From an uncultured Candidatus Peregrinibacteria bacterium (GTDB taxonomy: Bacteria; Patescibacteriota; JACMRA01): a stretch of 53,473 nucleotides of DNA. The notes beneath the pieces are model-generated. The model searched no databases. It was not told the DNA's origin and worked only from the letters and a program-made list of their open reading frames with translations. The position numbers and the translations under genes were made by a program. Each line of letters opens with the position of its first letter. Position 1 is the stretch's first letter. The stretch covers positions 1-53,473 of the forward strand of contig CAKZLR010000051.1 in NCBI GenBank assembly GCA_937127165.1, given 5' to 3'. Of this stretch, positions 1-53,473 are shown in pieces.

Positions 1-165
1 GTTGTCATAACTTTCCCTCTGCACTCCCCTCTTATAGAAAAAATTGTCTTAGTTTCGCCTTTGCGAAGAGCTAGAAGAAGCAAGCTTTACTATTTGAAGC
101 AAGTAAAAGATCCAGCTAAATCAGTTAGGACTAAACCAGTTAAAGTAAAGTCCTTGGCAGTTTAG
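1..165 (+). CDS. rplS: 50S ribosomal protein L19, C-terminal fragment (5' end lies outside the window)
   Basis: Frame-1 translation VVITFPLHSPLIEKIVLVSPLRRARRSKLYYLKQVKDPAKS... matches the L19 C-terminal signature (FPLHSP...RRAKLYYLR). Stop TAG at 163-165. Confidence 0.8.
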   Translation, partial: VVITFPLHSPLIEKIVLVSPLRRARRSKLYYLKQVKDPAKSVRTKPVKVKSLAV

Positions 166-186
166 AGTAAAATTTAAATTAGTTAT

Positions 187-549
187 ATGAACCTAATACC
201 TTACACTTATTTTATTTACGTTAATTGGTTGCTTTTTTTAGGTCTACTCATGTCAACTTGGGTGATTTCACCCTCTTCTATTGAGATTAATGTGTTCATA
301 ACTATTTGTTCTATTATAGTTCTGCTTGTTTTAATTTTCTCTAAGAGAAAGGATTTTCCTAAATGGCACAAAATCCCCACTAGGATAGTTCAGCTAGTTG
401 TATTTGTGGTGTCGATTATGGTGTCTTTTTCTCATTACTTTTTCAATGTTGACAATAACAATTTAATTTTGGTACTTTTGATATTACCAGTGATTTCTTT
501 GTTTTCTCTTATTATTCTTAATAACGAAGAGGATATCAATAAAAATTAA
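187..549 (+). CDS. Hypothetical small integral membrane protein (about 4 hydrophobic segments)
   Basis: 120-aa ORF with ATG start and several hydrophobic stretches. No recognisable family. Confidence 0.5.
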   Translation: MNLIPYTYFIYVNWLLFLGLLMSTWVISPSSIEINVFITICSIIVLLVLIFSKRKDFPKWHKIPTRIVQLVVFVVSIMVSFSHYFFNVDNNNLILVLLILPVISLFSLIILNNEEDINKN

Positions 550-592
550 AAATTTTAATTCTTAATTTTAAAAGTTATTAAACTTAAGTGTT

Positions 593-805
593 ATGATAAA
601 AGTTAAAAGAATCGAAGGTGATACTGATGTCAAATTGGTAGCTAGGTTTGTGAAAAGAGTCAAGCTTTCCAATCTTGTGGCTAGAAAAAGAAAAACTAGG
701 TATTTGGTAAAGTCACCTTCCAAACTTCAAAAGAAACGAAAAGCTATTCGTCGAAGTAGTTATCAAGCTATGGAGGAATTTCTAATCAGAACAGGTAAAA
801 AGTAA
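593..805 (+). CDS. rpsU: 30S ribosomal protein S21
   Basis: 70 aa and very basic. MIKVKR...LVARFVKRVKLSNLVARKRKTRYLVKSPSKLQKKRKA resembles the S21 pattern (V.V...E....AL.RFKR......R.R.Y.KPS..R). Confidence 0.85.
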   Translation: MIKVKRIEGDTDVKLVARFVKRVKLSNLVARKRKTRYLVKSPSKLQKKRKAIRRSSYQAMEEFLIRTGKK

Positions 806-902
806 AAACTAGTTGAGTTTTCCCATGGTTTTTATCACCTTCTTTGTAAGTTTATTTTATAAGATTATTTTATAAAAACATAAATAATGATTTAAGCTAG
901 TA

Positions 903-2189
903 GTGTCCAGAGATCCATATTTAGTGGCAACAGATATCGGCTCTAACTCTATAAAATTGGCCGTTGCGAAGAGCAGTCTTGACGATCAAGATAAGGTTCA
1001 AATACTAGCTTTGGTGGAAAAACCATCTTCGGGTATAAAAAAAGGTATAATAACCAGCATGACCGAGGCTACAGAGTCTTTAATTGATGTTGTAGCCCAG
1101 GCTGAAAGCATTGTTGGTCTGCCTATTAGAAAAGCTGTTTTTGGAATTAGCGGAACAAGTGTTAGTTTTGTTAATTCGGAGGGTTTGGCAGTAATTTCTA
1201 GACCAGATAACGAAATTCAAGAAGAGGATGTCGAAAGAGTTGTACAAGATAGTCTAACGAAAGCTTTTGGTGTGGGTAATAGCGAGATAATTCACATTAT
1301 TCCAAAGGCCTTTAAGGTGGATAATCAAAGTGGAATTAGGTATCCAGTAGGAATGCTTGGCAACAAACTAGAAGCTAAGACTTTGATTATCAGTGTGGAA
1401 ACTAGTTTTTTAAGGAATTTTACTAAAGTAATTACTCAAGCTGGTATTGATATTTCTGATCAAATTTTTACTCCACTAGCCAGTAGCAATTTTTTGTTCT
1501 CTACTCGTCAAAAAAAATCCGGGACTTTGCTAGTTGATATTGGTTATGCTTCGACTTCTTACATTTTATGGGAAAATGAAGAGATTTATGCTAGTGGTGT
1601 AATTCCAGTAGGGAGCGAGCATATTACTGCAGATTTAGCTGTTGGTTTGCAGACTACTATAGAAATGGCAGAAGAAATCAAAAAGCAACATTTAGATCTT
1701 AGTGATAATGTTTCTGACGATGTAGAAGAAATAGAAATGTATAATCCAGATCTGCAAATTAACGAGACTTTTAAGTTAGAAGAAATTAGAGATTTTGCTA
1801 GAGCTAGAGTAGAAGAGATTTTTATTTATATCAATCGAGAGTTACAAAAAATTGGCAAAAAAGGCAAGCTACCGGGTGGGGTGATTTTGATTGGCGGAGG
1901 ATCAGCTTTAAAAGGGATTGAAGACGTGGCCAGATATGTTTTAAAATTAGCTATTTTTAAATACCAGTTTGATCCTAAAAAAATTGAATTTTTACCTGAT
2001 TATAATGGCGACCCTTCTTTTATAAATTGTATTGCTTTAGCAGCTTATTATCTTTTTCATTCTGAAGAAATTAATTACAGTAAAGCTAGCAAAAACGCAT
2101 TTACAGCTAGAATTAGCCAAAGTAACACAAATTCAGATATTGGTTCTGTTTTTGGTACATGGCTTAAAAAACTTTGGCCTTTTAGTTAG
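903..2189 (+). CDS. ftsA: Cell division protein FtsA (actin-like ATPase)
   Basis: GTG start. N-terminal DIGSNSIKLAV phosphate-1 motif, LVDIGYASTS, GGGSALKGI, and a C-terminal amphipathic tail GSVFGTWLKKLWPFS. No ftsZ follows it. Confidence 0.9.
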   Translation: MSRDPYLVATDIGSNSIKLAVAKSSLDDQDKVQILALVEKPSSGIKKGIITSMTEATESLIDVVAQAESIVGLPIRKAVFGISGTSVSFVNSEGLAVISRPDNEIQEEDVERVVQDSLTKAFGVGNSEIIHIIPKAFKVDNQSGIRYPVGMLGNKLEAKTLIISVETSFLRNFTKVITQAGIDISDQIFTPLASSNFLFSTRQKKSGTLLVDIGYASTSYILWENEEIYASGVIPVGSEHITADLAVGLQTTIEMAEEIKKQHLDLSDNVSDDVEEIEMYNPDLQINETFKLEEIRDFARARVEEIFIYINRELQKIGKKGKLPGGVILIGGGSALKGIEDVARYVLKLAIFKYQFDPKKIEFLPDYNGDPSFINCIALAAYYLFHSEEINYSKASKNAFTARISQSNTNSDIGSVFGTWLKKLWPFS

Positions 2190-2495
2190 AACTGAATTTT
2201 TAGTAGATTAAAAAAATTACCTTTGAAAATGTAGTTTGCTTGAGTGTGAATAAATGAATGTTGTGTACCAACTATCTTTTTTGATTCATAGAAAAACCTT
2301 AAATTCACCTTGATTTTGATAATAAAACTATCTAAATCTTTGGATAGGATGTCTTAAACAGGGCTCAAAATTTCATCTTTTATCTTTTTAACTTAGAATT
2401 AAAAATCGATTTTTTTTGATTAGACAAAATATTTTTTACTACTTGACTATACTGATTGGGTTAAACATTTTTTGAGAATTGCTAAACATTGCAAT

Positions 2496-3332
2496 ATGTC
2501 CCTATTTTTTATCACTCATCTTTACCCTAAGCACATGTCTATCTATGGAGATATGGGTAATATTTTAGCTATACAATACAGATTAAAAAAGATGGGTGTT
2601 AGGTATGTATACCAAACAGTAGACATTGGGGAACCTCTACCGGAGCAAACGGATTTTTATTTTATCGGTGGGGGACAAGACAATGAACAGTATTTAATTT
2701 TTCGAGACTTACTAACTAAAAAACAAAAGTTAGTTGAAGATATTAAAAATAATGTTGGGTTATTATCAATTTGTGGAGGTTATCAATTATTAGGTAAATC
2801 GTTTGTAACAGGTGACGGTAGGCAAATTGTAGGTATTGGTATTTTTCCCGTAGTTACTAGATCACCCGATAATGCAGTAAAGTCTAGATGTATTGGTAAC
2901 ATTGTAACTGAGTGTTTAATTCCTGAATTAAAGGGTTACAGACTGGTAGGTTTTGAAAATCACGGCGGTCAGACTTTTTTTGATCCTGATATTGCCTCTA
3001 ATTGGTCAAAAACTGTCGATGGGGCTAATTGTATAGAAAATTCAGATGATATTGACGGATCTGTTTGTGATCATCTAGGTTTGTCAAAAGCTCAACCATT
3101 GGGTATAACTTTGTCGGGATTTGGTAACAACTCGACTCAAAAACTGGAGGGGTGTGTGGTCAATAGAGCCGTGGGAACTTATCTACACGGTTCCTGTTTG
3201 CCTAAAAATCCCAAACTGGCAGATTGGTTTATTTTGCCAAGGTTAAACCTAAAAAACATCAAACCAAGGGGTTTTCCAGACGACACACTAGCCAATCTTG
3301 TGAGACAAAATCTTTTTGAGAGGTTTCTCTAA
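2496..3332 (+). CDS. gatD: GatD-like class-I glutamine amidotransferase (CobB/CobQ-type; lipid II isoglutaminyl synthase subunit family)
   Basis: Motifs IYGDMGN, FIGGGQD, nucleophile elbow SICGGYQLLG, GFENHGGQT, GTYLHG..LPKNPKLADW. Start placed at ATG 2496 (MSLFFITHLYP...); the ORF track begins at TTG 2472. Confidence 0.75.
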   Translation: MSLFFITHLYPKHMSIYGDMGNILAIQYRLKKMGVRYVYQTVDIGEPLPEQTDFYFIGGGQDNEQYLIFRDLLTKKQKLVEDIKNNVGLLSICGGYQLLGKSFVTGDGRQIVGIGIFPVVTRSPDNAVKSRCIGNIVTECLIPELKGYRLVGFENHGGQTFFDPDIASNWSKTVDGANCIENSDDIDGSVCDHLGLSKAQPLGITLSGFGNNSTQKLEGCVVNRAVGTYLHGSCLPKNPKLADWFILPRLNLKNIKPRGFPDDTLANLVRQNLFERFL

Positions 3333-3470
3333 ATCTAAAAACCTAATTCATAATTAAGGGAGATTTGTTCTGCCGGGCTATCTCTTACTTTCTCTAAAAG
3401 CTAGAGATTTATCTAGTTCTTAAAAAACTCTAATTTGCAAAATTTAAGCAAATACAGTGAAGATTTAAAT

Positions 3471-5948
3471 CTAAATTTTCTCAAAATCCTCAGTCAATTT
3501 TTCTACATTGCTCTTTGTACCATAAACTAAAATTCCTAAGTATTTAATCTGTTCGGCAGTTTTTTGGAAATACTCAACACTTATTTCAGTATCGTGACTC
3601 ATAGCTTGCATTTCCTCGGTAAAGACTGTGACTAAGAGTTTTTCCTGTTCAGCTTGCCTTTTTAATCTTAGCAAATCCAGAGAATTTATCGACTTCTTAA
3701 TGACAATTGAAGGTTGGATGTTTATATCAATTTGCTCTCCGTCCTTAGTTTTAACTTTTTCTATTGTTAGTATGTTTTTTCTTTCACGTGCGATAAAGTT
3801 AGCAGTTAAGTGGGCAACTGTATTGTATTTTTGCCAATCGTTCATTTTGTTTTCATCTAAAAGCACAATATGAGCCACCATTGTTCGGTTAGACTTTCTT
3901 ATCGGATTATTTTCATTACGAACATGTGGAAAAGTGACACATTCTTTAATATGCTTACCAAGCAAGAATGACAAAAATCTTTCACTAGTGCCAAAACCAG
4001 CCATTGGTGGAGTACCAAGCTCCAAGGCTTTAACATAGTCTTCATCCATAAATTGAGCTTCCTCGTCTCCAGCATCTCTGGCGGCTTGTTGTTGTTCAAA
4101 TCTACCAAATTGGTCTATTGGATCATTTAACTCACTAAAACATTTACCCAATTCGGCAGTGCCAGCTACAATTTGCCATCTTTCGGTCAAATCCGGTCTG
4201 GGTGGGTGCCTTTTAGCTAATGGCTCTAACTCAACCGGAACTAAAGCCAGAAAAATGGGATTTTGAATATATGGTCTAGCTACTTTTTTGTAAATTTTAT
4301 CCATAACACCAGATATTGCTGTACCCGGTTCGATTTCTACCTCGTTATCTTTAGCAATTTGCAACAATTCCTCCAAAGATTTACCTTCAAAATCGACTTT
4401 ACCTTGAGAATAAAATCTGATAGCTTCGAAATATGGGATAATCGGCCAACCAAAGATATTAGCCTCTTCCGGTTTTAGCTCGATTTTAGACTTATTTTTT
4501 TTATCAGAAATATCTGGTTCCCAGACTTTATCTACAGTTGCTAGTCCCCAACCGTTTTTTAAGGCAGTTTCTAGGCTACACCATTCACCCCAGTTAATTT
4601 GGTGGCCATAATAATCTGTTTGGATCATTTCACCTAAAATTTCTTGGACAATTCTTTGATAAATCCGTTTAACCAATTTCATACCATCCGTATAGTCGGC
4701 ATATGCCCAATACCACTCAATCTGAGTATATTCTTGTAAGTGTTGGGGACTGGAGCCCTCGTTACGGAAGATACGACCAATTTCAAAAACTTTTTCAAAA
4801 CCTCCAGCAATCAATTTTTTGAGAGGTAATTCAAGTGAAATTCTAAGATAAACTTCCTGGTCTAATTCATTGTAAAAAGTAGTGAAGGGCCTAGCTTCAG
4901 CTCCACCTGGAATGTGTTCAAAAACTGGGCACTCAACTTCTAAGAAACCTTCTTTTTCCATTTCTTCTCGCCAAATTGACCAATATTTTTGTTTTAACCT
5001 TACCAAATCTCGTACTGACAAACCATTTGGATCTTTGGTGTTCATCTTAAAATCCACTACACGGTTGGTGTATCTTTCTTCAAAATTCTCATAATCTAGT
5101 TTTTCTGGCAGTGGTCGTAGACATTTAGTCAAAATGATAAAAGATTCAACAAACAAACTAGGTTCACCTCGCTGTGATTTGTCTAAATAACCACTAGCTT
5201 GAATATAGTCACCTTCATCGATTAGGGTTTTTAGGTCTTCAAAAGTCAAGGAATTTTGTAAAATCTTGTTAAGTTTTTTTTCTATTAAGTTGGGTCTGTT
5301 ATCAATTACATCTTTTTTAAAGATAAACTGAAAACCTTCTGGTAAACTTTCATCTTCTATGGTAGCAAAACCAATTTTACCGCTCAGTCTTTTAGATTTG
5401 ATTCTACCAGCTAGAACTACCCTTTGGTTTGGTTTTAAACTTATTTGCAATTCAGTCTCGTCTTGCGGATTTTTGTTTTTAAGTCCGAAAAAAGTATTCA
5501 AGTACTCTTCTCTAGTTTCCATAGAAACTTTGAGCAGGTTGGGGAAAAATTTTCTTACTTCGTTTAACTCACTCTCATCAAAATCTAAGATATCTCCAAT
5601 TTCTTCATCTTCTAGGTCTAAATCGACATCTTTAGACATCTGTCTAAGAAATAACCTTTTTTCTTGTTTTTCTATCAAACTACTAGGAAACAAGGCTTGA
5701 TCCAAAAAATGATACTGCATTTCCGGTTCGGGAAACTCGTTTATAAAATTATTCAAATCGTAATCATGAACAAAATTAAACCAAAAACTAACAAAACCTA
5801 AAGTAAAATCTCGCCGACTTTTGACTGCAAAAGGCTCGTGTCCTTTGGCTCGCAGTTTTTCCATTTTTTGGATTCGTAAACTTCTTTGAGAGTCAATTGA
5901 GGATAGTGAAATATTTTGACTGCCGCTTGAAGTACTTTTTTTTGACAT
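3471..5948 (-). CDS. lysS: Lysine--tRNA ligase (class II) with an N-terminal insertion and an extra C-terminal domain of about 140 aa
   Basis: OB-fold segment VVLAGRIKSKRLSGKIGFATIEDES. Class II motif 2 region FRNEGSSPQHLQEYTQIEWY. Motif 3 region GTPPMAGFGTSERFLSFLLG. At 825 aa it is about 300 aa longer than typical LysRS. Confidence 0.9.
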   Translation of the reverse strand: MSKKSTSSGSQNISLSSIDSQRSLRIQKMEKLRAKGHEPFAVKSRRDFTLGFVSFWFNFVHDYDLNNFINEFPEPEMQYHFLDQALFPSSLIEKQEKRLFLRQMSKDVDLDLEDEEIGDILDFDESELNEVRKFFPNLLKVSMETREEYLNTFFGLKNKNPQDETELQISLKPNQRVVLAGRIKSKRLSGKIGFATIEDESLPEGFQFIFKKDVIDNRPNLIEKKLNKILQNSLTFEDLKTLIDEGDYIQASGYLDKSQRGEPSLFVESFIILTKCLRPLPEKLDYENFEERYTNRVVDFKMNTKDPNGLSVRDLVRLKQKYWSIWREEMEKEGFLEVECPVFEHIPGGAEARPFTTFYNELDQEVYLRISLELPLKKLIAGGFEKVFEIGRIFRNEGSSPQHLQEYTQIEWYWAYADYTDGMKLVKRIYQRIVQEILGEMIQTDYYGHQINWGEWCSLETALKNGWGLATVDKVWEPDISDKKNKSKIELKPEEANIFGWPIIPYFEAIRFYSQGKVDFEGKSLEELLQIAKDNEVEIEPGTAISGVMDKIYKKVARPYIQNPIFLALVPVELEPLAKRHPPRPDLTERWQIVAGTAELGKCFSELNDPIDQFGRFEQQQAARDAGDEEAQFMDEDYVKALELGTPPMAGFGTSERFLSFLLGKHIKECVTFPHVRNENNPIRKSNRTMVAHIVLLDENKMNDWQKYNTVAHLTANFIARERKNILTIEKVKTKDGEQIDINIQPSIVIKKSINSLDLLRLKRQAEQEKLLVTVFTEEMQAMSHDTEISVEYFQKTAEQIKYLGILVYGTKSNVEKLTEDFEKI

Positions 5949-6136
5949 ACAAAATGTGTTTAGTCATAATCAACTTGGATTGTCAAATCCAATATTAAGT
6001 AGATTTGTTTGATGTTTTACTAAAAGTTTAAGTTTGTATAATTGCTAATCTTTGTCTGATAGGAGTTAAACCTTCTTATGGGTAGAAACTCTATTGTTCT
6101 TAAATTGTTCAATAAACTTACAAAAGAAAACCAAAT

Positions 6137-7450
6137 TTAGGTGGATTGTGCTTGTAGAGCTGTGTTTATTTCTTTGACTATTCTTACAGCATCTTCATTG
6201 TTTACATGAATATGAGTTGGCAGATTAATCACTCTTTTTTGTAAAAGTCTTTTGGCTGTTGGCAAGTCTTCCAGACGACAGTTAAACTTTGATAAATCAG
6301 TTTCTTTGTTAGCGAACAGATTTTGATACCAGATTCCTAAAAAAATACCCTCTTTCTTACAACGAGACAAAATTGAGTTATATAGGCTTGTATAATCTTC
6401 TTGGTCTTTTAACCACTCTAAATTAACAGGAAACCTTAGGTAACTAGCTTGTGGGTAGTATTTTAAATTTAACTCATCCGAGTAGATTTTGGCTATTTTT
6501 TTCCTATGTATTCTAAATTTCTCAAACTTTTTTAGTTGATTGAGGAGTAAAAAAGCCAACTTGTCGGAATATTTTTGACCAAAAAATTTGTCTGTTCCTA
6601 ACATTTCTTCATATGAATAAATATCCGGCACTATTTTTAATTTCATGATTAAAGACAATACTATTTTACCAACCCAAAAATGATATAAAGGTAGTATAAA
6701 TCCTGAGATTATCGTAAAAACCAAACTTTTAAGTTCCTTTTCGGGTTCCAAAGGTGGAAGTTTTTGATATTCTTGATTTAATCTTCGTTGCCATTCTGAG
6801 TTAGGTTTATTGATAATGACAGCTCCACCGAAAATTGAGGAAACTATTTTGTCGCGGCCAAAACTAAACATACTGGTTTCGCCCCAACTACCAGCCGGTT
6901 TACCGGCAAAAGTAGATCCTAAAGAGTGAGCACAGTCTTCAATTAAGACAATTTTATGTTGGTTACAAATTTGCTTGACTCTGTGCATATCAACCATTAT
7001 TCCAAAAGTGTGTTGCACAATCCAGGCTTTGGTTTGTGGAGTTATTTTGTCTTCTATTTTATCTAAATCAAAGTTAAAAGTTTGCGGTTCAATATCACAG
7101 ACTACTGGTTGATATCCTGCTTGAAGTACTGCATTTGGCACCACCACACACGAAAAACCTTGTATTAAAACTTGACTATTTTTGGGCAAATTTAGACTTT
7201 TAAGTATCAAATACAAAGCCGTTCTTCCGCTGTCGGTAAGGTAGATTTGGCAAGTATCTGTTAAATTAAAAAAATTCTTGAACCATTGCTTAACTTTTTC
7301 TTGAGAGTCTACGGTAATATTTTTTTGCAGCAAAATTTTAAAAGCCAACCAAGCATCATCCAATTCGGTATTGGGGCAAATTTCTGGGTTAATAAATTTA
7401 AATCTACCAAACACGACAAAACAAAATCTATACTTAAAGCTCTTTGTCAA
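6137..7450 (-). CDS. DegT/DnrJ/EryC1/StrS-family PLP-dependent aminotransferase-like protein
   Basis: Motifs DSGRTALYLILKSL, IVQHTFG, IEDCAHSLGS, and FSFGRDKIVSS (a Lys in the position expected for the PLP lysine). The start codon is non-ATG (TTG at 7450) and uncertain. Confidence 0.75.
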   Translation of the reverse strand: MTKSFKYRFCFVVFGRFKFINPEICPNTELDDAWLAFKILLQKNITVDSQEKVKQWFKNFFNLTDTCQIYLTDSGRTALYLILKSLNLPKNSQVLIQGFSCVVVPNAVLQAGYQPVVCDIEPQTFNFDLDKIEDKITPQTKAWIVQHTFGIMVDMHRVKQICNQHKIVLIEDCAHSLGSTFAGKPAGSWGETSMFSFGRDKIVSSIFGGAVIINKPNSEWQRRLNQEYQKLPPLEPEKELKSLVFTIISGFILPLYHFWVGKIVLSLIMKLKIVPDIYSYEEMLGTDKFFGQKYSDKLAFLLLNQLKKFEKFRIHRKKIAKIYSDELNLKYYPQASYLRFPVNLEWLKDQEDYTSLYNSILSRCKKEGIFLGIWYQNLFANKETDLSKFNCRLEDLPTAKRLLQKRVINLPTHIHVNNEDAVRIVKEINTALQAQST

Positions 7451-7537
7451 GACTTTTGTCTGGCTGTATTTTAAAAGATGAATGTATGAGTTGCTGTAAA
7501 CTTGGGCAAGTTACAAGAATTTATTCAGTACGCAAAT

Positions 7538-8437
7538 ATGGCTAGGATTAATATTTTTTGGTTTCGTCGTGGTTTGAGATCATTAGATAATTCTGGATTT
7601 GTAGCTGCTTATCAGCCCGTTTTTTGGTTTTACCAATATTTATTGTAGATCTGTATTTTTATGAATCTTGGGGAAGTAAGAGTTTTAAGAGTCAGATTTT
7701 TATATGAGTCTTTGCAAGATTTAGATAGGCAGTTAAAGTCTATTAGTTCCCAACTGTTCTTAATGCATGATAATTCTATGGAAGTAATACAGGAACTTTA
7801 CACGTAGCTGCGGGATAAACACCAAATAATCTTATTTTTCAATAGGGATAGACAAATTCATATGGTTTAAATAAGAATAAAGATCCGTAAATAGTTGATT
7901 TTACCGAAAAAAATCTAAATTTCTATTAGCCATAGAAAACTCTAATTTTTTATTACTAGAAGAAAATATGCCAAACACTGAACAAGATGATTTTTTTGGG
8001 AAAATGGAAGTTGGGGGAAATTGATTTTTTATTAGTTAATGTCGCTATGAAGCAATTAAAAACTGTTAGTTGGTCAAATCTTAGAATGAAGGCTGTGCGT
8101 ACTACATTTTTGACTATTAATTGATTACGCGGTTAGCTGGCATTGGGGAGCTAGACACTTGATGCAAACCTTGGTTGACGGTGATGTTGCTACAGATAGC
8201 TGGCAATGGCAAATGCATGTAGGTATAACAAACCTTTACCAAATTTTTTGAGAATTTATGACCCAGACAAAAATCTAGAAGAAGATAGTAATTATTAGTC
8301 TATAAATAGATGGTTATCTGAACTTGCTTATTTTATTCCTGAAATATACAAATTTTCCAAAAAATCTTCGAACAATAAAAATGTTGGATTTTGAGAAAAC
8401 TAAGTTACAAAACGATCAAAAAACACAAAAAACATAA
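7538..8437 (+). pseudogene. phr: Deoxyribodipyrimidine photolyase/cryptochrome-family pseudogene (frameshifts, stops, internal deletion)
   Basis: MARINIFWFRRGLRSLDNSGFVAAYQ starts at 7538, with a stop at 7646-7648. The +1 frame continues VLPIFIVD. A third frame reads YESLQDLDRQLKSISSQLFLMHDNSMEVIQEL then stops. From about 8040, MKQLKTVSWSNLRMKAVRTTFLTIN*, then GDVATDSWQWQM and RIYDPDKNLEE, are interrupted by stops and match the FAD-domain consensus (M.QL...GW.HNR.RM..ASFL...L..DWR.G...F...L.DGD.A.N.GGWQW, R.FNP). Confidence 0.75.
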
Positions 8438-8845
8438 GAGATAAGAAAGTTAGTCAAGTAAAGAAATAAAGATTGTCAGAACAAAATAGTAGAACTATCC
8501 AATGACTAAAGTACAAAAACAATCTCGTCAAGCTTATTATCAAGCTAAAAATTAAAAACATTTAGACACTTAGATGGAAAGCTTGTTTTAATTTAAAACA
8601 ATGTTTTATCTAAGTCATTTTCTCTTAAGGTAACCGAAGGCAAAACTATTTTTTTGAATCATAAAAAATTTTTTACTTACTTCTTTTCTTAAGAAATTTA
8701 TCTGATAAAAAATAAATCGTGCCTAAAGAGGTATAGACAAGATACTAATTTATCAAAGCAAAAAACGGAGCAGGAGGTTTTGTGTCGATGTTACAGTTGG
8801 ATGAAAGCATAAAAATTGCAAATTTTTACACCTAGATAACTAGGC

Positions 8846-9991
8846 TTAATCTTCGCTTGATATAAGATCTTCCATTTCTTCGTTTTCATCTACACTTGCT
8901 TCTGCCACATTACCAATAGCTACTCTGCCTTCTTTTAATCTCTTTTGGAACTCAGCAAAAATCAAGTCCTTAGCTTTGGTTAAAACTTCTTTATTTTCGT
9001 ACAAAAATTTTTTAGCATTCTCTCTTCCAATCCCCAGCTTTATATCTTCAGAACCTAGTTTGAGTTTGTAAGTATTGCCAGTTTTTTCGATAATCCCGTA
9101 ATTTGTTCCAATATCAACAATTTCTCCAGCAGTAGAAAAAACACCAGGTTCATTAAACATCATATCAAACTCGACAGTCTTGAAAGGTGCTGCCATTTTA
9201 TTTTTGACGATTTTAACTCTAATTCTCACACCGACATTGTCGTTACCAGATTTAAGATTGCCAACTTTGCGAACATCTAGTCTTTGGGTAGCAAAAAATT
9301 TGAGAGCTTGACCTCCAGTAGTAGTTTCGGGGTTACCAAACATCACCCCAATTTTGAGTCTGATCTGGTTGATAAAAATTACTACGGTTTTGGATTTGGA
9401 AATTCCACCAGTAAGTTTGCGAAGAGCCTGAGACATCAACCTAGCTTGCACACCCATCTGACTATCTCCCATATTACCTTCCAATTCGGACCTGGGTACT
9501 AAAGCAGCTACTGAATCAACCACAATCACATCAAAAGCATTCGATCTAACCAAATTATCTACTATTTCCAAAGCTTCCTCTCCATTGCTTGGTTGAGATA
9601 AATACAAGTCATTTACTTTAACTCCTAGTTTTGCCGCCCATTCTGGATCTAATGCATGTTCTGCATCTACAAAAGCCGCAATACCTCCTTGTTTTTGAGC
9701 TTGGGCAATTGTAGCTAAAGCAAGGGAGGTTTTACCAGACGACTCTGGTCCATAGATCTCGATGATTCTACCTTTCGGAAATCCGCCAATACCAGTCGCC
9801 AAATCCACAGACAAAGAGCCCGTAGAAATAACTTCTACATCGGTGTTAACTATCTCGTCCATCTTCATAATGGATCCCTGACCAAAACTGGCTTTTATTT
9901 GAGAGGCAACTAGATCAGCCATTTTTCTTTTTTCTGCAGCATCCATAGCTACTACTGGTGTAGTTTTGTGAAGTGTGTTTTTTTTAGACAT
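8846..9991 (-). CDS. recA: Recombinase RecA
   Basis: Walker [34 protein letters not shown], loop L2 [20 protein letters not shown], and an acidic C-terminal tail. Confidence 0.97.
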
Positions 9992-10499
9992 AATTTGGAA
10001 AAATTAGTTAAATTAACCAATCAAGTTTTATTTTATTTGTCAAAATTTTGGGGTAAACTTGTCAGTTAGTATAATTTTTTTTGATTAAGACTAGAGATAA
10101 TTTTTAGTTACAAATTCTCTTTATCTTTTATATTACAAAATCTGTAAAAAATTTGGACTTTCGATTCTAACTTCAAAAAATAGTTTATGTCAGTTACTAA
10201 TCAATTAACACTGATTGATGGTTGATTTTTCTGAAGATAGGATTGTTTTTTCTTGTTTGTAGTGATAGGATGTCATTCTTTGACTTGATCTAGGATCCAT
10301 AAAACAACCAGCCTTTATAGCTACTCTAACGGATTCTTGCTCTCACAGGAGTAACTAGCTCCAACGGAATTGCTTCACTTTTCTCACAATTGAGTGGGTA
10401 TTATTGATATTTAACGAAAAGGGTATATTTTACCAGAAAAACCTTCTAAAACTACTTCAAATCTTTCTTAATTTGAAAAATTGACCAAAGTGAGGTGAA

Positions 10500-11039
10500 T
10501 TAACTACCACCAATAAGGAGTCTCTGAACTATCAAAGATACATCTAAAACTATTCTGAAAATGAGATATATTAATCCCATAATTATCAAAGCTATAACAG
10601 TATTTTTAAAAGTTTCTTTTGCTTGTGCACTAGTTACTTTGCCATCCTTATCAAGTATAGATGATCCAGCAGCCCATTGCCAGCCACTATAAATCAACAT
10701 TAAAACACCGATCCCAAAAGCAATGTAAATTGCATAATCAACAAAAGAGAAAATCAAATTACTTGCATCTTTAACATTTCCAGTCCCCTCTATACCTTCA
10801 AGACAAGGTCCAAAATCACAAGGATCCAATGTCGGAATGTTTCCGTTTACATCTTTTAACAAAATTGGCGCAATAAGGAAGAAAAAATTTGATGTATGTA
10901 ACAATTTTTCTTTGTGTATAATTACTTGCACTGATCCAACAGATAAAATAGGTATAAATAAGGCAATAACAGCACCTAAAATGATTGACCAGAGAATGAT
11001 TCTTTTTATATTTTTTTTTCTTTCTTCTTTGTTATACAT
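10500..11039 (-). CDS. Hypothetical membrane protein, possibly a TrbC/VirB2-like (T4SS-type) pilin
   Basis: 179 aa with an N-terminal TM, a Cys-containing middle region (DPCDFGPC), and two C-terminal TM helices flanking a short polar loop (IAFGIGVLMLIYSGWQWAAG...VIALIIMGLIYLIF). The family assignment is pattern-level only. Confidence 0.55.
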   Translation of the reverse strand: MYNKEERKKNIKRIILWSIILGAVIALFIPILSVGSVQVIIHKEKLLHTSNFFFLIAPILLKDVNGNIPTLDPCDFGPCLEGIEGTGNVKDASNLIFSFVDYAIYIAFGIGVLMLIYSGWQWAAGSSILDKDGKVTSAQAKETFKNTVIALIIMGLIYLIFRIVLDVSLIVQRLLIGGS

Positions 11040-11233
11040 TTTTTAAAAATGTAATTTTTTTACTTTTACTTAAAAAGTAAGTGTTCAGTGATTGTATTAC
11101 AGGTTGATTTCTTTGTCAAATATAAAACTATTAGAAGAACATAATCATTTAATTACGATTTTTTAAAACTGAACTGAGTTATATTAATTTATCAACTATT
11201 TTTAACTAATATCAATTTGGCATATATTGAATT

Positions 11234-11297
11234 ATTATTTTACTTATTATTTTACTTATTTGTATTACTTATTCTTTTTGTATTACTTATTCTTTTT
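11234..11297. repeat. Short tandem direct repeats in an AT-rich intergenic region
   Basis: Perfect 12-nt unit attattttactt x2 (11234-11257), then perfect 18-nt unit gtattacttattcttttt x2 (11262-11297). All four copies share the core TTACTTAT. Confidence 0.9.
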
Positions 11298-11489
11298 AAG
11301 ATAAGAACAATCAATTAGGATTTAATAGTTACTTTATAAATAATATTGACAGAAATATCTATATTAATTATTAATATTATATAATATTTATTTATATATA
11401 TAATATAATTCATATTTATTTAATATTATTAACAGATTAACAGAAATATTTATTTAGTTAAACTAATAGCTTGGTTAAGTAAATAGGTT

Positions 11490-11804
11490 ATGATAATTAC
11501 AACTACAGATTTTATTCCTTCAAAAAATATTATAGAAATTTTAGGTGTTGTTCAAGGCAGCACGGTCAGGGTAAAACATATTGGTCACGAGCTTCTTACT
11601 GCTTTGAAAAGTATTATAGGTGGAGAATTGTGTAGCTACACTCGACTTATTACTGAATCTAGAGAACAAGCTATCCAAAGAATGATTGAAGATGCTAACC
11701 AGATGGGGGCTGATGCTATAATTAATGTTCGTTTTGTTACGGCTGAAATTACGACCGGTGCTGCCGAAATTTTGGTATACGGAACAGCTGTTAAAATTGC
11801 TTAA
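11490..11804 (+). CDS. ybjQ: YbjQ/UPF0145-family protein (putative heavy-metal-binding domain)
   Basis: 104 aa. The pattern ITTT..IPSKNI.EILGVV.G..VR......D....LK.I.GGE...Y..L....R..A..RM...A..MGADAIINVRF is characteristic of UPF0145. Confidence 0.85.
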   Translation: MIITTTDFIPSKNIIEILGVVQGSTVRVKHIGHELLTALKSIIGGELCSYTRLITESREQAIQRMIEDANQMGADAIINVRFVTAEITTGAAEILVYGTAVKIA

Positions 11805-11806
11805 AT

Positions 11807-11989
11807 ATGCCCAAATTAGGGATCTCTGAAAGAGAAGAGTTTATAGCTAAAATGATTATAATCGTATTCTTGATTATGGTACTGGTTGTTACTAGTTTTT
11901 TTGTGTTTATGGTATTGAGCGATAGACCACCAGATCCAGATTCACAGAATCCGGCAGATTCGTCTTTTATGTTTTTGGACTTGAGATAA
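11807..11989 (+). CDS. Hypothetical small single-pass membrane protein
   Basis: 60-aa ORF starting 2 nt after the ybjQ stop, with one hydrophobic helix (MIIIVFLIMVLVVTSFFVFMVL). Confidence 0.4.
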   Translation: MPKLGISEREEFIAKMIIIVFLIMVLVVTSFFVFMVLSDRPPDPDSQNPADSSFMFLDLR

Positions 11990-12199
11990 TATTTAGTTAA
12001 CTGATTAACTTGTCTAGTCTTTATTCTTCTTCAGTAAGAGAGTAGATAGTTGTAAAGCAAGGGTATTAATTGAGTTATCCTAACTAAACCTGGGTAGGAT
12101 TAAGTTTTTAGTGTATTCTGAAACAGATTTTCCCATCTTATTCTTTTAAGTAATTAAGCTATACTAAATAAAATTGAAATAATAACAAAGACAAAAGGT

Positions 12200-13726
12200 T
12201 TACAAATTACTATTATCATCTATTTCCATTTCTATGATTTTCTTAGTTTCTACCAACCTTGCATTCAAGCCTACCATTTTTGCACCTTGGCTTTGGGTAT
12301 CTGGTATAACCAACTGTAATTGACTTAGTTCGTCTTGATTAAATTGGCTAGTATCTCCGGGAATAAATAAATTTTTACTGACAGCTAGATACTTCCATTC
12401 CCACAAACTACCTTTAGTATCATATGCTCTAATAAAAATCTCATCTCTAGGCACAAGTTCAGCTATTCTATCAAAACTAAATCCCTGATTCATAGCTATT
12501 TTGGTTTCCACTAGAGCATTAAATCCATATATATGTGTTATACCTAGTTTACCGGGCATACTAGACTCTTTTGTGTGAATTAGCTGTTGCGTTAATAAGT
12601 CTTTCAAATCGTTTTTCCAGACGTCCGTATTCCAAGATATTAATATATCCTCATATCCTAGTTTTGGTATTGATAAATATCCTGCTTTTATAGCATCCAC
12701 ATCAACTGTGAAAGTAGTTTCTTCCATAACCTTTTTTTCGGGCTTATTTTTTTGTTTTTTTACAGCTAAACTTTGAAGTCTCAAAGAGAGAATGTTCGTA
12801 GATATAAAATCACCTGCTATAGATTGGTTGTTTTTCGGGTTTGTTCCCGACAATACATCTATTCCATCTAAAACTTGGTTATTATTTTGATTTGGATCTA
12901 AAGGGTTTGTTCTTAACAAGAATTCTTCGTAGTTTGTTAGTCCATCTTTATCTATATCTTGATCTGGTAAGTTATCCTGTTCTCCGATAAAAATATTTGC
13001 CCATTGGGCGTAATTTTCGGTTCTAGAGTAAATTTGCCTTTGAATTACTAAATATAATTTCTCAAATTTTTCGCTTATAGTACCACCTAAAAAAAGCAAA
13101 ATAAGACTTATAATTGTAGACGTTATAAGTACTTTAAGTACTAATTTTTTACCGAAAAACTTAGTTAAGTTAGACCTAATTAATTTTATAGGCTTAGGTA
13201 CATTTATACCTATTTGCTGTATTAGTTGGGTAGAGTCTGTATTCCTTTTTGGACAAAAAACTTGTTGTTTTCGAGAAATCAAAATTTTGTTAAGTTTTTC
13301 TTTGAGTTGTTTGTTATTATTTTGGTTTAACCAAAACGGGATTATATTACCTTTTTTCTTAATTTTGCGATAAATACTTAATTTTAACGATTTAAAATAA
13401 TCTATTATTGGTTTTAAAAAACTTAATAGTTTAGATTTAAAATTGTTAGTATTTTCATTACTAAAGTATAAATTTTCTAAGTCCTTTACTTTAGAGCTGT
13501 TCAAAATTGCATCAGTAAAATCAAACTTCGGAATAAATTTCAGATTTTTTTGTGATTTGGCTTTTTTTTGTTTTTGTTTTAAGTTATACAATCTTAATAA
13601 ATTTTTCCTATTTTTAGGATCTAACATGTCTAAGAAATGACGGCGAGATTCATCAGATTCGAATGACTCGTATTTTTTGAGCAATTTTGACCAGTTTTTT
13701 ATTGATGAATTAGTTTCTTTATTCAT
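12200..13726 (-). CDS. Membrane-anchored protein with a thrombospondin-type-3-like Ca-binding repeat and a C-terminal sortase-like domain lacking the catalytic Cys
   Basis: Lys-rich N-terminus, then TM (VLITSTIISLILLFLGG). DQDIDKDGLTNYEEFLLRTNPLDPNQ is TSP3-like. The C-terminal region LSIPKLGY...PGKLGITHIYGF...FDRIAELVPRDEIFIRAY...YLAVSKNLFIPGD...LQLVIPD...ARLV follows the sortase layout. The TLxTC position reads LVIPD. Confidence 0.65.
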   Translation of the reverse strand: MNKETNSSIKNWSKLLKKYESFESDESRRHFLDMLDPKNRKNLLRLYNLKQKQKKAKSQKNLKFIPKFDFTDAILNSSKVKDLENLYFSNENTNNFKSKLLSFLKPIIDYFKSLKLSIYRKIKKKGNIIPFWLNQNNNKQLKEKLNKILISRKQQVFCPKRNTDSTQLIQQIGINVPKPIKLIRSNLTKFFGKKLVLKVLITSTIISLILLFLGGTISEKFEKLYLVIQRQIYSRTENYAQWANIFIGEQDNLPDQDIDKDGLTNYEEFLLRTNPLDPNQNNNQVLDGIDVLSGTNPKNNQSIAGDFISTNILSLRLQSLAVKKQKNKPEKKVMEETTFTVDVDAIKAGYLSIPKLGYEDILISWNTDVWKNDLKDLLTQQLIHTKESSMPGKLGITHIYGFNALVETKIAMNQGFSFDRIAELVPRDEIFIRAYDTKGSLWEWKYLAVSKNLFIPGDTSQFNQDELSQLQLVIPDTQSQGAKMVGLNARLVETKKIIEMEIDDNSNL

Positions 13727-14184
13727 AAATTATTTTGAGCCTGGGAAATTGTAAATTTTTGTAGGTATTTCATTTGTTTTGGAAACCAAATTTGCAAGTT
13801 TAGACCAATTAGACCAATCCATATTTGTAAATCTGCTAAATTACTTAGTGCGACGTAAATATTTAAATAGTCAGCAACTCCCCCAAAAATTAATTTCTCA
13901 ACTATATTACTCCAAATACCAGTAATAATAAGAATACTAGATACCGGGTAATCTCTAAATAGATTTAGAACAAAAACCATTATTGTAGCTGTTAAAGCAA
14001 ATAATGTTATAAGCCATAAATCTATTTTTAGATGGAAAATATCTTGATTAATTACAAAACTTCCAAAATTTCTTACGATTAAAGACATTAGTAAATTAAA
14101 ACCTAACAAGAAAATGATAATATTAAGCTGATTCATTAACCAATTAGAACCTAATCTGTTAGAAGGTGTTTGTTTTTTAGCCAT
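13723..14184 (-). CDS. lspA: Lipoprotein signal peptidase (signal peptidase II)-like membrane protein, divergent
   Basis: Four hydrophobic segments. WSNIVEKLIFGGVADYLNIYVALSNLADLQIWIG matches the LspA C-terminal pattern GN..DR...G.V.DF.....FN.AD..I. Its stop overlaps the downstream gene start (ATGA at 13723-13726). Start set at ATG 14184; the ORF track uses TTG 14220. Confidence 0.6.
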   Translation of the reverse strand: MAKKQTPSNRLGSNWLMNQLNIIIFLLGFNLLMSLIVRNFGSFVINQDIFHLKIDLWLITLFALTATIMVFVLNLFRDYPVSSILIITGIWSNIVEKLIFGGVADYLNIYVALSNLADLQIWIGLIGLNLQIWFPKQMKYLQKFTISQAQNNL

Positions 14185-14429
14185 TGTATTTTGTGAGAAA
14201 AGTTTTTTAATTTTAACCAAATAAAAGTTATTATAACCTTATTATAACCTATTTTTTAGTCTTTTGCAAACTAACTATTTATTACATTACTTATTGTTTG
14301 ATTATCATAATATCATAATTATCGTAATATCATAAAAAAATAGTTTATGATAGTTTAAAAATTTTTTAAATAAATTTATTTTATTTATATTTTGTTTGTT
14401 TAAAAATTTCAAACTTACGATTTATTTGT

Positions 14430-14458
14430 TTGACATCAATTTTGAACTTGATTATACT
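14430..14458 (+). promoter_or_regulatory. Sigma-70-like promoter candidate for the solute-binding protein gene
   Basis: TTGACA (14430-14435), 17-nt spacer, TATACT (14453-14458), about 95 nt upstream of ATG 14553. Confidence 0.45.
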
Positions 14459-14552
14459 GCTTCGGCTGGATAGAAAAAATTTAACAGCAGTCTGTTTTTT
14501 AAAATAGTTTTTTGGTTAATTGATAAACTTTATAAGTAAATTCTAATTATTT

Positions 14553-15980
14553 ATGGAAATACCTTATTTCATTCAAAATCTTTGGGAGACTAGAAAGACT
14601 TTAGTGATTGTTGTGGTTATTTTGGTTGTATTTGTTATAGTTAGTGGACTAGTATTGTTGTTTATACCTAAAAACAAAATAATCATGGAACTCAATATTC
14701 CTAGGGAAAAAGTTGAGCTTATATGGTGGAAACCAAAATTTCCACAGATGAATTCAAGCTCATACAGAAATATAATAGGTAAATTTAGGTCAATAAATCC
14801 AAATGTAAATATAAAAATAATAGATAAAACATATGGTCCAGATTATTATAGAGATCTGCTTTTAGCAATGGCAGGAGGAGAAGGTCCGGACATATTTTCC
14901 ATTCATAATAACGATTTAAGAGCATATTTACCCTATATTAGTCCTATATCTACTTTTCAAAATCGAGACCCAAACACTCAAGAAAGAATATTAGAGCTAT
15001 ACAAAAGAGATTTTGTGGATATGGTAGTAAGAGACACTATTTCGCAAGACCAAGTTTATGGTATAACTAGCTATGTCGATAATATGCAAATGTATGTTAA
15101 TCGAGATTTACTTAATCAAGCTGGCATACCTTTGCCAGCTAGAACTTGGGATGATTTGTTAGTGCAAATACCGGCCCTTACTAGACAAAGTCAGTTTGGT
15201 GGAGTTTTTGAGCAAAGTGCTATTTCTCTAGGTACAGGTAATATTATCGGAAGCCCTGTTCCAAACATAGACAAACACCATGAAATTTTACCACTTTTAA
15301 TTTTCCAAAAAGGTAACCCTATATATGATAATATAAAAGAAGAAGTAACACTAAATCGAAAGGGTGACCGAGGTAACAATCCATCCTTAGAGGCTATTAA
15401 TTTTTATTATAGTTTTGCTGATCCTAAAGACGAAAGATATACATGGAGCAATACGTCGCCTAATAATGTTGAAGCTTTTACTTCAGGAAGATTGGCATAT
15501 ATAATTCACTATAGTTATTTTGCGTCAGAAATTCAGCGGAGAAATCCGAGGTTGAATTTTGAGGTGGTACCCTTACCTCAGTTTGATGGGACAAATCGCA
15601 AGACTTTTGGATTTTTCTATATGGATGTTTTAAGTAAAAGATTAGAGCAAAATTTTGCTAAAAAATATTGGGCAGAACAATTCATGCTATATTTGTCGCA
15701 GTCGGAGCAACAAAAAGAGTTAGCCACTATAACCGGCTTTCCTCCAGCTAGAAGAGATGTAATTCAAGAGCAACTACTCGGTGACAGACAGAAGCAAGTA
15801 TTTGCACAAGGGGCTTTAATTGCGGATAGTTATTACAGACCAGATCCGGCTAAAACTGAGAGAATTTGGTCTGAGATGATCTATAGAATGCACTTTGAAA
15901 ACAGAACTGCAGCACAGGTTTTGGATGACGCTGTAAAAGAATATCAAGCGTTGGTAAGAGCCGGTCCTAAACCTAGGTAG
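14553..15980 (+). CDS. Extracellular solute-binding protein (ABC transporter family-1, sugar-type), N-terminally membrane anchored
   Basis: N-terminal TM LVIVVVILVVFVIVSGLVLLFI. GGEGPDIF.IHNNDL, the YVNRDLLNQAGIPLPARTWDDLL motif and overall length are typical of SBP_bac_1 proteins. No permease or ATPase genes are adjacent. Confidence 0.75.
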   Translation: MEIPYFIQNLWETRKTLVIVVVILVVFVIVSGLVLLFIPKNKIIMELNIPREKVELIWWKPKFPQMNSSSYRNIIGKFRSINPNVNIKIIDKTYGPDYYRDLLLAMAGGEGPDIFSIHNNDLRAYLPYISPISTFQNRDPNTQERILELYKRDFVDMVVRDTISQDQVYGITSYVDNMQMYVNRDLLNQAGIPLPARTWDDLLVQIPALTRQSQFGGVFEQSAISLGTGNIIGSPVPNIDKHHEILPLLIFQKGNPIYDNIKEEVTLNRKGDRGNNPSLEAINFYYSFADPKDERYTWSNTSPNNVEAFTSGRLAYIIHYSYFASEIQRRNPRLNFEVVPLPQFDGTNRKTFGFFYMDVLSKRLEQNFAKKYWAEQFMLYLSQSEQQKELATITGFPPARRDVIQEQLLGDRQKQVFAQGALIADSYYRPDPAKTERIWSEMIYRMHFENRTAAQVLDDAVKEYQALVRAGPKPR

Positions 15981-16134
15981 AATTTTCTCTTCCCCAGTTC
16001 TCACCTTGACTGAGTCTGAGGTAATGTGATTTCTAATCAATCTTCTACAGATAGTAAGAATTTAAAGTTGACTTTCAAAATTTTTCAAAATTTCTTAAAA
16101 GAGATTAAACTAAAATACTCTCCACATTAGATTT

Positions 16135-16153
16135 AACCGAAATCTCGGTTTTT
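16135..16153 (+). terminator. Weak rho-independent terminator candidate
   Basis: AACCGA-aatc-TCGGTT hairpin (6 bp) followed by a T-run, in the convergent gap between the SBP gene and transaldolase. The stem is short. Confidence 0.3.
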
Positions 16154-16217
16154 AATAAAAAAATCACAAGGTTTAATTTGTTAGGGGGCAAATATGGATA
16201 CAATCTTTTAAAAAAGT

Positions 16218-17045
16218 TCATTCTAGTAAACTTTTCCAATCTTGAGCAAATTTTAGTAATCCTTTTGTTGTTAATTCGTGAGAAATGTCTATGTCTTGCC
16301 ACTTCTGAGTGTAATCTAGATTTTCAAATCCTATGGGTGTCAAGTTTTGAGGAGAATAGGTTATGTTCTGGCTTTGGTGCCATTCTTTTATGATTGATAA
16401 AGGTAAAGTGACAATATCTAGACCAATGTCAAAACAGTACTGTAAATGATTGAGATTGCGGATACTAGCACCCAAAATTTCTACCGGACTCTGAAGTTGT
16501 TGGTACATCTTTTGAACGTTAGCTAACAAATCAACTCCTTTAAGACCAATATCGTCCAGTCTTCCTACAAAAGGAGAAATAAAAACTTGACCCTTGGTAG
16601 CACCTACAGAAATTACTAAATTATGAATAGCTAAGGCTTGTTTTTGATTAAATACTAAAGTAAAATTGGCTCTGCCACCTTGCTTTATGAATTTTGCAGC
16701 AGCCTCTAACGCGGCTGGAATGGTTGGAAACTTAATGTGAGCATTATCTATCCATTCATTCATACTTATAGCTTGCTCGTAAATCTCTTTAGCACTTGTT
16801 CGCTGATCTGCATAAACTTCAATTGACACTGATCCGTTTGGGATTAGCTTGGATATTTTTTGGACATTAGTTTTATAAAAACCAAGCATTTCTTCTTCAG
16901 AAATTTTGCTTGATTGGTTCAAATTTTTGACAACTAAACTAGGATTAGTTGTTTGACCATCTAAGCCACCAAGCATTTCAATCGCCTGAGCTGTTTCAGC
17001 AGGGTTAGCACTATCCAAAAATATTTTAGTTTTTTTGTGAAACAT
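16218..17045 (-). CDS. tal: Transaldolase / fructose-6-phosphate aldolase family protein
   Basis: Motifs FLDSANPAE, GQTTNPSLV, NAHIKFPT (a Lys in the position expected for the Schiff-base lysine), ISPFVGRLDDIG. C-terminal extension of about 50 aa. Confidence 0.85.
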   Translation of the reverse strand: MFHKKTKIFLDSANPAETAQAIEMLGGLDGQTTNPSLVVKNLNQSSKISEEEMLGFYKTNVQKISKLIPNGSVSIEVYADQRTSAKEIYEQAISMNEWIDNAHIKFPTIPAALEAAAKFIKQGGRANFTLVFNQKQALAIHNLVISVGATKGQVFISPFVGRLDDIGLKGVDLLANVQKMYQQLQSPVEILGASIRNLNHLQYCFDIGLDIVTLPLSIIKEWHQSQNITYSPQNLTPIGFENLDYTQKWQDIDISHELTTKGLLKFAQDWKSLLE

Positions 17046-17248
17046 AAAACCGTAAAATGTGTAAAATATATATTTGGTATAACCTTTTGTTTAAATAAAA
17101 TTTGAAAATGTCAATGTGTATTTGTTTTTTTATTAGGTTAAGCAAGTTGATCCAAAAATCTTTACACAAGATTTTAAGTACTAAGTAAGTTGTGCTTTTT
17201 TAAAAAAACTCAAACGCACAAAATCAGGATAATAATTATGTCAAATTG

Positions 17249-18877
17249 TTAATTTCTTTGGTTTTTGTATAAAATTGATAAACAAAATATCAAGACTGAA
17301 AACCAAAAAATTCCTAATTCAAAAAACAGCATTAGCCAAAGATTGTGAATCGGTTGGTGTATACTCAAAGCAAGGTCAGAATTGTAGCTTCTGTGATAAA
17401 AGGGGTATTGACCTAACCCGATTCCAAAGATTTTTTGCCACCAAGGTAGTTGCCAAAAAGTTTCCCAAAACCTAACATATTCATTAATTCTAACCCAATC
17501 GCTACTATAACTATAGGCAAATCTAGAAAAAAATACGAATCCAAAAGTTATGATAAAACTAGATAGAATATACCATTTCTGTTTTATAAATTCAAAGATT
17601 TTAGTCTTTAGCAGTTCTGAGCTAAGGTTCTGTAAACCTATTTTTTGATCCAAAAAATAAACTAATATTAAAAAAATTAGGCTAATCCAAGCAATTCTAC
17701 TAAAACTTAAAACTACAATTGCTCCGCTAATTAGTTTTAACCACCAACTTAGGGATTTTAATCTGTAATTGGTATTGTATTTTTTAAGTAAAATTGCTAA
17801 CCAAAACCCTAAAATACCAACAAAACCAAGAATATTTGGATGTTGCATCAAACCGTAACCTCTTAGTAAGACTAAATAATAATCGCCTATAGGTTGTCTA
17901 GCTGTAAATCTGGTATTGAGAGACACTGGTGGTTCGCCTAAAAATTGTAATCCTAAATTGTGTCCAGTAATAACTTGACCAGTCGCTACTACTAGATTTT
18001 GAATAAAAAATAATGTTAATAAGAATAGAACACTGGTGAATAGAATTTTGGGAATGTTTTCGGTATAGTTTAGAATTTGCTTAAAAATGGACATCCCCGA
18101 AATAGTGATTTTTGTAGCTAATGAAGAGTTTTTAGAAGAAACAGAGGTTTGTTCAAAATTTAACCGGTCGTTTTTAAGAAAAGGTGTTAACAAATTTTGA
18201 CCAGATTGAACAGGTAATCTTTGAAAAGTGTTGATATCGTGTTTCAAGTATTTCCAATTATTAAAGTTTAGATTTTCTAATCCCGAATTAAACAAAAATG
18301 ATTTTTGAGATTTTATCTGAGAAAGTAAACTAGTTGGTTTTTGAAGTAAACCAGAAATAAAACCAAGCCAGATTATTTGAAAGATAACCCAAGCTAGCAA
18401 AACCCCAAAAGGGCTAGAAAGTAGCAAATGATCAAGTAAAGAGTATGCTCCTAAAACAATCAGCCAAATTTTGAATAGGGGTTGTCGAAACCATCGCCAA
18501 AAACCAACTAAAATTGCTAGCCACAGAACCAAATTTGACCAAAAAATAATCATACTAGCTAGCTCATCTAGGCTAGGGTTGGCTAGGTTGATTTGCCATA
18601 AAGAGATTGTTAACAGCCCTAAAACAAAAAATTTGTAGAGAATATTTTGTCGAAAAAGTTCAAAAAAGACTAGTATCAAAACAATTAAGTTGCCTAAAGA
18701 TAAGACAATATCCAAAAAGTTATTCACTAAAGAATAGCCTAAAAAAGGATTAAAATTTACAAATTTGGGCCACAACAAAGCTAAACAAGCAAGAAATAAA
18801 CAACTAGCCAAAACTAAATGCTTAAATAGATATTTAAGCTGAAATGTATTATATGTCACAACTTCTACATAAGTCAT
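17249..18877 (-). CDS. O-antigen ligase/polymerase (Wzy_C)-like polytopic membrane protein
   Basis: 542 aa with more than 10 hydrophobic helices. The segment LSFSRIAWISLIFLILVYFL followed by a loop resembles the Wzy_C core. Assignment is moderate. Confidence 0.55.
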   Translation of the reverse strand: MTYVEVVTYNTFQLKYLFKHLVLASCLFLACLALLWPKFVNFNPFLGYSLVNNFLDIVLSLGNLIVLILVFFELFRQNILYKFFVLGLLTISLWQINLANPSLDELASMIIFWSNLVLWLAILVGFWRWFRQPLFKIWLIVLGAYSLLDHLLLSSPFGVLLAWVIFQIIWLGFISGLLQKPTSLLSQIKSQKSFLFNSGLENLNFNNWKYLKHDINTFQRLPVQSGQNLLTPFLKNDRLNFEQTSVSSKNSSLATKITISGMSIFKQILNYTENIPKILFTSVLFLLTLFFIQNLVVATGQVITGHNLGLQFLGEPPVSLNTRFTARQPIGDYYLVLLRGYGLMQHPNILGFVGILGFWLAILLKKYNTNYRLKSLSWWLKLISGAIVVLSFSRIAWISLIFLILVYFLDQKIGLQNLSSELLKTKIFEFIKQKWYILSSFIITFGFVFFSRFAYSYSSDWVRINEYVRFWETFWQLPWWQKIFGIGLGQYPFYHRSYNSDLALSIHQPIHNLWLMLFFELGIFWFSVLIFCLSILYKNQRN

Positions 18878-19034
18878 TTTTTATAAATTTGTCTAAAAGA
18901 TTATATCTTTATCAAAAATTTAAATTAAATTTAGTGTGGATATTCCGCACTAAAATGGTAGATAAATTTAAACAATCTTGACAAGATTAGTTATTAAGTT
19001 ATTATTTTTTTACTTTTTGTTAAATTTTTTTATT

Positions 19035-19220
19035 ATGATTAAAGCTCAAAATCCAAACACAGAAGAATGGTTTGATCTACCCGAGGGTACTTTGGTCGGG
19101 GAGATAGTAACCGATCCTATAACAGGAGAAATGTTCGAAGTGGTCGCAATTGGAGATGGTAAAAACGGTGGAATCGCTACTTTAAGACTAGTAAATGTAG
19201 AAGAGGATTGGGGGCAATAA
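19035..19220 (+). CDS. LysW-like amino-group carrier mini-protein (Cys-less, C-terminus EEDWGQ)
   Basis: 61 aa from ATG 19035: MIKAQNPNTEEWFDLPEGTLVGEIVTDPITGEMFEVVAIGDG...LRLVNVEEDWGQ*. The acidic C-terminal EDWG motif and the beta-hairpin-like layout parallel LysW (C-terminal EDWGE). It lies 180 nt upstream of a LysX-type ligase. The ORF track starts at TTG 18978. Confidence 0.5.
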   Translation: MIKAQNPNTEEWFDLPEGTLVGEIVTDPITGEMFEVVAIGDGKNGGIATLRLVNVEEDWGQ

Positions 19221-19400
19221 AAAGCATAAAACCATGATTTTTTTGGTTTGTTAATATGTGTTTTTAATACAAATTTGTTTTTGGTGTTGCCGTTTGCTGT
19301 AACTAGCTCTTTGTCAATATTTTTTCAAGTCAAATTAAAATTACAAAAAGCTAAAATTTTAAACGATTTTGAAATTAACATTTGCTACATTTGCTAAATT

Positions 19401-20240
19401 ATGAAAAAAATAGCACTCCTTCATACAGGAATTAGATTAGATGAAAAACTAATCATTGAGGCGGCTGAAAAACGACGTATTCATATTGAACTGGTCAATT
19501 TTAATGAAGTTATTTTAGACCCTCAGCAAATAGATTACTGGTTACAGTTTGATTGTCTTTTAGAAAGATGTGTCTCTACTGTAAAAGGTAACGCGGCGAT
19601 TGAATTTTTTAGTAATCTTGGACTTAGAATAGTAAATAATAAACAGATAATGAATATTTGTAACGACAAATTTCAGACCTCTACAATTTTAACAAAACAC
19701 AAAGTTCCTCACCTTAAATCCATTTTGGTTTTTGGGGAAAACCAGGTAAGACAGGCTGTTGATATGCTTGGTGGTTATCCTGTAGTTATTAAATCTAGGG
19801 AAGGTTCTTGGGGTAGATTTGTCAGTAAAGTTAATGATGAAGATTCTTTGGAGGCTATATTTGATCTTAGATGTCAGGTTGGAGTGACTCATCAAGCTCA
19901 CATCGTTCAAAAGTACATAAGTAAGAAAAATAACCGAGATATTAGGGCTGCTACTATAGATGGTAAAGTTGTGGCCGCAATATATCGCACTACAGAGCAC
20001 TGGATCACAAATACTGCTAGAGGGGCTAAAGCTACCTACTGCCCTATAGATGAAGATTTACAGAATATTTGTAAAATGGCTTCTGATGCAGTCGGTGGCG
20101 GAATTTTAGGAATAGATGTTTTTGAAACTGATACTGGTTATATTATCAACGAGATAAACCATACAATGGAGTACAAGAATGTACAAGCTGCTACAGGAAT
20201 CAACATTGCTGATAAAATTTTAGATTTTTGTGTTGGCTAA
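19401..20240 (+). CDS. lysX: LysX/ArgX/RimK-family ATP-grasp ligase
   Basis: Motifs GYPVVIKSREGSWGR, RDIRAATIDGKVVAAIYR, EHWITNTARGAKA, GGGILGIDVFE, INEINHTMEYKN. These closely match remembered LysX signatures (HWITNTARGG, NEVNHTMEFKN). Length is 279 aa. Confidence 0.85.
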   Translation: MKKIALLHTGIRLDEKLIIEAAEKRRIHIELVNFNEVILDPQQIDYWLQFDCLLERCVSTVKGNAAIEFFSNLGLRIVNNKQIMNICNDKFQTSTILTKHKVPHLKSILVFGENQVRQAVDMLGGYPVVIKSREGSWGRFVSKVNDEDSLEAIFDLRCQVGVTHQAHIVQKYISKKNNRDIRAATIDGKVVAAIYRTTEHWITNTARGAKATYCPIDEDLQNICKMASDAVGGGILGIDVFETDTGYIINEINHTMEYKNVQAATGINIADKILDFCVG

Positions 20241-20472
20241 TTTTCAACTCATTTTTAGAATAATTTGGAAGGATATGCATTTTTTCATATCTAAAGTGAT
20301 AAATTAAAGTGATATTTCAATTAGTCAGAATTTTTTATTTGTAGTGTTTGCTAGTGAGCTTGATTTTTCGAAGCACAAAAAGTGAGCACTAAGCACTTGA
20401 CAAAAGTAGATTTTGTCCTTAACCTCCCAGTTCTATTAGCTTAAATTAGTTTGAAAACTATATATCTATAAT

Positions 20473-21072
20473 ATGATCGGCACCAATCAAATATATGAGT
20501 TATATTTCATTCTTAATCCAGAATTATCTGCTGAGCAAATAGATACCCAGATTTCTAAAATCTCTAAACTTGTAAAAGATGAAATAGGTGGAGAAAATAT
20601 AGAAATAGAAAAACAAGGTTTAAAAAGATTAGCTTATAGAGTCAAAAAACATTACAGTGGGTCTTATGTATTAATGAATTTTGAGCTAGAACTGGAAAAT
20701 TGTAAAAAAATTGGTAGTTTGGAGAAAAAATTAAATATAGAAAAAGAGGTTCTGCGATATATAATTCTTAATCAAACTGAATTTCTTATTCAAAAATCAA
20801 AAGAAAAACCTTCAGCCACGGAAATCAAGAGTCATAATGAATTAAATAAAAAAGCTAAGAGACCTAAAGACAGAAAATGTATAGTTAAACATATGGGTTT
20901 AAGAGTAATAGATTACAAAGATGTGGATTTCTTGCAACAGTTTGTGTCTCCATATGCTAAGATTTTCCACAGGGATAAAACCGGTACCGGTGCAAAGTTT
21001 CAAAGAAAAATAGCTAAAGCAGTAAAAAGAGCCAGACATATGGCCTTAATGCCTTTTACTCCTCAGGAGTAA
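20473..21072 (+). CDS. rpsF: Fused ribosomal proteins S6 (N-terminal) and S18 (C-terminal)
   Basis: The N-terminal ~95 aa YELYFILNPELSAEQIDTQISKI...GLKRLAYRVKKHYSGSYVLMNFE is S6. A basic linker follows. The C-terminal CIVKHMGLRVIDYKDVDFLQQFVSPYAKIFHRDKTGTGAKFQRKIAKAVKRARHMALMPFT is S18. It is one uninterrupted ORF. Confidence 0.85.
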   Translation: MIGTNQIYELYFILNPELSAEQIDTQISKISKLVKDEIGGENIEIEKQGLKRLAYRVKKHYSGSYVLMNFELELENCKKIGSLEKKLNIEKEVLRYIILNQTEFLIQKSKEKPSATEIKSHNELNKKAKRPKDRKCIVKHMGLRVIDYKDVDFLQQFVSPYAKIFHRDKTGTGAKFQRKIAKAVKRARHMALMPFTPQE

Positions 21073-21270
21073 CTCTTGTTTAAGAGTAAAGATTTTACAT
21101 TTCAGTATTTGTTGTAGTTTACAAAGTTTAAAATCTACCTTGGTTAAGTGTTGCACTGGTGGTGGTATGTTTTTTGGGTTTGTTTAAGTTAATTTAGATT
21201 TAACCCATAAAAAACACTAGAATTTAGACATACAAACATACAAGAATATCGTCGGGATTACCATTAGTTA

Positions 21271-22455
21271 TTAGTTATTTTTCTGAAATTTGTATTTTTG
21301 CCACCATTCATCAAACTTGCCAGTGTTAATTTTTTGTCTTATTTTAGCTGTTAAATTATGATAAAATTCTAGATTATGCATTGTGGCTAATCTATAACCT
21401 AAGGTTTCTCTAGTTTTAAAGAGATGCCTTAAATAGCTTTTAGAATATTGTCTAAGCTCTGCGAAATTGGAGTTAGGATTGATTGGGTTAACGTCTGTTT
21501 CAAATTTTTTTTGTAAAATTCGTTCGGTAGTGTAAGTATTGTCATCAAGTTCAAAAAACAAGGTTCCATGCCTAGCGTTTCGGGTGGGGTAGACGCAGTC
21601 AAACAAATCAATACCATACCCCACGAATCTAACTAAGTCGGTAGGGGTTCCTACTCCCAATAAATGTTTGGGTTTGTAAGTTTCTAAAATACTAGTTTGA
21701 ATATCAACTTGGTTCCACCTGCTTTCTTCTGGTTCTGGTCCCATAGCCATACCGCCAATTGAATAACCCGGAAAATCTAGTTCTAGAATCATTTCTGCAG
21801 ACCTCTGGCGAAGATCCAAAAATCTTGCTCCTTGGGTTATACCAAAAAGAATGTTTTGTTTACCCGATTTGTCATAACCTTGTGAGCCTATCCATTTACC
21901 TTGGTGTAGTTTTATCCACTCCTTTTTGCTTCTTTTAGACCATCTAAAAGTTCTTTCAATTGCTTGTTCATTCAGCTTATAATTCGTTTCTTCTACTGGT
22001 AAATAGTCTAAAACTAAGGAAATATCGGAGTTGATGACAGTCTGAATTTGCATACTTTGTTCTGGACTAAAAAAAATCCTATCCCCACTTTCAGGTATAG
22101 TAAAGAGGATTCCTTCTTCGTTAGAAATATTATTTTTTCTGAGACTAAACATCTGAAAACCTCCAGAATCTGTTAAAATTGGTCCGTCCCAACTATTAAA
22201 TTGATGTAAACCTCCAAACTGTTTTAGCACTTTGATACCTGGTTTGAGCCATAAATGGTAAGTGTTACTGAGCAAAATTTGGGCTCCGGTGGTTTTTAAT
22301 TCCTTGTTAGTGAGAGTTTTAACTGTTCCAAGAGTGCCAATTGACATAAATGCTGGAGTATGCACAGTTCCGTGAACTAGGTTTAAGGTTCCAGTTCTAG
22401 CTTTAGTTTTTGGAGATTGCTGATGTATCTGAAAAATATTATACAAATATGCCAT
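21271..22455 (-). CDS. tgt: Queuine tRNA-ribosyltransferase (tRNA-guanine transglycosylase)
   Basis: Motifs ARTGTLNLVHGTVHTPAFM, LSNTYHL, ILTDSGGFQ, GIDLFDCVYPTRNARHG. Confidence 0.95.
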   Translation of the reverse strand: MAYLYNIFQIHQQSPKTKARTGTLNLVHGTVHTPAFMSIGTLGTVKTLTNKELKTTGAQILLSNTYHLWLKPGIKVLKQFGGLHQFNSWDGPILTDSGGFQMFSLRKNNISNEEGILFTIPESGDRIFFSPEQSMQIQTVINSDISLVLDYLPVEETNYKLNEQAIERTFRWSKRSKKEWIKLHQGKWIGSQGYDKSGKQNILFGITQGARFLDLRQRSAEMILELDFPGYSIGGMAMGPEPEESRWNQVDIQTSILETYKPKHLLGVGTPTDLVRFVGYGIDLFDCVYPTRNARHGTLFFELDDNTYTTERILQKKFETDVNPINPNSNFAELRQYSKSYLRHLFKTRETLGYRLATMHNLEFYHNLTAKIRQKINTGKFDEWWQKYKFQKNN

Positions 22456-22746
22456 AACTGATGACAGTGGTTGAATTACTTTGTCTTTTTGGTCAAATAC
22501 TCAAAAAGTTTATTTTATCGATCATTCGGAACTAGCCTAAAATTTGGAAAATTAAATTACTATAAGTAGGGATTTAAATTGTTCTGTTTTTTGAGCATGT
22601 TAGTATTACTAAATTTAGATACAACTTAATGGCAATATTATATAACAATGTTGATTATAATTTGACTGTAATAATAATAAAATTGACACAAAGCTGATTC
22701 TTGGCTAGAATCACCCTTTCTCTTTTAAAGAATTTTTATTATCATT

Positions 22747-23847
22747 ATGTTTAGTAAATTCGATGCTTATTTAGAAAGTATACCTTTTTTTAATTTAACA
22801 ATCTTTGGCAATACTTTAGCTAAGTATATTGTTGCAATTATAATTTTTACCTTTATTTTTATATTTTCACATTTTACTAAAAAAACACTACAAGGCAAAA
22901 TTAATGAGTATGAAAATCAGGATAAAAATAAACTAATTCATATTTTACACAATTTAATCTCGGTAATTAACTTACCTTTTTACTTTATTGTCTCTCTGTA
23001 TTTTTCTCTCAGATATTTAGACATAAGTCCTACACTGAATACTTATCTGACAATATGTATTACTACTGTGATTTACTTTTATTTAGGTTTAGGTTTACAA
23101 AAAGCAGTAGAGTCGATTTTAGATGCTTTGACTACCGCTGAAGGAGGGGAGGAAACCAATAATAATGGTAAAAATAACTTAGATCCGGGAACTGCAGATT
23201 TTTTAGGAAAATTTATTTCCATTATTATCTGGACAATTCTGTTTTTGATTATTCTTCAAAATTTAGGGTTTGATATAACTGCCTTACTTGGTGGTTTAGG
23301 GATTGCTGGTATTATCGTTGCTTTTGCTATGCAAAACATATTGTCTGATATTTTTACTTATTTTACAATCAACCTTGATAAACCGTTCAAAAAAGGAGAT
23401 TTTATTATAGTTGGGAACGATATGGGAACTGTTACAAATGTAGGCATCAAAAACACCAGAATAAAAACTTTGCAGGGACAAGATTTAGTAATAACTAACA
23501 AAGAATTGACTAATTCAAGAATCAACAATTATACCAACATGGAAAGACGAAGGGTTGTGATTAAATTTGGTGTAACTTATTCCACTTCCGTGGAACACTT
23601 AACACAGATACCAGTCTACATCAAAGATATTATAGATGCTAAACAAATAACCACTTTTGATCGAGCTCATCTGAAAGAGCTAGGGGAATATAGCATCAAT
23701 TTTGAAGTCGTATATCATGTGGAGACACCTATTTACGACAGTTATATGGATATCAATCAAGAGATTTTACTCGAGCTAATCAAGAAATTTAGAGATGAAA
23801 AAATCGATTTTGCTTTTCCTACTTCTACTGTGTATTTGGTAAAATAG
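22747..23847 (+). CDS. mscS: Small-conductance mechanosensitive channel (MscS family)
   Basis: Several N-terminal TMs. Pore-helix and beta-domain signature GLGIAGIIVAFAMQNILSDIF...KPFKKGDFIIVGNDMGTVTNVGIKNTRIKTLQGQDLVITN. Confidence 0.85.
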   Translation: MFSKFDAYLESIPFFNLTIFGNTLAKYIVAIIIFTFIFIFSHFTKKTLQGKINEYENQDKNKLIHILHNLISVINLPFYFIVSLYFSLRYLDISPTLNTYLTICITTVIYFYLGLGLQKAVESILDALTTAEGGEETNNNGKNNLDPGTADFLGKFISIIIWTILFLIILQNLGFDITALLGGLGIAGIIVAFAMQNILSDIFTYFTINLDKPFKKGDFIIVGNDMGTVTNVGIKNTRIKTLQGQDLVITNKELTNSRINNYTNMERRRVVIKFGVTYSTSVEHLTQIPVYIKDIIDAKQITTFDRAHLKELGEYSINFEVVYHVETPIYDSYMDINQEILLELIKKFRDEKIDFAFPTSTVYLVK

Positions 23848-24167
23848 AGTGGGTTAAAAGAAAATAAAATTAGGGGAATAAAATTTATTTTAAGAGATAA
23901 CTTAATTTCATACAGCAATCTGGAAACATAGGGTAATGTAAAAACAAACAGGTAAATTCAAATTAATTAAAGTTTAATTACACTCTATTCTAGATTATCT
24001 TTAATTTACAAAGAAAGTAATTAATAGACTTGAACGGCTTGAAAGAAGTTTTACAAATATCAGTAAAGTAGTTAAAGAAACTAAATTAGTCGAATTAAAC
24101 AAGCTGATATGGATAAAAAACCTAGTCTTATAAGGTAATTATAAGGTAAAATTAAAAATATAAGAAT

Positions 24168-25214
24168 TTACATCAACCTAATTACCGCATCATCATCAAA
24201 ATTTCTGATAAAATCCTTACCTTTTGGGGTTAGTTTACGACCGCTACTGTCTTTTTCAACAAAGCCAAGATGGATCAAAAACGGCTCATTAACCAATTCC
24301 AAAGTCTCACTCTCCTCCATTAAAATAGCACTGAGTGAAGATAAGGACAAACTACCATTTTGTAGAGCTCTAAGATAAGCTAAGTCAGTTTTAGTTAGGC
24401 CTTTTTCGTAGATACCAAGTTTAAGCAAAAATTCCTCGGCTTTAGCTCTGTCAATTTCCGTTAACTTATTTACAGTCTGTAAATCTACAAATCTTTTGAG
24501 GATATTATTAGCAATACGAGGCACTCCTCTAGATCGTCGACAAATCAACATTTTTGCCTCATCTGTCATTTTCAGGTTTAAAATTTTAGTATTTCTTTCC
24601 ACTAGTGTCAACATGTCGCTTTCGGAATATGGATCTAATCGAAATATGGTTGTAAAACGATCTCGTAAAGGTTTAGACAATTTACCAATCTGAGTTGTGG
24701 CTCCAACTAAGACAAAAGGCTCTAAATCAATTTTCATTGTAGTTGCTCCCTGACCCTTACCAATCAAAATATCTACTTTACCATCTTCCATTGCACTGTA
24801 CAAAGACTCTTCCAACGGGGCTCTAAGTCTGTGGACCTCGTCAATGAACAAGACCGTGTTTGGCTCCAAATTTACTAACAAACTTACCAAGTCACCAACT
24901 TTCTGTAGGTTGGTTGCGGTTACCGTTTTTAATTTGCATTTTAATTCAGTCGAGATAAGGCTTGCCAAAGTGGTTTTACCAAGACCAGGAGGTCCATAAA
25001 ATAAAATATGTTCTGGCAAAGTATTTCTTATTTTGGCAGAATTAAGAATCAGACTAAGCTGAGCAATCAGTTTTTCTTGTCCAATATATTCAGCTAAACA
25101 TTTAGGCCGTAATTTTAAGCTATCATTTTTTTCTACTAAAATCGTTATCTCTTCTACTACTTGAGAATTGTTTTTTTTTGCTTGTAATACCTTATTATCC
25201 GAGGAAATAATCAT
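24168..25214 (-). CDS. ruvB: Holliday junction branch migration ATPase RuvB
   Basis: Motifs LRPKCLAEYIGQEK, Walker A GPPGLGKTTLA, Walker B LFIDEVHRL, and sensor RGVPRIANNILKR. No ruvA is adjacent. Confidence 0.97.
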   Translation of the reverse strand: MIISSDNKVLQAKKNNSQVVEEITILVEKNDSLKLRPKCLAEYIGQEKLIAQLSLILNSAKIRNTLPEHILFYGPPGLGKTTLASLISTELKCKLKTVTATNLQKVGDLVSLLVNLEPNTVLFIDEVHRLRAPLEESLYSAMEDGKVDILIGKGQGATTMKIDLEPFVLVGATTQIGKLSKPLRDRFTTIFRLDPYSESDMLTLVERNTKILNLKMTDEAKMLICRRSRGVPRIANNILKRFVDLQTVNKLTEIDRAKAEEFLLKLGIYEKGLTKTDLAYLRALQNGSLSLSSLSAILMEESETLELVNEPFLIHLGFVEKDSSGRKLTPKGKDFIRNFDDDAVIRLM

Positions 25215-25487
25215 AGTTTTCTAAAACTACTAACTATAGTTAGTAGTAACTAAAGTCTAAACTACCTAATTTGTCAAACTTTTAGTCAAATAGTTTATAA
25301 GTACTCACTACGCTTGTTACAAAACTTTTTTAACGTTCAAAAAAAGTTTGTTTTATATAATTTGTTCTTTAATATTTGATTAGACAAGAATATCGCACTT
25401 AAACTAAAACAGATAGATAATATTTGAAAATGGTATTCCAAGTGGTAAATTAATCTTTAAAATATTTTTTCCTGACATTTATATCTT

Positions 25488-27599
25488 TTACTTTATTTCT
25501 AGAATTTTTTGGATATAATTAACTACTTGACTTGTCTTATAGTAAATGAAACCGGTTTGTGCAGCTAAATTAAGATTTTGAATAGTTTGGGTGAATAGTT
25601 CTGGTTGGCTGGTTTGTTTGGCCAACTTTTGCCAGTATTGTGGAACAGAAATTAACGGTTCTCCAACTAACCAAATTTCTGCAAAGTTTGGACAGTTTTT
25701 TTGAGAATTTACAAATCCAAAGTCTCCAATTCTTATGTTTATAATACCAACAAAATTTCTGATCAACTTGGAGTAAATTTTAGTTAGGCTGCCAGATTCA
25801 CCTAAAGACAAATAATCGTTTGGACGGAAGTTATCTGTGAGACTCTTTTGAATTTTTTTAAGAGCGAAGTTGTTTCCGCTAAGAATTAGTACAGGGGACT
25901 GTTTTTCTGTAGCCAAATTGTGTTTCTCTTGGAGAAAATCAACTAAAGATGGAATATTTTTGGTTACAAAAGTTTTAATATTTTGATTGTGATAAATAAT
26001 TTTTGGATTAAAATTGTTGAAAATATCAGTTAAATCGGCAACATCTAAAAGTAGTTTAAAATCGCTTTCGGAAAGATAAGTTTGAATTTGTAAGTTTTGA
26101 AAACGACTAAAAAACTCAATAAAATAGTCACTTAATTCAAAATCAAGTTTAATTTTGGAAACTACAAGTTTTTGGTTGGTAAATTTTAGAGAAAGATTAG
26201 TGTTTGTGTCCCAAGATCGAATTTGTTTTAAAAAAGAATTGATTTTTTTAGCTACCTTTTTTTCCAATTCTTTGCTTTCTTTGCTTGCCTCAAAGAGAGG
26301 TAGATCCTTGATTGAATTGAACAAAAAGATTAATTTTTGTTTTAAGATTGTTTCGTTGCCTACTATATCATTTGGTTTATACCAATATTGGTAATTATTT
26401 AATGCCCAAAAAGGCTCCATAGCAAACAAGAAAAAGTCGTATCCAGCAAGCACTTTGGTAATTTGTTTGTGTTGATTTTTTGGGTTAATTTTTTGCCAGA
26501 CTTCCAAAAGCCATATAAATCTACCAAGATCGAGTGTTTCTTCGGAAAGACTTTTAATTTGCCACAAAATATCTTCAAATCTGTCCAATATACAATTAAA
26601 TTGTGGTTGCTTAAAAACCACCTCTTCTTCAAAATCTTCTTCAAAAGAATCAAACAAACATTCTACAAAAATTTTTTCTAAGTGAGAGTGGGTGTGTAGT
26701 TTAAAATGGTTGAAAAGGTTGTTGTTTTTATACACTATACTAGTATAGACAGCTGCCAGAATTATTTTTAATTCAAGCTCTATTGGGCTTTGAAGAAGGT
26801 CTAAAATCTGGTCAATCCAGGCTTGTTTTGGTTGTGAACAAATATAGTTTAATTTTTCCGATAGGCTATGAGATATAGTTTCGCCAAGTAAATTAATTTT
26901 TGTTTGATTGTTTTGGTGGTGGTTATGCGGGTTTAGGTTTAGTTCAAGAGGTTTAGGGTTGGAATAATATTCTATTTTTAATGGTAAAATTTCATTTTGT
27001 AAAAAATTGTATAATTCTCGAGCAAAATTCTGTTTTTTTAAAAAACTGACAATCTTTTGTAACAGAGCTGCAGTACACCATGTATCATACAAAGCCCTGT
27101 GAGTTTGACTAGGGTTTGGTTTAGTGAGATGTCTTTTTTCTGTAAAAAAAGCTGATAGATTTAGCTTTTCGACTAAAGATTCTAGATTTACTGCAGGCAG
27201 AAAAGTAAAGAGAATTTTGGTTGCTTGTAGAGTATCGATTACTTTAGCTTTTTCTGGTAAAAACCAATCTTCAGCTTTCAAGAATTTTAGATCAAAATCT
27301 ATTGAATGACCACAAATAACTCGACAATCTGATTGATGCTTATCCAACCAATTTGCCCAATTTTTTTGAGCATCAGCTATTTTTGGAGAACTACTCAGTT
27401 GTAATTCGGTGATACCAGTTAGTCTAGTGATTTTTTCATCAAGAGGCTTTCGATTTTGGACCAAAGTTTCAAATTGGTCAATTACTTGAATTTCCAATGT
27501 GACTACATCCAAATTTGCAATTATTCCTGCAATTTCTATGACTTGACCAGACAAAGGAGTTAGGTTGCTAGTTTCGCAGTCTAAAAAGAGAATTTTCAT
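25488..27599 (-). CDS. DnaQ-type 3'-5' exonuclease fused to a DinG-like C-terminal region without recognisable ATPase motifs
   Basis: N-terminus: ExoI FLDCETSNL, ExoII CGHSIDFDLKFL, ExoIII HRALYDTWCTA. The C-terminal PVLILSGNNFALKKIQ...GESGSL...IRIGDFGFVN...IWLVGEPL resembles the Helicase_C_2 part of DinG. No GxGK[ST] is seen. Start set at ATG 27599; the ORF track uses TTG 27617. Confidence 0.7.
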   Translation of the reverse strand: MKILFLDCETSNLTPLSGQVIEIAGIIANLDVVTLEIQVIDQFETLVQNRKPLDEKITRLTGITELQLSSSPKIADAQKNWANWLDKHQSDCRVICGHSIDFDLKFLKAEDWFLPEKAKVIDTLQATKILFTFLPAVNLESLVEKLNLSAFFTEKRHLTKPNPSQTHRALYDTWCTAALLQKIVSFLKKQNFARELYNFLQNEILPLKIEYYSNPKPLELNLNPHNHHQNNQTKINLLGETISHSLSEKLNYICSQPKQAWIDQILDLLQSPIELELKIILAAVYTSIVYKNNNLFNHFKLHTHSHLEKIFVECLFDSFEEDFEEEVVFKQPQFNCILDRFEDILWQIKSLSEETLDLGRFIWLLEVWQKINPKNQHKQITKVLAGYDFFLFAMEPFWALNNYQYWYKPNDIVGNETILKQKLIFLFNSIKDLPLFEASKESKELEKKVAKKINSFLKQIRSWDTNTNLSLKFTNQKLVVSKIKLDFELSDYFIEFFSRFQNLQIQTYLSESDFKLLLDVADLTDIFNNFNPKIIYHNQNIKTFVTKNIPSLVDFLQEKHNLATEKQSPVLILSGNNFALKKIQKSLTDNFRPNDYLSLGESGSLTKIYSKLIRNFVGIINIRIGDFGFVNSQKNCPNFAEIWLVGEPLISVPQYWQKLAKQTSQPELFTQTIQNLNLAAQTGFIYYKTSQVVNYIQKILEIK

Positions 27600-27718
27600 A
27601 TTAAACACAACATACAAGTATTAACTTGAAAAGTCAAACTAGATTTAAACTAGACTAAAAATAATTTTAATCACAAAACGATTGTATGCTTACAAAGTGT
27701 GAGAGAACTGTTACACAT

Positions 27719-29293
27719 TTACCTAATAAAAAACAAAGTTAGAGTAATTAAAGTTAAAAAACTTAAACTTACAATCACTAAATATCTTAAGATTTTTCCC
27801 TCGCCCTCACTAATTCCCACCGTAGCCATAGCCGCCAAAATGTTACTAATAGCAAACATATTACCAAAAGCACTACCTACTATTTGACCTACAACTAAGA
27901 CTGGGCGTTCATAGTTTAACATATTATTAATTTCTAACTGTAAGGAAGTAAAAAGTAGATTAGAAACTGTACTAGAACCTGTTAAAAAAGCACCTAAAGC
28001 ACCAATCAGTGGTGAAATAAAAATAAAATTGTCACCTGCCAACGTAACTATTCCATCAGACATTACTCGAATCATACTAGACATATCACTGTTGCTATTA
28101 GAATCAAATCTTAACAGCTCAACCAAAGCTAGTGCTGAACATAAAGTGATAATGGCTGGAACTAGTTTTTTCCAAGTCTCTCGAAGAGTGTGTTTAGTGT
28201 TTTCTAACTTAGCTTTAAAAAACCAAAGACAAAATATACACACAGGTAAAAATGGTAACAAACCGGGAATCATCAAAGGAGTGATATTATAAGTTAAGTT
28301 CTGCACTTCCAGAAAATCTGGAATAACTATTTTTATATTACTTAAAAAATCGCGAATTCCAAAACTTCTAACTCTAGTAATAATTAAAATCAGAGAAATT
28401 AGTAGGTACGGAAACCATGCCTTCAAAAACTCTTTTTTGGATACAAGTTTTTGTTCCTTTGCCACAGTTTCTAAATTTTCTGCTAAAAGAATATCTTTTG
28501 GAGTCAGCCAGTTATTTTTTGCTAGTAACACAAGTACTAGAATAGTAACCAAACCTCCGACAATTGAAGGAATTTCCACTCCTAAAAAAATAGCACTAAC
28601 AGAGTAAGTTACTAAAAACACGATTGCTGATAACAAAGTAAAGGGCATGATTTGAAAAACTGCTCGCCATCCACTAACTTTACGAAGAAGTTTGAGGTAA
28701 ACGATCATACCTACTATTGGCACCAATATACCAACTAAAAAATGTATTAATACAGAATTTTGTAATAACCAATGTTTATCTATTGGCTCTACTAAACCCA
28801 AAGTTGCAAGCATAGGAGTTCCACTAGCTCCGAAAGTAACTGCTGTAGAATTAAAAATAAGACTAATGATCACAGTAAATATAGGAGTAAAACCTAGACT
28901 AACTAACAAAGGTGCAACGATGGCAGCGGGAGTGCCGAAACCTGCAATACCTTCTAGAAAATTGGAAAAAGCATAGCCTACAATTAATAATTGAACTCTA
29001 GCATCTTTATGAATATTTGAAAGGCTAAGCTGGATTACCTGAATTTGTTTGGTTTTTAGTAGAATTTGTAATAACCAAATGGCTCCAAATATGATTAGCA
29101 AAATTTCTATGGCTTTTAGAGTACCTACCAGCCAAATAACCAAAACTTCAAAAATTGAATTTTTCCAGACAAGTATAGAAATTATACTAGTTAGTAGTAG
29201 ACCAATTGGCAAAACTTTTTTAGCAGGTAAATTAAAGACTGACATGGATACGACAACCCATATAATAGGTAAAACTGACCAAAAGAAAAACAT
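27719..29293 (-). CDS. lctP: L-lactate/glycolate permease (LctP family)
   Basis: The motif EGIAGFGTPAAIVAPLLVSLGF is typical of LctP, with more than 12 hydrophobic helices. Start is uncertain: ATG 29293 (MFFFWSVLPI...) is chosen, and the ORF stays open up to TTG 29482. Confidence 0.75.
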   Translation of the reverse strand: MFFFWSVLPIIWVVVSMSVFNLPAKKVLPIGLLLTSIISILVWKNSIFEVLVIWLVGTLKAIEILLIIFGAIWLLQILLKTKQIQVIQLSLSNIHKDARVQLLIVGYAFSNFLEGIAGFGTPAAIVAPLLVSLGFTPIFTVIISLIFNSTAVTFGASGTPMLATLGLVEPIDKHWLLQNSVLIHFLVGILVPIVGMIVYLKLLRKVSGWRAVFQIMPFTLLSAIVFLVTYSVSAIFLGVEIPSIVGGLVTILVLVLLAKNNWLTPKDILLAENLETVAKEQKLVSKKEFLKAWFPYLLISLILIITRVRSFGIRDFLSNIKIVIPDFLEVQNLTYNITPLMIPGLLPFLPVCIFCLWFFKAKLENTKHTLRETWKKLVPAIITLCSALALVELLRFDSNSNSDMSSMIRVMSDGIVTLAGDNFIFISPLIGALGAFLTGSSTVSNLLFTSLQLEINNMLNYERPVLVVGQIVGSAFGNMFAISNILAAMATVGISEGEGKILRYLVIVSLSFLTLITLTLFFIR

Positions 29294-29723
29294 AAACAAT
29301 TTAGAATTTAAAAGAGGTTTAAGATCATTCAGATCTATTTTTAAAAAGATTGAACTCTTACCTGTTTTGAAAGAAAGGGGTCGTAAACTGATCGTTAATA
29401 AATTTTGTATAATGTAACTACAACCCAAACATACTGATCTTTTAGGATAATTATGAAATGATGTTTTGTTTTCAACAAACAAATTTTAGCAAATAACTAG
29501 CTGCTAATTTACCAAGCCAAAAATTTTTGGTACATATACCTTTCATTGGCATGTCTTTAGTAATTGTAAACACTCTCTTTGGTTAAGCTTTTTGTAGATA
29601 CAATACAAAAGAATCTGACAGTTTTACTAAACTAAAAGCTATTTTTTAATAGGATAAAATAACTGTTACATTTACAAGCTTATTGAGACTATGGCTAAAG
29701 TTGGTTCATGTCCCAGATGCAGT

Positions 29724-30995
29724 TTATATCCAACCTCTATCTTTCATGGCGTTAACTACACGGTTGATAGCCACAATATAAGCTCCATACCTTAAACCAG
29801 CTTCATATTCCTGAGCTGTTTCCCAGCAGTTATCAAAAGCCTCAATCATAATTTCTTTAAGTTTGCTTTTTACTTCTTCAGCTTTCCAGTAATAGTTACT
29901 AGCATTCTGTACTTGTTCAAGATAGCTTACCGTCACTCCACCAGCATTCGCTAGAATATCTGGAATTATTTTTACACCTTTTTTATATAGATATTCGTCT
30001 GCATCAGGCGAGATTGGTCCATTAGCTAGTTCAACGATTATATCAGCTTGTACATTTTCTACATTTTCATGAGTGATGGAGTTTTCCAAGGCGGCCAAAA
30101 CCAAAACGTCAACTTTTAAGCTGGTTATTTCTTTGTTCTCTATTTGATCTTCAGACTCTTTGAAAGTATCGACTCTTCCGTGAATTTTTTTGTGTTCGAT
30201 TAATTCAGGAATGTCTAAACCACGGGCCGAGAAAGCCATGCTTCGAGAGTCACTCACAGCTACAACTTTATAGCCCTTTTGGTAGGCGATATTAGCAAAA
30301 ATTGATCCAGCATTACCAAAACCCTGTACGGCAATTGTGGCATCAGCTTTTAATTGTAGTTTTTTAGCCAAAGCTTCAAACACATAATAAGCTCCGTCGG
30401 CAGTAGCTGTGTCTCTACCTAAAGAACCGCCAAGAGAAACAGGCTTACCGGTTATGACACCTCGATTGTAGAAATTTTGATTCAGTTTTTCATATTCGTC
30501 CATCATCCAAGACATAATTTTGGCATTAGTATAAACATCGGGAGCGGGTATATCTATATCTGGTCCAATGTTTTTATGTATTGCTTGAATATAGCCTCGC
30601 GACAATCTTTCTAACTCTGATTCGGATAATTTAGATGGGTCAACGATAATTCCACCTTTACCACCACCTAGAGGAATATTTACAACCGCACATTTCCAAG
30701 TCATCCACATACTAAGAGCTTTAACTTCGTCTTCGCTAACTTGGGGGTGAAAGCGAATACCTCCTTTGTATGGACCTCTAGCATTGTTGTGTTGACTACG
30801 AAAACCTTCAAAAACCTTAATACTACCATCGTCCATTTTTACGGGAATAGCTACTTTAAGAACTTTTTGTGGGTATTGCAAAAACTCTAAAGCATCAGAA
30901 GACAAACCAATCAAGTCAGCAACATCTTTTAAAGTTTCTACCGCACTGTGGTAGGGATTGATTTGATTGAGTAGATTGTTATTTTGATTAGCCAT
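29724..30995 (-). CDS. gdhA: Glutamate dehydrogenase (Glu/Leu/Phe/Val dehydrogenase family)
   Basis: Motifs [20 protein letters not shown], the catalytic Lys region LGGGKGGI, and Rossmann VQGFGNAGS. Start at ATG 30995 (MANQNNN); the ORF track extends to TTG 31064. Confidence 0.92.
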
Positions 30996-31416
30996 AGAAT
31001 ATAATATTTTGTTAGTTTTAGTAAAAAAAACATTTTTTAAAAAACTTTTTTGTAAAAAAGTCAACAGATTAGACTATACCCCAACTTTACAAAAAAATTT
31101 TAATTTTTGCCCTATTTTGAGATAATACTTTTTAGATTTAAAATCCTACTTTTACCCAATTTAAAATTTAAAGAAAGATAAATTTTCTGACAAATTTATC
31201 TACAAGTATCTACAAGTTGCCATTTTTTGTAAGCTTCGAATACTAAAGTTAGTTTTCTTAAAAAGAATCAATTAATTCATAAGCATAAGAAGATGCATAA
31301 ATTACAAATGCAAATAACTTAGCTAAGTATTGATATTTTCTATTTTCTAGGATTCTCATCAAAAAGACGTTTTACAACAAAAGCAAAGTTTAGAATTTAA
31401 CTCAACTATCTAAAAC

Positions 31417-32115
31417 TTAAATATAACCACCAATTTGCCAGTATTGATACAAGAGCCAGATATTCAGAATCCATAAAATTAATCCCAAAATTGACTCGAT
31501 TATACTGTTGGTGCGAAACAATTTTAATCCAAATTTGTGTTTGATTGGCCAGAACAAAGGAATTCCTTCTTTGGTTAAAAAATCTCCAAGTAAATGCACA
31601 ACATAACCAAAAAATATAAACCACAACCCAGTAATTAGGTTTTGAATTTCAAAAGAAAAATGATAGATTCTACCTAGCCATACAAGTAAAACAAGAAAAA
31701 CAATCAAACTAGCTAGACCAATTTGTTTTTTACTGAAAAAATTACCACTAAATTTTTGAATTTGAATTAGAGAATTTTGAAATATAGCAAAACCGAACCA
31801 GGCTCCCACAAAAGCAAAGTACAAAAGTATTATTGGTAAAATTTGATCAAAAAACCGTAGACCTAAATCAATCAGTGTAATCAAAAGATAAAGAATAACT
31901 ACGGCCAGTAGACTGTGTGTCACTCCGCGGTGCCTGAGCAGTTTTGTAATAATCGGAATTTTTTTGCTTATTTGGCTATTAGGGTGATCTATGTCGGGCA
32001 GCAAGGAGCCTACAATTACAAATAAAATCAGGGGCAACCAAAAGGGTTTGTTAAGTAGTAGACTAGCTCCAATAACGGTAGCAGTGGCTGAAGTTGTGTG
32101 ATTAATAGCAAGCAT
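31417..32115 (-). CDS. Membrane-bound metal-dependent hydrolase, YdjM/DUF457 family
   Basis: Motifs GSLLPDIDHPNS, HRGVTHSL, HLLGDFLTKEGIPLFWP, with multiple TM helices. Confidence 0.75.
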   Translation of the reverse strand: MLAINHTTSATATVIGASLLLNKPFWLPLILFVIVGSLLPDIDHPNSQISKKIPIITKLLRHRGVTHSLLAVVILYLLITLIDLGLRFFDQILPIILLYFAFVGAWFGFAIFQNSLIQIQKFSGNFFSKKQIGLASLIVFLVLLVWLGRIYHFSFEIQNLITGLWFIFFGYVVHLLGDFLTKEGIPLFWPIKHKFGLKLFRTNSIIESILGLILWILNIWLLYQYWQIGGYI

Positions 32116-32328
32116 TTGATTGTATTTAATTTAAAATAATATTGTAAATTTTTCGCAATTTGATTAGTTGACGAATGATTTTTAATGAAATAAGTGTTTT
32201 GATTTTTGTATAGAACTGTATAAAATTGATTAAATCAAAGTTTTTCCCCTAATCCTGAATTATATAAAAAAATTATGTAAAATTAATTGTAAAATTAATA
32301 ATTTTAATAACTGGAATTTTTAAGTAAT

Positions 32329-33282
32329 TTAAATCCAATAGACAATACCAAAAATTAAACTTGCCAGACAAATTCTGTAAACAATAAACACTCTAGCACT
32401 ATTAGTAGCAAGATATTTAAGAAGCCATTTTAGACAAATTAAACCAAAAAGATAAGCCAATAAAAATGCTATAATTAAACTAATTAACGACAAATCAATA
32501 GTGTTTTCTGACCAATTCTGAATATTGGGTAAAATAAAGTTTGATTTTTGTGACATTTCTTTAATTATTTTTATTAAGTCATAAACTCCTGCTAGTCCAA
32601 GTGCGGGAATAGAAAGTAAGAAAGAAAATCTGACCGATTCTTGGCGATTTCTTCCCAAAAATAAAGCGCCTGCTAAAGTCGCTCCACTACGGGAAATACC
32701 GGGGAAAACAGCTAAACACTGACATCCCCCAATCACTAATACTTCCCAAACACCCATTTTGCTAGGTTTTAAAGAGTTTTTTCTGTTTTTATGGACAAGT
32801 TCACTGATTGAAATGAGTAACCCTCCTGCTAGGAGAAAATAGGCGATATTAAGAATATTTTCTCTCAATAATTCCACTTGATCTCGCACTAATAAAGCAA
32901 AAATTACAATAGGTAGAGTAGCGATTATCACCTGTGCAATTAAAATATCTAAATCTGCTTCTTTTTCGTCTCTAAAATTTGACTTGCCGGTTATCCAAGT
33001 AGTGATATTGTGACAACACTCACTAAAATCTTTTTTGCTGGAAAAAACTTTTATAATATGCAGAAACAAGTTTCTAAGTTCTGGCCAAAAATATTGTAAA
33101 ATAGCCACCAGAGTACCCATCTGAATTAGGTTGCTGGCGGCTAAGCCAATATCTTTGTGCACTAAAAATTCGGAAATTAACCTAAGATGAGCGGTTGAAG
33201 AGATGGGTAAAAATTCGGTTATTCCTTGAACTATGCCTAGTATTATAGCTAATAATAGCTCGTTAAGAGTGGAAAAACTCAT
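32329..33282 (-). CDS. uppP: Undecaprenyl-diphosphate phosphatase (BacA/UppP)
   Basis: Motifs GIVQGITEFLPISSTAHL and PGISRSGATLAGALFLG. It has an insertion of about 40 aa relative to typical ~275-aa UppP. Confidence 0.9.
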   Translation of the reverse strand: MSFSTLNELLLAIILGIVQGITEFLPISSTAHLRLISEFLVHKDIGLAASNLIQMGTLVAILQYFWPELRNLFLHIIKVFSSKKDFSECCHNITTWITGKSNFRDEKEADLDILIAQVIIATLPIVIFALLVRDQVELLRENILNIAYFLLAGGLLISISELVHKNRKNSLKPSKMGVWEVLVIGGCQCLAVFPGISRSGATLAGALFLGRNRQESVRFSFLLSIPALGLAGVYDLIKIIKEMSQKSNFILPNIQNWSENTIDLSLISLIIAFLLAYLFGLICLKWLLKYLATNSARVFIVYRICLASLIFGIVYWI

Positions 33283-33404
33283 AAAAATGAGTTAATAACA
33301 GACTTTTTATAGCTTTTGTCAATTATCTTATCTAATAAAAGACTACACACTATCTAACAGAAAATAGATTTTTAGTTTGGTAATCCTTTGAAATTATTAC
33401 CAAA

Positions 33405-34223
33405 TTAATCAAACCACTTAAGATTTTCTAAGATGTACTCTAATACCCAATTTTTGTTTATAATCACTTTTTTAACTCCTACTTTAGCCATTTTACGACC
33501 ACAGTCTTTACATGACCACCAATGTCCAGTTAGATAACAAGTAGAATCTTTTAATTGCTCTAATTTTTCTAGATTTGCAGGATTAGCTATTGCTTTGTCG
33601 AAATCTTGTTCGTTGTTAACCCCAAAAAAATCGTACAAAGCTTTTGCTTCCGAATGGTTGTCTTCATGGCTGCCCGGGTTTAGTTCATACCCAGTACCAC
33701 TAGGGATGGTAATAAATTGTTTGAGAGCTTCTCGCACATCCAGACCACTTCCTTCCAACACTTTTGGTAAGTTTTGTTTAATTTTTTGAATTTTAGAATC
33801 TTCGAGATTGTACATACTTTGAAGCATAGACCACCACTTTTGGTCTGTGGGAGTTTGCATAATATGTTTAGAAACATCCTGAGCGGTGGCGGTTATAACT
33901 TGATTGTCTTTGACAAACATTGAACCAGTTAGAAAGCAACCTTTGTATCCAAATTTAGTTCTTTGTTCAGTTATTAGTTTTTGTAATACTTCGAAGTATG
34001 GACTGACAGAATATTCTAACTCAAATTTACCCCAGAATGGTTGATAAATCCAAAATTCAAGATTTTGACGATTTTCCATTGTTTGGACTGTTTTATGCAA
34101 AAATAAACATTGTTGCAATTCAGGGATTTTGTTGGTTTGAATAAGTGTTTCGACTTTATAACTTAGAATCACTAATTTTAGCCCTTTGATATTTTTTTGG
34201 GATATAGTGTATGTTGGTTGCAT
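33405..34223 (-). CDS. CMP/dCMP deaminase zinc-binding-fold protein with N-terminal extension
   Basis: HSEAKAL corresponds to H[AC]E. WSCKDCGRKMAKVGVKKVII corresponds to PCxxC plus the G[IV]..V.Y tail. GCFLTGSMFVKDNQVITATAQD is the beta strand before the active site. The spacing between the HxE and CxxC motifs is unusually long. Start at ATG 34223; the ORF track uses GTG 34256. Confidence 0.55.
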   Translation of the reverse strand: MQPTYTISQKNIKGLKLVILSYKVETLIQTNKIPELQQCLFLHKTVQTMENRQNLEFWIYQPFWGKFELEYSVSPYFEVLQKLITEQRTKFGYKGCFLTGSMFVKDNQVITATAQDVSKHIMQTPTDQKWWSMLQSMYNLEDSKIQKIKQNLPKVLEGSGLDVREALKQFITIPSGTGYELNPGSHEDNHSEAKALYDFFGVNNEQDFDKAIANPANLEKLEQLKDSTCYLTGHWWSCKDCGRKMAKVGVKKVIINKNWVLEYILENLKWFD

Positions 34224-35283
34224 AATTTTTCGTTTTAAAAGACAAACCAATATCACTGAGTATTTTTACCCAAATGTTTTTTGCTGATATGATTTTGAGT
34301 TCTAAATTTTAGTTAGATTTAACGGTGCAAGTGATATCCATAAGTTTAGAATAAAGTAAAATTAAGTCAAGAGGGTAATTTTTAAATTTTGTCATAAAAC
34401 AAGGTAGCTATTTTTTTCTTTGAGGTAAAGTTGATAAAACGAATAGGTTACAAAAGTAGTACCAGTCATTTCTAAAGGTTCTTCCAAAACAACCCGCATA
34501 AAAATTTTACAGGTAGCAAATAACCGTCGGTTTGTCTAGTTTTATAAAAGGTACCCCTAATAGCAACAAAAAACCAAAAAGAGTAAGTTCTCAGGAACCT
34601 GTATCTCACATTTTCCCAAGTCTTATAAGTAAAGAATAAAAGTAGGAATGATAATAAAAAATGTGGCTCCTTCGATGGTTATATAAATAAGCAAATTAAA
34701 AAACAAAAACAGAACCAAAAATTACCATTTTCCCAAAAATCTTTTTATTTAAAGTAGTAATATGTATGAAGACCAAAAAATCAAAAAATAAAAGTTTTAA
34801 CTCTTAATAGACAGTTGAGATATTTGACTCCAAATCTTAAAAACCGACTAATAACCGACTAATATTGGGAAACAGTAAAATGTAAGTTTATTAAAATCAA
34901 GTCAAAAGCTAAAAAACCATAACAACCTGTTTTTAGCAAAAAAGTTTAGAGACATCCATATAAACCAGACCAAAATTAAGGCACAATGTTTTTGACAAAA
35001 AACAGACTAGCTAAAAATATTAATCGTTGTCAAACTTCTTACAAGTGAGACTAAGTTGTAAACTTGGTTCACTAAAGCCTTGTCCTTCTTTATTTATTGT
35101 TTGGAAGTTTTGTATGGTTTTTTACTTGATAAGCTTAGGTCTTTATCCGACTTTAGTAAAATTAATAAGCCGAATTTAAGTAAAGTACAACTTTTTGTGG
35201 GTCTGTTTGTGAATATTGTTTTTTTAAATTTTAATTTTTTGGTTTTTAGAAATTTGCAGATATTTTAGATTTTGTATTCTAAC

Positions 35284-36489
35284 TTAAAAATTAACTATTA
35301 GTCCATATCTATGAACAAAATTTACTGTTTCTAAATCAAAGTTATCTAAAATCAAATCACTTACTTCAATTCTGTTTACCTTTAAGCCTTTTGTAGTAAA
35401 AAAACTTTCCCAAAAAATAAAATCTGTAGTATAAAAAAAGTATTGAGCGTATTCTCTACCAAGGAATAAAGGTGGTATTTCTAGGCTTCCTTCGGGTAGT
35501 CTTCCTAGCTTTTTGATCAAAATATCATATAATTTTCGGGGATCAGCAAAACTGTTGGTTTCTTTTTGAAAGATCTGAACATCATAAAAAAACAAATCAA
35601 GCAATTCTCCTTGCATCACAAAATTTATTTGTTTAGACATTTCTTGAATAGCTTCTTGATACTTTTTGAATTTGGTGTGGATGTATATGTTGGTATACAA
35701 TTGTTTTGTCCAAAAACCTTTGAATAGATTATATTTTTTATATTTTTCTAGTAAGGCAAATAGATAAGCTTCCAAAAACAGTTTCTTTTCTTCATAGTGG
35801 TCTATTTGTGCTATCTTCAAGATTTTTATGTCATTTGCCGATACTTTTTGCCAACCCAAAAAACAATGGAATTTTGCTAGTTTACAAGTTTCTGTAAAAT
35901 CTTCCAACCCCAAGTCAATTTTATCTATTTCAACTTTCCAGATAAAATAATCAGCTACTTGAGCCAAAATTAAATTTTTTAACTCGTTGTTGATCTTAAA
36001 AATATCGGCAAAGACTAGTGTTTTAATGTTTGGTTTTATTTTTTTGATTTCATTTATGCCTTCCAGGATGTCTCGACACAATCCGTTTTGTACATAAAAA
36101 ACCACCAAATCTACTGTGACTTCTGATTGTAGAAAATTTTTAAGCAGAGTAGTGTTCCAGTGAAGAGTGCTTTTTTCAATGTCTAGACTCACCAATTCAG
36201 TTCTTGCAGACAACCAACTCACTAGTTCTTCTGGGCATAAAGGATGAATTAGTACTTGCTTAAAACTTAGTTGTTTATTCAAAAGGTGTTGCAGACAACT
36301 CGGTAAATCACAAAAAGCTTTTAGGGTAAAAAACTCTGAAGTATCCACTTCTTGTGAATCACTAGCAAGGATTTTTTCAACAAAACGTTTTAGAAAAACA
36401 CTATGTTCTACTAAGTCAAGCTTGAGAGTGTTGATAACAATTTCAATTTTCTGCCAAATTTGAGTTGAATTTAGTGTGCTACCTTTCAC
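35284..36489 (-). CDS. Hypothetical protein (no recognisable family), downstream of gltX on the same strand
   Basis: 401-aa ORF with GTG start, soluble-looking, and no motif I can name. Confidence 0.55.
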   Translation of the reverse strand: MKGSTLNSTQIWQKIEIVINTLKLDLVEHSVFLKRFVEKILASDSQEVDTSEFFTLKAFCDLPSCLQHLLNKQLSFKQVLIHPLCPEELVSWLSARTELVSLDIEKSTLHWNTTLLKNFLQSEVTVDLVVFYVQNGLCRDILEGINEIKKIKPNIKTLVFADIFKINNELKNLILAQVADYFIWKVEIDKIDLGLEDFTETCKLAKFHCFLGWQKVSANDIKILKIAQIDHYEEKKLFLEAYLFALLEKYKKYNLFKGFWTKQLYTNIYIHTKFKKYQEAIQEMSKQINFVMQGELLDLFFYDVQIFQKETNSFADPRKLYDILIKKLGRLPEGSLEIPPLFLGREYAQYFFYTTDFIFWESFFTTKGLKVNRIEVSDLILDNFDLETVNFVHRYGLIVNF

Positions 36490-36577
36490 GGTCTTTTAAG
36501 TTAAAAGTTCTGTCTAATAATTAACATTTTTTTTAAAGAAACTTAAGTCAACAAGCTAATACTTTAATTAAGCTTAG

Positions 36578-38719
36578 TCAACATTCATCAACTTTAATTC
36601 TTTTAATCGCCAAAAGTTCAAACGGGCTAGGAGATTTAGTTTTACCTGATAGATTGACTCGAAGTGGCCAGAGGTAGGATCCTGTATCCCTATTACCCTC
36701 TTTTAGCCAATTTTTAATTCTATTTTCCCACTCATTTATTAAGTTTGTTATCTGTTCTTTGATTTGTCTTTCTAGTTCAATAATTCTATTGATTTTAGGG
36801 TTAAAATTTGGAGTAAAAACCGGGGTCAGAGCAATGTATTCTTTAGTAGTTTGGTATAATCTGTCCTGTAAAATTTTTAGTTCTGGTTTTTGAGTTGTTA
36901 TAAATTTTAGAATCTCTTCAAGATTAGCTTGACTTTCCTCGATAGTTATTTTTTTCCATCTAAGATCTTCTAGATTTGGCGGTTTGTAATACAAAATACA
37001 ATCCGATTCACTACCAATTTCACTTAACACGGTAATTCGGTTTTTGTCTAAAATATAAGCTAAATAATGTTCGATAATCTTCTCAGTTGGTTCAAAACAG
37101 GGTAGATGGTTAGAAACACAAAAGTTTTGCCATAAAGAAAATTTAATAAATCTGTTTTGCTCTATAACAGAGGCTAAATCAACCCAGTCATAAAACCATT
37201 CATTCATACTATCTGGTAGTTTTTGGGGTTTTATGTCAGTAATCGCCAAAGGATATACATAAAAAAACATCTGTTTACCAGTCCAACTCTCGCCATCGTG
37301 ATACACAAAAGGTTTGTTTATGAAAATATTTTCTAAACTCATGATTTTGTCTTTTTCTAAAACTAATTGATCCAAAGACTCTTCTTTTACTTCTCTTATT
37401 AAAGAGTCTATGGGGTCACCTTCTCTACCTCCACCAAGTGGGTAATAAAGCCCGTCTCCAGGCATTCTTTCATCGTATGTCATATAGACCTTCTGCTCAT
37501 CGAAATCAACCAAATAAACATAATCACCAATTCTAGCTTTGTTGGTTTTATCTTGAATTAGACGGTTTTTATCAGATAAAAATACAAATTCCTTCAAAGT
37601 TAACATTTTGATATACTCACGATTAAACCAATTAAGTTTTTCTAAACTAAAGCGGGCAGGGGCTTTGGATAATTTAGAAACATCAAACTCTTTAGAGATA
37701 TTATGAAGCAATTTTTCAATTCTTCGCTCTTGGTTAAGTGTTTGAAAATCTTGTGGTTCTAGATATAATTCTTGTTCGGTTCCAGGATTCCACCCTAAAA
37801 AAGCTAGATAATTGAGAATAGCTTCGGGTAAATAACCTTTGTCTAAATAATCTTGCATGTTAACATTACCGTCTCTCTTGCTAAGTTTTTTGGTGCCGGT
37901 TTCTGCTAGTATAAAAGGAATATGCAGATATTTAGGCCCACATCCCCAATAATCCAAAAACATGGTTTGATGTTTGGCTATAGAAGGATACCATTCCTGA
38001 GCTCTAAAAACCAAAGTTGTTTCCATTAAATAATCATCTACAAGATGAGCTAAATGATAGGTTGGAAAACCGTCTGACTTGAGAATTATGAAGTCTTCTT
38101 CTAAGTTCAAATCAAATTCACTTTGCCCCATTAGCTCATCTAGACACCTAATTTTATCATCTCTTTGAATACGGTATCGTAAAACTGGTTTTAAAGGATC
38201 GTTTAGCCCGCTTTGTACAGATTGAAATAGCAAATCCTCACCACTTTTTTCTAGACTTATTTTGAAATAATTAATCGGTTTTTTGTTGATCTTTTTGATT
38301 TCTTGCAACTCGTTTTTTTCTTCTTCGGTTAAGTATGACCAATAAGCTAATCTTTTGTCTATCAGTCTTTGGCTGTGTTCGTGATATAAGGGTAACCTTT
38401 GAGATTGAATATAAGGACCATACTGACCAGTTTGATAAACTCCATAAAAATCATCTGGACCAGAAATTTCATCGTATTTTTTGTAAGAATTGACCAAAGT
38501 TATGCCTTCATCAGGCAAAAGATATAACTGGCTTAAACTTTCTAATAATTTTCTAGCCGAGTCTTTCTGAAGTCTAGTGCGGTCGGTATCCTCTAATCGG
38601 AGGTAGTAGGTTCCCTGTTCTTTAAGAGCAAAAAGTTTGGTGAACAAAATTTGTCTGGTCGTACCAAGATGTAGATAACCTGTGGGTGATGGAGCTTGTC
38701 GGATGCGAAAGTTGGCCAT
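36578..38719 (-). CDS. gltX: Glutamate--tRNA ligase with an inserted Nudix-like domain
   Basis: HIGH region PSPTGYLHLG and KMSKS region KLSKRDG. The C-terminal LWPLRVNLSGKTKSPSPFELL is typical of bacterial GluRS. An inserted segment of about 140 aa contains PLGGGREGDPIDSLIREVKEESL. Start at ATG 38719 (MANFRIRQAPSPTG); the ORF track uses TTG 38758. Confidence 0.9.
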   Translation of the reverse strand: MANFRIRQAPSPTGYLHLGTTRQILFTKLFALKEQGTYYLRLEDTDRTRLQKDSARKLLESLSQLYLLPDEGITLVNSYKKYDEISGPDDFYGVYQTGQYGPYIQSQRLPLYHEHSQRLIDKRLAYWSYLTEEEKNELQEIKKINKKPINYFKISLEKSGEDLLFQSVQSGLNDPLKPVLRYRIQRDDKIRCLDELMGQSEFDLNLEEDFIILKSDGFPTYHLAHLVDDYLMETTLVFRAQEWYPSIAKHQTMFLDYWGCGPKYLHIPFILAETGTKKLSKRDGNVNMQDYLDKGYLPEAILNYLAFLGWNPGTEQELYLEPQDFQTLNQERRIEKLLHNISKEFDVSKLSKAPARFSLEKLNWFNREYIKMLTLKEFVFLSDKNRLIQDKTNKARIGDYVYLVDFDEQKVYMTYDERMPGDGLYYPLGGGREGDPIDSLIREVKEESLDQLVLEKDKIMSLENIFINKPFVYHDGESWTGKQMFFYVYPLAITDIKPQKLPDSMNEWFYDWVDLASVIEQNRFIKFSLWQNFCVSNHLPCFEPTEKIIEHYLAYILDKNRITVLSEIGSESDCILYYKPPNLEDLRWKKITIEESQANLEEILKFITTQKPELKILQDRLYQTTKEYIALTPVFTPNFNPKINRIIELERQIKEQITNLINEWENRIKNWLKEGNRDTGSYLWPLRVNLSGKTKSPSPFELLAIKRIKVDEC

Positions 38720-38826
38720 AAATCGACTATGAAAAAGCTTTGAAAAAACTGTTGTCAAGATTAATCATAATTACTTGTTTTATAAGTTATAAACTTAATT
38801 TTTGCAAAAGGTAGAATTACACCGAA

Positions 38827-38866
38827 TTGACATTAGTTATATTTTATGATATATCGGACCGATATA
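38827..38866 (+). promoter_or_regulatory. Promoter candidate with an overlapping 17-bp palindrome (operator-like)
   Basis: TTGACA (38827-38832), 17-nt spacer ending in TGa, then TATATC (38850-38855). The perfect inverted repeat TATATCGG-a-CCGATATA (38850-38866) overlaps the -10 box, 14 nt upstream of ATG 38880. Confidence 0.35.
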
Positions 38867-38879
38867 GTCTTTCATTTCT

Positions 38880-39413
38880 ATGAAATATGTAGATAGTTTA
38901 GTATCATCCGGTTTTACATATAATAAAAATAGTAAAAGTTTTATCGAGGCTAGGGTTGCAGTCTCCGATTCAGAGTATGATCTGATTCATAAAGTGTTTT
39001 ATCAAATAATTAAAAATTATGGGTTTTTAAATATTGAACAACAACAGGATCTTAAAAGAGTAAAAAAACTGATGCCAAGATTTTTTAAAGATTGGAGACA
39101 CAAAGAAATAGAAAAAGAAGCCAAGAACTTGCTATTAAAAGAAGCCTTTAGATTAAATGCTACAGGTTTTGAGGACTTTTTCCCTAATTTAAAAATATTC
39201 CTGAAAAAATTAACTATTCAATCTATTTTTGAACAATTATATATTGCTCTCACATATAGTAAGATAATATATAATATCTATAAACTCGATTTCGTGACTA
39301 GAATTTATTTAGAAAAAATGTCCATCGTTTTTGATTTACTGTCTCCTTTTTTAACTCAAGAACAGATAACCAAGTGGCAACAAAACATCGCTCCCAAACT
39401 AAAAAGGTTTTAG
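38880..39413 (+). CDS. Hypothetical protein (predicted all-helical)
   Basis: 177-aa ORF with ATG start and no recognisable motif. Confidence 0.55.
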   Translation: MKYVDSLVSSGFTYNKNSKSFIEARVAVSDSEYDLIHKVFYQIIKNYGFLNIEQQQDLKRVKKLMPRFFKDWRHKEIEKEAKNLLLKEAFRLNATGFEDFFPNLKIFLKKLTIQSIFEQLYIALTYSKIIYNIYKLDFVTRIYLEKMSIVFDLLSPFLTQEQITKWQQNIAPKLKRF

Positions 39414-39537
39414 AAATGCGAAGATAAGTAAATATTGAACCACAAAAAAATACCAAATTTCTCGTCTAGCTCTACTAATACTTGCTTTTGTTTTATATCA
39501 ATGTTTCTAGCAACAAGCCCTAATATCTACAAAAATT

Positions 39538-39840
39538 CTAGTTTTGATTTGAACCGGAAAGTCTGTTTCGAATATTATTAACAGCTATAGTTTTTTTGTA
39601 TCTGGAGAGACTGATAGAAGACAGATATCTGAGCAATTTTGCTCTTTTTCCAACTTTTTTCAGCAAACCAACCCTAGAAGAATAGTCTTTTGGATTTTTT
39701 TTGAGGTGATCTGTAAGGTTGTTAATTTCTGCGGTAAGAATAGCAATTTGTACTTCAGGAGAACCTGTATCATCGTCATGAATTTGATTTTTTTGAATTA
39801 TATTGCTTTTGTCGGCTAGAATTTTTTTACTGCTTGACAT
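39538..39840 (-). CDS. rpsO: 30S ribosomal protein S15
   Basis: Motifs DTGSPEVQIAILTAEINNLTDHLKKNPKDYSSRVGLLKKVGKRAKLLRYL. Confidence 0.92.
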   Translation of the reverse strand: MSSSKKILADKSNIIQKNQIHDDDTGSPEVQIAILTAEINNLTDHLKKNPKDYSSRVGLLKKVGKRAKLLRYLSSISLSRYKKTIAVNNIRNRLSGSNQN

Positions 39841-40012
39841 ACTAAAATATTTTAAACGTTTGATGGTTATTATGGGTTATTAGGCAATTTGCTTTAGCAA
39901 AAGCTAAAGCTTGACGAGCTCGTTTGTTGACAAACAAACCAAACTTGTGTTATTTTGTCAATAACAATATTAGCTTGGTTAGGATTGAGTCAATCTTTTT
40001 TATTTTATATCT

Positions 40013-41500
40013 ATGTTTTACATCACAACTCCCATTCCTTATACTAATGCAAAACCTCACCTAGGACATCTTTTGGAAGCGGTTTTTAACGATACAATCG
40101 CTCGTTTTTACCGTAGACTTTATCCTCAAACTATTTTATCAATGGGGCTTGATCAACACGGAATCAAAATTTATCAAAAGGCTTTAGAACAAAATCAAGA
40201 TCCAGTAGATTATGCAGTTGAACAAGGTAAAACTTTTAAAAATCTTTGGAGTCAATTTAACATATCATATGACAGATTTGTTGAGACTACTTCAATTCAC
40301 CATAAGTTAGTTGCCAAAATAGCCTGGTCAAAGCTAGCTCAGAAAGGTTTTATTTATAAAAAAAGTTACGAAGGTTTGTATTGCATTGGGGATGAGTCTT
40401 TTGTAACCGAAAAGGATTTAATTGATGGCTGTTGTCCGAACCATCCAGGACAAAAGCCGATTTTAATGAAGGAAGAAAACTACTTTTTTACTTTATCTAA
40501 ATTTAGTAATCAAATCCGAGATTTTTTAAAAAAAGCTGATATTCAACCTGTATATGTGTCTAAAGAATTTCTTAATTTTGTTGACGAAGGCTTGCAAGAT
40601 ATTTCTATTTCTAGAGACAAAACGAAAATGCCTCACGGAATAGATATTCCCGGTGATGATTCTCAAGTGATGTATGTGTGGTTTGACGCTTTACTAAATT
40701 ATTTAACTGCTGTTGCAGAACCTTCGACTTTGGATAGTTTATCATTAAACCCAGACAACCAATCACTTCAAGAAGCTGTGTGGACTCAAATATCTGAGTC
40801 TTTACCAATCGATTTAATGTATTTAGGTAAAGATATTGCTAAGTTCCATTTAGTTGTTTGGATAGGGATGTTGGTTGGTTTAGAGTTAGAACTGCCGAAG
40901 CGGGCTTTGGTACACGGATTTATTAACGATTCTCAAGGTCGTAAGTTTAGTAAATCCTTGGGTAATGGGGTAATGCCAGAAGAATTAGTAGAAAAATTTG
41001 GAGTTGATGGTACTCGGTTTATTTTATTGTTTGAGGTAAATGTGGATGGTGACACTAATTTTGATTGGTATAAAGTCACAAGTTCTTACAATGCTCATCT
41101 AGCCGACAATTTAGGAAATTTGGTTATGAGAGTGACAACTTTAGTAGAAAAGCTATTTAAAGGATATGTTGATTTTGACGAATTAGACAGTCCTTTTGAT
41201 TTTTCAGAAGTTTATAAAAAATTAGACAAACTCAATACTCGAGAGGCTTTAGAGATTATCTTAAAAGGTTGCAGTTGGGGTAATGAGCTATTAGAAAAGG
41301 AAAAACCTTGGCAGTTGGCTAAAGCAGGAAAAATAGAGGAAGCTAAAGAAATTTTAACCAAATTATGCAAGCTCTTGTGCGATATAAGCGAAATTTTAAG
41401 CATCTTTATGCCAGAAACAGGGGATAAAATTCGTACAATTATTACCAATACTCCCATCACTAAAGCTACTCCTTTATTTCCTAAAGTAGATGTGGTTTAA
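40013..41500 (+). CDS. metG: Methionine--tRNA ligase (short form, no C-terminal tRNA-binding domain)
   Basis: TTPIPYTNAKPHLGHLLEAV (HIGH region) and KFSKSLGN (KMSKS). 495 aa. Confidence 0.95.
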   Translation: MFYITTPIPYTNAKPHLGHLLEAVFNDTIARFYRRLYPQTILSMGLDQHGIKIYQKALEQNQDPVDYAVEQGKTFKNLWSQFNISYDRFVETTSIHHKLVAKIAWSKLAQKGFIYKKSYEGLYCIGDESFVTEKDLIDGCCPNHPGQKPILMKEENYFFTLSKFSNQIRDFLKKADIQPVYVSKEFLNFVDEGLQDISISRDKTKMPHGIDIPGDDSQVMYVWFDALLNYLTAVAEPSTLDSLSLNPDNQSLQEAVWTQISESLPIDLMYLGKDIAKFHLVVWIGMLVGLELELPKRALVHGFINDSQGRKFSKSLGNGVMPEELVEKFGVDGTRFILLFEVNVDGDTNFDWYKVTSSYNAHLADNLGNLVMRVTTLVEKLFKGYVDFDELDSPFDFSEVYKKLDKLNTREALEIILKGCSWGNELLEKEKPWQLAKAGKIEEAKEILTKLCKLLCDISEILSIFMPETGDKIRTIITNTPITKATPLFPKVDVV

Positions 41501-42518
41501 GTAAAAAGAATAAGCAAACTGTTCACAGAACTACAAGTCTTTTTGGGAAAATCAGACGTTCTTCTACTGTATGAACCTAAATGGGATATTCAGGTATTTG
41601 AAATTGATTTTATTAACAGTGATTTCGGTAATTGTGATTTTTATAAAAGAACTCTGGTTGATGTTTGTGGTTTTTACCACATCTTATTTTATAGTTTTGC
41701 TACGTAAAAAGATCAACAATTCTGGCTTAGATTGAAAATAATAGTATTCATTTTTAGATTAGTTTTTAGTTTTAACTTGCTTTTTTGTATTGTTTGGAAT
41801 TTTGAGATAGGTGTGGAGTATGCCAACATTGTCTGCTTTTAAAATAGCTACTCTAAGCTCGTTGTTGTTCTTATTTAATATCTTTATCTTAATTTCGGAA
41901 TTAAAAAATTTTTAGTTTTTTATCTAATTCATTAAAGATTAATTGTAATCCTAGCCCTAGGCTTGCTTCCAACTATAGTGAGTTAATTTAATAAAATCCA
42001 AATTATCCAAAATCCAGAGGATACAAACCCTTTAAGATTAAATTTATTAGAACTTTTATTCCCCGTTGTAATAGCTTTAATTGACAGATCTTTCGCTAGA
42101 GTAGAACAAATAACCATTATAATCCAACAAAGAAAAGGTATCTATAAAAATTTGGGCACTTACTGAAGAACCGTTAGTCTTAGATTAAACAGAAAACCAA
42201 GCAAATAATCCTTTTATTTCTGCTTTACTTGGATTAGGTAGATAACTGAGCAATTTGATTGGATATTGTTTTTGTATAAATTCACTGTTTGTAGTGTTAT
42301 TGATTCTCGTTTAGATGCCGTTAGTTAAGCATTAAACACTGATAGGTTTAGAAAAAACATCTGGGTCATTTTTTCACTCGCAACTCCAGAACTTTTTAAA
42401 TACACAAAAAGCCTACTAAAAAAAATCACTGTCTTTAGTCGATTTTTACATTTTTACTTTCCCATAATACTAACAACGAACTAGAAATAAATTCTAAAAT
42501 TTTTGTGATTTAGTAGTT

Positions 42519-43814
42519 TTATTTAGTCCAGTCTTGAAATTGCATCTGTACTTGATAGGCATATAAACCTCCAATTTTATCGTTAGAGTCTTTTGGTTTT
42601 GCCATAAAATTCATGGAATACAAGATTCCATTTCTAGTGAAAACTACAGAGTAGGCATGCTCCAAATTTTTATTTCTAGACATCTGTAAGTCTCGAATAG
42701 AATTATCGGCTATAAACCATCCAGTTTTTTCAAACAATTCTTCAGGACTGACCATGTTTTTACCTGTTAGGCTGGCTCTGAACGATTCGCTCATCTGGGA
42801 AATATTAAAACATTGTACAAAAACCGTATAACCTTCACCAAACTTTTCGGTTGGGGTTTTGTAACCAGTGAAAGCATAAAAATTCCAAAATGGTCTAGCG
42901 GATTTAGCTGGTTGTATTCTGTCAAAATCTACCATCGCATTATTAGCAGTTCTAAGTGGATATTTTACATTCAAGTTACATTCGTTGATCTCTAAAACTC
43001 TACTATTATCATCACCAACAAATTTAATTTTTGGGTTTAAGTTAGAGAAAATATTCTTTGGATAAACTGAGGAAGAGGTTGAATTGTTTGCTTCATCCGA
43101 CTGCAAATTGGTCGTATACAGCTGACCATTCCACTCAAACACAGCATTCGGACCTAATTGACTGCGAGCTATAGCGAAAGCCTCAGCAAAACTTACCCCG
43201 TTTATGGGGTTATTTGGATTAAGATTGATTGCTCCACTGTTTTGAGTATCATTGTTTCGGTTTGACAAAGTATTTTCTTGGTTATTCTCTTTTTTAAAGA
43301 AATTTCCGCTTTCAGGTTCGTATACAAAAATTTCGTTTGACCGATTTTGTGAATTTCCTAACTTATCCTGATTATTGTTATTAGAATTTTCCCATGATTG
43401 ACCCTCTCCTATACCGGCAACTTGCCGTTTATCCGTTTCGTTGGATTGATTTAGTAAATATATTATAGGAAGGCCAATTAAGCCTACAATTATAGTACCC
43501 AAAATGACAGCATAGACTAACCTACCAACCAGAGAAGCAGATTCTTCTGCAGTATCATATCCTTCAATTTTGTTTGTTTGATTAGCCACAGATTTTTGGT
43601 TTGGTTCGTATTCAGTTTTATAAAAAAACTTTTTATCATCTAAACATTGAGATAAATTTGAACCAAAATTTTGGTCATTGTTATGTACTTGGGGATTATA
43701 AAACTGGGTTTGAGTGTTTTGAGAGTCGTGAGATTCTGGTTGAAAGTCAAAATCATATGGGTTCTTTTTTAAATTTGTATTGTTGTTTTGGTGTAGTTGG
43801 TCATTTTGTGTCAT
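42519..43814 (-). CDS. Hypothetical membrane-anchored protein with a Q/N-rich disordered N-terminus and an extracytoplasmic C-terminal domain
   Basis: 431 aa with low-complexity N/Q-rich stretches and a single TM (LVYAVILGTIIVGLIGLPIIYLL). It contains the conserved-looking segment SFAEAFAIARSQLGPNAVFEWNGQLYTTN. Confidence 0.6.
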   Translation of the reverse strand: MTQNDQLHQNNNTNLKKNPYDFDFQPESHDSQNTQTQFYNPQVHNNDQNFGSNLSQCLDDKKFFYKTEYEPNQKSVANQTNKIEGYDTAEESASLVGRLVYAVILGTIIVGLIGLPIIYLLNQSNETDKRQVAGIGEGQSWENSNNNNQDKLGNSQNRSNEIFVYEPESGNFFKKENNQENTLSNRNNDTQNSGAINLNPNNPINGVSFAEAFAIARSQLGPNAVFEWNGQLYTTNLQSDEANNSTSSSVYPKNIFSNLNPKIKFVGDDNSRVLEINECNLNVKYPLRTANNAMVDFDRIQPAKSARPFWNFYAFTGYKTPTEKFGEGYTVFVQCFNISQMSESFRASLTGKNMVSPEELFEKTGWFIADNSIRDLQMSRNKNLEHAYSVVFTRNGILYSMNFMAKPKDSNDKIGGLYAYQVQMQFQDWTK

Positions 43815-44593
43815 AGACGATTTATGAAAAAAAATACAGTTTAGTGCTTATACTTTACTTATACTTTATTATTTAAGATAGTCAAGTAAGGAATTCTATT
43901 TGTTTGGGAGTCTGTATAGGGTAGTTATACAAGACACTATCACTTTCAAATATATTTTAAAACACAGTGATATTAGTATTATAAATTTTTATCTTAAACT
44001 AAAATTAACTGGATGTTTGATATGTTGATATGTATTTATCAGTGTTATTTATCAGAGTAAAATAGTAATTACGTAAAAAGTTTGTGCATCAAATAGCTAC
44101 GGGTATCTTGAAGTAAGTAAAAATCGTGTTTACTTTTTAAAAAGGAGTTAAAACAAAGTTACTATTCATACTCTCTAAATATTTTACGTTTGTAGTACGT
44201 TTGTGGTGCTGAGAATTCTTCCGAAGTCTTTCAAGCAACATTCTTTTGGTAAGAGGGAATTCACACTCCGTCAGTTTTTGGTTAATATCTTTTTAGTAAG
44301 TAAATGAGTTTTTCTGATCGGTAAACCTACTAAAAATATTGGCATTTTGGTTCAAAATTTCATTTTTACTTTTTTTAAAAAAAATACTTTGGAAAGACTA
44401 ATCATAAGTCTAATAAAAACTAATGTTGTTTGGTTCTGCATAATACAAAAACTTTCTTGAATAGAACCACCAATTAAGTGTATTTTTACACTCAATTTTC
44501 TAAAATTTAGGTAGAGGATTATAGCAACTTGACAAAAGTAAAAATGTAATTCTTCAACTCGGAAGAATTAATATTTAATTTTTTTTAAAAACT

Positions 44594-45001
44594 ATGACAG
44601 AAGCTAACAACGCTAACGGTTCTCAAAATGCTGACACTATAACAAATACACAAAACACTAGTCAAAATCCTACTGAGTCGCTTAAAGTAGAGGTTCAATC
44701 TAGCTCAAGTAACGATAAGCTTATTGCTGCTTTGGGGTATTTAATTTTTTTCTTGCCCTTGGTTATTGAACCAAAAAGCGATTTTAAAACTTTTCATGCT
44801 AATCAATCCCTTTTACTTTTAATATTTGTTGTTGCAGGTAATATAATAGGTGTGATGCTTACGTTTATTTTAATTGGGGTTTTGATTGTACCACTAGTGA
44901 ATTTGTTTGGATTTGTTTTGTTTATACTAGGTATTGTCAATGCTTTTAATGGTGAAAAAAAGAGGCTTCCACTAATTGGACAATTTGATCTGCTAAAATA
45001 G
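44594..45001 (+). CDS. DUF4870-like small membrane protein
   Basis: Polar N-terminus, then LIAALGYLIFFLPLV....FHANQSLLLLIF, and further TMs. This layout is typical of the DUF4870 family. Confidence 0.65.
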   Translation: MTEANNANGSQNADTITNTQNTSQNPTESLKVEVQSSSSNDKLIAALGYLIFFLPLVIEPKSDFKTFHANQSLLLLIFVVAGNIIGVMLTFILIGVLIVPLVNLFGFVLFILGIVNAFNGEKKRLPLIGQFDLLK

Positions 45002-45434
45002 TTTAATCATCATTCGGATTTTCTTTGACTTGTGTTTCAAGCATGTGCGTGGCTGGTAGTCGGTCTAGTGTTTGGTTTTGGTGTTTTCTGGTTAGATTTA
45101 TTGAAAAAATTCAGATGTATAGGTCAGACTAAAAAATATTTAATCGAGAAATATGGGAATAGAGAGGGATTTTGCTATTCGGAAAGTGCCTCGATAAGAT
45201 GACTGGTTTGAGGGGAACTTAATTAGAAATTGTAGATGCAGTTTTTTCAGAAGGATAACCTCTTTGTTCATAAGTGTTTATTTACTCACATGACGGAATA
45301 AAAATTATTGTTCTATAAGTTTTGGATTTTGTAACTTATCTAAAATTTGTCACAAACTTTCTCAGCTTGACCGTGAGAGTATTTTGCGACAAAAGAAAAG
45401 GTTTCTTCAAAAGCTTAGTCTAAACTTTATATTT

Positions 45435-46406
45435 ATGGATAATAGTACTAAGAAATTGAAAAAAATTCACCTAAGACCAAAGACCATAGAAGTTCTAGAA
45501 AAATTAACTGGACTTAAAATTTATACAAAGAATGTTTGGAATATAGACAAAATGGAGTTAGGCAATCTGCTACAGCAGGGTAGAATAAATGCTTTAATGT
45601 ATCTGCAAAGATACCAGCAAGGACAAAAACTAAGTATTTTTGAAGAACAAAATTTGTTTAAAGCCCTTGTAGAGATTCAGCAGAAATTATCTTTAAACCA
45701 AATTCCGATACATATTGAATGTTATGATGTTTCCCATTTTGGTGGCAAATATGTCTATGGTTCAATGGTCGTATTTATTGAAGGTCGAAGTGTCAAAAAG
45801 CTTTATAGATTGTTTAAAACAGCTGAAAAGAACGATGATTTTGCTAATTTGCGGGAAGTTCTTCTAAGAAGATTTAAAAAATGGGAAGAAAATCAACACC
45901 AACCGCCTACAATTAAATTGAATTTATCTACCAAACCTATTCTAAAAAAACCTTGGGAACTACCAAATTTAATTATTATCGATGGTGGGAAAGGTCAGTT
46001 ATCGTCTGCTAATCAAGTGTTGCAAGAATTTAAGCAGAAATATTCTAGTATTACTACCCAGATTTGCGCACTGGCTAAAGGAAAAGAAGAGATATTTTTG
46101 CTAGACAAAGACGAGTCAGTTTTGTTTGAAGGACAGGCTAAGTTTTTATTACAAAGAATTAGAGATGAAGCTCATCGTTTTGGTATCACTAACAGTCGCA
46201 AAGCTATAGTTCGCCAGTCGTCTAAATCCAGTTTAGATTCAATCAAAGGAATTGGAAAGGTAACTAAAAATAAATTGTTAACTATTTTTGGATCCATAGA
46301 AAACTTGATTAATCATTATTATTTTGATCCCCAAACTTTACAGCAAATCTTAACCAAGACTCAATTTAAAAATCTTGAGAGTTGGATTAGAAACGGGGAA
46401 ATTTAA
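45435..46406 (+). CDS. uvrC: UvrC-like protein consisting only of the C-terminal half (RNase-H-like 5'-incision domain plus HhH); the GIY-YIG and UvrB-binding regions are absent
   Basis: Motifs IECYDVSHFGG, NDDFANLREVLLRRFKK, PNLIIIDGGKGQL, LLQRIRDEAHRFGITNSRK, LDSIKGIGKVTKNKLL. Nothing resembling a GIY-YIG module lies in the ORF or the 380 nt upstream. An alternative TTG start is at 45384. Confidence 0.8.
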   Translation: MDNSTKKLKKIHLRPKTIEVLEKLTGLKIYTKNVWNIDKMELGNLLQQGRINALMYLQRYQQGQKLSIFEEQNLFKALVEIQQKLSLNQIPIHIECYDVSHFGGKYVYGSMVVFIEGRSVKKLYRLFKTAEKNDDFANLREVLLRRFKKWEENQHQPPTIKLNLSTKPILKKPWELPNLIIIDGGKGQLSSANQVLQEFKQKYSSITTQICALAKGKEEIFLLDKDESVLFEGQAKFLLQRIRDEAHRFGITNSRKAIVRQSSKSSLDSIKGIGKVTKNKLLTIFGSIENLINHYYFDPQTLQQILTKTQFKNLESWIRNGEI

Positions 46407-46681
46407 GATATCTAAAATTTTCCATTTTTACATTAACTAAACCTCCTTCAAACTTAACTAAGAGATAACTTTACTATTTTGTCTGATGTTAATTAAAAAT
46501 TGTTCTAGTTATCTTTCTAGATTATTAAATAATTAGTTTTGTTTTTTAATTTTTATAAATTTGTCTCTATAAATACTTCTCAAACTTTAGATTTCAAAAT
46601 TTGTATTTAAAACACCAAAAATAAGAGACTCTTGTTTATATTTAAAGAATCTTTGTAAAATCTAATCACAAGACAGTAAAA

Positions 46682-47971
46682 CTATCGTGTTAAAACTTCT
46701 ATCCCTGTTGTGGTGGCTATCAAATCATCTTCAATTCTTACACCAATTCCTCGGAACTCTAACGGAATGTCTGGATCATCAACTCCAAAATACAAACCAG
46801 GTTCAACTGTGAAAACCATATTTGGTTGCAAGTTCATTTTCAAGGTGTTGTCCGATCGCATATCATGTACATCTAAACCCAAAAAATGACTAACTTTATG
46901 TGGATAATACTTTTTGTATATCTTATCTTGCTTAATCTGTTCAACTGACTGTTTTAAAATTCCTAAATTGTGCAAACTTTGGCATATCAAGTCAATAGTT
47001 AGCAGTTGTAAATCCCATAAAGAAAAATTCTTTTTTAACCAGCTGTCTTGGCAATAGGTAATTATTTTATTTTGAACTTGTTGGACTTCATACCAAACAG
47101 CTTGCTGAGCTTTAGATGGAGTACCTACCCAAAAAGTTCTGGTTATATCACTAGCATAGCCTTGATATTCACAGCCAGCATCAATCAGTAAGAGATTGTT
47201 TTTGTCTATTAGACTAGTATTATTGGTATAATGTAAAATTGTGGAATTTACTCCACTAGCGACAATTGGCCAAAAAGACCAAGTGCAACCATGTTGACCG
47301 TAAAAATAATTTAAAAAAGACTCTAACTGATATTCGTACAATAATTCTCGGGGTTCAAAATTCTCAAAAGCTGGTTTATCATATACATAATTCTGGATTA
47401 TTCGTTCTAGCTCCTTAAAAGCTAGTTTATTTATCTTACAAGCATTGCGAATAGCAGAGATTTCCTCATTATCTTTAATGAGTCTTAGAGAGGCTATAAG
47501 TTCAAATGGACTTTGAAGTCTGCCGTTAAATAATTTCTGAACTAAAAACCAGCAAGTGTAGATCTCTTTTAAACTAAGTTCAAAAAAGACATTGTCAACT
47601 CTTTGGTGAGTTTGGAGATAATTTTCTAACTCATCTATACTATCTACAAACTCTACTTGTGAAATTTTTTTAGCTTCACTCGGGCTTAAAGTTGGTCCAG
47701 TCCATAAACTAGTTTCAGGGTTTGATCTTACCAAAAAGAGTCTTTCCTCAACTTGACCGTTTTTTGATTTGAATAAAACCAAAACATTGTCCGGTTCGTT
47801 GATTTGGGTAAAGTACCAGAAATTACTGTCTTGTCTGAATTTAAATTCTACATCTGGATTGCGAACTATGGTTTTAGCCGCTGGCAATATTGCTAAACTG
47901 TCGTTGGGTAATAATTCTAAAAGTTTTTGCCTTCTTTGTTTTGCTAAAATTGAATGTTTTATTTTTTGCAT
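46682..47971 (-). CDS. pepP: Xaa-Pro aminopeptidase (M24B)
   Basis: Motifs ILHYTNN, LLLIDAGCEYQGYASDITRTF, HFLGLDVHD, VFTVEPGLY, GIGVRIEDD. Confidence 0.9.
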   Translation of the reverse strand: MQKIKHSILAKQRRQKLLELLPNDSLAILPAAKTIVRNPDVEFKFRQDSNFWYFTQINEPDNVLVLFKSKNGQVEERLFLVRSNPETSLWTGPTLSPSEAKKISQVEFVDSIDELENYLQTHQRVDNVFFELSLKEIYTCWFLVQKLFNGRLQSPFELIASLRLIKDNEEISAIRNACKINKLAFKELERIIQNYVYDKPAFENFEPRELLYEYQLESFLNYFYGQHGCTWSFWPIVASGVNSTILHYTNNTSLIDKNNLLLIDAGCEYQGYASDITRTFWVGTPSKAQQAVWYEVQQVQNKIITYCQDSWLKKNFSLWDLQLLTIDLICQSLHNLGILKQSVEQIKQDKIYKKYYPHKVSHFLGLDVHDMRSDNTLKMNLQPNMVFTVEPGLYFGVDDPDIPLEFRGIGVRIEDDLIATTTGIEVLTR

Positions 47972-48086
47972 TTTTCGGTAAAAAAGTTTGCTTCTCTTTC
48001 TTAAAAAGATTCAAAGCCTGAGACTAGTTTCCATGTTTTTAGTATTACTTTAGTTCAGCTACCATTCAATGAATTCTAAATAAAAA

Positions 48087-48632
48087 CTAGAATTTCATTA
48101 ACTCTTCTTCTTTACGTTTGGCCATTTCTTCAAGCTCTTTGTTGAGATTGTCGACTTCAGTTTGAAGATTTTTTTCAAAATTTTTTAGTTCGTCTTCAGA
48201 AATTAAACCGTCATCTTTTTCCTTTTTTTTGTCTTTAAGGGCATCTTGACGATGTTGTCTGAGGCTAATTCTAGCTTCTTCAAGCATTTTGTGTACCTCT
48301 TTGACTCTATTTTTGCGGTTTTCTTCGGTTAAAGGTGGAAAATTTAATCTAATTCCAGCACCATCATTAACCGGATTAACTCCCAAAGTTGAGTCTCGAA
48401 TAGCCTTTTCGATTGCGGTAGTGACAGATTTGTCAAATGGAGTAATAAGTAGTTGACCTGGTTCAGGTACAGAAATTGTGGCTAATTCTTTGATAGACAA
48501 TTTAGTTCCATATGCTTCTACAGAAATGAAATCAATTGTAGCTGGAGTGACTCTACCAGTGTGAATGGTGCTAAGTTTGTGGGCTAGAAAGTCTTTGATT
48601 TTTTGAGCAGGTAAAATGGAATAATTGGGCAT
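48087..48632 (-). CDS. frr: Ribosome recycling factor
   Basis: Motifs LSTIHTGRVTPATIDFISVEAYG, IEKAIRDSTLGVNPVNDGAGIRLNFPPLTEE, and a charged C-terminal helix. Confidence 0.95.
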   Translation of the reverse strand: MPNYSILPAQKIKDFLAHKLSTIHTGRVTPATIDFISVEAYGTKLSIKELATISVPEPGQLLITPFDKSVTTAIEKAIRDSTLGVNPVNDGAGIRLNFPPLTEENRKNRVKEVHKMLEEARISLRQHRQDALKDKKKEKDDGLISEDELKNFEKNLQTEVDNLNKELEEMAKRKEEELMKF

Positions 48633-48765
48633 AAACTATTATGGGCTAAAAAGCCTAAACATTGTTTTTGGTGATGTCAAATATAACTTTTGATCAATAC
48701 CTTACTAACTATAAACTCACAGTTTAGTATAATTTATTTAATTTTAAAGATAAATATTTCAAATT

Positions 48766-49788
48766 TCAAAGTAAACCTTGTGTATCTTCAAAAATATCAT
48801 TTTGAGCTTTTTGTATATGATATTTCTGAGTTGCAGGTATATTTTTGGGGGTATTATGTTTTGCGGCTATAACCTTGCAGATTAATTGAGCTACTTCTAT
48901 ACCTATCCCTTCTATACCTAATCCTGCCAAAAATTTATAGTCTTCTTTTTTTCTAGAATCGTCTATGGATTTTTTAAGATTGTCTACAGATTTTGGTCCA
49001 AAGCCTTCTAACTGAGAAATTTTAGAATAGGGCAGTTTGTAGAGATCTGGAATGTCTTGAATACCATATTCACTGATAAATTTTTGTATGTGCTTATCTG
49101 ATAAACCAACGATATTAGCTATGTCTCTTTGGCAAAAATAACTCAATCTACCAAGTATTTGAGCTGAACAATTTTGTTGATTTGGACAGATTAAATCAAT
49201 CTTCGTAGGGCTGGTAATTAGTTTTGTACCACAAGCCGGGCAAACCTGAGGGGCTAAAAATTCTTTATTAGTTTCGGTATCTATTCTCAAATTTACTAAC
49301 ACATTTGTAATCTCCGGGATAATATCCCCAGCTTTGCGAATAACTACTGTGTCATTTTGTCTTAACCCTTTAACTAAAAATTCTTTGTAATTATGCAGTG
49401 TAGCTCTTTTGATCACGGTACCAGCCAGCAAAACAGGTTCTAATTCTGCCACTGGTGTTAGTTTGCCTGTACGACCGACTTGCCAGGTGATATCTAAACA
49501 TTTTGTAGTTATTTCTTCTGCGGGAAATTTTACGGCACACCAACCTCTGGGGGTTTTGCCAACAACTCCAAGTTGAGCAGCTAAATTATTATCATTGAGT
49601 TTGACGACCACTCCGTCAATATGGTATTTCATACTATCCCTTTTTTTTTCTAAATCTTGAACCCGTTCCCAAACTTCTTCTGCCGAATCAGCAGTCATAA
49701 TTTCGTTGTTTGTATCAAACCCTAATTGTCTCAAAAATTCCAACTCTTCAAGATGACTGGCGAAATTGGATGATTCAAATTTTTCCAT
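48766..49788 (-). CDS. ligA: NAD-dependent DNA ligase LigA fragment (truncated gene, split gene or pseudogene)
   Basis: Present: HIDGVVVKLND (motif IV), RGWCAVKFPAEE (motif V), OB fold WQVGRTGKLTPVAELEPV, Zn finger CPACG...CPNQQNC, and a partial HhH region. Absent: domain Ia, the KxDG adenylation motif and BRCT. Only 48 nt separate its ATG from the upstream gene's stop. Confidence 0.85.
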   Translation of the reverse strand: MEKFESSNFASHLEELEFLRQLGFDTNNEIMTADSAEEVWERVQDLEKKRDSMKYHIDGVVVKLNDNNLAAQLGVVGKTPRGWCAVKFPAEEITTKCLDITWQVGRTGKLTPVAELEPVLLAGTVIKRATLHNYKEFLVKGLRQNDTVVIRKAGDIIPEITNVLVNLRIDTETNKEFLAPQVCPACGTKLITSPTKIDLICPNQQNCSAQILGRLSYFCQRDIANIVGLSDKHIQKFISEYGIQDIPDLYKLPYSKISQLEGFGPKSVDNLKKSIDDSRKKEDYKFLAGLGIEGIGIEVAQLICKVIAAKHNTPKNIPATQKYHIQKAQNDIFEDTQGLL

Positions 49789-49836
49789 ATTTTTTAGAAT
49801 ACTTTATTTTTTTGACTTAACTGTGATTTTTGGTTT

Positions 49837-51135
49837 TTAAGTTTTGGTTTTAGTTTTTGTAGAGATCTGTTTGTTGAGGTCTTTAGATCTGTTTATGATT
49901 GCAGCTTTTGACTTACTACTTTTTTTAGGTTTTAATGTTTGTTCTATTTTTGCAGTTTGAGTTTGTAAGACTAAATACCGGGAAACTGGTTCTGTTGATA
50001 AAATTAAATCTCTGCTGTGTGAACTACTTGATCTTGCTCGCCAGTGTAAATATCCCCAAATAGCCACGATCAAAACTAAGATACTGATAACAATAGGGTA
50101 AAAATAAAAGGACTCTAGCAAATTTATTGACACACTAATTGAAGTGACTAGCAGCAAAGCACACACAAAAGCCACAGAAATTAACGAGTTTTTAACAAAC
50201 AAGGTAAGAATTGGTAGTTGTGCTAAAATACCTTGAATTCGACTAAGTAAAGCGATAAAGATCAACCAAAATACTAGTAAGACAGTAATTCTTGCTAGCC
50301 ATAGAGGTTTATGGTTTTCTGGTGTTTGCGAATTTTTAAAATCGTCAATGGTGCCGGTATATAATTTAAACAAAGGTTGCTTGTCAGCACCCACAAAAGG
50401 TACAACAGTATTGTTTACAACCGAACCTACGACAGTCACAACTTGAGGTAATACAACCTTGTAAGATATTTTCAGATCCCCAATTTGGGGGTTTTCGATA
50501 GAATCCTGATTGAGGTATATATAGTTGTCTCGGACGACTGGCGTTGTTTTGATAGTTTCAGAATTGTTGGAGGTTGTTTGAGAAACAGATTTGTTTTTTA
50601 GATCTACTTTTGAAGAATCTAATGGTAAATTTTGATACGGAGGCAGACCTGCTTTAGATATATCAAACGTGAAACCATTTATACTAACCTGTTCAGCGGT
50701 TATAATCTCATTTAGAATCTTTTTTGGAGGGTTTGTGTAATTATAGTTTTGGAAAGTTGCCGAATTTGGAGGAGAATCAGTCCATTTGGCTGTGTATTTT
50801 ATAATTTCGTCACCGTTTTCTAAGTTTTCAATCTCTTCGTGCCAAGAATACATCTCTACTACTCTATGGATAGAAATGTAATCAGATGATGGTAACAAAA
50901 AATCGTCACCAAGCTTTTGTTGATTCTTTACAACCCCGGTTATGTAATACACTTGGTTGGGATCGAGTTTTTGAGTTTGGTGTAGCGTATCAATTGAAAT
51001 AGCTTGACTTAAGAGATCTGTTCGTAAAAAAGCAAATTCGGCTTGAATTAAAAACCCAATAGACACACCCAAAGCTATCAAAGCAGTCCACAAACCCAAC
51101 CAGGAAGCAGCAACTTTTTGAATAGAAAGAACCAT
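49837..51135 (-). CDS. TMEM43/DUF1625-family membrane protein
   Basis: N-terminal TM, large loop with YYITGVV....LGDDF......YISIHRVVEMYSWHE (family hallmark VEMYQW.E), and three C-terminal TMs followed by a basic tail. Confidence 0.7.
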   Translation of the reverse strand: MVLSIQKVAASWLGLWTALIALGVSIGFLIQAEFAFLRTDLLSQAISIDTLHQTQKLDPNQVYYITGVVKNQQKLGDDFLLPSSDYISIHRVVEMYSWHEEIENLENGDEIIKYTAKWTDSPPNSATFQNYNYTNPPKKILNEIITAEQVSINGFTFDISKAGLPPYQNLPLDSSKVDLKNKSVSQTTSNNSETIKTTPVVRDNYIYLNQDSIENPQIGDLKISYKVVLPQVVTVVGSVVNNTVVPFVGADKQPLFKLYTGTIDDFKNSQTPENHKPLWLARITVLLVFWLIFIALLSRIQGILAQLPILTLFVKNSLISVAFVCALLLVTSISVSINLLESFYFYPIVISILVLIVAIWGYLHWRARSSSSHSRDLILSTEPVSRYLVLQTQTAKIEQTLKPKKSSKSKAAIINRSKDLNKQISTKTKTKT

Positions 51136-51253
51136 CGTCTAAGAGACAAATAAAACAACTTTATAATCTAAGTTAGATTAAAATCGGTTGTAGATTTTGC
51201 TAAATCTGTCAATTAAAAGCAAATTTTTACTGTGAGTACGTAATTTTATGCTT

Positions 51254-52090
51254 TCACAAAGCAATTTGCATCTTACCTAGACTAGGTTGGGGTTTGTATT
51301 GGCTTTTGAGTTGAGTAAAGATTTCTAGCACGAGACTTTCATCTTTTTGAACTGCTCGCTCAAAAGAGTTTTCAGGAAGGTTTAACAACACTGGCTGGTG
51401 TTTATTTTTTCTTTTAGACAACTCGTTAGCTTGAGTAAAATGGTTTTCGTAAATATGGACATTAGATCCTGAATAGTGTAAATATCCCGGCTTAACACCT
51501 AGTTTTTGAGCTAAAATCATCTGTAACAAAGCAAATCCGGCTACATCGTGAGGCAAACCTAGCATAACATCTTGGGAGCGGAACAAAAAATGTAGATGCA
51601 ATTCGCCGCCGACAATGTTAACCGTCCATATAGGTACACAAGGCACATTTTTTTTAGGTGGACTATCCAGACCATCACTGTTAGGATCCCAAGTCACCAC
51701 CACTCCTTGCCGACTCGAAGGATCTTTCTGAAGTAAATTAATTAGGCCAGCGATTTGATCTCTACCAAAAAACGATCGCCAACGATAGCCGTAGGAAGTT
51801 TCTACTGTGTTGGAACCTGTCTCATCCATAAAATCATCCCAGATTCGGCTAAATTTTTGAAAGAAATCCAAATTTTTATCACCTTGCAAATACCAAATAA
51901 TCTCGGCTACGAACAATTTGATAGGAATCTTGCGAAGGGTTAAAAGAGGAAATTCTTCACTTGGTCGAAATGATTGAGCCACTCCGGTTATAGTTTTTGT
52001 GTAGTAACCAGTCCGTCGGTTAAATTCTAAAACACCTTCTGTCATTATTTTTTTGACAATTTGGCGATACCATTGGTCAAATTTAGTCAT
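51254..52090 (-). CDS. Thymidylate synthase (ThyA) family enzyme with Asp at the pyrimidine-specificity position; predicted cytosine-nucleotide C5-(hydroxy)methylase
   Basis: TS motifs NRRTG, FPLLTLRK, AEIIWYLQGD, IWDDF, YGYRWR, DQI..L...L..DPSSRQ, catalytic VPCV, FRSQDVMLGLPHDVAGFALL, HIYENH. The Asn of the canonical GLPFN is Asp (codon GAT at 51545-51547). Start at ATG 52090 (MTKFDQWY); the ORF-track extension to 52225 overlaps the upstream gene. Confidence 0.85.
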   Translation of the reverse strand: MTKFDQWYRQIVKKIMTEGVLEFNRRTGYYTKTITGVAQSFRPSEEFPLLTLRKIPIKLFVAEIIWYLQGDKNLDFFQKFSRIWDDFMDETGSNTVETSYGYRWRSFFGRDQIAGLINLLQKDPSSRQGVVVTWDPNSDGLDSPPKKNVPCVPIWTVNIVGGELHLHFLFRSQDVMLGLPHDVAGFALLQMILAQKLGVKPGYLHYSGSNVHIYENHFTQANELSKRKNKHQPVLLNLPENSFERAVQKDESLVLEIFTQLKSQYKPQPSLGKMQIAL

Positions 52091-52100
52091 AGTGAAGGTT

Positions 52101-52523
52101 TTAGAGTGTAAAAATAACATCTGGTTCCAAATTGGTTTGATTGGTGCCGTTGTAGTAGTTGCCTGCTGGACTGGGGAAAAGATGTAATTGTTGAGCGGAA
52201 CTAAAAATATGTTCAATTTCCTCAAAATTATCAGTTTTTTTAAGCAACTCTACACCTTGTTTGGTGAGTTTGGTTTTCCACACCAAAGGTCCACAAAAAC
52301 CCGCATCAATAATTGCTGAGATAACTTGTTCAATATAGAGACTTTGGTCTTTGCCTTGCCTTAAAACACGACTGCGATTGGCTAGGTTACCGTAGACATT
52401 CTCAAATCTAAACACTAATTTAGTTTGAAAATAAACTAGCCAATTTATTTCGTCAAAATGTAAGAGCCTAATTTTTTCTAGGTCAAAAGTAGGTTTGCTG
52501 GTGATTTTAATAAAAACAGGCAT
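52101..52523 (-). CDS. Hypothetical protein immediately upstream of the ThyA-family gene (likely co-transcribed)
   Basis: 140 aa from ATG 52523 (MPVFIKITSK...). The stop lies 10 nt before the ThyA-family start. No recognisable DHFR, dUTPase or kinase motif. Confidence 0.5.
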   Translation of the reverse strand: MPVFIKITSKPTFDLEKIRLLHFDEINWLVYFQTKLVFRFENVYGNLANRSRVLRQGKDQSLYIEQVISAIIDAGFCGPLVWKTKLTKQGVELLKKTDNFEEIEHIFSSAQQLHLFPSPAGNYYNGTNQTNLEPDVIFTL

Positions 52524-52789
52524 CTTTTGCCCAAAAAGTTTTAAGACAAAAAGCAAACTTAGTCAAACCCAATTTTTTGTCAAAATCTAGCTTGTATAGA
52601 ATCAGTTTGACGTGTAATTTGTAAATATCGATAAATAATCGATCTTTCAAATTTCTGAATTTATTTGTTAGCATTAATTACTCAGATTACATCTATCGGT
52701 AGATACGAAGTAACACCTGTATATCACCTTATTTTAAAGTCTAGAAATAAAGTGTAAACACTAAAATTGTGATTGAAAAATAAAACTCA

Positions 52790-53473
52790 TTAGAATAATG
52801 GAACCCAGTGTATAGTTGCGTGAATTCCTCGATGTCCAGGACTAGGATCAGAATATACAGGATTATGGCGAATCACAACCCTATATGGAGTACCCTGTCG
52901 TACAGGTAATGTCATTTGAGCATGTCTGTTTATCAGATAATGGCAAGAAATCGCATTCATCAGAATAGCACTACCACTAGGATTATGACCAGAAAAGAAA
53001 TAAAATTCAGCATCACCTTTTGAATCACCATATACATGAGGAGCTTCTATCCGAACAACCACGAACCCATCGGTTGATGGTATGCTAGCACTGTTTGTAG
53101 CATTGTATATGTCTAGAGTATCCCCCGGTTGCGGGTTATTAGTTCTATCATATGTTGCTAAAAGCTGCCAATTTCCTATTCTACCTGATGATTGATTAGC
53201 TGCGGTGTTAGTAATTATATATGTACCATTATTATTAGTTATAGAAATGCCATTACCGGCACTAATACCATTTCTTGTTATTGAAGTAACATGACCGTTG
53301 TCAACACTTAGGCCAGTAACAACTGGTATAGTTCCTGGTGTAGTAGAGCTGGATGTACTTATAGTTGCATGGGTAATTGTAACATCACCCGAGCCTATTA
53401 ACCTGTTATTTGCATTTCCACTTAAATTGATCTGATTACCAGCTACTAAGCTGCCTCTCTGTAAGATTCTATC
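52790..53473 (-). CDS. Fibre/adhesin-like protein, C-terminal part (5' end outside the window)
   Basis: My hand translation shows the frame stays open from the window edge: DRILQRGSLVAGNQINLSGNANNRLIGSGDVTITHATISTSSSTTPGTIPVVTGLSVDNGHVTSITRNGISAGNGISITNNNGTYIITNTAANQ...GFVVVRIEAPHVYG...HWVPLF*. The Gly/Asn/Thr/Ser-rich beta-strand repeats resemble tail-fibre or adhesin shafts, followed by a globular C-terminal domain. The ORF track lists only the part from GTG 53062. Confidence 0.6.
   Translation of the reverse strand, partial: DRILQRGSLVAGNQINLSGNANNRLIGSGDVTITHATISTSSSTTPGTIPVVTGLSVDNGHVTSITRNGISAGNGISITNNNGTYIITNTAANQSSGRIGNWQLLATYDRTNNPQPGDTLDIYNATNSASIPSTDGFVVVRIEAPHVYGDSKGDAEFYFFSGHNPSGSAILMNAISCHYLINRHAQMTLPVRQGTPYRVVIRHNPVYSDPSPGHRGIHATIHWVPLF

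Follow-up and report, generated by a model that had tools for sequence, protein, structure and literature searches.

A LysW-like carrier without zinc-binding cysteines and its LysX-type ligase encoded apart from lysY, lysZ and lysJ in a Candidatus Peregrinibacteria bacterium

A gene for a 61-residue LysW-like carrier and, downstream of it, a gene for a LysX-type ATP-grasp ligase were identified in a 53,473-nucleotide stretch of DNA (the window) from an uncultured Candidatus Peregrinibacteria bacterium. In place of a new tailing system, the two genes most likely represent a LysW-LysX pair of a clade in which the carrier has given up its zinc site. What stays unusual is the separation of lysW and lysX from the lysY, lysZ, lysJ and hydrolase genes.

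Carrier and ligase genes

The lysW-like gene (61 aa, acidic, Cys-free, tail EEDWGQ) lies at 19035-19220 on the plus strand, with an ATG at 19035 and a stop codon at 19218-19220; the predicted protein is MIKAQNPNTEEWFDLPEGTLVGEIVTDPITGEMFEVVAIGDGKNGGIATLRLVNVEEDWGQ. It is followed by a spacer of 180 nt (19221-19400), which aligns only partially with the corresponding contig of a sister species, and by the gene for the 279-aa lysX-type ATP-grasp ligase (19401-20240, plus strand). These coordinates agree with an earlier sequence-only reading, which had described a 61-aa ORF ending in VNVEEDWGQ 180 nt 5' of a 279-aa ligase. That reading had begun the lysW ORF at 18978, an in-frame TTG upstream of the ATG; this start was revised to the ATG at 19035 because the homologues all begin with MI(K/R/Q)AQNP. 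The TTG of the longer, rejected ORF falls within the -35 hexamer of a promoter-like site. From its agreement with 11 of 12 consensus positions, this site (TTGACA-16 nt-TATTAT, 18978-19005, plus strand), about 30 nt 5' of the lysW start codon, was tentatively identified as a putative promoter, and its TTGACA box is kept in the sister contig L001. The lysW-lysX spacer showed no terminator-like site, and an Rfam scan of positions 18700-20700 gave no credible match. In other genomes the gap between lysW and lysX is 1-15 nt (L009, L091, L092, L007 and L173) or 134 nt (L010).

The carrier is free of Cys and has 12 acidic against 3 basic residues. It matched the NCBIfam LysW/ArgW model NF041070 with an E value of 1.4e-7 and 31 bits, against a curated cut-off of 75, and gave no Pfam match; a search of 5.8 billion proteins revealed four homologues (E 1e-14 to 1e-33). 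When nine Cys-less relatives were aligned with 22 Cys4 LysW sequences using hhalign, the alignment extended over the full length with a probability of 98.2% and an E value of 4e-14, and the profile of the Cys-less clade matched PDB 5k2m_E (E 7.5e-5). An AlphaFold2 model, built from an alignment of four sequences, was all-beta with a pLDDT of 86.5. In a Foldseek search of the PDB with this model, the first five matches were all chains of LysW (TM-scores, normalised to the target, of 0.60-0.75), and a LysW fold is predicted for the carrier. The lysW and lysX genes are neighbours in the window, as they are in each of the relatives studied. Profile match, predicted fold and linkage to lysX bear out the earlier suggestion that the mini-ORF is LysW-like, and the 61-aa protein is identified as a zinc-free LysW that combines the predicted fold of the family with an acidic surface and the EDWG tail.

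The characterised LysW/ArgW proteins of T. thermophilus, S. tokodaii and T. kodakarensis (PDB 3WWL, 3VPB_E and 5K2M_E) resemble the carrier in length (54-61 aa), acidic surface, the all-beta fold of its model, the C-terminal EDWG, the full-length profile alignment and the position of the gene directly 5' of lysX. Unlike them, it scores below the NCBIfam cut-off, ends in Gln and, as had been noticed from the sequence, lacks all four zinc-ribbon Cys; N6, T9, D27 and T30 stand in their places in the hhalign alignment. The Zn-binding Cys4 (or Cys3) ribbon is absent from the window carrier and from 10 related LysW proteins without Cys. The canonical EDWGE with its terminal Glu is not present; EEDWG is kept and the last residue is Gln.

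The ligase scored 278.9 bits with the LysX model TIGR02144 (cut-off 275.6), 260 bits with rimK_fam and 78 bits with the RimK equivalog NF007764 (cut-off 331). Pfam assigned it a LysX pre-ATP-grasp domain (PF22626, E 2e-16) and a RimK-like ATP-grasp domain (PF08443). Its best PDB matches were LysX of T. thermophilus (198 and 183 bits) and of T. kodakarensis (151 bits), compared with 117 bits for S. tokodaii ArgX and 69 bits for RimK chains. The strong LysX/ArgX signatures previously claimed for the protein, EHWITNTARG (residues 199-208) and NEINHTMEYKN (250-260), were both found, the curated LysX model was passed, and the proposed comparison of subfamily profiles came out for LysX over RimK. 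The motif GSWGR, described as recognising the EDWGE tail of LysW (PMC10433800), is present at residues 135-139. Of the 51 positions with a conservation of 95% or more among 143 LysX sequences, the enzyme keeps 47, the four changes being S, V, T and Y. In its pre-ATP-grasp domain, GSWGR motif and conserved ATP-grasp residues the enzyme is like LysX/ArgX (TIGR02144; PDB 3VPD, 1UC8, 5K2M and 3VPB), and on these matches it is classed as LysX/ArgX and not as RimK. By homology, it would couple alpha-aminoadipate or glutamate, through the alpha-amino group, to the C-terminal residue of the carrier in an ATP-driven reaction.

The ligase differs from the characterised enzymes in having no adjoining lysY, lysZ or lysJ and in its specificity signature. 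Five residues of T. thermophilus LysX set specificity (PMC12998189), and these read F-I-T-NS in the LysX type, I-Y-V-GF in the ArgX type and Y-I-T-NA in the bifunctional type; the A-I-T-NV of the window ligase (A184, I194, T205, N260, V261) fits none of the three. Among relatives F-I-T-NS was found in 178 of 267 and x-I-T-NV in about 60, the latter group including L092 and L021, both with full operons, L173, in which LysY is adjacent, and L008. L021 also carries homocitrate synthase and homoisocitrate dehydrogenase. Since x-I-T-NV is common to L092, L173 and L021, it predates the stand-alone state. Of the four changes at highly conserved LysX columns, L160V alone is peculiar to the window and its sister, and V185T, at a less conserved column, is likewise found just in these two; both changes are conservative. 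Neofunctionalisation, considered on the basis of the four changes at conserved columns, was rejected because in-operon relatives have two of them as well and the remaining two are conservative.

Related operons and the C-terminal glutamine

The relative with the highest LysX identity apart from the sister, L173 (66%), has LysW (ending EEDWGE), LysX and LysY contiguous. In L092 (61%) a Cys-less LysW ending in DEDWGQ is followed by LysX, LysY, LysZ, LysJ and a 217-aa protein, and L091 (60%) has a Cys-less LysW in the same W-X-Y-Z-J-hydrolase type of operon. L009 (57%) and L010 (56%) likewise encode a Cys-less LysW in a full operon, of the W-X-Y-Z-J-hydrolase type with homocitrate synthase in L009, and with homocitrate synthase, homoaconitase and homoisocitrate dehydrogenase in L010. 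A scan of GTDB genomes with mini-ORF patterns returned nothing; among GTDB loci found by LysX alignment, a LysW-like ORF was seen in 79 of 80, mostly directly 5' of LysX, and nearly all 80 have LysY, LysZ and LysJ alongside.

Cys-less LysW was also found in two Deinococcota MAGs, and the Cys-less clade kin to the window protein is small, with only about seven 50%-identity clusters in a set of 1.8 billion representatives. Missing Cys thereby appears as a trait of a small LysW clade. The sequence-only reading had offered the absent Cys and the terminal Gln as possible marks of a special or repurposed system; this was not borne out by the comparison, since both features occur in relatives with complete operons, such as L092, and only the separation from the other pathway genes is left as unusual.

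The terminal Gln is encoded by CAA. Three further assemblies from other samples, 99.7-99.9% identical to the window over 4-6 kb and differing from it by a few SNPs, carry the same codon, so the Gln reported earlier in place of Glu is real, and a sequencing error at the last lysW codon was ruled out by its presence in four independent assemblies. The carrier of the sister species ends in Glu. In a wider sample, terminal Gln was found in 17 of 141 loci with a readable LysW tail (about 12%), which range in GC from 0.32 to 0.72 and belong to several phyla; where this could be assessed, the Gln-tailed LysW always lay inside a full cluster. Terminal Gln is, on this distribution, a recurrent natural LysW variant. 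The position switches often between Glu and Gln, because close in-operon relatives (L018/L096, L093/L097 and L015/L018) differ at the tail only in having one or the other.

Two kinds of last-step hydrolase were found to be mutually exclusive: an M20 peptidase, LysK, in 32 loci and an EgtC-like protein in 60, with both in none. The EgtC-like protein, of which one example is encoded at L092 5453-6106, has about 220 residues, begins with MCR(F/I)LL and shows a distant relationship to EgtC and to class II glutamine amidotransferases. All 14 scorable Gln-tailed loci carry the EgtC-like amidohydrolase, and none of the 32 M20-LysK loci has a Gln tail (Fisher p ~0.002, loci being counted without regard to phylogeny); the window and two incomplete contigs account for the other three Gln loci.

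EgtC hydrolyses a gamma-glutamyl amide. In the actinobacterial Pup/Dop/PafA system, ligation of a small carrier-like protein proceeds through the gamma-carboxylate of a Glu at its C terminus; in some species Pup is encoded with a terminal Gln, which must first be deamidated, and the deamidase also later cleaves the gamma-glutamyl amide bond. Dop deamidates Pup-GGQ. The folds and enzymes of the Pup system are unrelated to those described here, and Pup is attached to lysine residues of proteins instead of to a free amino acid. The comparison is a hypothesis drawn from co-occurrence alone, with loci counted irrespective of phylogeny; as such, the Gln tail of LysW suggests a Pup-like deamidation step. 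Given the co-occurrence of the EgtC-like protein with the Gln tail, and by comparison with Dop acting on Pup, a dual role was considered for the hydrolase: an EgtC-type enzyme that frees lysine from LysW-gamma-lysine could also convert the terminal Gln to Glu. Among the papers in the collection searched, none dealt with EDWGQ, with LysX in CPR, or with LysW together with EgtC or a glutamine amidotransferase.

Separation from the pathway genes and selection on the pair

Neither the 53-kb window nor 20 kb of the sister contig contained, by tblastn, a LysY, LysZ or LysJ gene, an M20 LysK or EgtC-like hydrolase, or homocitrate synthase, homoaconitase or homoisocitrate dehydrogenase. The earlier statement that no lysY/Z/J/K genes are nearby was confirmed over both stretches, and Pfam annotation of the other ORFs of the window agrees with this absence. 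They are housekeeping genes (FtsA, RecA, RuvB, TGT, aminoacyl-tRNA synthetases, transaldolase, glutamate dehydrogenase and others). A relaxed tblastn search for remnants of lysY, lysZ and lysJ gave a best E value of 0.07 and no match beside lysX. When metagenomes of samples with the organism or its sister were scanned for LysY, the only contigs among the matches listed were Thermus-like, with 62% GC. A search with a partial LysY of L173 returned mostly fragments, and among the matches listed none was on the 110,845-bp or 82,184-bp contigs.

LysY adjoins LysX in all 24 loci that have at least 46% LysX identity and enough flanking sequence (drawn from L009-L027, L091, L092 and L173; nearly all CPR), and the split is therefore unusual in this clade. 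Split clusters do occur elsewhere, namely in L063, L066, L070 and L074, where LysX is found without LysY, LysZ or LysJ in flanks of up to 10 kb. Among the sampled CPR relatives there were none apart from the window and its sister.

Selection was measured as dN/dS against the sister species (L001-L003), which is syntenic over at least 20 kb. For LysX, dN/dS was 0.064 at a dS of 0.63, which is similar to the adjoining RecA, RuvB and TGT; neighbouring housekeeping genes gave values of 0.03-0.19. For the whole lysW gene the value was 0.38-0.47, made up of a core (codons 2-37 and 53-60) with 0.12 and a loop (codons 38-52) with 1.7, the same region being prone to indels across the family. Both lysW and lysX are real genes under purifying selection. 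A check on conservation and coding signal had been proposed for the mini-ORF, and four homologues, the constrained core and an intact gene in the sister were found.

LysW identity between the window and its sister is 0.77, and in-operon pairs at similar LysX divergence have 0.75-0.96, so that the divergence of LysW relative to LysX falls inside the range of in-operon pairs. In relative-rate tests the LysX of the stand-alone lineage was not accelerated compared with in-operon relatives, nor was that of the Gln-tailed species compared with its Glu-tailed sister (5-10 versus 5-7 unique changes). In sequence, evolutionary rate and specificity motif, nothing sets the ligase apart from its in-operon relatives.

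Explanations for the stand-alone pair

The explanation we prefer, with somewhat better than even confidence, is that a canonical carrier and ligase of the amino-group-carrier (AmCP) pathway have become detached from the rest of their operon and that the Gln tail is deamidated before use. The two genes would form a working LysW-LysX pair of the AmCP pathway in a low-GC, small-genome bacterium of Patescibacteria/CPR type. Before the carrier is loaded, its Gln would be turned into Glu, probably by an EgtC-like N-terminal-nucleophile (Ntn) amidohydrolase of the kind that replaces M20 LysK in such clusters. In the window species and its sister, the pair would have come to lie apart from lysY, lysZ, lysJ and the hydrolase gene, which most likely lie elsewhere in the genome, and the neighbouring S6-S18 gene would be unrelated to it. 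This explanation is supported by the nearest other relative, L173, with its contiguous LysW, LysX and LysY, and by the full operons of L092, L091, L009 and L010. The constraint on both genes, the distribution of the Gln tail and the split clusters found elsewhere also favour it. It is opposed by the lack of lysY, lysZ, lysJ and hydrolase genes in the window and in 20 kb of the sister contig, by the adjacency of LysX and LysY in the related loci and by a specificity signature outside the three characterised types. It is possible, though doubtful, that lysY, lysZ, lysJ and the hydrolase gene have instead been lost and that LysW and LysX are selected outside lysine or ornithine synthesis, perhaps so that an amino acid is tagged or kept on the carrier, or so that another amine is loaded. 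The pair stands alone in two species at a dS of about 0.6 with LysX still strongly constrained, no lysY remnant lies beside lysX, and the specificity signature has Ala in place of Phe at position 1 and Val in place of Ser at position 5. CPR genomes commonly lack amino-acid biosynthesis, which also fits a new role. However, the A/T-I-T/V-NV pattern is common to L092, with its full operon, and L173, with its adjacent LysY, and so did not arise with the orphan state; the lineage-specific changes in LysX are two and conservative, its rate is not accelerated, and, unless a hydrolase deamidated it, a carrier ending in Gln would offer no gamma-carboxylate for loading.

That the two genes are relics of a vanished pathway on their way to loss, with the change from Glu to Gln as the first inactivating step, is quite improbable. 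Such decay would account for the removal of the attachment carboxylate, the high dN/dS of lysW as a whole and of its loop (residues 38-52), and the enlargement of the lysW-lysX spacer to 180 nt. Both ORFs are nevertheless intact in both species, LysX and the LysW core are constrained, unique LysX changes are equally few in the Gln-tailed lineage and in its Glu-tailed sister, Gln tails are common in intact operons, and in-operon LysW pairs diverge equally fast.

The gene downstream of lysX, on the plus strand at 20473-21072, encodes a 199-aa fusion of ribosomal proteins S6 and S18 (rpsF-rpsR). Pfam placed S6 at residues 8-99 and S18 at residues 145-193 of this single ORF, in keeping with the fusion named in the sequence-only reading. 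Since lysX lies 232 nt upstream of the fusion gene, and since LysX and RimK, the S6 glutamate ligase, belong to one ATP-grasp family (rimK_fam, 260 bits), a ribosome-linked function was weighed in which the ligase would act like RimK on S6-S18 or another ribosomal target, with the mini-protein as a cofactor. This is hardly credible. The ligase is far under the RimK model (78 versus 331 bits), matches RimK structures with 69 bits as against 198 for LysX and keeps the LysW-recognition motif, and a RimK function was rejected. The fusion, which ends in TPQE, offers no free acidic S6 C-terminus. An S6/S18 gene beside lysX is peculiar to this species and its syntenic sister, about 165 further LysX or LysY loci having none there, and a conserved TTGACA box of its own lies about 75 nt 5' of the S6-S18 start codon, in the spacer after lysX. 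A functional link behind the rpsF adjacency pointed out by the earlier reading was rejected on these two grounds. The adjacency, being confined to this species and its sister, looks coincidental, and the S6-S18 gene is a neighbour outside the LysW-LysX system.

The loss of lysY, lysZ, lysJ and the hydrolase gene, with LysW-LysX kept for a function other than lysine or arginine synthesis, could also be combined with the proposal that Gln-ended LysW proteins are pro-carriers deamidated by the EgtC-like amidohydrolase that replaces LysK; that both hold together is rather unlikely.

For the family, the finding that Cys-less LysW genes score under the curated cut-offs and have no Pfam match means that annotation will miss them. 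According to PMC10433800, LysW requires Zn-binding Cys and a terminal Glu; operons that appear fully functional depart here from both requirements. Gln tails, in about 12% of the LysW loci sampled, were found only where the EgtC-like amidohydrolase replaces M20 LysK. If this enzyme both frees the product and matures the carrier, the pathway would have an activation step and a last enzyme that are both new to its description, and if Gln-ended LysW proteins were indeed pro-carriers deamidated in this way, logic of the Pup/Dop kind would operate in amino-acid biosynthesis.

S6-S18 fusion, other genes of the window and probable source community

Ribosomal proteins S6 and S18 are encoded in the window by a single ORF of 199 amino acids (20473-21072), the two parts of which are joined by a basic linker of approximately 45 residues. 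The sister species has this fusion too, at 90% conservation, and a conserved TTGACA box is located approximately 75 nt 5' of its start codon.

On the minus strand, a class II aminoacyl-tRNA synthetase of the Asp/Lys/Asn type (825 aa; 3471-5948) was identified, which carries an N-terminal extension of approximately 170 residues and a DUF2000 domain at its C-terminus. Two ORFs (45384-46406 and 48766-49788) each span just part of their family. The UvrC-type ORF has RNase H and HhH domains and lacks the N-terminal nuclease part, while the NAD-dependent DNA ligase ORF starts inside the adenylation domain. Gene splitting, truncation or miscalled starts may account for these partial ORFs.

Three Thermus-like contigs (L157, L160 and L164; 62% GC), which encode a classical Cys4 LysW ending in EEAEDWGE, come from samples also containing the window organism or its sister, suggesting a hot-spring community as the source.

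The LysW loop and the LysX specificity signature

The globular part of the window LysW is joined to its tail by a loop (codons 38-52; 19146-19190) with a dN/dS of approximately 1.7 against the sister species, versus 0.12 for the remaining protein. The length of this loop differs among family members.

The specificity signature of LysX was read in 267 sequences at the residues aligned to positions 184, 194, 205, 260 and 261 of the window enzyme. Approximately 60 of these relatives carry x-I-T-NV (x being H, T, N, A or V), which matches none of the three characterised signature types. Among the sampled loci, Gln-ended LysW is enriched where this signature occurs (5/9 versus 12/130). The A-I-T-NV form is common to the window enzyme and the LysX of locus L008 (3-1101), one short metagenome contig on which the order is reversed, LysX preceding a Cys-less LysW. 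This LysX bears a C-terminal extension of approximately 30 residues, and the contig stops directly after LysW.

An EgtC-like protein at the end of LysW operons

In 60 loci the LysW operon ends with a protein of approximately 220 amino acids, with the N-terminus MCR(F/I)LL, a distant relative of EgtC and of class II glutamine amidotransferases. Full operons with a Cys-less LysW encode it at L009 (15145-15819), L010 (13925-14605), L091 (13027-13695) and L092 (5453-6106). All 14 assessable loci with a Gln-ended LysW carry a protein of this type. The M20 peptidase LysK is present in 32 loci, none of which is among the 60. The two are mutually exclusive, and the MCR(F/I)LL protein appears to stand in for LysK as a non-orthologous replacement.

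Follow-up and report, generated by a model that had tools for sequence, protein, structure and literature searches.

The window analysed here is a 53,473-nucleotide stretch, a contig of an uncultured Candidatus Peregrinibacteria bacterium (CAKZLR010000051.1, assembly GCA_937127165.1). Its reverse strand carries gltX, the gene for glutamyl-tRNA synthetase (GluRS), and the anticodon-binding domain of the encoded enzyme is interrupted in frame by a module with a predicted Nudix fold. The features are as follows, with residues numbered along the open frame:

36578..38758, minus strand: gltX open frame, 726 aa, stop included
37739..38707, minus strand: class I catalytic domain, aa 18-340 (PF00749, E = 2.9e-58)
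38660-38671, minus strand: HIGH-like motif HLGT, aa 30-33 (string verified)
37874-37891, minus strand: KMSKS-like motif KKLSKR, aa 290-295 (string verified)
37544..37738, minus strand: linker and first helices of the tRNA-binding body, aa 341-405, ...SKAPARFSLEKLNWFNREYIKMLTLKEF... (family alignment)
37091..37543, minus strand: nested Nudix-fold module, aa ~406-556, from R-I-G-D-Y to W-x2-F-C-x2-N-x-L-P-C-F-E (PF00293, AlphaFold, Foldseek)
37370..37435, minus strand: Nudix box GGGREGDPIDSLIREVKEESLD, aa 442-463 (string verified)
36581..37090, minus strand: rest of the anticodon-binding domain, aa 557-726 (PF19269)

The true start of gltX is probably the ATG at 38719 (M14), giving a product of 713 aa, since relatives begin at that position in the alignment. 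The product scores 293.8 bits against the TIGR00464 equivalog model (cut-off 289.95), and its catalytic domain aligns with solved structures of GluRS (4gri and 1j09, for example). PF19269 (Anticodon_2) matches at 36.7 bits (cut-off 23.6) in two stretches that flank the insert, and within this domain LDKNR and the C-terminal YLWPLR...SPSPFELL are invariant in the family alignment; the string LWPLRVNLSGKTKSPSPFELL was verified near the GluRS C-terminus. With one PF00749 locus in a 938-kb, 84%-complete genome, gltX encodes the single GluRS of its host, which is a tiny-genome, CPR-type bacterium. The genes found for the indirect glutamine pathway are those for GatA, GatB, tRNA-Glu (UUC) and two tRNA-Gln (CUG/UUG), and the host enzyme is judged to be a working GluRS, presumably non-discriminating and feeding GatCAB. 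An alternative genetic code (code 25), suspected because a relative is labelled SR1, was rejected: translation table 11 gives approximately 83% coding with normal stop usage, and gltX contains no TGA.

A first-pass annotation of the window, made from the letters alone, had placed a Nudix-like insert at 37124-37546 (aa 405-545). The insert itself stands and its extent is refined here to aa ~406-556 (37091-37543), the helix W543..F546-C547 being part of the Nudix subfamily and hence inside the module. The same annotation's KMSKS motif at about aa 290 of the 726-aa frame, and the strings it quoted, lie where it had put them. The module occupies the loop that joins helices one and two of the anticodon-binding domain and adds approximately 150 residues, at a site where canonical relatives of 542–583 aa (542 and 544 aa for examples from the same family) have only a short loop. 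Its two ends meet at this host loop, so that the flanking GluRS helices stay intact.

The window insert reaches 19.5 bits with PF00293 (E = 0.001, covering positions 9-118 of the 134 in the profile), which is under the Pfam gathering cut-off of 21.1 bits. The same model matches all ten family members scanned (E <= 1; best E = 2.8e-6), and there is a precomputed PF00293 match for the relative P0010. NCBIfam holds no model for the insert. A single-sequence phmmer search of the insert against the PDB gave only noise and no Nudix match, so a family profile was needed; with that profile, the PDB matches were almost all Nudix proteins. An AlphaFold model of aa 396-575 (pLDDT 84.2, pTM 0.82) gave 150 Foldseek matches in the PDB at E <= 1e-3 (best E = 9.7e-7), and all 50 of the matches listed are Nudix enzymes, including RppH, NudB, MTH1 and Ap4A hydrolase. 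The module is predicted to have the alpha/beta/alpha Nudix fold and, on this model, is a self-contained folding unit. The initial proposal of a Nudix-type domain inside a genuine GluRS is thus borne out by the PF00293 matches across the family, by the predicted fold and by the TIGR00464 score.

The metal-binding Arg and Glu residues of the Nudix helix are intact in the window copy (R455-E456-V-K-E459-E460), while its first half deviates from the canonical pattern. It reads G442-x5-D448-x6-R455-E456, with a Gly-to-Arg spacing two residues short, Asp448 in the place of the loop Glu, and Leu-Asp in place of Gly-U after EE; the first-pass description (G-x5-D-x6-RE, REVKEE intact, no Gly after EE) was exact. 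The canonical spacing G-x5-E-x7-RE-x2-EE is found in P0007, P0008, P0009, P0010, P0012 and most split forms of the enzyme (see below), and the two-residue loop deletion is private to the window's subclade. Across 12 aligned family members E456, E459, E460, GGG, G494-K495, W525, N535 and W543 are invariant. Judged by the pattern R/K-x-G-D-Y ... GGGRE ... RE-x2-EE ... G-K ... W ... N ... W-x2-F-C, the module is a member of a small, distinct Nudix subfamily.

The Glu triad is retained in 43 of the 51 GluRS-linked clusters, and RE-x2-EE together with the pocket-like residues Y413, D418, K495, W525 and N535 shows little or no variation in most clusters and is common to free-standing relatives, as would be expected for catalysis or ligand binding. 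In approximately eight GluRS-linked clusters, however, the box has decayed with the insert still in place (P0029, and G009, G016, P0034, P0036, P0037, P0044 and P0046, in which it is lost altogether), hence catalysis is not always what maintains the domain. Compared with the nearest relative, P0002, the Nudix module has a dN/dS of 0.036, against 0.023 in the catalytic domain and 0.062 in the anticodon-binding domain. Purifying selection constrains the module no less than the host enzyme, and a value as low as that of the rest of the enzyme indicates that the insert is neither relic nor artefact, although misfolding within an essential protein is costly and could account for part of the low value.

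Our survey of orthologues for the insertion covered the 27 species genomes of the class, in which GluRS occurs in three forms: canonical, Nudix-nested and divided between two separate genes. Plain GluRS is found in eight species, approximately one third of the class. At E <= 1e-5 the Nudix subfamily is absent from seven of them, and the eighth (G019) has a free-standing copy. At least nine species have a two-gene GluRS, with a catalytic core of 320-358 aa and an anticodon-binding part of 355-417 aa encoded at unlinked loci; the junction corresponds to aa ~335-346, the end of the catalytic domain, and every C piece of 355-417 aa carries the Nudix. Members of the subfamily occupy the canonical GluRS site in approximately 50 clusters, and P0031 seems to have acquired one at a second position of the anticodon-binding domain. 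Others with the same signature are free-standing (P0035, P0038-P0043, P0049), and in three free-standing relatives (P0030, P0045, P0050) the Nudix is joined to an HD hydrolase-like domain of the RelA/SpoT type; the HD_4 match in P0030 (E = 4.5e-4) is under the cut-off, and P0045 and P0050 were judged by eye. Gene neighbourhoods of three free-standing relatives (G019, G007, P0038) gave no functional hint. The first-pass annotation had missed the private loop deletion, the free-standing members and the split genes. Gains, losses and splits could not be counted, since the trees of the GluRS catalytic domain and of the Nudix module are both largely unresolved; the window copy groups with the split G003, with weak support (92/70).

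GluRS is not the only enzyme of this genome to bear such inserts. LeuRS contains a nested Ser_hydrolase domain and a Nudix, ValRS a HAD, an alpha/beta hydrolase and a Nudix, CarB a Nudix, a HAD and a second weak Nudix match (20.7 bits, under the cut-off), and EngA two HAD domains. Fusions also occur, of LysRS with DUF2000 and of RpoD with TsaE, and the GatA of a relative (L007) bears a Nudix too. The GluRS-Nudix arrangement is therefore part of a genome-wide habit of nesting small hydrolases within essential enzymes. CarB, EngA and the L007 GatA are non-synthetase hosts, which argues against a chemistry specific to aminoacylation.

The explanation that we favour, with moderate confidence, is that the module is an autonomous Nudix hydrolase, probably active, which is tethered to GluRS as a passenger and adds no editing site to it. 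It would act as a Mg2+-dependent pyrophosphohydrolase on a nucleoside-diphosphate-X compound, as a tethered and co-expressed house-cleaning enzyme with no part in editing or proofreading by GluRS. It may have originated when a surface loop tolerant of insertions captured a free-standing Nudix gene; fusion, nesting and fission of genes seem unusually common in this lineage. The first-pass annotation had suggested editing, or the removal of synthetase by-products such as Ap4A. Neither is supported, since nothing ties the domain to aminoacylation chemistry, the hosts of such inserts include non-synthetases, and about a third of the class lacks this Nudix. Ap4A clean-up as a specific rationale is further disfavoured because GluRS requires tRNA for the activation of glutamate and is a poor producer of Ap4A.

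The repeated association of this one subfamily with GluRS, at a second site in P0031 and in every split C piece as well as in the canonical clusters, could instead mean a functional link to GluRS or its tRNA. The module might hydrolyse a nucleotide at the synthetase, for example (p)ppGpp/pGpp, Np4N or an RNA end that bears a cap or a triphosphate, or it might sense such a nucleotide and modulate charging; in the split species, the anticodon-binding domain plus Nudix would then be an independent enzyme directed at tRNA. Selection on the module at the level of its host, the three fusions to RelA/SpoT-type domains, the Rel enzyme encoded in the genome, the rank of RppH (an RNA and Np4A pyrophosphohydrolase) at the top of the Foldseek matches, and the Nudix in the GatA of a relative, the next enzyme of the Gln-tRNA pathway, are all consistent with such a partnership. 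We nevertheless consider it unlikely. Eight of the 27 species manage with plain GluRS, seven of them without the subfamily, the Nudix box has decayed repeatedly, and non-synthetase hosts in the same genome bear other Nudix, HAD and hydrolase inserts. The HD_4 match falls under its cut-off, the Foldseek margins among RppH, NudB and MTH1 are negligible, and the dependence of GluRS on tRNA speaks against Ap4A as the substrate.

A bolder form of this idea, which we regard as quite improbable, is that the module provides a second active site for the Glu/Gln-tRNA branch, a tRNA-tethered nucleotide hydrolase that would remove (p)ppGpp, Np4N or a 5' cap-like group. What suggests it is that nine or more sister species encode the anticodon-binding domain plus Nudix as a separate protein, and that the subfamily was apparently captured at two sites of the domain. 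If true, charging of tRNA-Glu and tRNA-Gln would be coupled to stress signalling, and CPR synthetases would be scaffolds for exchangeable hydrolase cassettes.

It is also rather improbable, in our assessment, that the module is non-catalytic, its fold being retained as a structural or protein-protein interaction domain, or because it could not be removed without harming the fold of the host. The eukaryotic multisynthetase complex is assembled by GST-like domains, and here the module might bring together other synthetases, GatCAB, or the N and C pieces of the split GluRS. The shortened box of the window's subclade, with no loop Glu, the seven cases in which the insert outlived its box, and the presence of such domains in many different essential proteins of the genome would all fit this explanation, but it sits poorly with the near-invariance of RE-x2-EE and of the five pocket-like residues in most clusters.

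A selfish or mobile insertion (intein-like, an intron or a transposon remnant) or an assembly chimera is highly improbable: presence or absence at one exact site does vary among close relatives, some of which have a split host gene, but the frame is continuous, the junctions ...DKTNKA/RIGDY... and ...PCFE/PTEK... lack the Cys/Ser/Thr and His-Asn residues of inteins, no intron or other RNA family was found by Rfam in 35000-40000, the flanks show no repeats beyond chance and no shift in base composition, and the insert has an ordinary enzyme fold under purifying selection. An intein, intron or transposon was rejected on these Rfam, repeat and composition checks. The possibility of an artefact, raised in the first-pass annotation, was also rejected, as many independent assemblies (NCBI, JGI, ENA and Logan) show the same architecture, which forms clusters of 49 and 3 members and is also present in several metagenome assemblies that bear different names.

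In the usual view, bacterial aminoacyl-tRNA synthetases are architecturally conservative, and accessory domains a eukaryotic speciality. Here, one essential enzyme exists in three states within one small CPR class, which constitutes a natural experiment on domain insertion, on splitting and on the tolerance of both. An active Nudix would represent a subfamily yet to be characterised, one that is clearly marked by its sequence signature and whose free-standing relatives are open to assay. Should it prove to be coupled to tRNA charging, synthetases would have an accessory activity of a new kind. A two-gene GluRS would extend the short list of naturally split synthetases, and its natural break gives protein engineers a split site that is ready for use.

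A literature search found no paper with a GluRS-Nudix architecture, in agreement with the first-pass annotation, which had known of no description of one, and no report of a two-gene GluRS was found either. The only precedent for such nesting that we found in print is a single sentence, given without analysis, on an SR1 isoleucyl-tRNA synthetase (IleRS) with a nested Nudix, in a paper that also notes fragmented synthetase genes (Kantor 2013, mBio, PMC3812714). In both cases a Nudix is nested in frame in a class I synthetase of a CPR bacterium, but here the host is GluRS (class Ib), the site is in the anticodon-binding domain rather than the catalytic/editing body, and the Nudix belongs to another subfamily. 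For GluRS-Nudix we document in addition the distribution, the selection, the free-standing relatives and the split forms.

The nearest solved Nudix folds are E. coli RppH (6vck, 4s2y), NudB (2o1c), human MTH1 (5ghm) and lupin Ap4A hydrolase (1f3y), with which the module shares the predicted alpha/beta/alpha fold and the R-E-x2-E-E catalytic helix. Identity to these is only 13-25% and TM approximately 0.5, and the module differs from them in being nested in another enzyme, in the N-terminal strand (R-x-G-D-Y-x-Y-L-x-D) and C-terminal helix (W-x2-F-C) peculiar to its subfamily and, in the window copy, in the shorter loop with Asp for Glu. With canonical bacterial GluRS (TIGR00464; 4gri, 2o5r, 1j09/1n78) the host enzyme shares the catalytic domain, the HIGH and KMSKS motifs, the helical anticodon-binding domain and its status as sole copy; it departs from them in the extra residues of the anticodon-binding domain, and the gene of sister species in being cut at the end of the catalytic domain. 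The YadB structure 1nzj also matched the catalytic domain; GluQRS/YadB has no anticodon-binding domain. Naturally split synthetases include the AlaRS of Nanoarchaeum equitans, encoded by two genes, and the alpha/beta LeuRS of Aquifex aeolicus. The GluRS of the sister species resembles these in having its catalytic and anticodon-binding parts encoded by separate genes, but unlike them its C-terminal piece bears a Nudix, and fused, split and plain forms coexist in one family.

The window encodes a genuine Nudix-fold module that is under selection and lies nested within a permissive loop inside a functional glutamyl-tRNA synthetase (GluRS), which is the sole GluRS as far as the assembled part is concerned, since the genome is 84% complete. 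Under Table 11, the right genetic code for this window, the host frame is:

36578..38758, minus strand: gltX (GluRS), 726 aa

Translation probably begins at M14, where relatives start, giving a product of 713 aa; residue numbering throughout follows the 726-aa frame of the first-pass annotation. By Pfam, aa 18–340 form the class I Glu/Gln catalytic domain (E = 2.9e-58), and the GluRS anticodon-binding domain is matched as two segments that flank a NUDIX match; the NCBIfam bacterial gltX equivalog is reached at 293.8 bits, barely above the cut-off of 289.95. The 938 kb assembly (84% complete) contains one GluRS, GatA, GatB, tRNA-Glu and two tRNA-Gln, and no GlnRS was found in it, thus the enzyme is presumably non-discriminating.

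The extra segment is a clean insert. Two canonical GluRS of this family, taken from other assemblies (L003 with 544 aa, L004 with 542 aa), both read ...NWFNRQYINMLSLEEYASRSLQHKSLGAPELSAKKYLAWNLDKNR...; there a short loop connects helices 1 and 2 of the anticodon-binding domain. In the window protein this loop is occupied by approximately 150 residues, with junctions ...KEFVFLSDKNRLIQDKTNKA[RIGDY...LPCFE]PTEKIIEHYLAYILDKNR... In the full-length AlphaFold model the host helices 372–385 and 388–401 precede the insert, which forms a beta-rich unit with helices 449–460, 528–534 and 540–549, and the host resumes at helix 559–572.

A Nudix-type domain within GluRS had been proposed from the sequence alone, and profile and structural comparisons bear this out. 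The NUDIX match is near full-length (profile positions 9–118 of 134) and weak, the insert alone scoring 19.5 bits against a cut-off of 21.1; eleven protein clusters share the insert, and all ten of the insert sequences scanned matched PF00293 (best E = 2.8e-6) and an insert profile matched almost exclusively Nudix proteins among PDB sequences. Modelled in isolation, the insert (pLDDT 84, pTM 0.82) gave 150 Foldseek matches in the PDB at E ≤ 1e-3, and the best 50 of these were all Nudix enzymes, including RppH, NudB, MTH1, AtNUDT7 and Ap4A hydrolase, at TM ~0.5; the predicted structure is therefore a Nudix fold. Every string quoted in the first-pass annotation was found at its given position, and its description of the Nudix box (spacing, acidic residue, missing Gly) matches the window sequence exactly. 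In the window, as in the five clusters nearest to it, the box is GGGREG-DPIDSLIREVKEES, with a loop two residues shorter than canonical, Asp448 after the Gly in the usual place of the loop Glu, and no Gly after EE. More distant family members have the canonical G-x5-E-x7-R-E-x2-E-E (e.g. GGREEGETGIENLIRETDEE); the deviation is private to one subclade rather than family-wide.

The module is conserved at a level comparable to its host. Against the more distant cluster P0004, dN of the module (0.23) lies between that of the catalytic domain (0.15) and that of the anticodon-binding domain (0.35). Residues E456, E459, E460, GGG, G494-K495, W525, N535 and W543 are invariant in a 12-sequence alignment, and the Glu triad is retained in 43 of 51 GluRS-linked clusters. 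The box has nevertheless decayed several times with the insert retained (G009, G016, P0029, P0034, P0036, P0037, P0044, P0046), as in the G016 GluRS (L099:75–2156, minus strand, 694 aa), where a same-site insert has lost the whole Nudix box and keeps the module's C-terminal ...YEWVSLSDFF... part.

dN/dS (Nei–Gojobori) in comparison with P0002, the closest relative (93% overall identity)
Nudix module: 0.036
Catalytic domain: 0.023
Anticodon-binding domain, rest: 0.062

When 1.84 billion cluster representatives were searched exhaustively with a profile, no more than 76 proteins matched at E ≤ 1e-3, and 18 at E ≤ 1e-30. Several GluRS forms coexist in the GTDB class of the window genome, and the catalytic-domain and module trees are too poorly resolved for counting events.

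GluRS forms in the class (one order, 27 species genomes)
Canonical: 547–583 aa; 8 genomes
Nudix-nested single chain: 708–731 aa; 5 genomes, window included
With degenerate insert: 694 aa; G016
Split: N piece 320–358 aa and C piece 355–417 aa; at least 9 genomes
More heavily fragmented: genus g7, G022

In the split form the N piece stops at the catalytic-domain boundary; the C piece lies on a different contig and starts approximately 60 residues upstream of the Nudix. Examples are two unlinked genes in a sister species and a further locus:

L104:1486–2496, minus strand, and L092:1036–2265, minus strand: split GluRS of the sister species
L007:3507–4712, plus strand: split GluRS

The 336-aa catalytic piece ends ...GWNPGTDKEVYLENTEI, and the piece of approximately 400 aa, which bears the Nudix and the anticodon-binding domain, begins just ahead of ...LSKSPARF... 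In G003 and L007 each piece has its own start and unrelated neighbours, so the split is real.

Four other PF00293 matches in the window's genome fall within large essential enzymes (LeuRS, a ValRS frame and CarB), and further nested or fused domains were observed there, in the window and in a relative:

C18:32161–34346 (frame start C18:31609): LeuRS with Ser_hydrolase/alpha-beta-hydrolase ahead of the editing domain (PF06821, E = 1.2e-9) and Nudix past it (PF00293, 67.9 bits); L082
C18:16238–19621 (frame ~C18:16364–19954), minus strand: ValRS-like, 1197 aa, with nested HAD_2, alpha/beta-hydrolase and Nudix; L084
C23, ~16634–21415, minus strand: CarB (carbamoyl-phosphate synthase large subunit), 1594 aa, with a nested Nudix that passes the Pfam cut-off, another, weak Nudix match (20.7 bits) and a HAD domain lying between the two halves; L085/L086
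C13:12024–14657, plus strand: EngA/Der GTPase, 878 aa, whose two GTPase domains are separated by two inserted HAD-type domains
C54, minus strand: RpoD primary sigma factor (regions 1.2–4), 723-aa frame, fused C-terminally to the t6A biosynthesis ATPase TsaE (PF02367, E = 7.5e-20)
Window 3474–5963, minus strand: LysRS, 830-aa frame, with C-terminal DUF2000 (PF09391, E = 1.4e-16)
L007:4959–6983, plus strand: a relative's GatA, 674 aa, with Nudix inserted near the C-terminus (PF00293, E = 2.2e-13), directly downstream of the same organism's split GluRS C piece

The ValRS-like frame begins at catalytic-domain profile position ~184, so a separate gene may encode the missing N-terminal region, and the GatA of the window genome itself lacks a Nudix insert. 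The inserts in LeuRS, ValRS, CarB, EngA and the relative's GatA show that domain nesting is a habit of the lineage and is not confined to synthetases.

On balance we think it most likely that the module is an autonomous, probably active predicted pyrophosphohydrolase, tethered to an essential enzyme and expressed together with it. Free-standing proteins of 144–231 aa bear the full module signature (P0035, P0038–P0043, P0049), two free-standing relatives belonging to genomes of the window's class, and on this reading the module would have been acquired through capture of a free-standing gene. In three clusters this Nudix subfamily is joined to a RelA/SpoT-type HD-like domain, called by eye in P0045 and P0050 and below the cut-off in P0030 (HD_4, E = 4.5e-4). 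P0031 (336 aa), a GluRS C piece, has the tail of one Nudix module at its start, and a second copy appears to sit elsewhere in its anticodon-binding domain. It is rather unlikely that the module truly functions in partnership with GluRS or tRNA; the editing or Ap4A clean-up role offered in the first-pass annotation found no specific support. A non-catalytic structural or assembly module is a little less probable still. That the insert is a selfish element or artefact is very improbable.

No published report of a two-gene GluRS was found, nor did full-text literature searches yield any description of a GluRS-Nudix architecture, in agreement with the first-pass annotation, which knew of none. The comparable case is the nested Nudix of the SR1 IleRS, mentioned in one sentence by Kantor et al. 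2013 (PMC3812714).

Follow-up and report, generated by a model that had tools for sequence, protein, structure and literature searches.

Does a bacterial gene of the thyA family that carries Asp at the base-specificity position still make thymidylate from dUMP, or does it act on a cytosine nucleotide? We examined this question in a 53,473-nucleotide stretch of DNA (hereafter the window, meaning the whole of the DNA analysed), where an earlier note had described such a gene. Judging from its active-site signature and relatives, the gene probably encodes a dCMP C5-methyltransferase as far as the chemistry is concerned. For the fuller reading, in which this chemistry also serves a thymidylate route (dCMP to 5-methyl-dCMP to dTMP), we put the chances at even or slightly better.

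A thymidylate synthase fold with an altered base-specificity site

The maximal ORF of the gene (51254-52225, minus strand) encodes 323 aa. Judging from the homologues, which all span 100% of the protein from the Met at 52090, the ATG at that position is the real start, giving 278 aa (Table 1). The TAA stop of the upstream ORF lies 10 nt ahead of this ATG.

Table 1. Coordinates of the thymidylate synthase (TS) family gene, its key codons and related genes in the window.
Feature	Position	Strand	Evidence
Asp-type thymidylate-synthase-family gene, 278 aa; predicted dCMP C5-methyltransferase	51254..52090	-	Pfam, HMMER, MAFFT, AlphaFold, Foldseek
Asp182 codon, equivalent to E. coli ThyA Asn177 (base-specificity residue); His181 ahead of the Asp replaces Phe176	51545..51547	-	HMMER, MAFFT
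Catalytic Cys151 codon, within N148-V-P-C-V152; Asn at the L143-equivalent, Val for His147	51638..51640	-	Alignment
140-aa gene, divergent dUTPase/dCTP-deaminase fold without the deaminase Glu; possible (d)CTP/dUTP pyrophosphatase	52101..52523	-	hhalign, AlphaFold, Foldseek
CDA-fold zinc deaminase (H-S-E ... S-C-K-D-C), 272 aa from Met12; candidate 5-methyl-dCMP (or dCMP) deaminase	33405..34256	-	BLASTP, HMM, hhalign

The protein is a member of the thymidylate synthase superfamily (PF00303 fold), as the earlier note had recognised. It matches Pfam PF00303 with E=1.6e-53 and solved thymidylate synthases down to E=1.7e-38 (HMMER), and its AlphaFold model (pLDDT 94.7) matches solved TS structures in Foldseek with TM-scores of 0.78-0.86 (about 0.8). 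All motifs quoted at the time are present (NRRTG, AEIIWYLQGD, YGYRWR, DPSSRQ, VPCV, FRSQD, GLPHDVA, HIYENH and a C-terminal QIAL). The query also retains the catalytic Cys in a P-C motif together with E58, Y94, R21, R166, S167, D169, H207 and Y209 (E. coli numbering), all of which are invariant across the family alignment, as well as W80 and R126. Its C-terminal tail is TS-like and of equal length to that of E. coli (query YKPQPSLGKMQIAL, E. coli YDPHPGIKAPVAI), ending in ..GKMQIAL. With canonical ThyA (EC 2.1.1.45) it further shares the dimer-type architecture and, in its family, linkage to DHFR. Among the curated NCBIfam equivalog models only TIGR03284 (thymidylate synthase) is cleared (score 136.2, cut-off 108.35), which would name the protein thymidylate synthase; seven others fall under their cut-offs (e.g. 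NF002497, 158 against 327).

The base-specificity residue is altered. When the query is aligned by HMMER with three solved thymidylate synthases, its 'glphdva' falls on 'gvpfnia', and a MAFFT alignment pairs the query Asp with N177 of E. coli ThyA, whose sequence was confirmed against PDB. Both alignments agree with the earlier placement of this Asp, which has number 182 in the 278-aa protein and 227 in the maximal ORF. The reported loss of the His after the catalytic Cys likewise holds, Cys151 being followed by Val.

For the canonical dUMP network N177/H147/Q165 the query has Asp182, Val152 and Phe170, a pattern that recurs in 80/80 related loci. In TS structures, H147 and Q165 belong to the network around uracil O4 and Asn177. 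In these 80 loci, each from a species-level genome and covering 10 kb on either side of the TS match, the Asp at position 177 is universal and is accompanied by W83F, H147V/P, a hydrophobic residue for Q165, R127Q/H and Asn at -3 from the catalytic Cys (the last in 80/80). Among 232 Asp-type sequences, W83F occurs in 227, replacement of H147 by P, V, L or I in 226 and of R127 by Q or H in 208; position 165 is mostly hydrophobic, and D169 is retained in every one. The L143-equivalent is Asn in 223 of 235 Asp-type rows (these take in the query and three phage references), at a place where the alignment is somewhat uncertain, with a 5-residue insertion close by. In the Asn-type sequences (n=33), H147, R127 and L143 are near-invariant and W83 is found in 28. 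Relative to E. coli ThyA, then, the query differs by N177D, F176H, H147V, Q165F, W83F, R127Q, an Asn at the L143-equivalent and a 5-residue insertion ahead of the catalytic Cys. The engineered dCMP methylases L. casei TS N229D and E. coli TS N177D (PDB 1njc, one of the Foldseek matches of our model) also combine Asp with reductive-methylation machinery on a TS-like scaffold, without the substitutions at 147, 165, 176, 83, 127 and 143 that have co-evolved in the natural family.

Relationship to phage enzymes and chromosomal setting

A phylogeny had been suggested in the earlier note as a check. In our neighbour-joining tree the Asp-type sequences are monophyletic and apart from the Asn-type enzymes in 80/100 bootstraps, and a grouping of CPR with Asn-type sequences appears in 1/100; the method is crude, and the subdivision inside the Asp-type clade is poorly separated. 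The query falls outside the Asn-type clade, and the Asp-type clade takes in the Xp12/PaMx-type phage enzymes. Bit scores of the query are 175 and 169 with the enzymes of phages Mallos and PaMx28, 128 with E. coli ThyA and 37 with T4 dCMP hydroxymethylase.

Based on these comparisons, the closest known system appears to be the dCMP C5-methyltransferase of Xp12/Pamexvirus-type phages (Xp12, PaMx74, PaMx28), with its route through a 5mC-nucleotide deaminase to dTTP. PaMx28 is placed together with Xp12 and PaMx74 in the genus Pamexvirus. The Xp12 enzyme and 5/7 metavirome Asp-type enzymes produced 5mdC in vivo, and a phage deaminase adjoining a TS homologue (metavirome) was selective for 5mC nucleotides (bioRxiv 10.1101/2024.12.05.627091). 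The query, Mallos and PaMx28 enzymes have in common Asp177, Phe83, the lack of His147, a hydrophobic residue 165 and the N-V-P-C motif, and the phage enzymes of this type are the best phage BLAST matches of the query (33-38% identity). The linked genes also correspond: a short DHFR (RibD_C-like), a CDA-fold deaminase and a nucleotide pyrophosphatase-like gene. Unlike the phage gene, however, the CPR gene is cellular, chromosomal and widespread. Position 176 is His, Ala, Phe or Ser in CPR and Tyr in the phages, R127 is lost (Q/H) in CPR, and the C-terminus is hydrophobic (..IAL) in CPR whereas the phage enzymes end in ..(V/I)(V/I)E. The pyrophosphatase partner has a dUTPase/Dcd fold in CPR and is MazG-like in the phages, thymidylate kinase is often linked in CPR, and the purpose in CPR is presumed to be thymidylate supply rather than restriction evasion.

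The window is a CPR/Patescibacteria chromosome, and the Asp-type gene is present in at least 462 species-level genomes versus 3 IMG/VR contigs. On these grounds, together with the housekeeping genes around it, we reject the phage-hypermodification or nucleoside-antibiotic setting in which the earlier note had framed the enzyme. Given its housekeeping gene content, we also rejected the idea that the window derives from a phage or prophage, and an antibiotic-cluster origin was rejected likewise, the gene sitting amid housekeeping genes on a CPR bacterial chromosome. The proposal of a cytosine-nucleotide enzyme itself fares better: the conserved Asp, the accompanying losses of H147 and Q165 and a clade that holds verified Xp12-type dCMP methylases all point to it, while the specificity of the CPR enzyme is predicted from these features. 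Literature searches turned up no publication describing Asp-type TS from CPR bacteria.

Partner genes and a proposed route to thymidylate

Among 50 well-flanked loci, a DHFR gene lies within 3 kb of the Asp-type TS in 39 and a deaminase gene in 28. Across all 80 loci the partners include a CDA-fold deaminase (57), a Dcd-like protein (47), thymidylate kinase (Tmk; 19) and Dut (10); canonical Dut is also present in some clusters. The CPR DHFR type matches DHFRs of the Pamexvirus group (3e-15 and 3e-13), to which the functional DHFR of phage AXL1 belongs. All 47 Dcd-like partners have Pro at the position of the dCTP-deaminase catalytic Glu and therefore are not dCTP deaminases, a role that we had considered for them. 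A phmmer search of PDB with one of the TS-linked deaminases returned no match.

Across the 53-kb window, no DHFR, Tmk or standard-type Dcd-like gene was found. The 140-aa gene just ahead of TS, with a gap of 10 nt between the two, may be a divergent counterpart of the Dcd-like partner. Its product matches the TS-linked Dcd-like family in hhalign (probability 55%, E=1e-4; controls 0.1%) over a region that spans the PRSS..R and IDAG(F/Y).G motifs. In Foldseek, its AlphaFold model (pLDDT 94.8) matches dCTP deaminases and dUTPases best (E=3e-3, TM 0.4-0.47), and tblastn links the ORF to the Dcd/dUTPase superfamily at E=0.04. Neither Pfam, even at E<=10, nor an HMM built from the Dcd-like partners matched this ORF. 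Since the hhalign, tblastn and Foldseek matches are what places it in the dUTPase/Dcd superfamily, we hold this assignment with moderate confidence. The same gene type lies directly upstream of TS in four other species loci, and the Dcd-like partner is absent from all four.

A deaminase at 33405-34223 had been singled out in the earlier note as a possible partner. The corresponding ORF, 17 kb from the TS gene in the window, has no Pfam match even at E<=10 and only 5 close homologues. Nevertheless, by sequence comparison it belongs to the CDA-fold family that adjoins Asp-type TS in other CPR genomes: BLASTP links it to the TS-linked deaminase of relative locus L005 (1e-16), an HMM of TS-linked deaminases scores it at E=6.6e-20, and hhalign aligns it with them over 115 columns (probability 98.9%, E=2e-17).

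Given the phage-like dCMP-methylase active-site signature, this CPR group may make thymidine via methylation of a cytosine nucleotide followed by deamination. This is the route that the earlier note had offered as its alternative, and as a prediction it is now the best-supported reading. The Glu-less dUTPase/Dcd-fold protein (in the window, the 140-aa candidate) may turn dCTP into dCMP, which the Asp-type enzyme would then methylate. Here, Cys151 would attack C6 of the pyrimidine, Asp182 would hydrogen-bond and protonate N3/N4 of cytosine, and methylene-tetrahydrofolate would supply the carbon and then a hydride, yielding 5-methyl-dCMP and dihydrofolate. DHFR could recycle the folate. The CDA-fold deaminase, of which the window encodes a homologue, would convert 5-methyl-dCMP (or the triphosphate) to dTMP (or dTTP), and thymidylate kinase would take dTMP onward. 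The enzyme is predicted to be of the deoxyribose type, with S167, R126, H207 and Y209 retained. A methyl rather than hydroxymethyl product is predicted because the enzyme has a TS-like tail, retains W80, E58 and Y94, lacks an acidic L143-equivalent and is of a family linked to DHFR; hydroxymethylases release THF and can dispense with DHFR (PMC5175136).

Several observations weigh against this reading. The TS-DHFR-(Dcd/dUTPase-like)-(dCMP deaminase)-Tmk cluster also fits the canonical dUMP pathway, the Glu-less Dcd-like protein could be an archaeal-type dUTPase giving dUMP, and the TIGR03284 cut-off is passed. The CPR enzymes are only ~35% identical to the verified phage enzymes and depart from them at position 176 and in the loss of R127. 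The window itself yielded no DHFR, Tmk or standard Dcd-like gene, and its deaminase is 17 kb distant from TS.

Competing readings and what the route would mean

The gene could instead encode an ordinary thymidylate synthase (dUMP to dTMP) in which the Asp, perhaps protonated and aided by His181, stands in for Asn, with the neighbouring deaminase and dUTPase-like proteins supplying dUMP as usual. The protein is indeed TS-like in fold, in catalytic residues and in its C-terminal tail, the TIGR03284 score exceeds its cut-off, and DHFR, a dCMP-deaminase-family protein, a dUTPase-superfamily protein and Tmk would make a textbook dTMP module. Neither ThyX nor a second TS gene turned up in the DNA searched: tblastn with the verified T. 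maritima ThyX sequence gave no match in the window or the 80 loci, which carries little weight at ~20 kb covered per genome. However, published mutagenesis and all characterised natural Asp-type homologues indicate a preference for cytosine, almost all members of the clade carry other residues in place of H147 and Q165, and the query groups with Xp12-type dCMP methylases, away from Asn-type TS. A phage cluster of identical appearance was also long taken as canonical (PMC9206674) before the Xp12 enzyme was shown to make 5mdC. We thus consider an ordinary thymidylate synthase unlikely.

If the enzyme is a dCMP methylase, its product could also be phosphorylated and built into DNA, so that 5-methylcytosine replaces much or all of the cytosine in these CPR bacteria, a situation known from Xp12-type phages. 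In that case the Glu-less Dcd-like protein would serve as a dCTPase that draws down dCTP, while some of the pool would be shunted to thymidine by the deaminase. The CPR set of Asp-type TS, DHFR, CDA-fold deaminase and putative NTP pyrophosphatase does parallel the Pamexvirus set of TS, DHFR, cd and MazG-like pyrophosphohydrolase, and cytosine is wholly replaced by 5mC in Xp12 and PaMx74 (bioRxiv 10.1101/2024.12.05.627091). Yet the clusters showed no dNMP kinase dedicated to 5-methyl-dCMP, and the kinase linked there is Tmk, not a dCMP kinase; in the published assays, T4 dNMP kinase was co-expressed so that pyrimidine monophosphates of non-canonical type could enter the dNTP pool (bioRxiv 10.1101/2024.12.05.627091). 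Global 5mC in CPR DNA was not found reported in the literature, and a cellular genome with full 5mC substitution would be unprecedented. Such a DNA-directed role seems improbable to us. Slighter still are the chances that some or many CPR/Patescibacteria are the first cells to methylate cytosine as a nucleotide, ahead of replication, with 5mC for much or all chromosomal cytosine as the extreme form.

Finally, a cytosine-nucleotide hydroxymethylase or other C5-modifier (T4 gp42-like, MilA-like or a 5-hydroxy-dCMP synthase) that supplies a precursor of modified DNA or of a secondary metabolite is very improbable, and we set aside the hydroxymethylase and CMP-specific options of the earlier note, as their diagnostic residues are missing. 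T4 gp42 and MilA/BcmA do belong to the TS superfamily and share the specificity-position Asp with the query, whose L143-equivalent is polar (Asn148) rather than Leu. In T4-type hydroxymethylases, however, an acidic residue at the L143-equivalent admits or activates water (PMC13326640) and the folate site is open, without the TS C-terminal closing tail (PMC5175136). T4 dCH and MilA have Asp at the L143 position, the 5mdC-producing Pamexvirus-type enzymes have Asn like the query, and the query has the TS-type tail that is different or absent in T4 gp42 and MilA/BcmA; a T4-type hydroxymethylase was rejected on these two features. T4 dCH is moreover only 23% identical to the query (37 bits), the strong DHFR linkage of the CPR family has no parallel in T4 gp42 or MilA/BcmA, and no glycosyltransferase or antibiotic-cluster genes were found near the TS gene in the window. 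A MilA-type CMP enzyme was rejected as well, the query retaining S167 (Ser172) and R126 (Arg127) where MilA/BcmA have the Ala and Lys (Ala176/Lys133) that confer ribose preference. So was a 5-hydroxy-dCMP synthase of the RB69/DLP3 type, marked by D169N, since D169 is retained (Asp174).

If the predicted dCMP-methylating route is correct, the gene called thyA in databases throughout an entire bacterial superphylum does not make thymidylate from dUMP, and the TIGR03284 annotation is wrong for the Asp-type CPR family. Thymidine would be made from cytosine nucleotides, a route so far proposed only for Xp12-type phages, and cells would then have a third source of thymidylate in addition to ThyA and ThyX. 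The metabolism reconstructed for CPR bacteria would need revision with regard to folate, dUTP economy and host dependence. The route would also raise the question of whether CPR DNA contains unusual amounts of 5mC, and cellular 5-methyl-dC-nucleotide deaminases could become tools for methylation sequencing.

The Asp-type enzyme and its residue signature

The 278-aa thymidylate synthase (TS)-family gene starts at an ATG at position 52090, inside a longer open reading frame, and all close homologues begin at the Met of this codon and cover 100% of the protein. The product matches Pfam Thymidylat_synt (E=1.6e-53) and solved thymidylate synthases (up to 1.7e-38), and its AlphaFold model, based on a 40-sequence alignment (mean pLDDT 94.7), fits solved TS structures over its full length with a TM-score of about 0.8. 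HMMER aligns the motif GLPHDVA with GVPFNIA of three solved thymidylate synthases, and MAFFT places its Asp on N177 of the E. coli enzyme (numbering sequence identical to PDB 1aob). Counted from the Met, this specificity residue is Asp182; in the maximal ORF it is residue 227. Val comes directly after the catalytic Cys151. An earlier note, made from the sequence alone, had described a TS-family match, Asp at the N177-equivalent position and Val after the Cys, and is borne out in every detail, down to the Asp codon.

The signature was read from an alignment of 270 sequences plus references; 120 of the 270 were close homologues and the other 150 the best representatives of clusters at 50% identity. 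Sequences with Asp at E. coli position 177 (Asp-type) carry Phe at position 83 (227/232; Trp in 28/33 Asn-type sequences), Pro, Val, Leu or Ile at 147 (226/232; His in 33/33) and Gln or His at 127 (208/232; Arg in 33/33). At position 165 the 232 Asp-type sequences are mostly hydrophobic, whereas the 33 Asn-type sequences have Gln (17) or Met (14); at 176 the former have His or Tyr and the latter mostly Phe or Tyr. Three residues before the catalytic Cys, near a 5-residue insertion where the alignment is uncertain, Asn is found in 223/235 Asp-type rows (the 232 plus the query and three Asp-type phage references) and Leu in 32/33 Asn-type sequences. Both groups keep R21, E58, W80, Y94, R126, C146, R166, S167, D169, H207 and Y209. 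The Asp, the Asn three residues before the Cys, a non-His residue after the Cys and a hydrophobic residue at 165 are shared by all 80 species-level loci of relatives.

Predicted chemistry and phage relatives

Replacement of N177 by Asp, the residue in the query, brings a preference for dCMP (PMC8670742; PMC13326640). At the L143 position, methyl-forming enzymes have a bulky hydrophobic residue, T4-type and MilA hydroxymethylases an acidic one (PMC13326640). Here the query has Asn, neither acidic nor Leu, in the part of the alignment made uncertain by the insertion, and Asn likewise occupies this position in Pamexvirus-type enzymes that produce 5mdC. The folate-closing C-terminal tail of TS is absent in T4 dCMP hydroxymethylase and different in MilA (PMC5175136), whereas that of the query is retained at TS length and ends in GKMQIAL. 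Hydroxymethylases, whose folate product is THF, have no requirement for DHFR (PMC5175136). Unlike MilA and BcmA, which have Ala/Lys where deoxyribose-specific enzymes have S167/R126 (PMC5175136), the query has Ser and Arg, and it retains Asp at D169, lacking the D169N that marks 5-hydroxy-dCMP synthases (PMC13326640). The most economical reading is a reductive methylation of dCMP that would yield 5-methyl-dCMP and dihydrofolate; taken by itself, the predicted dCMP C5-methyltransferase chemistry is likely.

Among phages, the top hits (33-38% identity, with >90% of the protein covered) come from PaMx28, PaMx74, AAT-1, ZQG1 and several Xanthomonas phages, Mallos among them. In both Mallos and PaMx28 the TS gene encodes GLPYDV, NVPCP, IRSSD and Phe83, and has genes for a dCMP deaminase and a DHFR beside it. 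The query scores 175 bits against Mallos, 169 against PaMx28, 128 against E. coli ThyA and 37 against T4 dCMP hydroxymethylase (BLASTP; T4 sequence verified at 100% identity). Neighbour-joining, the simple and sole method behind our phylogeny, unites CPR (Patescibacteria) and phage-like Asp-type sequences in 80/100 bootstraps, leaving the inner structure of this clade unresolved, and groups CPR sequences with Asn-type enzymes in 1/100.

PaMx28, PaMx74 and Xp12 belong to the genus Pamexvirus; the DNA of these phages is resistant at G/C-containing restriction sites, and AXL1, of the same genus, has a functional DHFR (PMC9206674). According to a 2024 preprint (10.1101/2024.12.05.627091), C is wholly replaced with 5mC in Xp12 and PaMx74, and 5mdC is made in vivo by the Xp12 TS homologue and by 5/7 metavirome Asp-type homologues. 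The deaminase encoded beside such a metavirome TS is selective for 5-methyl-dCTP, and the phage therefore needs no dUMP-dependent TS (10.1101/2024.12.05.627091).

Partner genes and a candidate thymidylate route

Precomputed Pfam annotation of three relatives shows DHFR, Dcd/dUTPase-family and dCMP_cyt_deam_1 genes after the TS gene, often with Tmk and Dut upstream. When proteins of these relatives were used as tblastn seeds within 10 kb of the TS gene, a deaminase was found in 57/80 species loci, DHFR in 53/80, the Dcd-like partner in 47/80, Tmk in 19/80 and Dut in 10/80. Where at least 3 kb is available on both sides, DHFR lies within 3 kb in 39/50 loci, and at least one of DHFR, deaminase and Dcd-like in 43/50.

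The short DHFR beside the CPR TS gene matches both Pfam DHFR_1 and RibD_C. Its profile recovers the Mallos and PaMx28 DHFRs (HMM, 3e-15 and 3e-13) and, judged by this similarity, it and the Xp12-group phage enzyme are of one type. This common type suggests that CPR bacteria and phages exchanged TS and DHFR as one module.

The Dcd-like partner scores above the NCBIfam dCTP-deaminase cut-off (98.6 vs 92.8 bits), which would earn it that label despite a missing residue: aligned with solved dCTP deaminases, Pro replaces the catalytic Glu (..LMIPILN vs ..ITLELSN). As this holds for 47/47 partners, a normal dCTP deaminase is ruled out, and the protein may act as a pyrophosphatase on dCTP or dUTP. 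Archaeal Glu-less Dcd-like enzymes are dUTPases. Since several TS clusters already hold a canonical Dut, we infer that the partner could be a dCTP pyrophosphatase supplying dCMP.

The closest relatives (58-71% identity) often miss the standard cluster. DHFR, Tmk and Dut were not found within the 53-kb window, which ends ~1.38 kb upstream of the TS gene. The 140-aa ORF next to the TS gene had zero Pfam matches and belongs to a family of 46 members, several of them on contigs equal in length to contigs that bear close relatives of the TS. It aligns with the Dcd-like partners across the PRSS..R and IDAG(F/Y).G motifs (hhalign probability 55%, E=1e-4; controls 0.1%), and Foldseek matches its model (pLDDT 94.8) best, though weakly, to dCTP deaminases and dUTPases (E=3e-3, TM 0.41-0.47). 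In four other species loci it also lies directly upstream of the TS gene, with the ordinary Dcd-like partner missing in 4/4. We regard it, with moderate confidence, as a divergent member of the Dcd/dUTPase superfamily. The deaminase that the earlier note saw at 33405, missed by Pfam and with only five close homologues, does match TS-linked deaminases (BLASTP 1e-16; HMM built here 6.6e-20; hhalign probability 98.9%, E=2e-17, 115 columns).

On balance, a dCMP C5-methyltransferase within a thymidylate route is the probable explanation, with predicted functions for the partners. dCTP would be converted to dCMP, which the Asp-type enzyme would methylate to 5-methyl-dCMP; this would then yield dTMP and dTDP, and DHFR would recycle the folate. 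The TS cluster likewise matches the canonical dUMP pathway, and the Glu-less Dcd-like protein could be no more than a dUTPase. An ordinary dUMP enzyme is nevertheless rather unlikely: the clade-wide signature and Asp-type clade membership speak against it, as does the phage precedent, where a cluster of identical appearance was at first taken to be canonical (PMC9206674) before the Xp12 enzyme was shown to make 5mdC and the metavirome deaminase beside a homologous TS proved 5mC-selective (10.1101/2024.12.05.627091). Incorporation of 5mC into CPR DNA seems to us improbable. Hydroxymethylation, an option in the earlier note, or other C5 chemistry is very improbable, as the features diagnostic of these enzymes were looked for and not found.

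Genomic setting and host range

The window (G+C ~32%) encodes FtsA, RecA, RuvB, ribosomal proteins, tRNA synthetases, Tgt, RRF, a LigA-like ligase and type-IV-pilin-like proteins; no tRNA or Rfam families were detected in it. Several other genes of the window are listed in the table. One is an S6-S18 fusion, as both domains sit in one ORF, and another is not a full-length UvrC, the endonuclease domain being its sole Pfam match.

Coordinates of the TS gene, its partners and other features (window unless a locus is named)
Feature	Location	Strand	Observation
TS gene	51254-52090	-	maximal ORF 51254-52225
Specificity Asp codon	51545-51547	-
140-aa ORF	52101-52523		10 nt upstream of TS gene; Dcd/dUTPase-superfamily resemblance
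Deaminase ORF	33405-34256		H-S-E and S-C-x-x-C motifs
Partial ORF	52790-53473	-	Thr/Ser/Asn/Gly-rich; runs off window end
S6-S18 fusion	20473-21072	+	199 aa; S6 residues 8-99, S18 residues 145-193
Same fusion, related CPR contig L009	15973-16569
NAD-ligase-like gene	48766-49788	-	only 340 aa; adenylation and OB domains, weak zinc-finger match; apparently without HhH and BRCT parts of full-length LigA
Class II (Asp/Lys/Asn-type) aminoacyl-tRNA synthetase	3471-5948	-	unusually long, 825 aa; C-terminal DUF2000
GluRS/GlnRS-type aminoacyl-tRNA synthetase	36578-38758	-	unusually long, 726 aa; ~330 residues without assignment between catalytic and anticodon-binding domains
UvrC RNase H-like endonuclease-domain protein	45384-46406	+	stand-alone, ~323-340 aa
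Short DHFR	L007 (Mallos) 5338-5784; L008 (PaMx28) 5853-6308; L003 (CPR) 10907-11389		also in other CPR loci
Dcd-like partner	CPR loci L003 11386-12039; L004 12329-12985; L005 11410-12072		also in 47 of species loci L013-L092

The window and two independent assemblies all stop ~1.38 kb upstream of the TS gene, and this shared end suggests an assembly-breaking repeat there. The product of the partial ORF at the window end is probably surface-exposed.

The TS-like protein has named homologues in Paceibacterota, Taylorbacteria and Colwellbacteria, and a scan with one genome per species found relatives in at least 462 genomes. Titles among the best 80 of these include Uhrbacteria, Gracilibacteria, Peribacteria, Altimarinota, Doudnabacteria, Dojkabacteria, Nomurabacteria, Falkowbacteria, 'Saccharibacteria' and 'Patescibacteria group'; a few, from third-party MAG assemblies, read 'Gammaproteobacteria', which we suspect to be a default label and not a placement. 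In IMG/VR, with 2.9 million contigs, the same search patterns yielded only 3 loci. The three contigs concerned are classed as viral; their Asp-TS genes are of the CPR type (40-51% identity) and adjoin Dut, or Dcd-like and deaminase genes. The contigs could be phages of CPR bacteria or CPR fragments that were misclassified. With at least 462 species genomes against 3 viral loci, the Asp-type TS gene is a chromosomal gene of CPR/Patescibacteria, and in a window of housekeeping genes the phage-trait and antibiotic-cluster framings of the earlier note do not hold.

CPR papers treat the gene as thyA. We found no description of an Asp-type TS in CPR in the open-access full-text literature, although one may exist elsewhere, and the phage preprint (10.1101/2024.12.05.627091) does not mention cellular homologues. 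The kind of enzyme and the route are already known from phages; what would be new is a conserved chromosomal module of an Asp-type TS across a bacterial superphylum.
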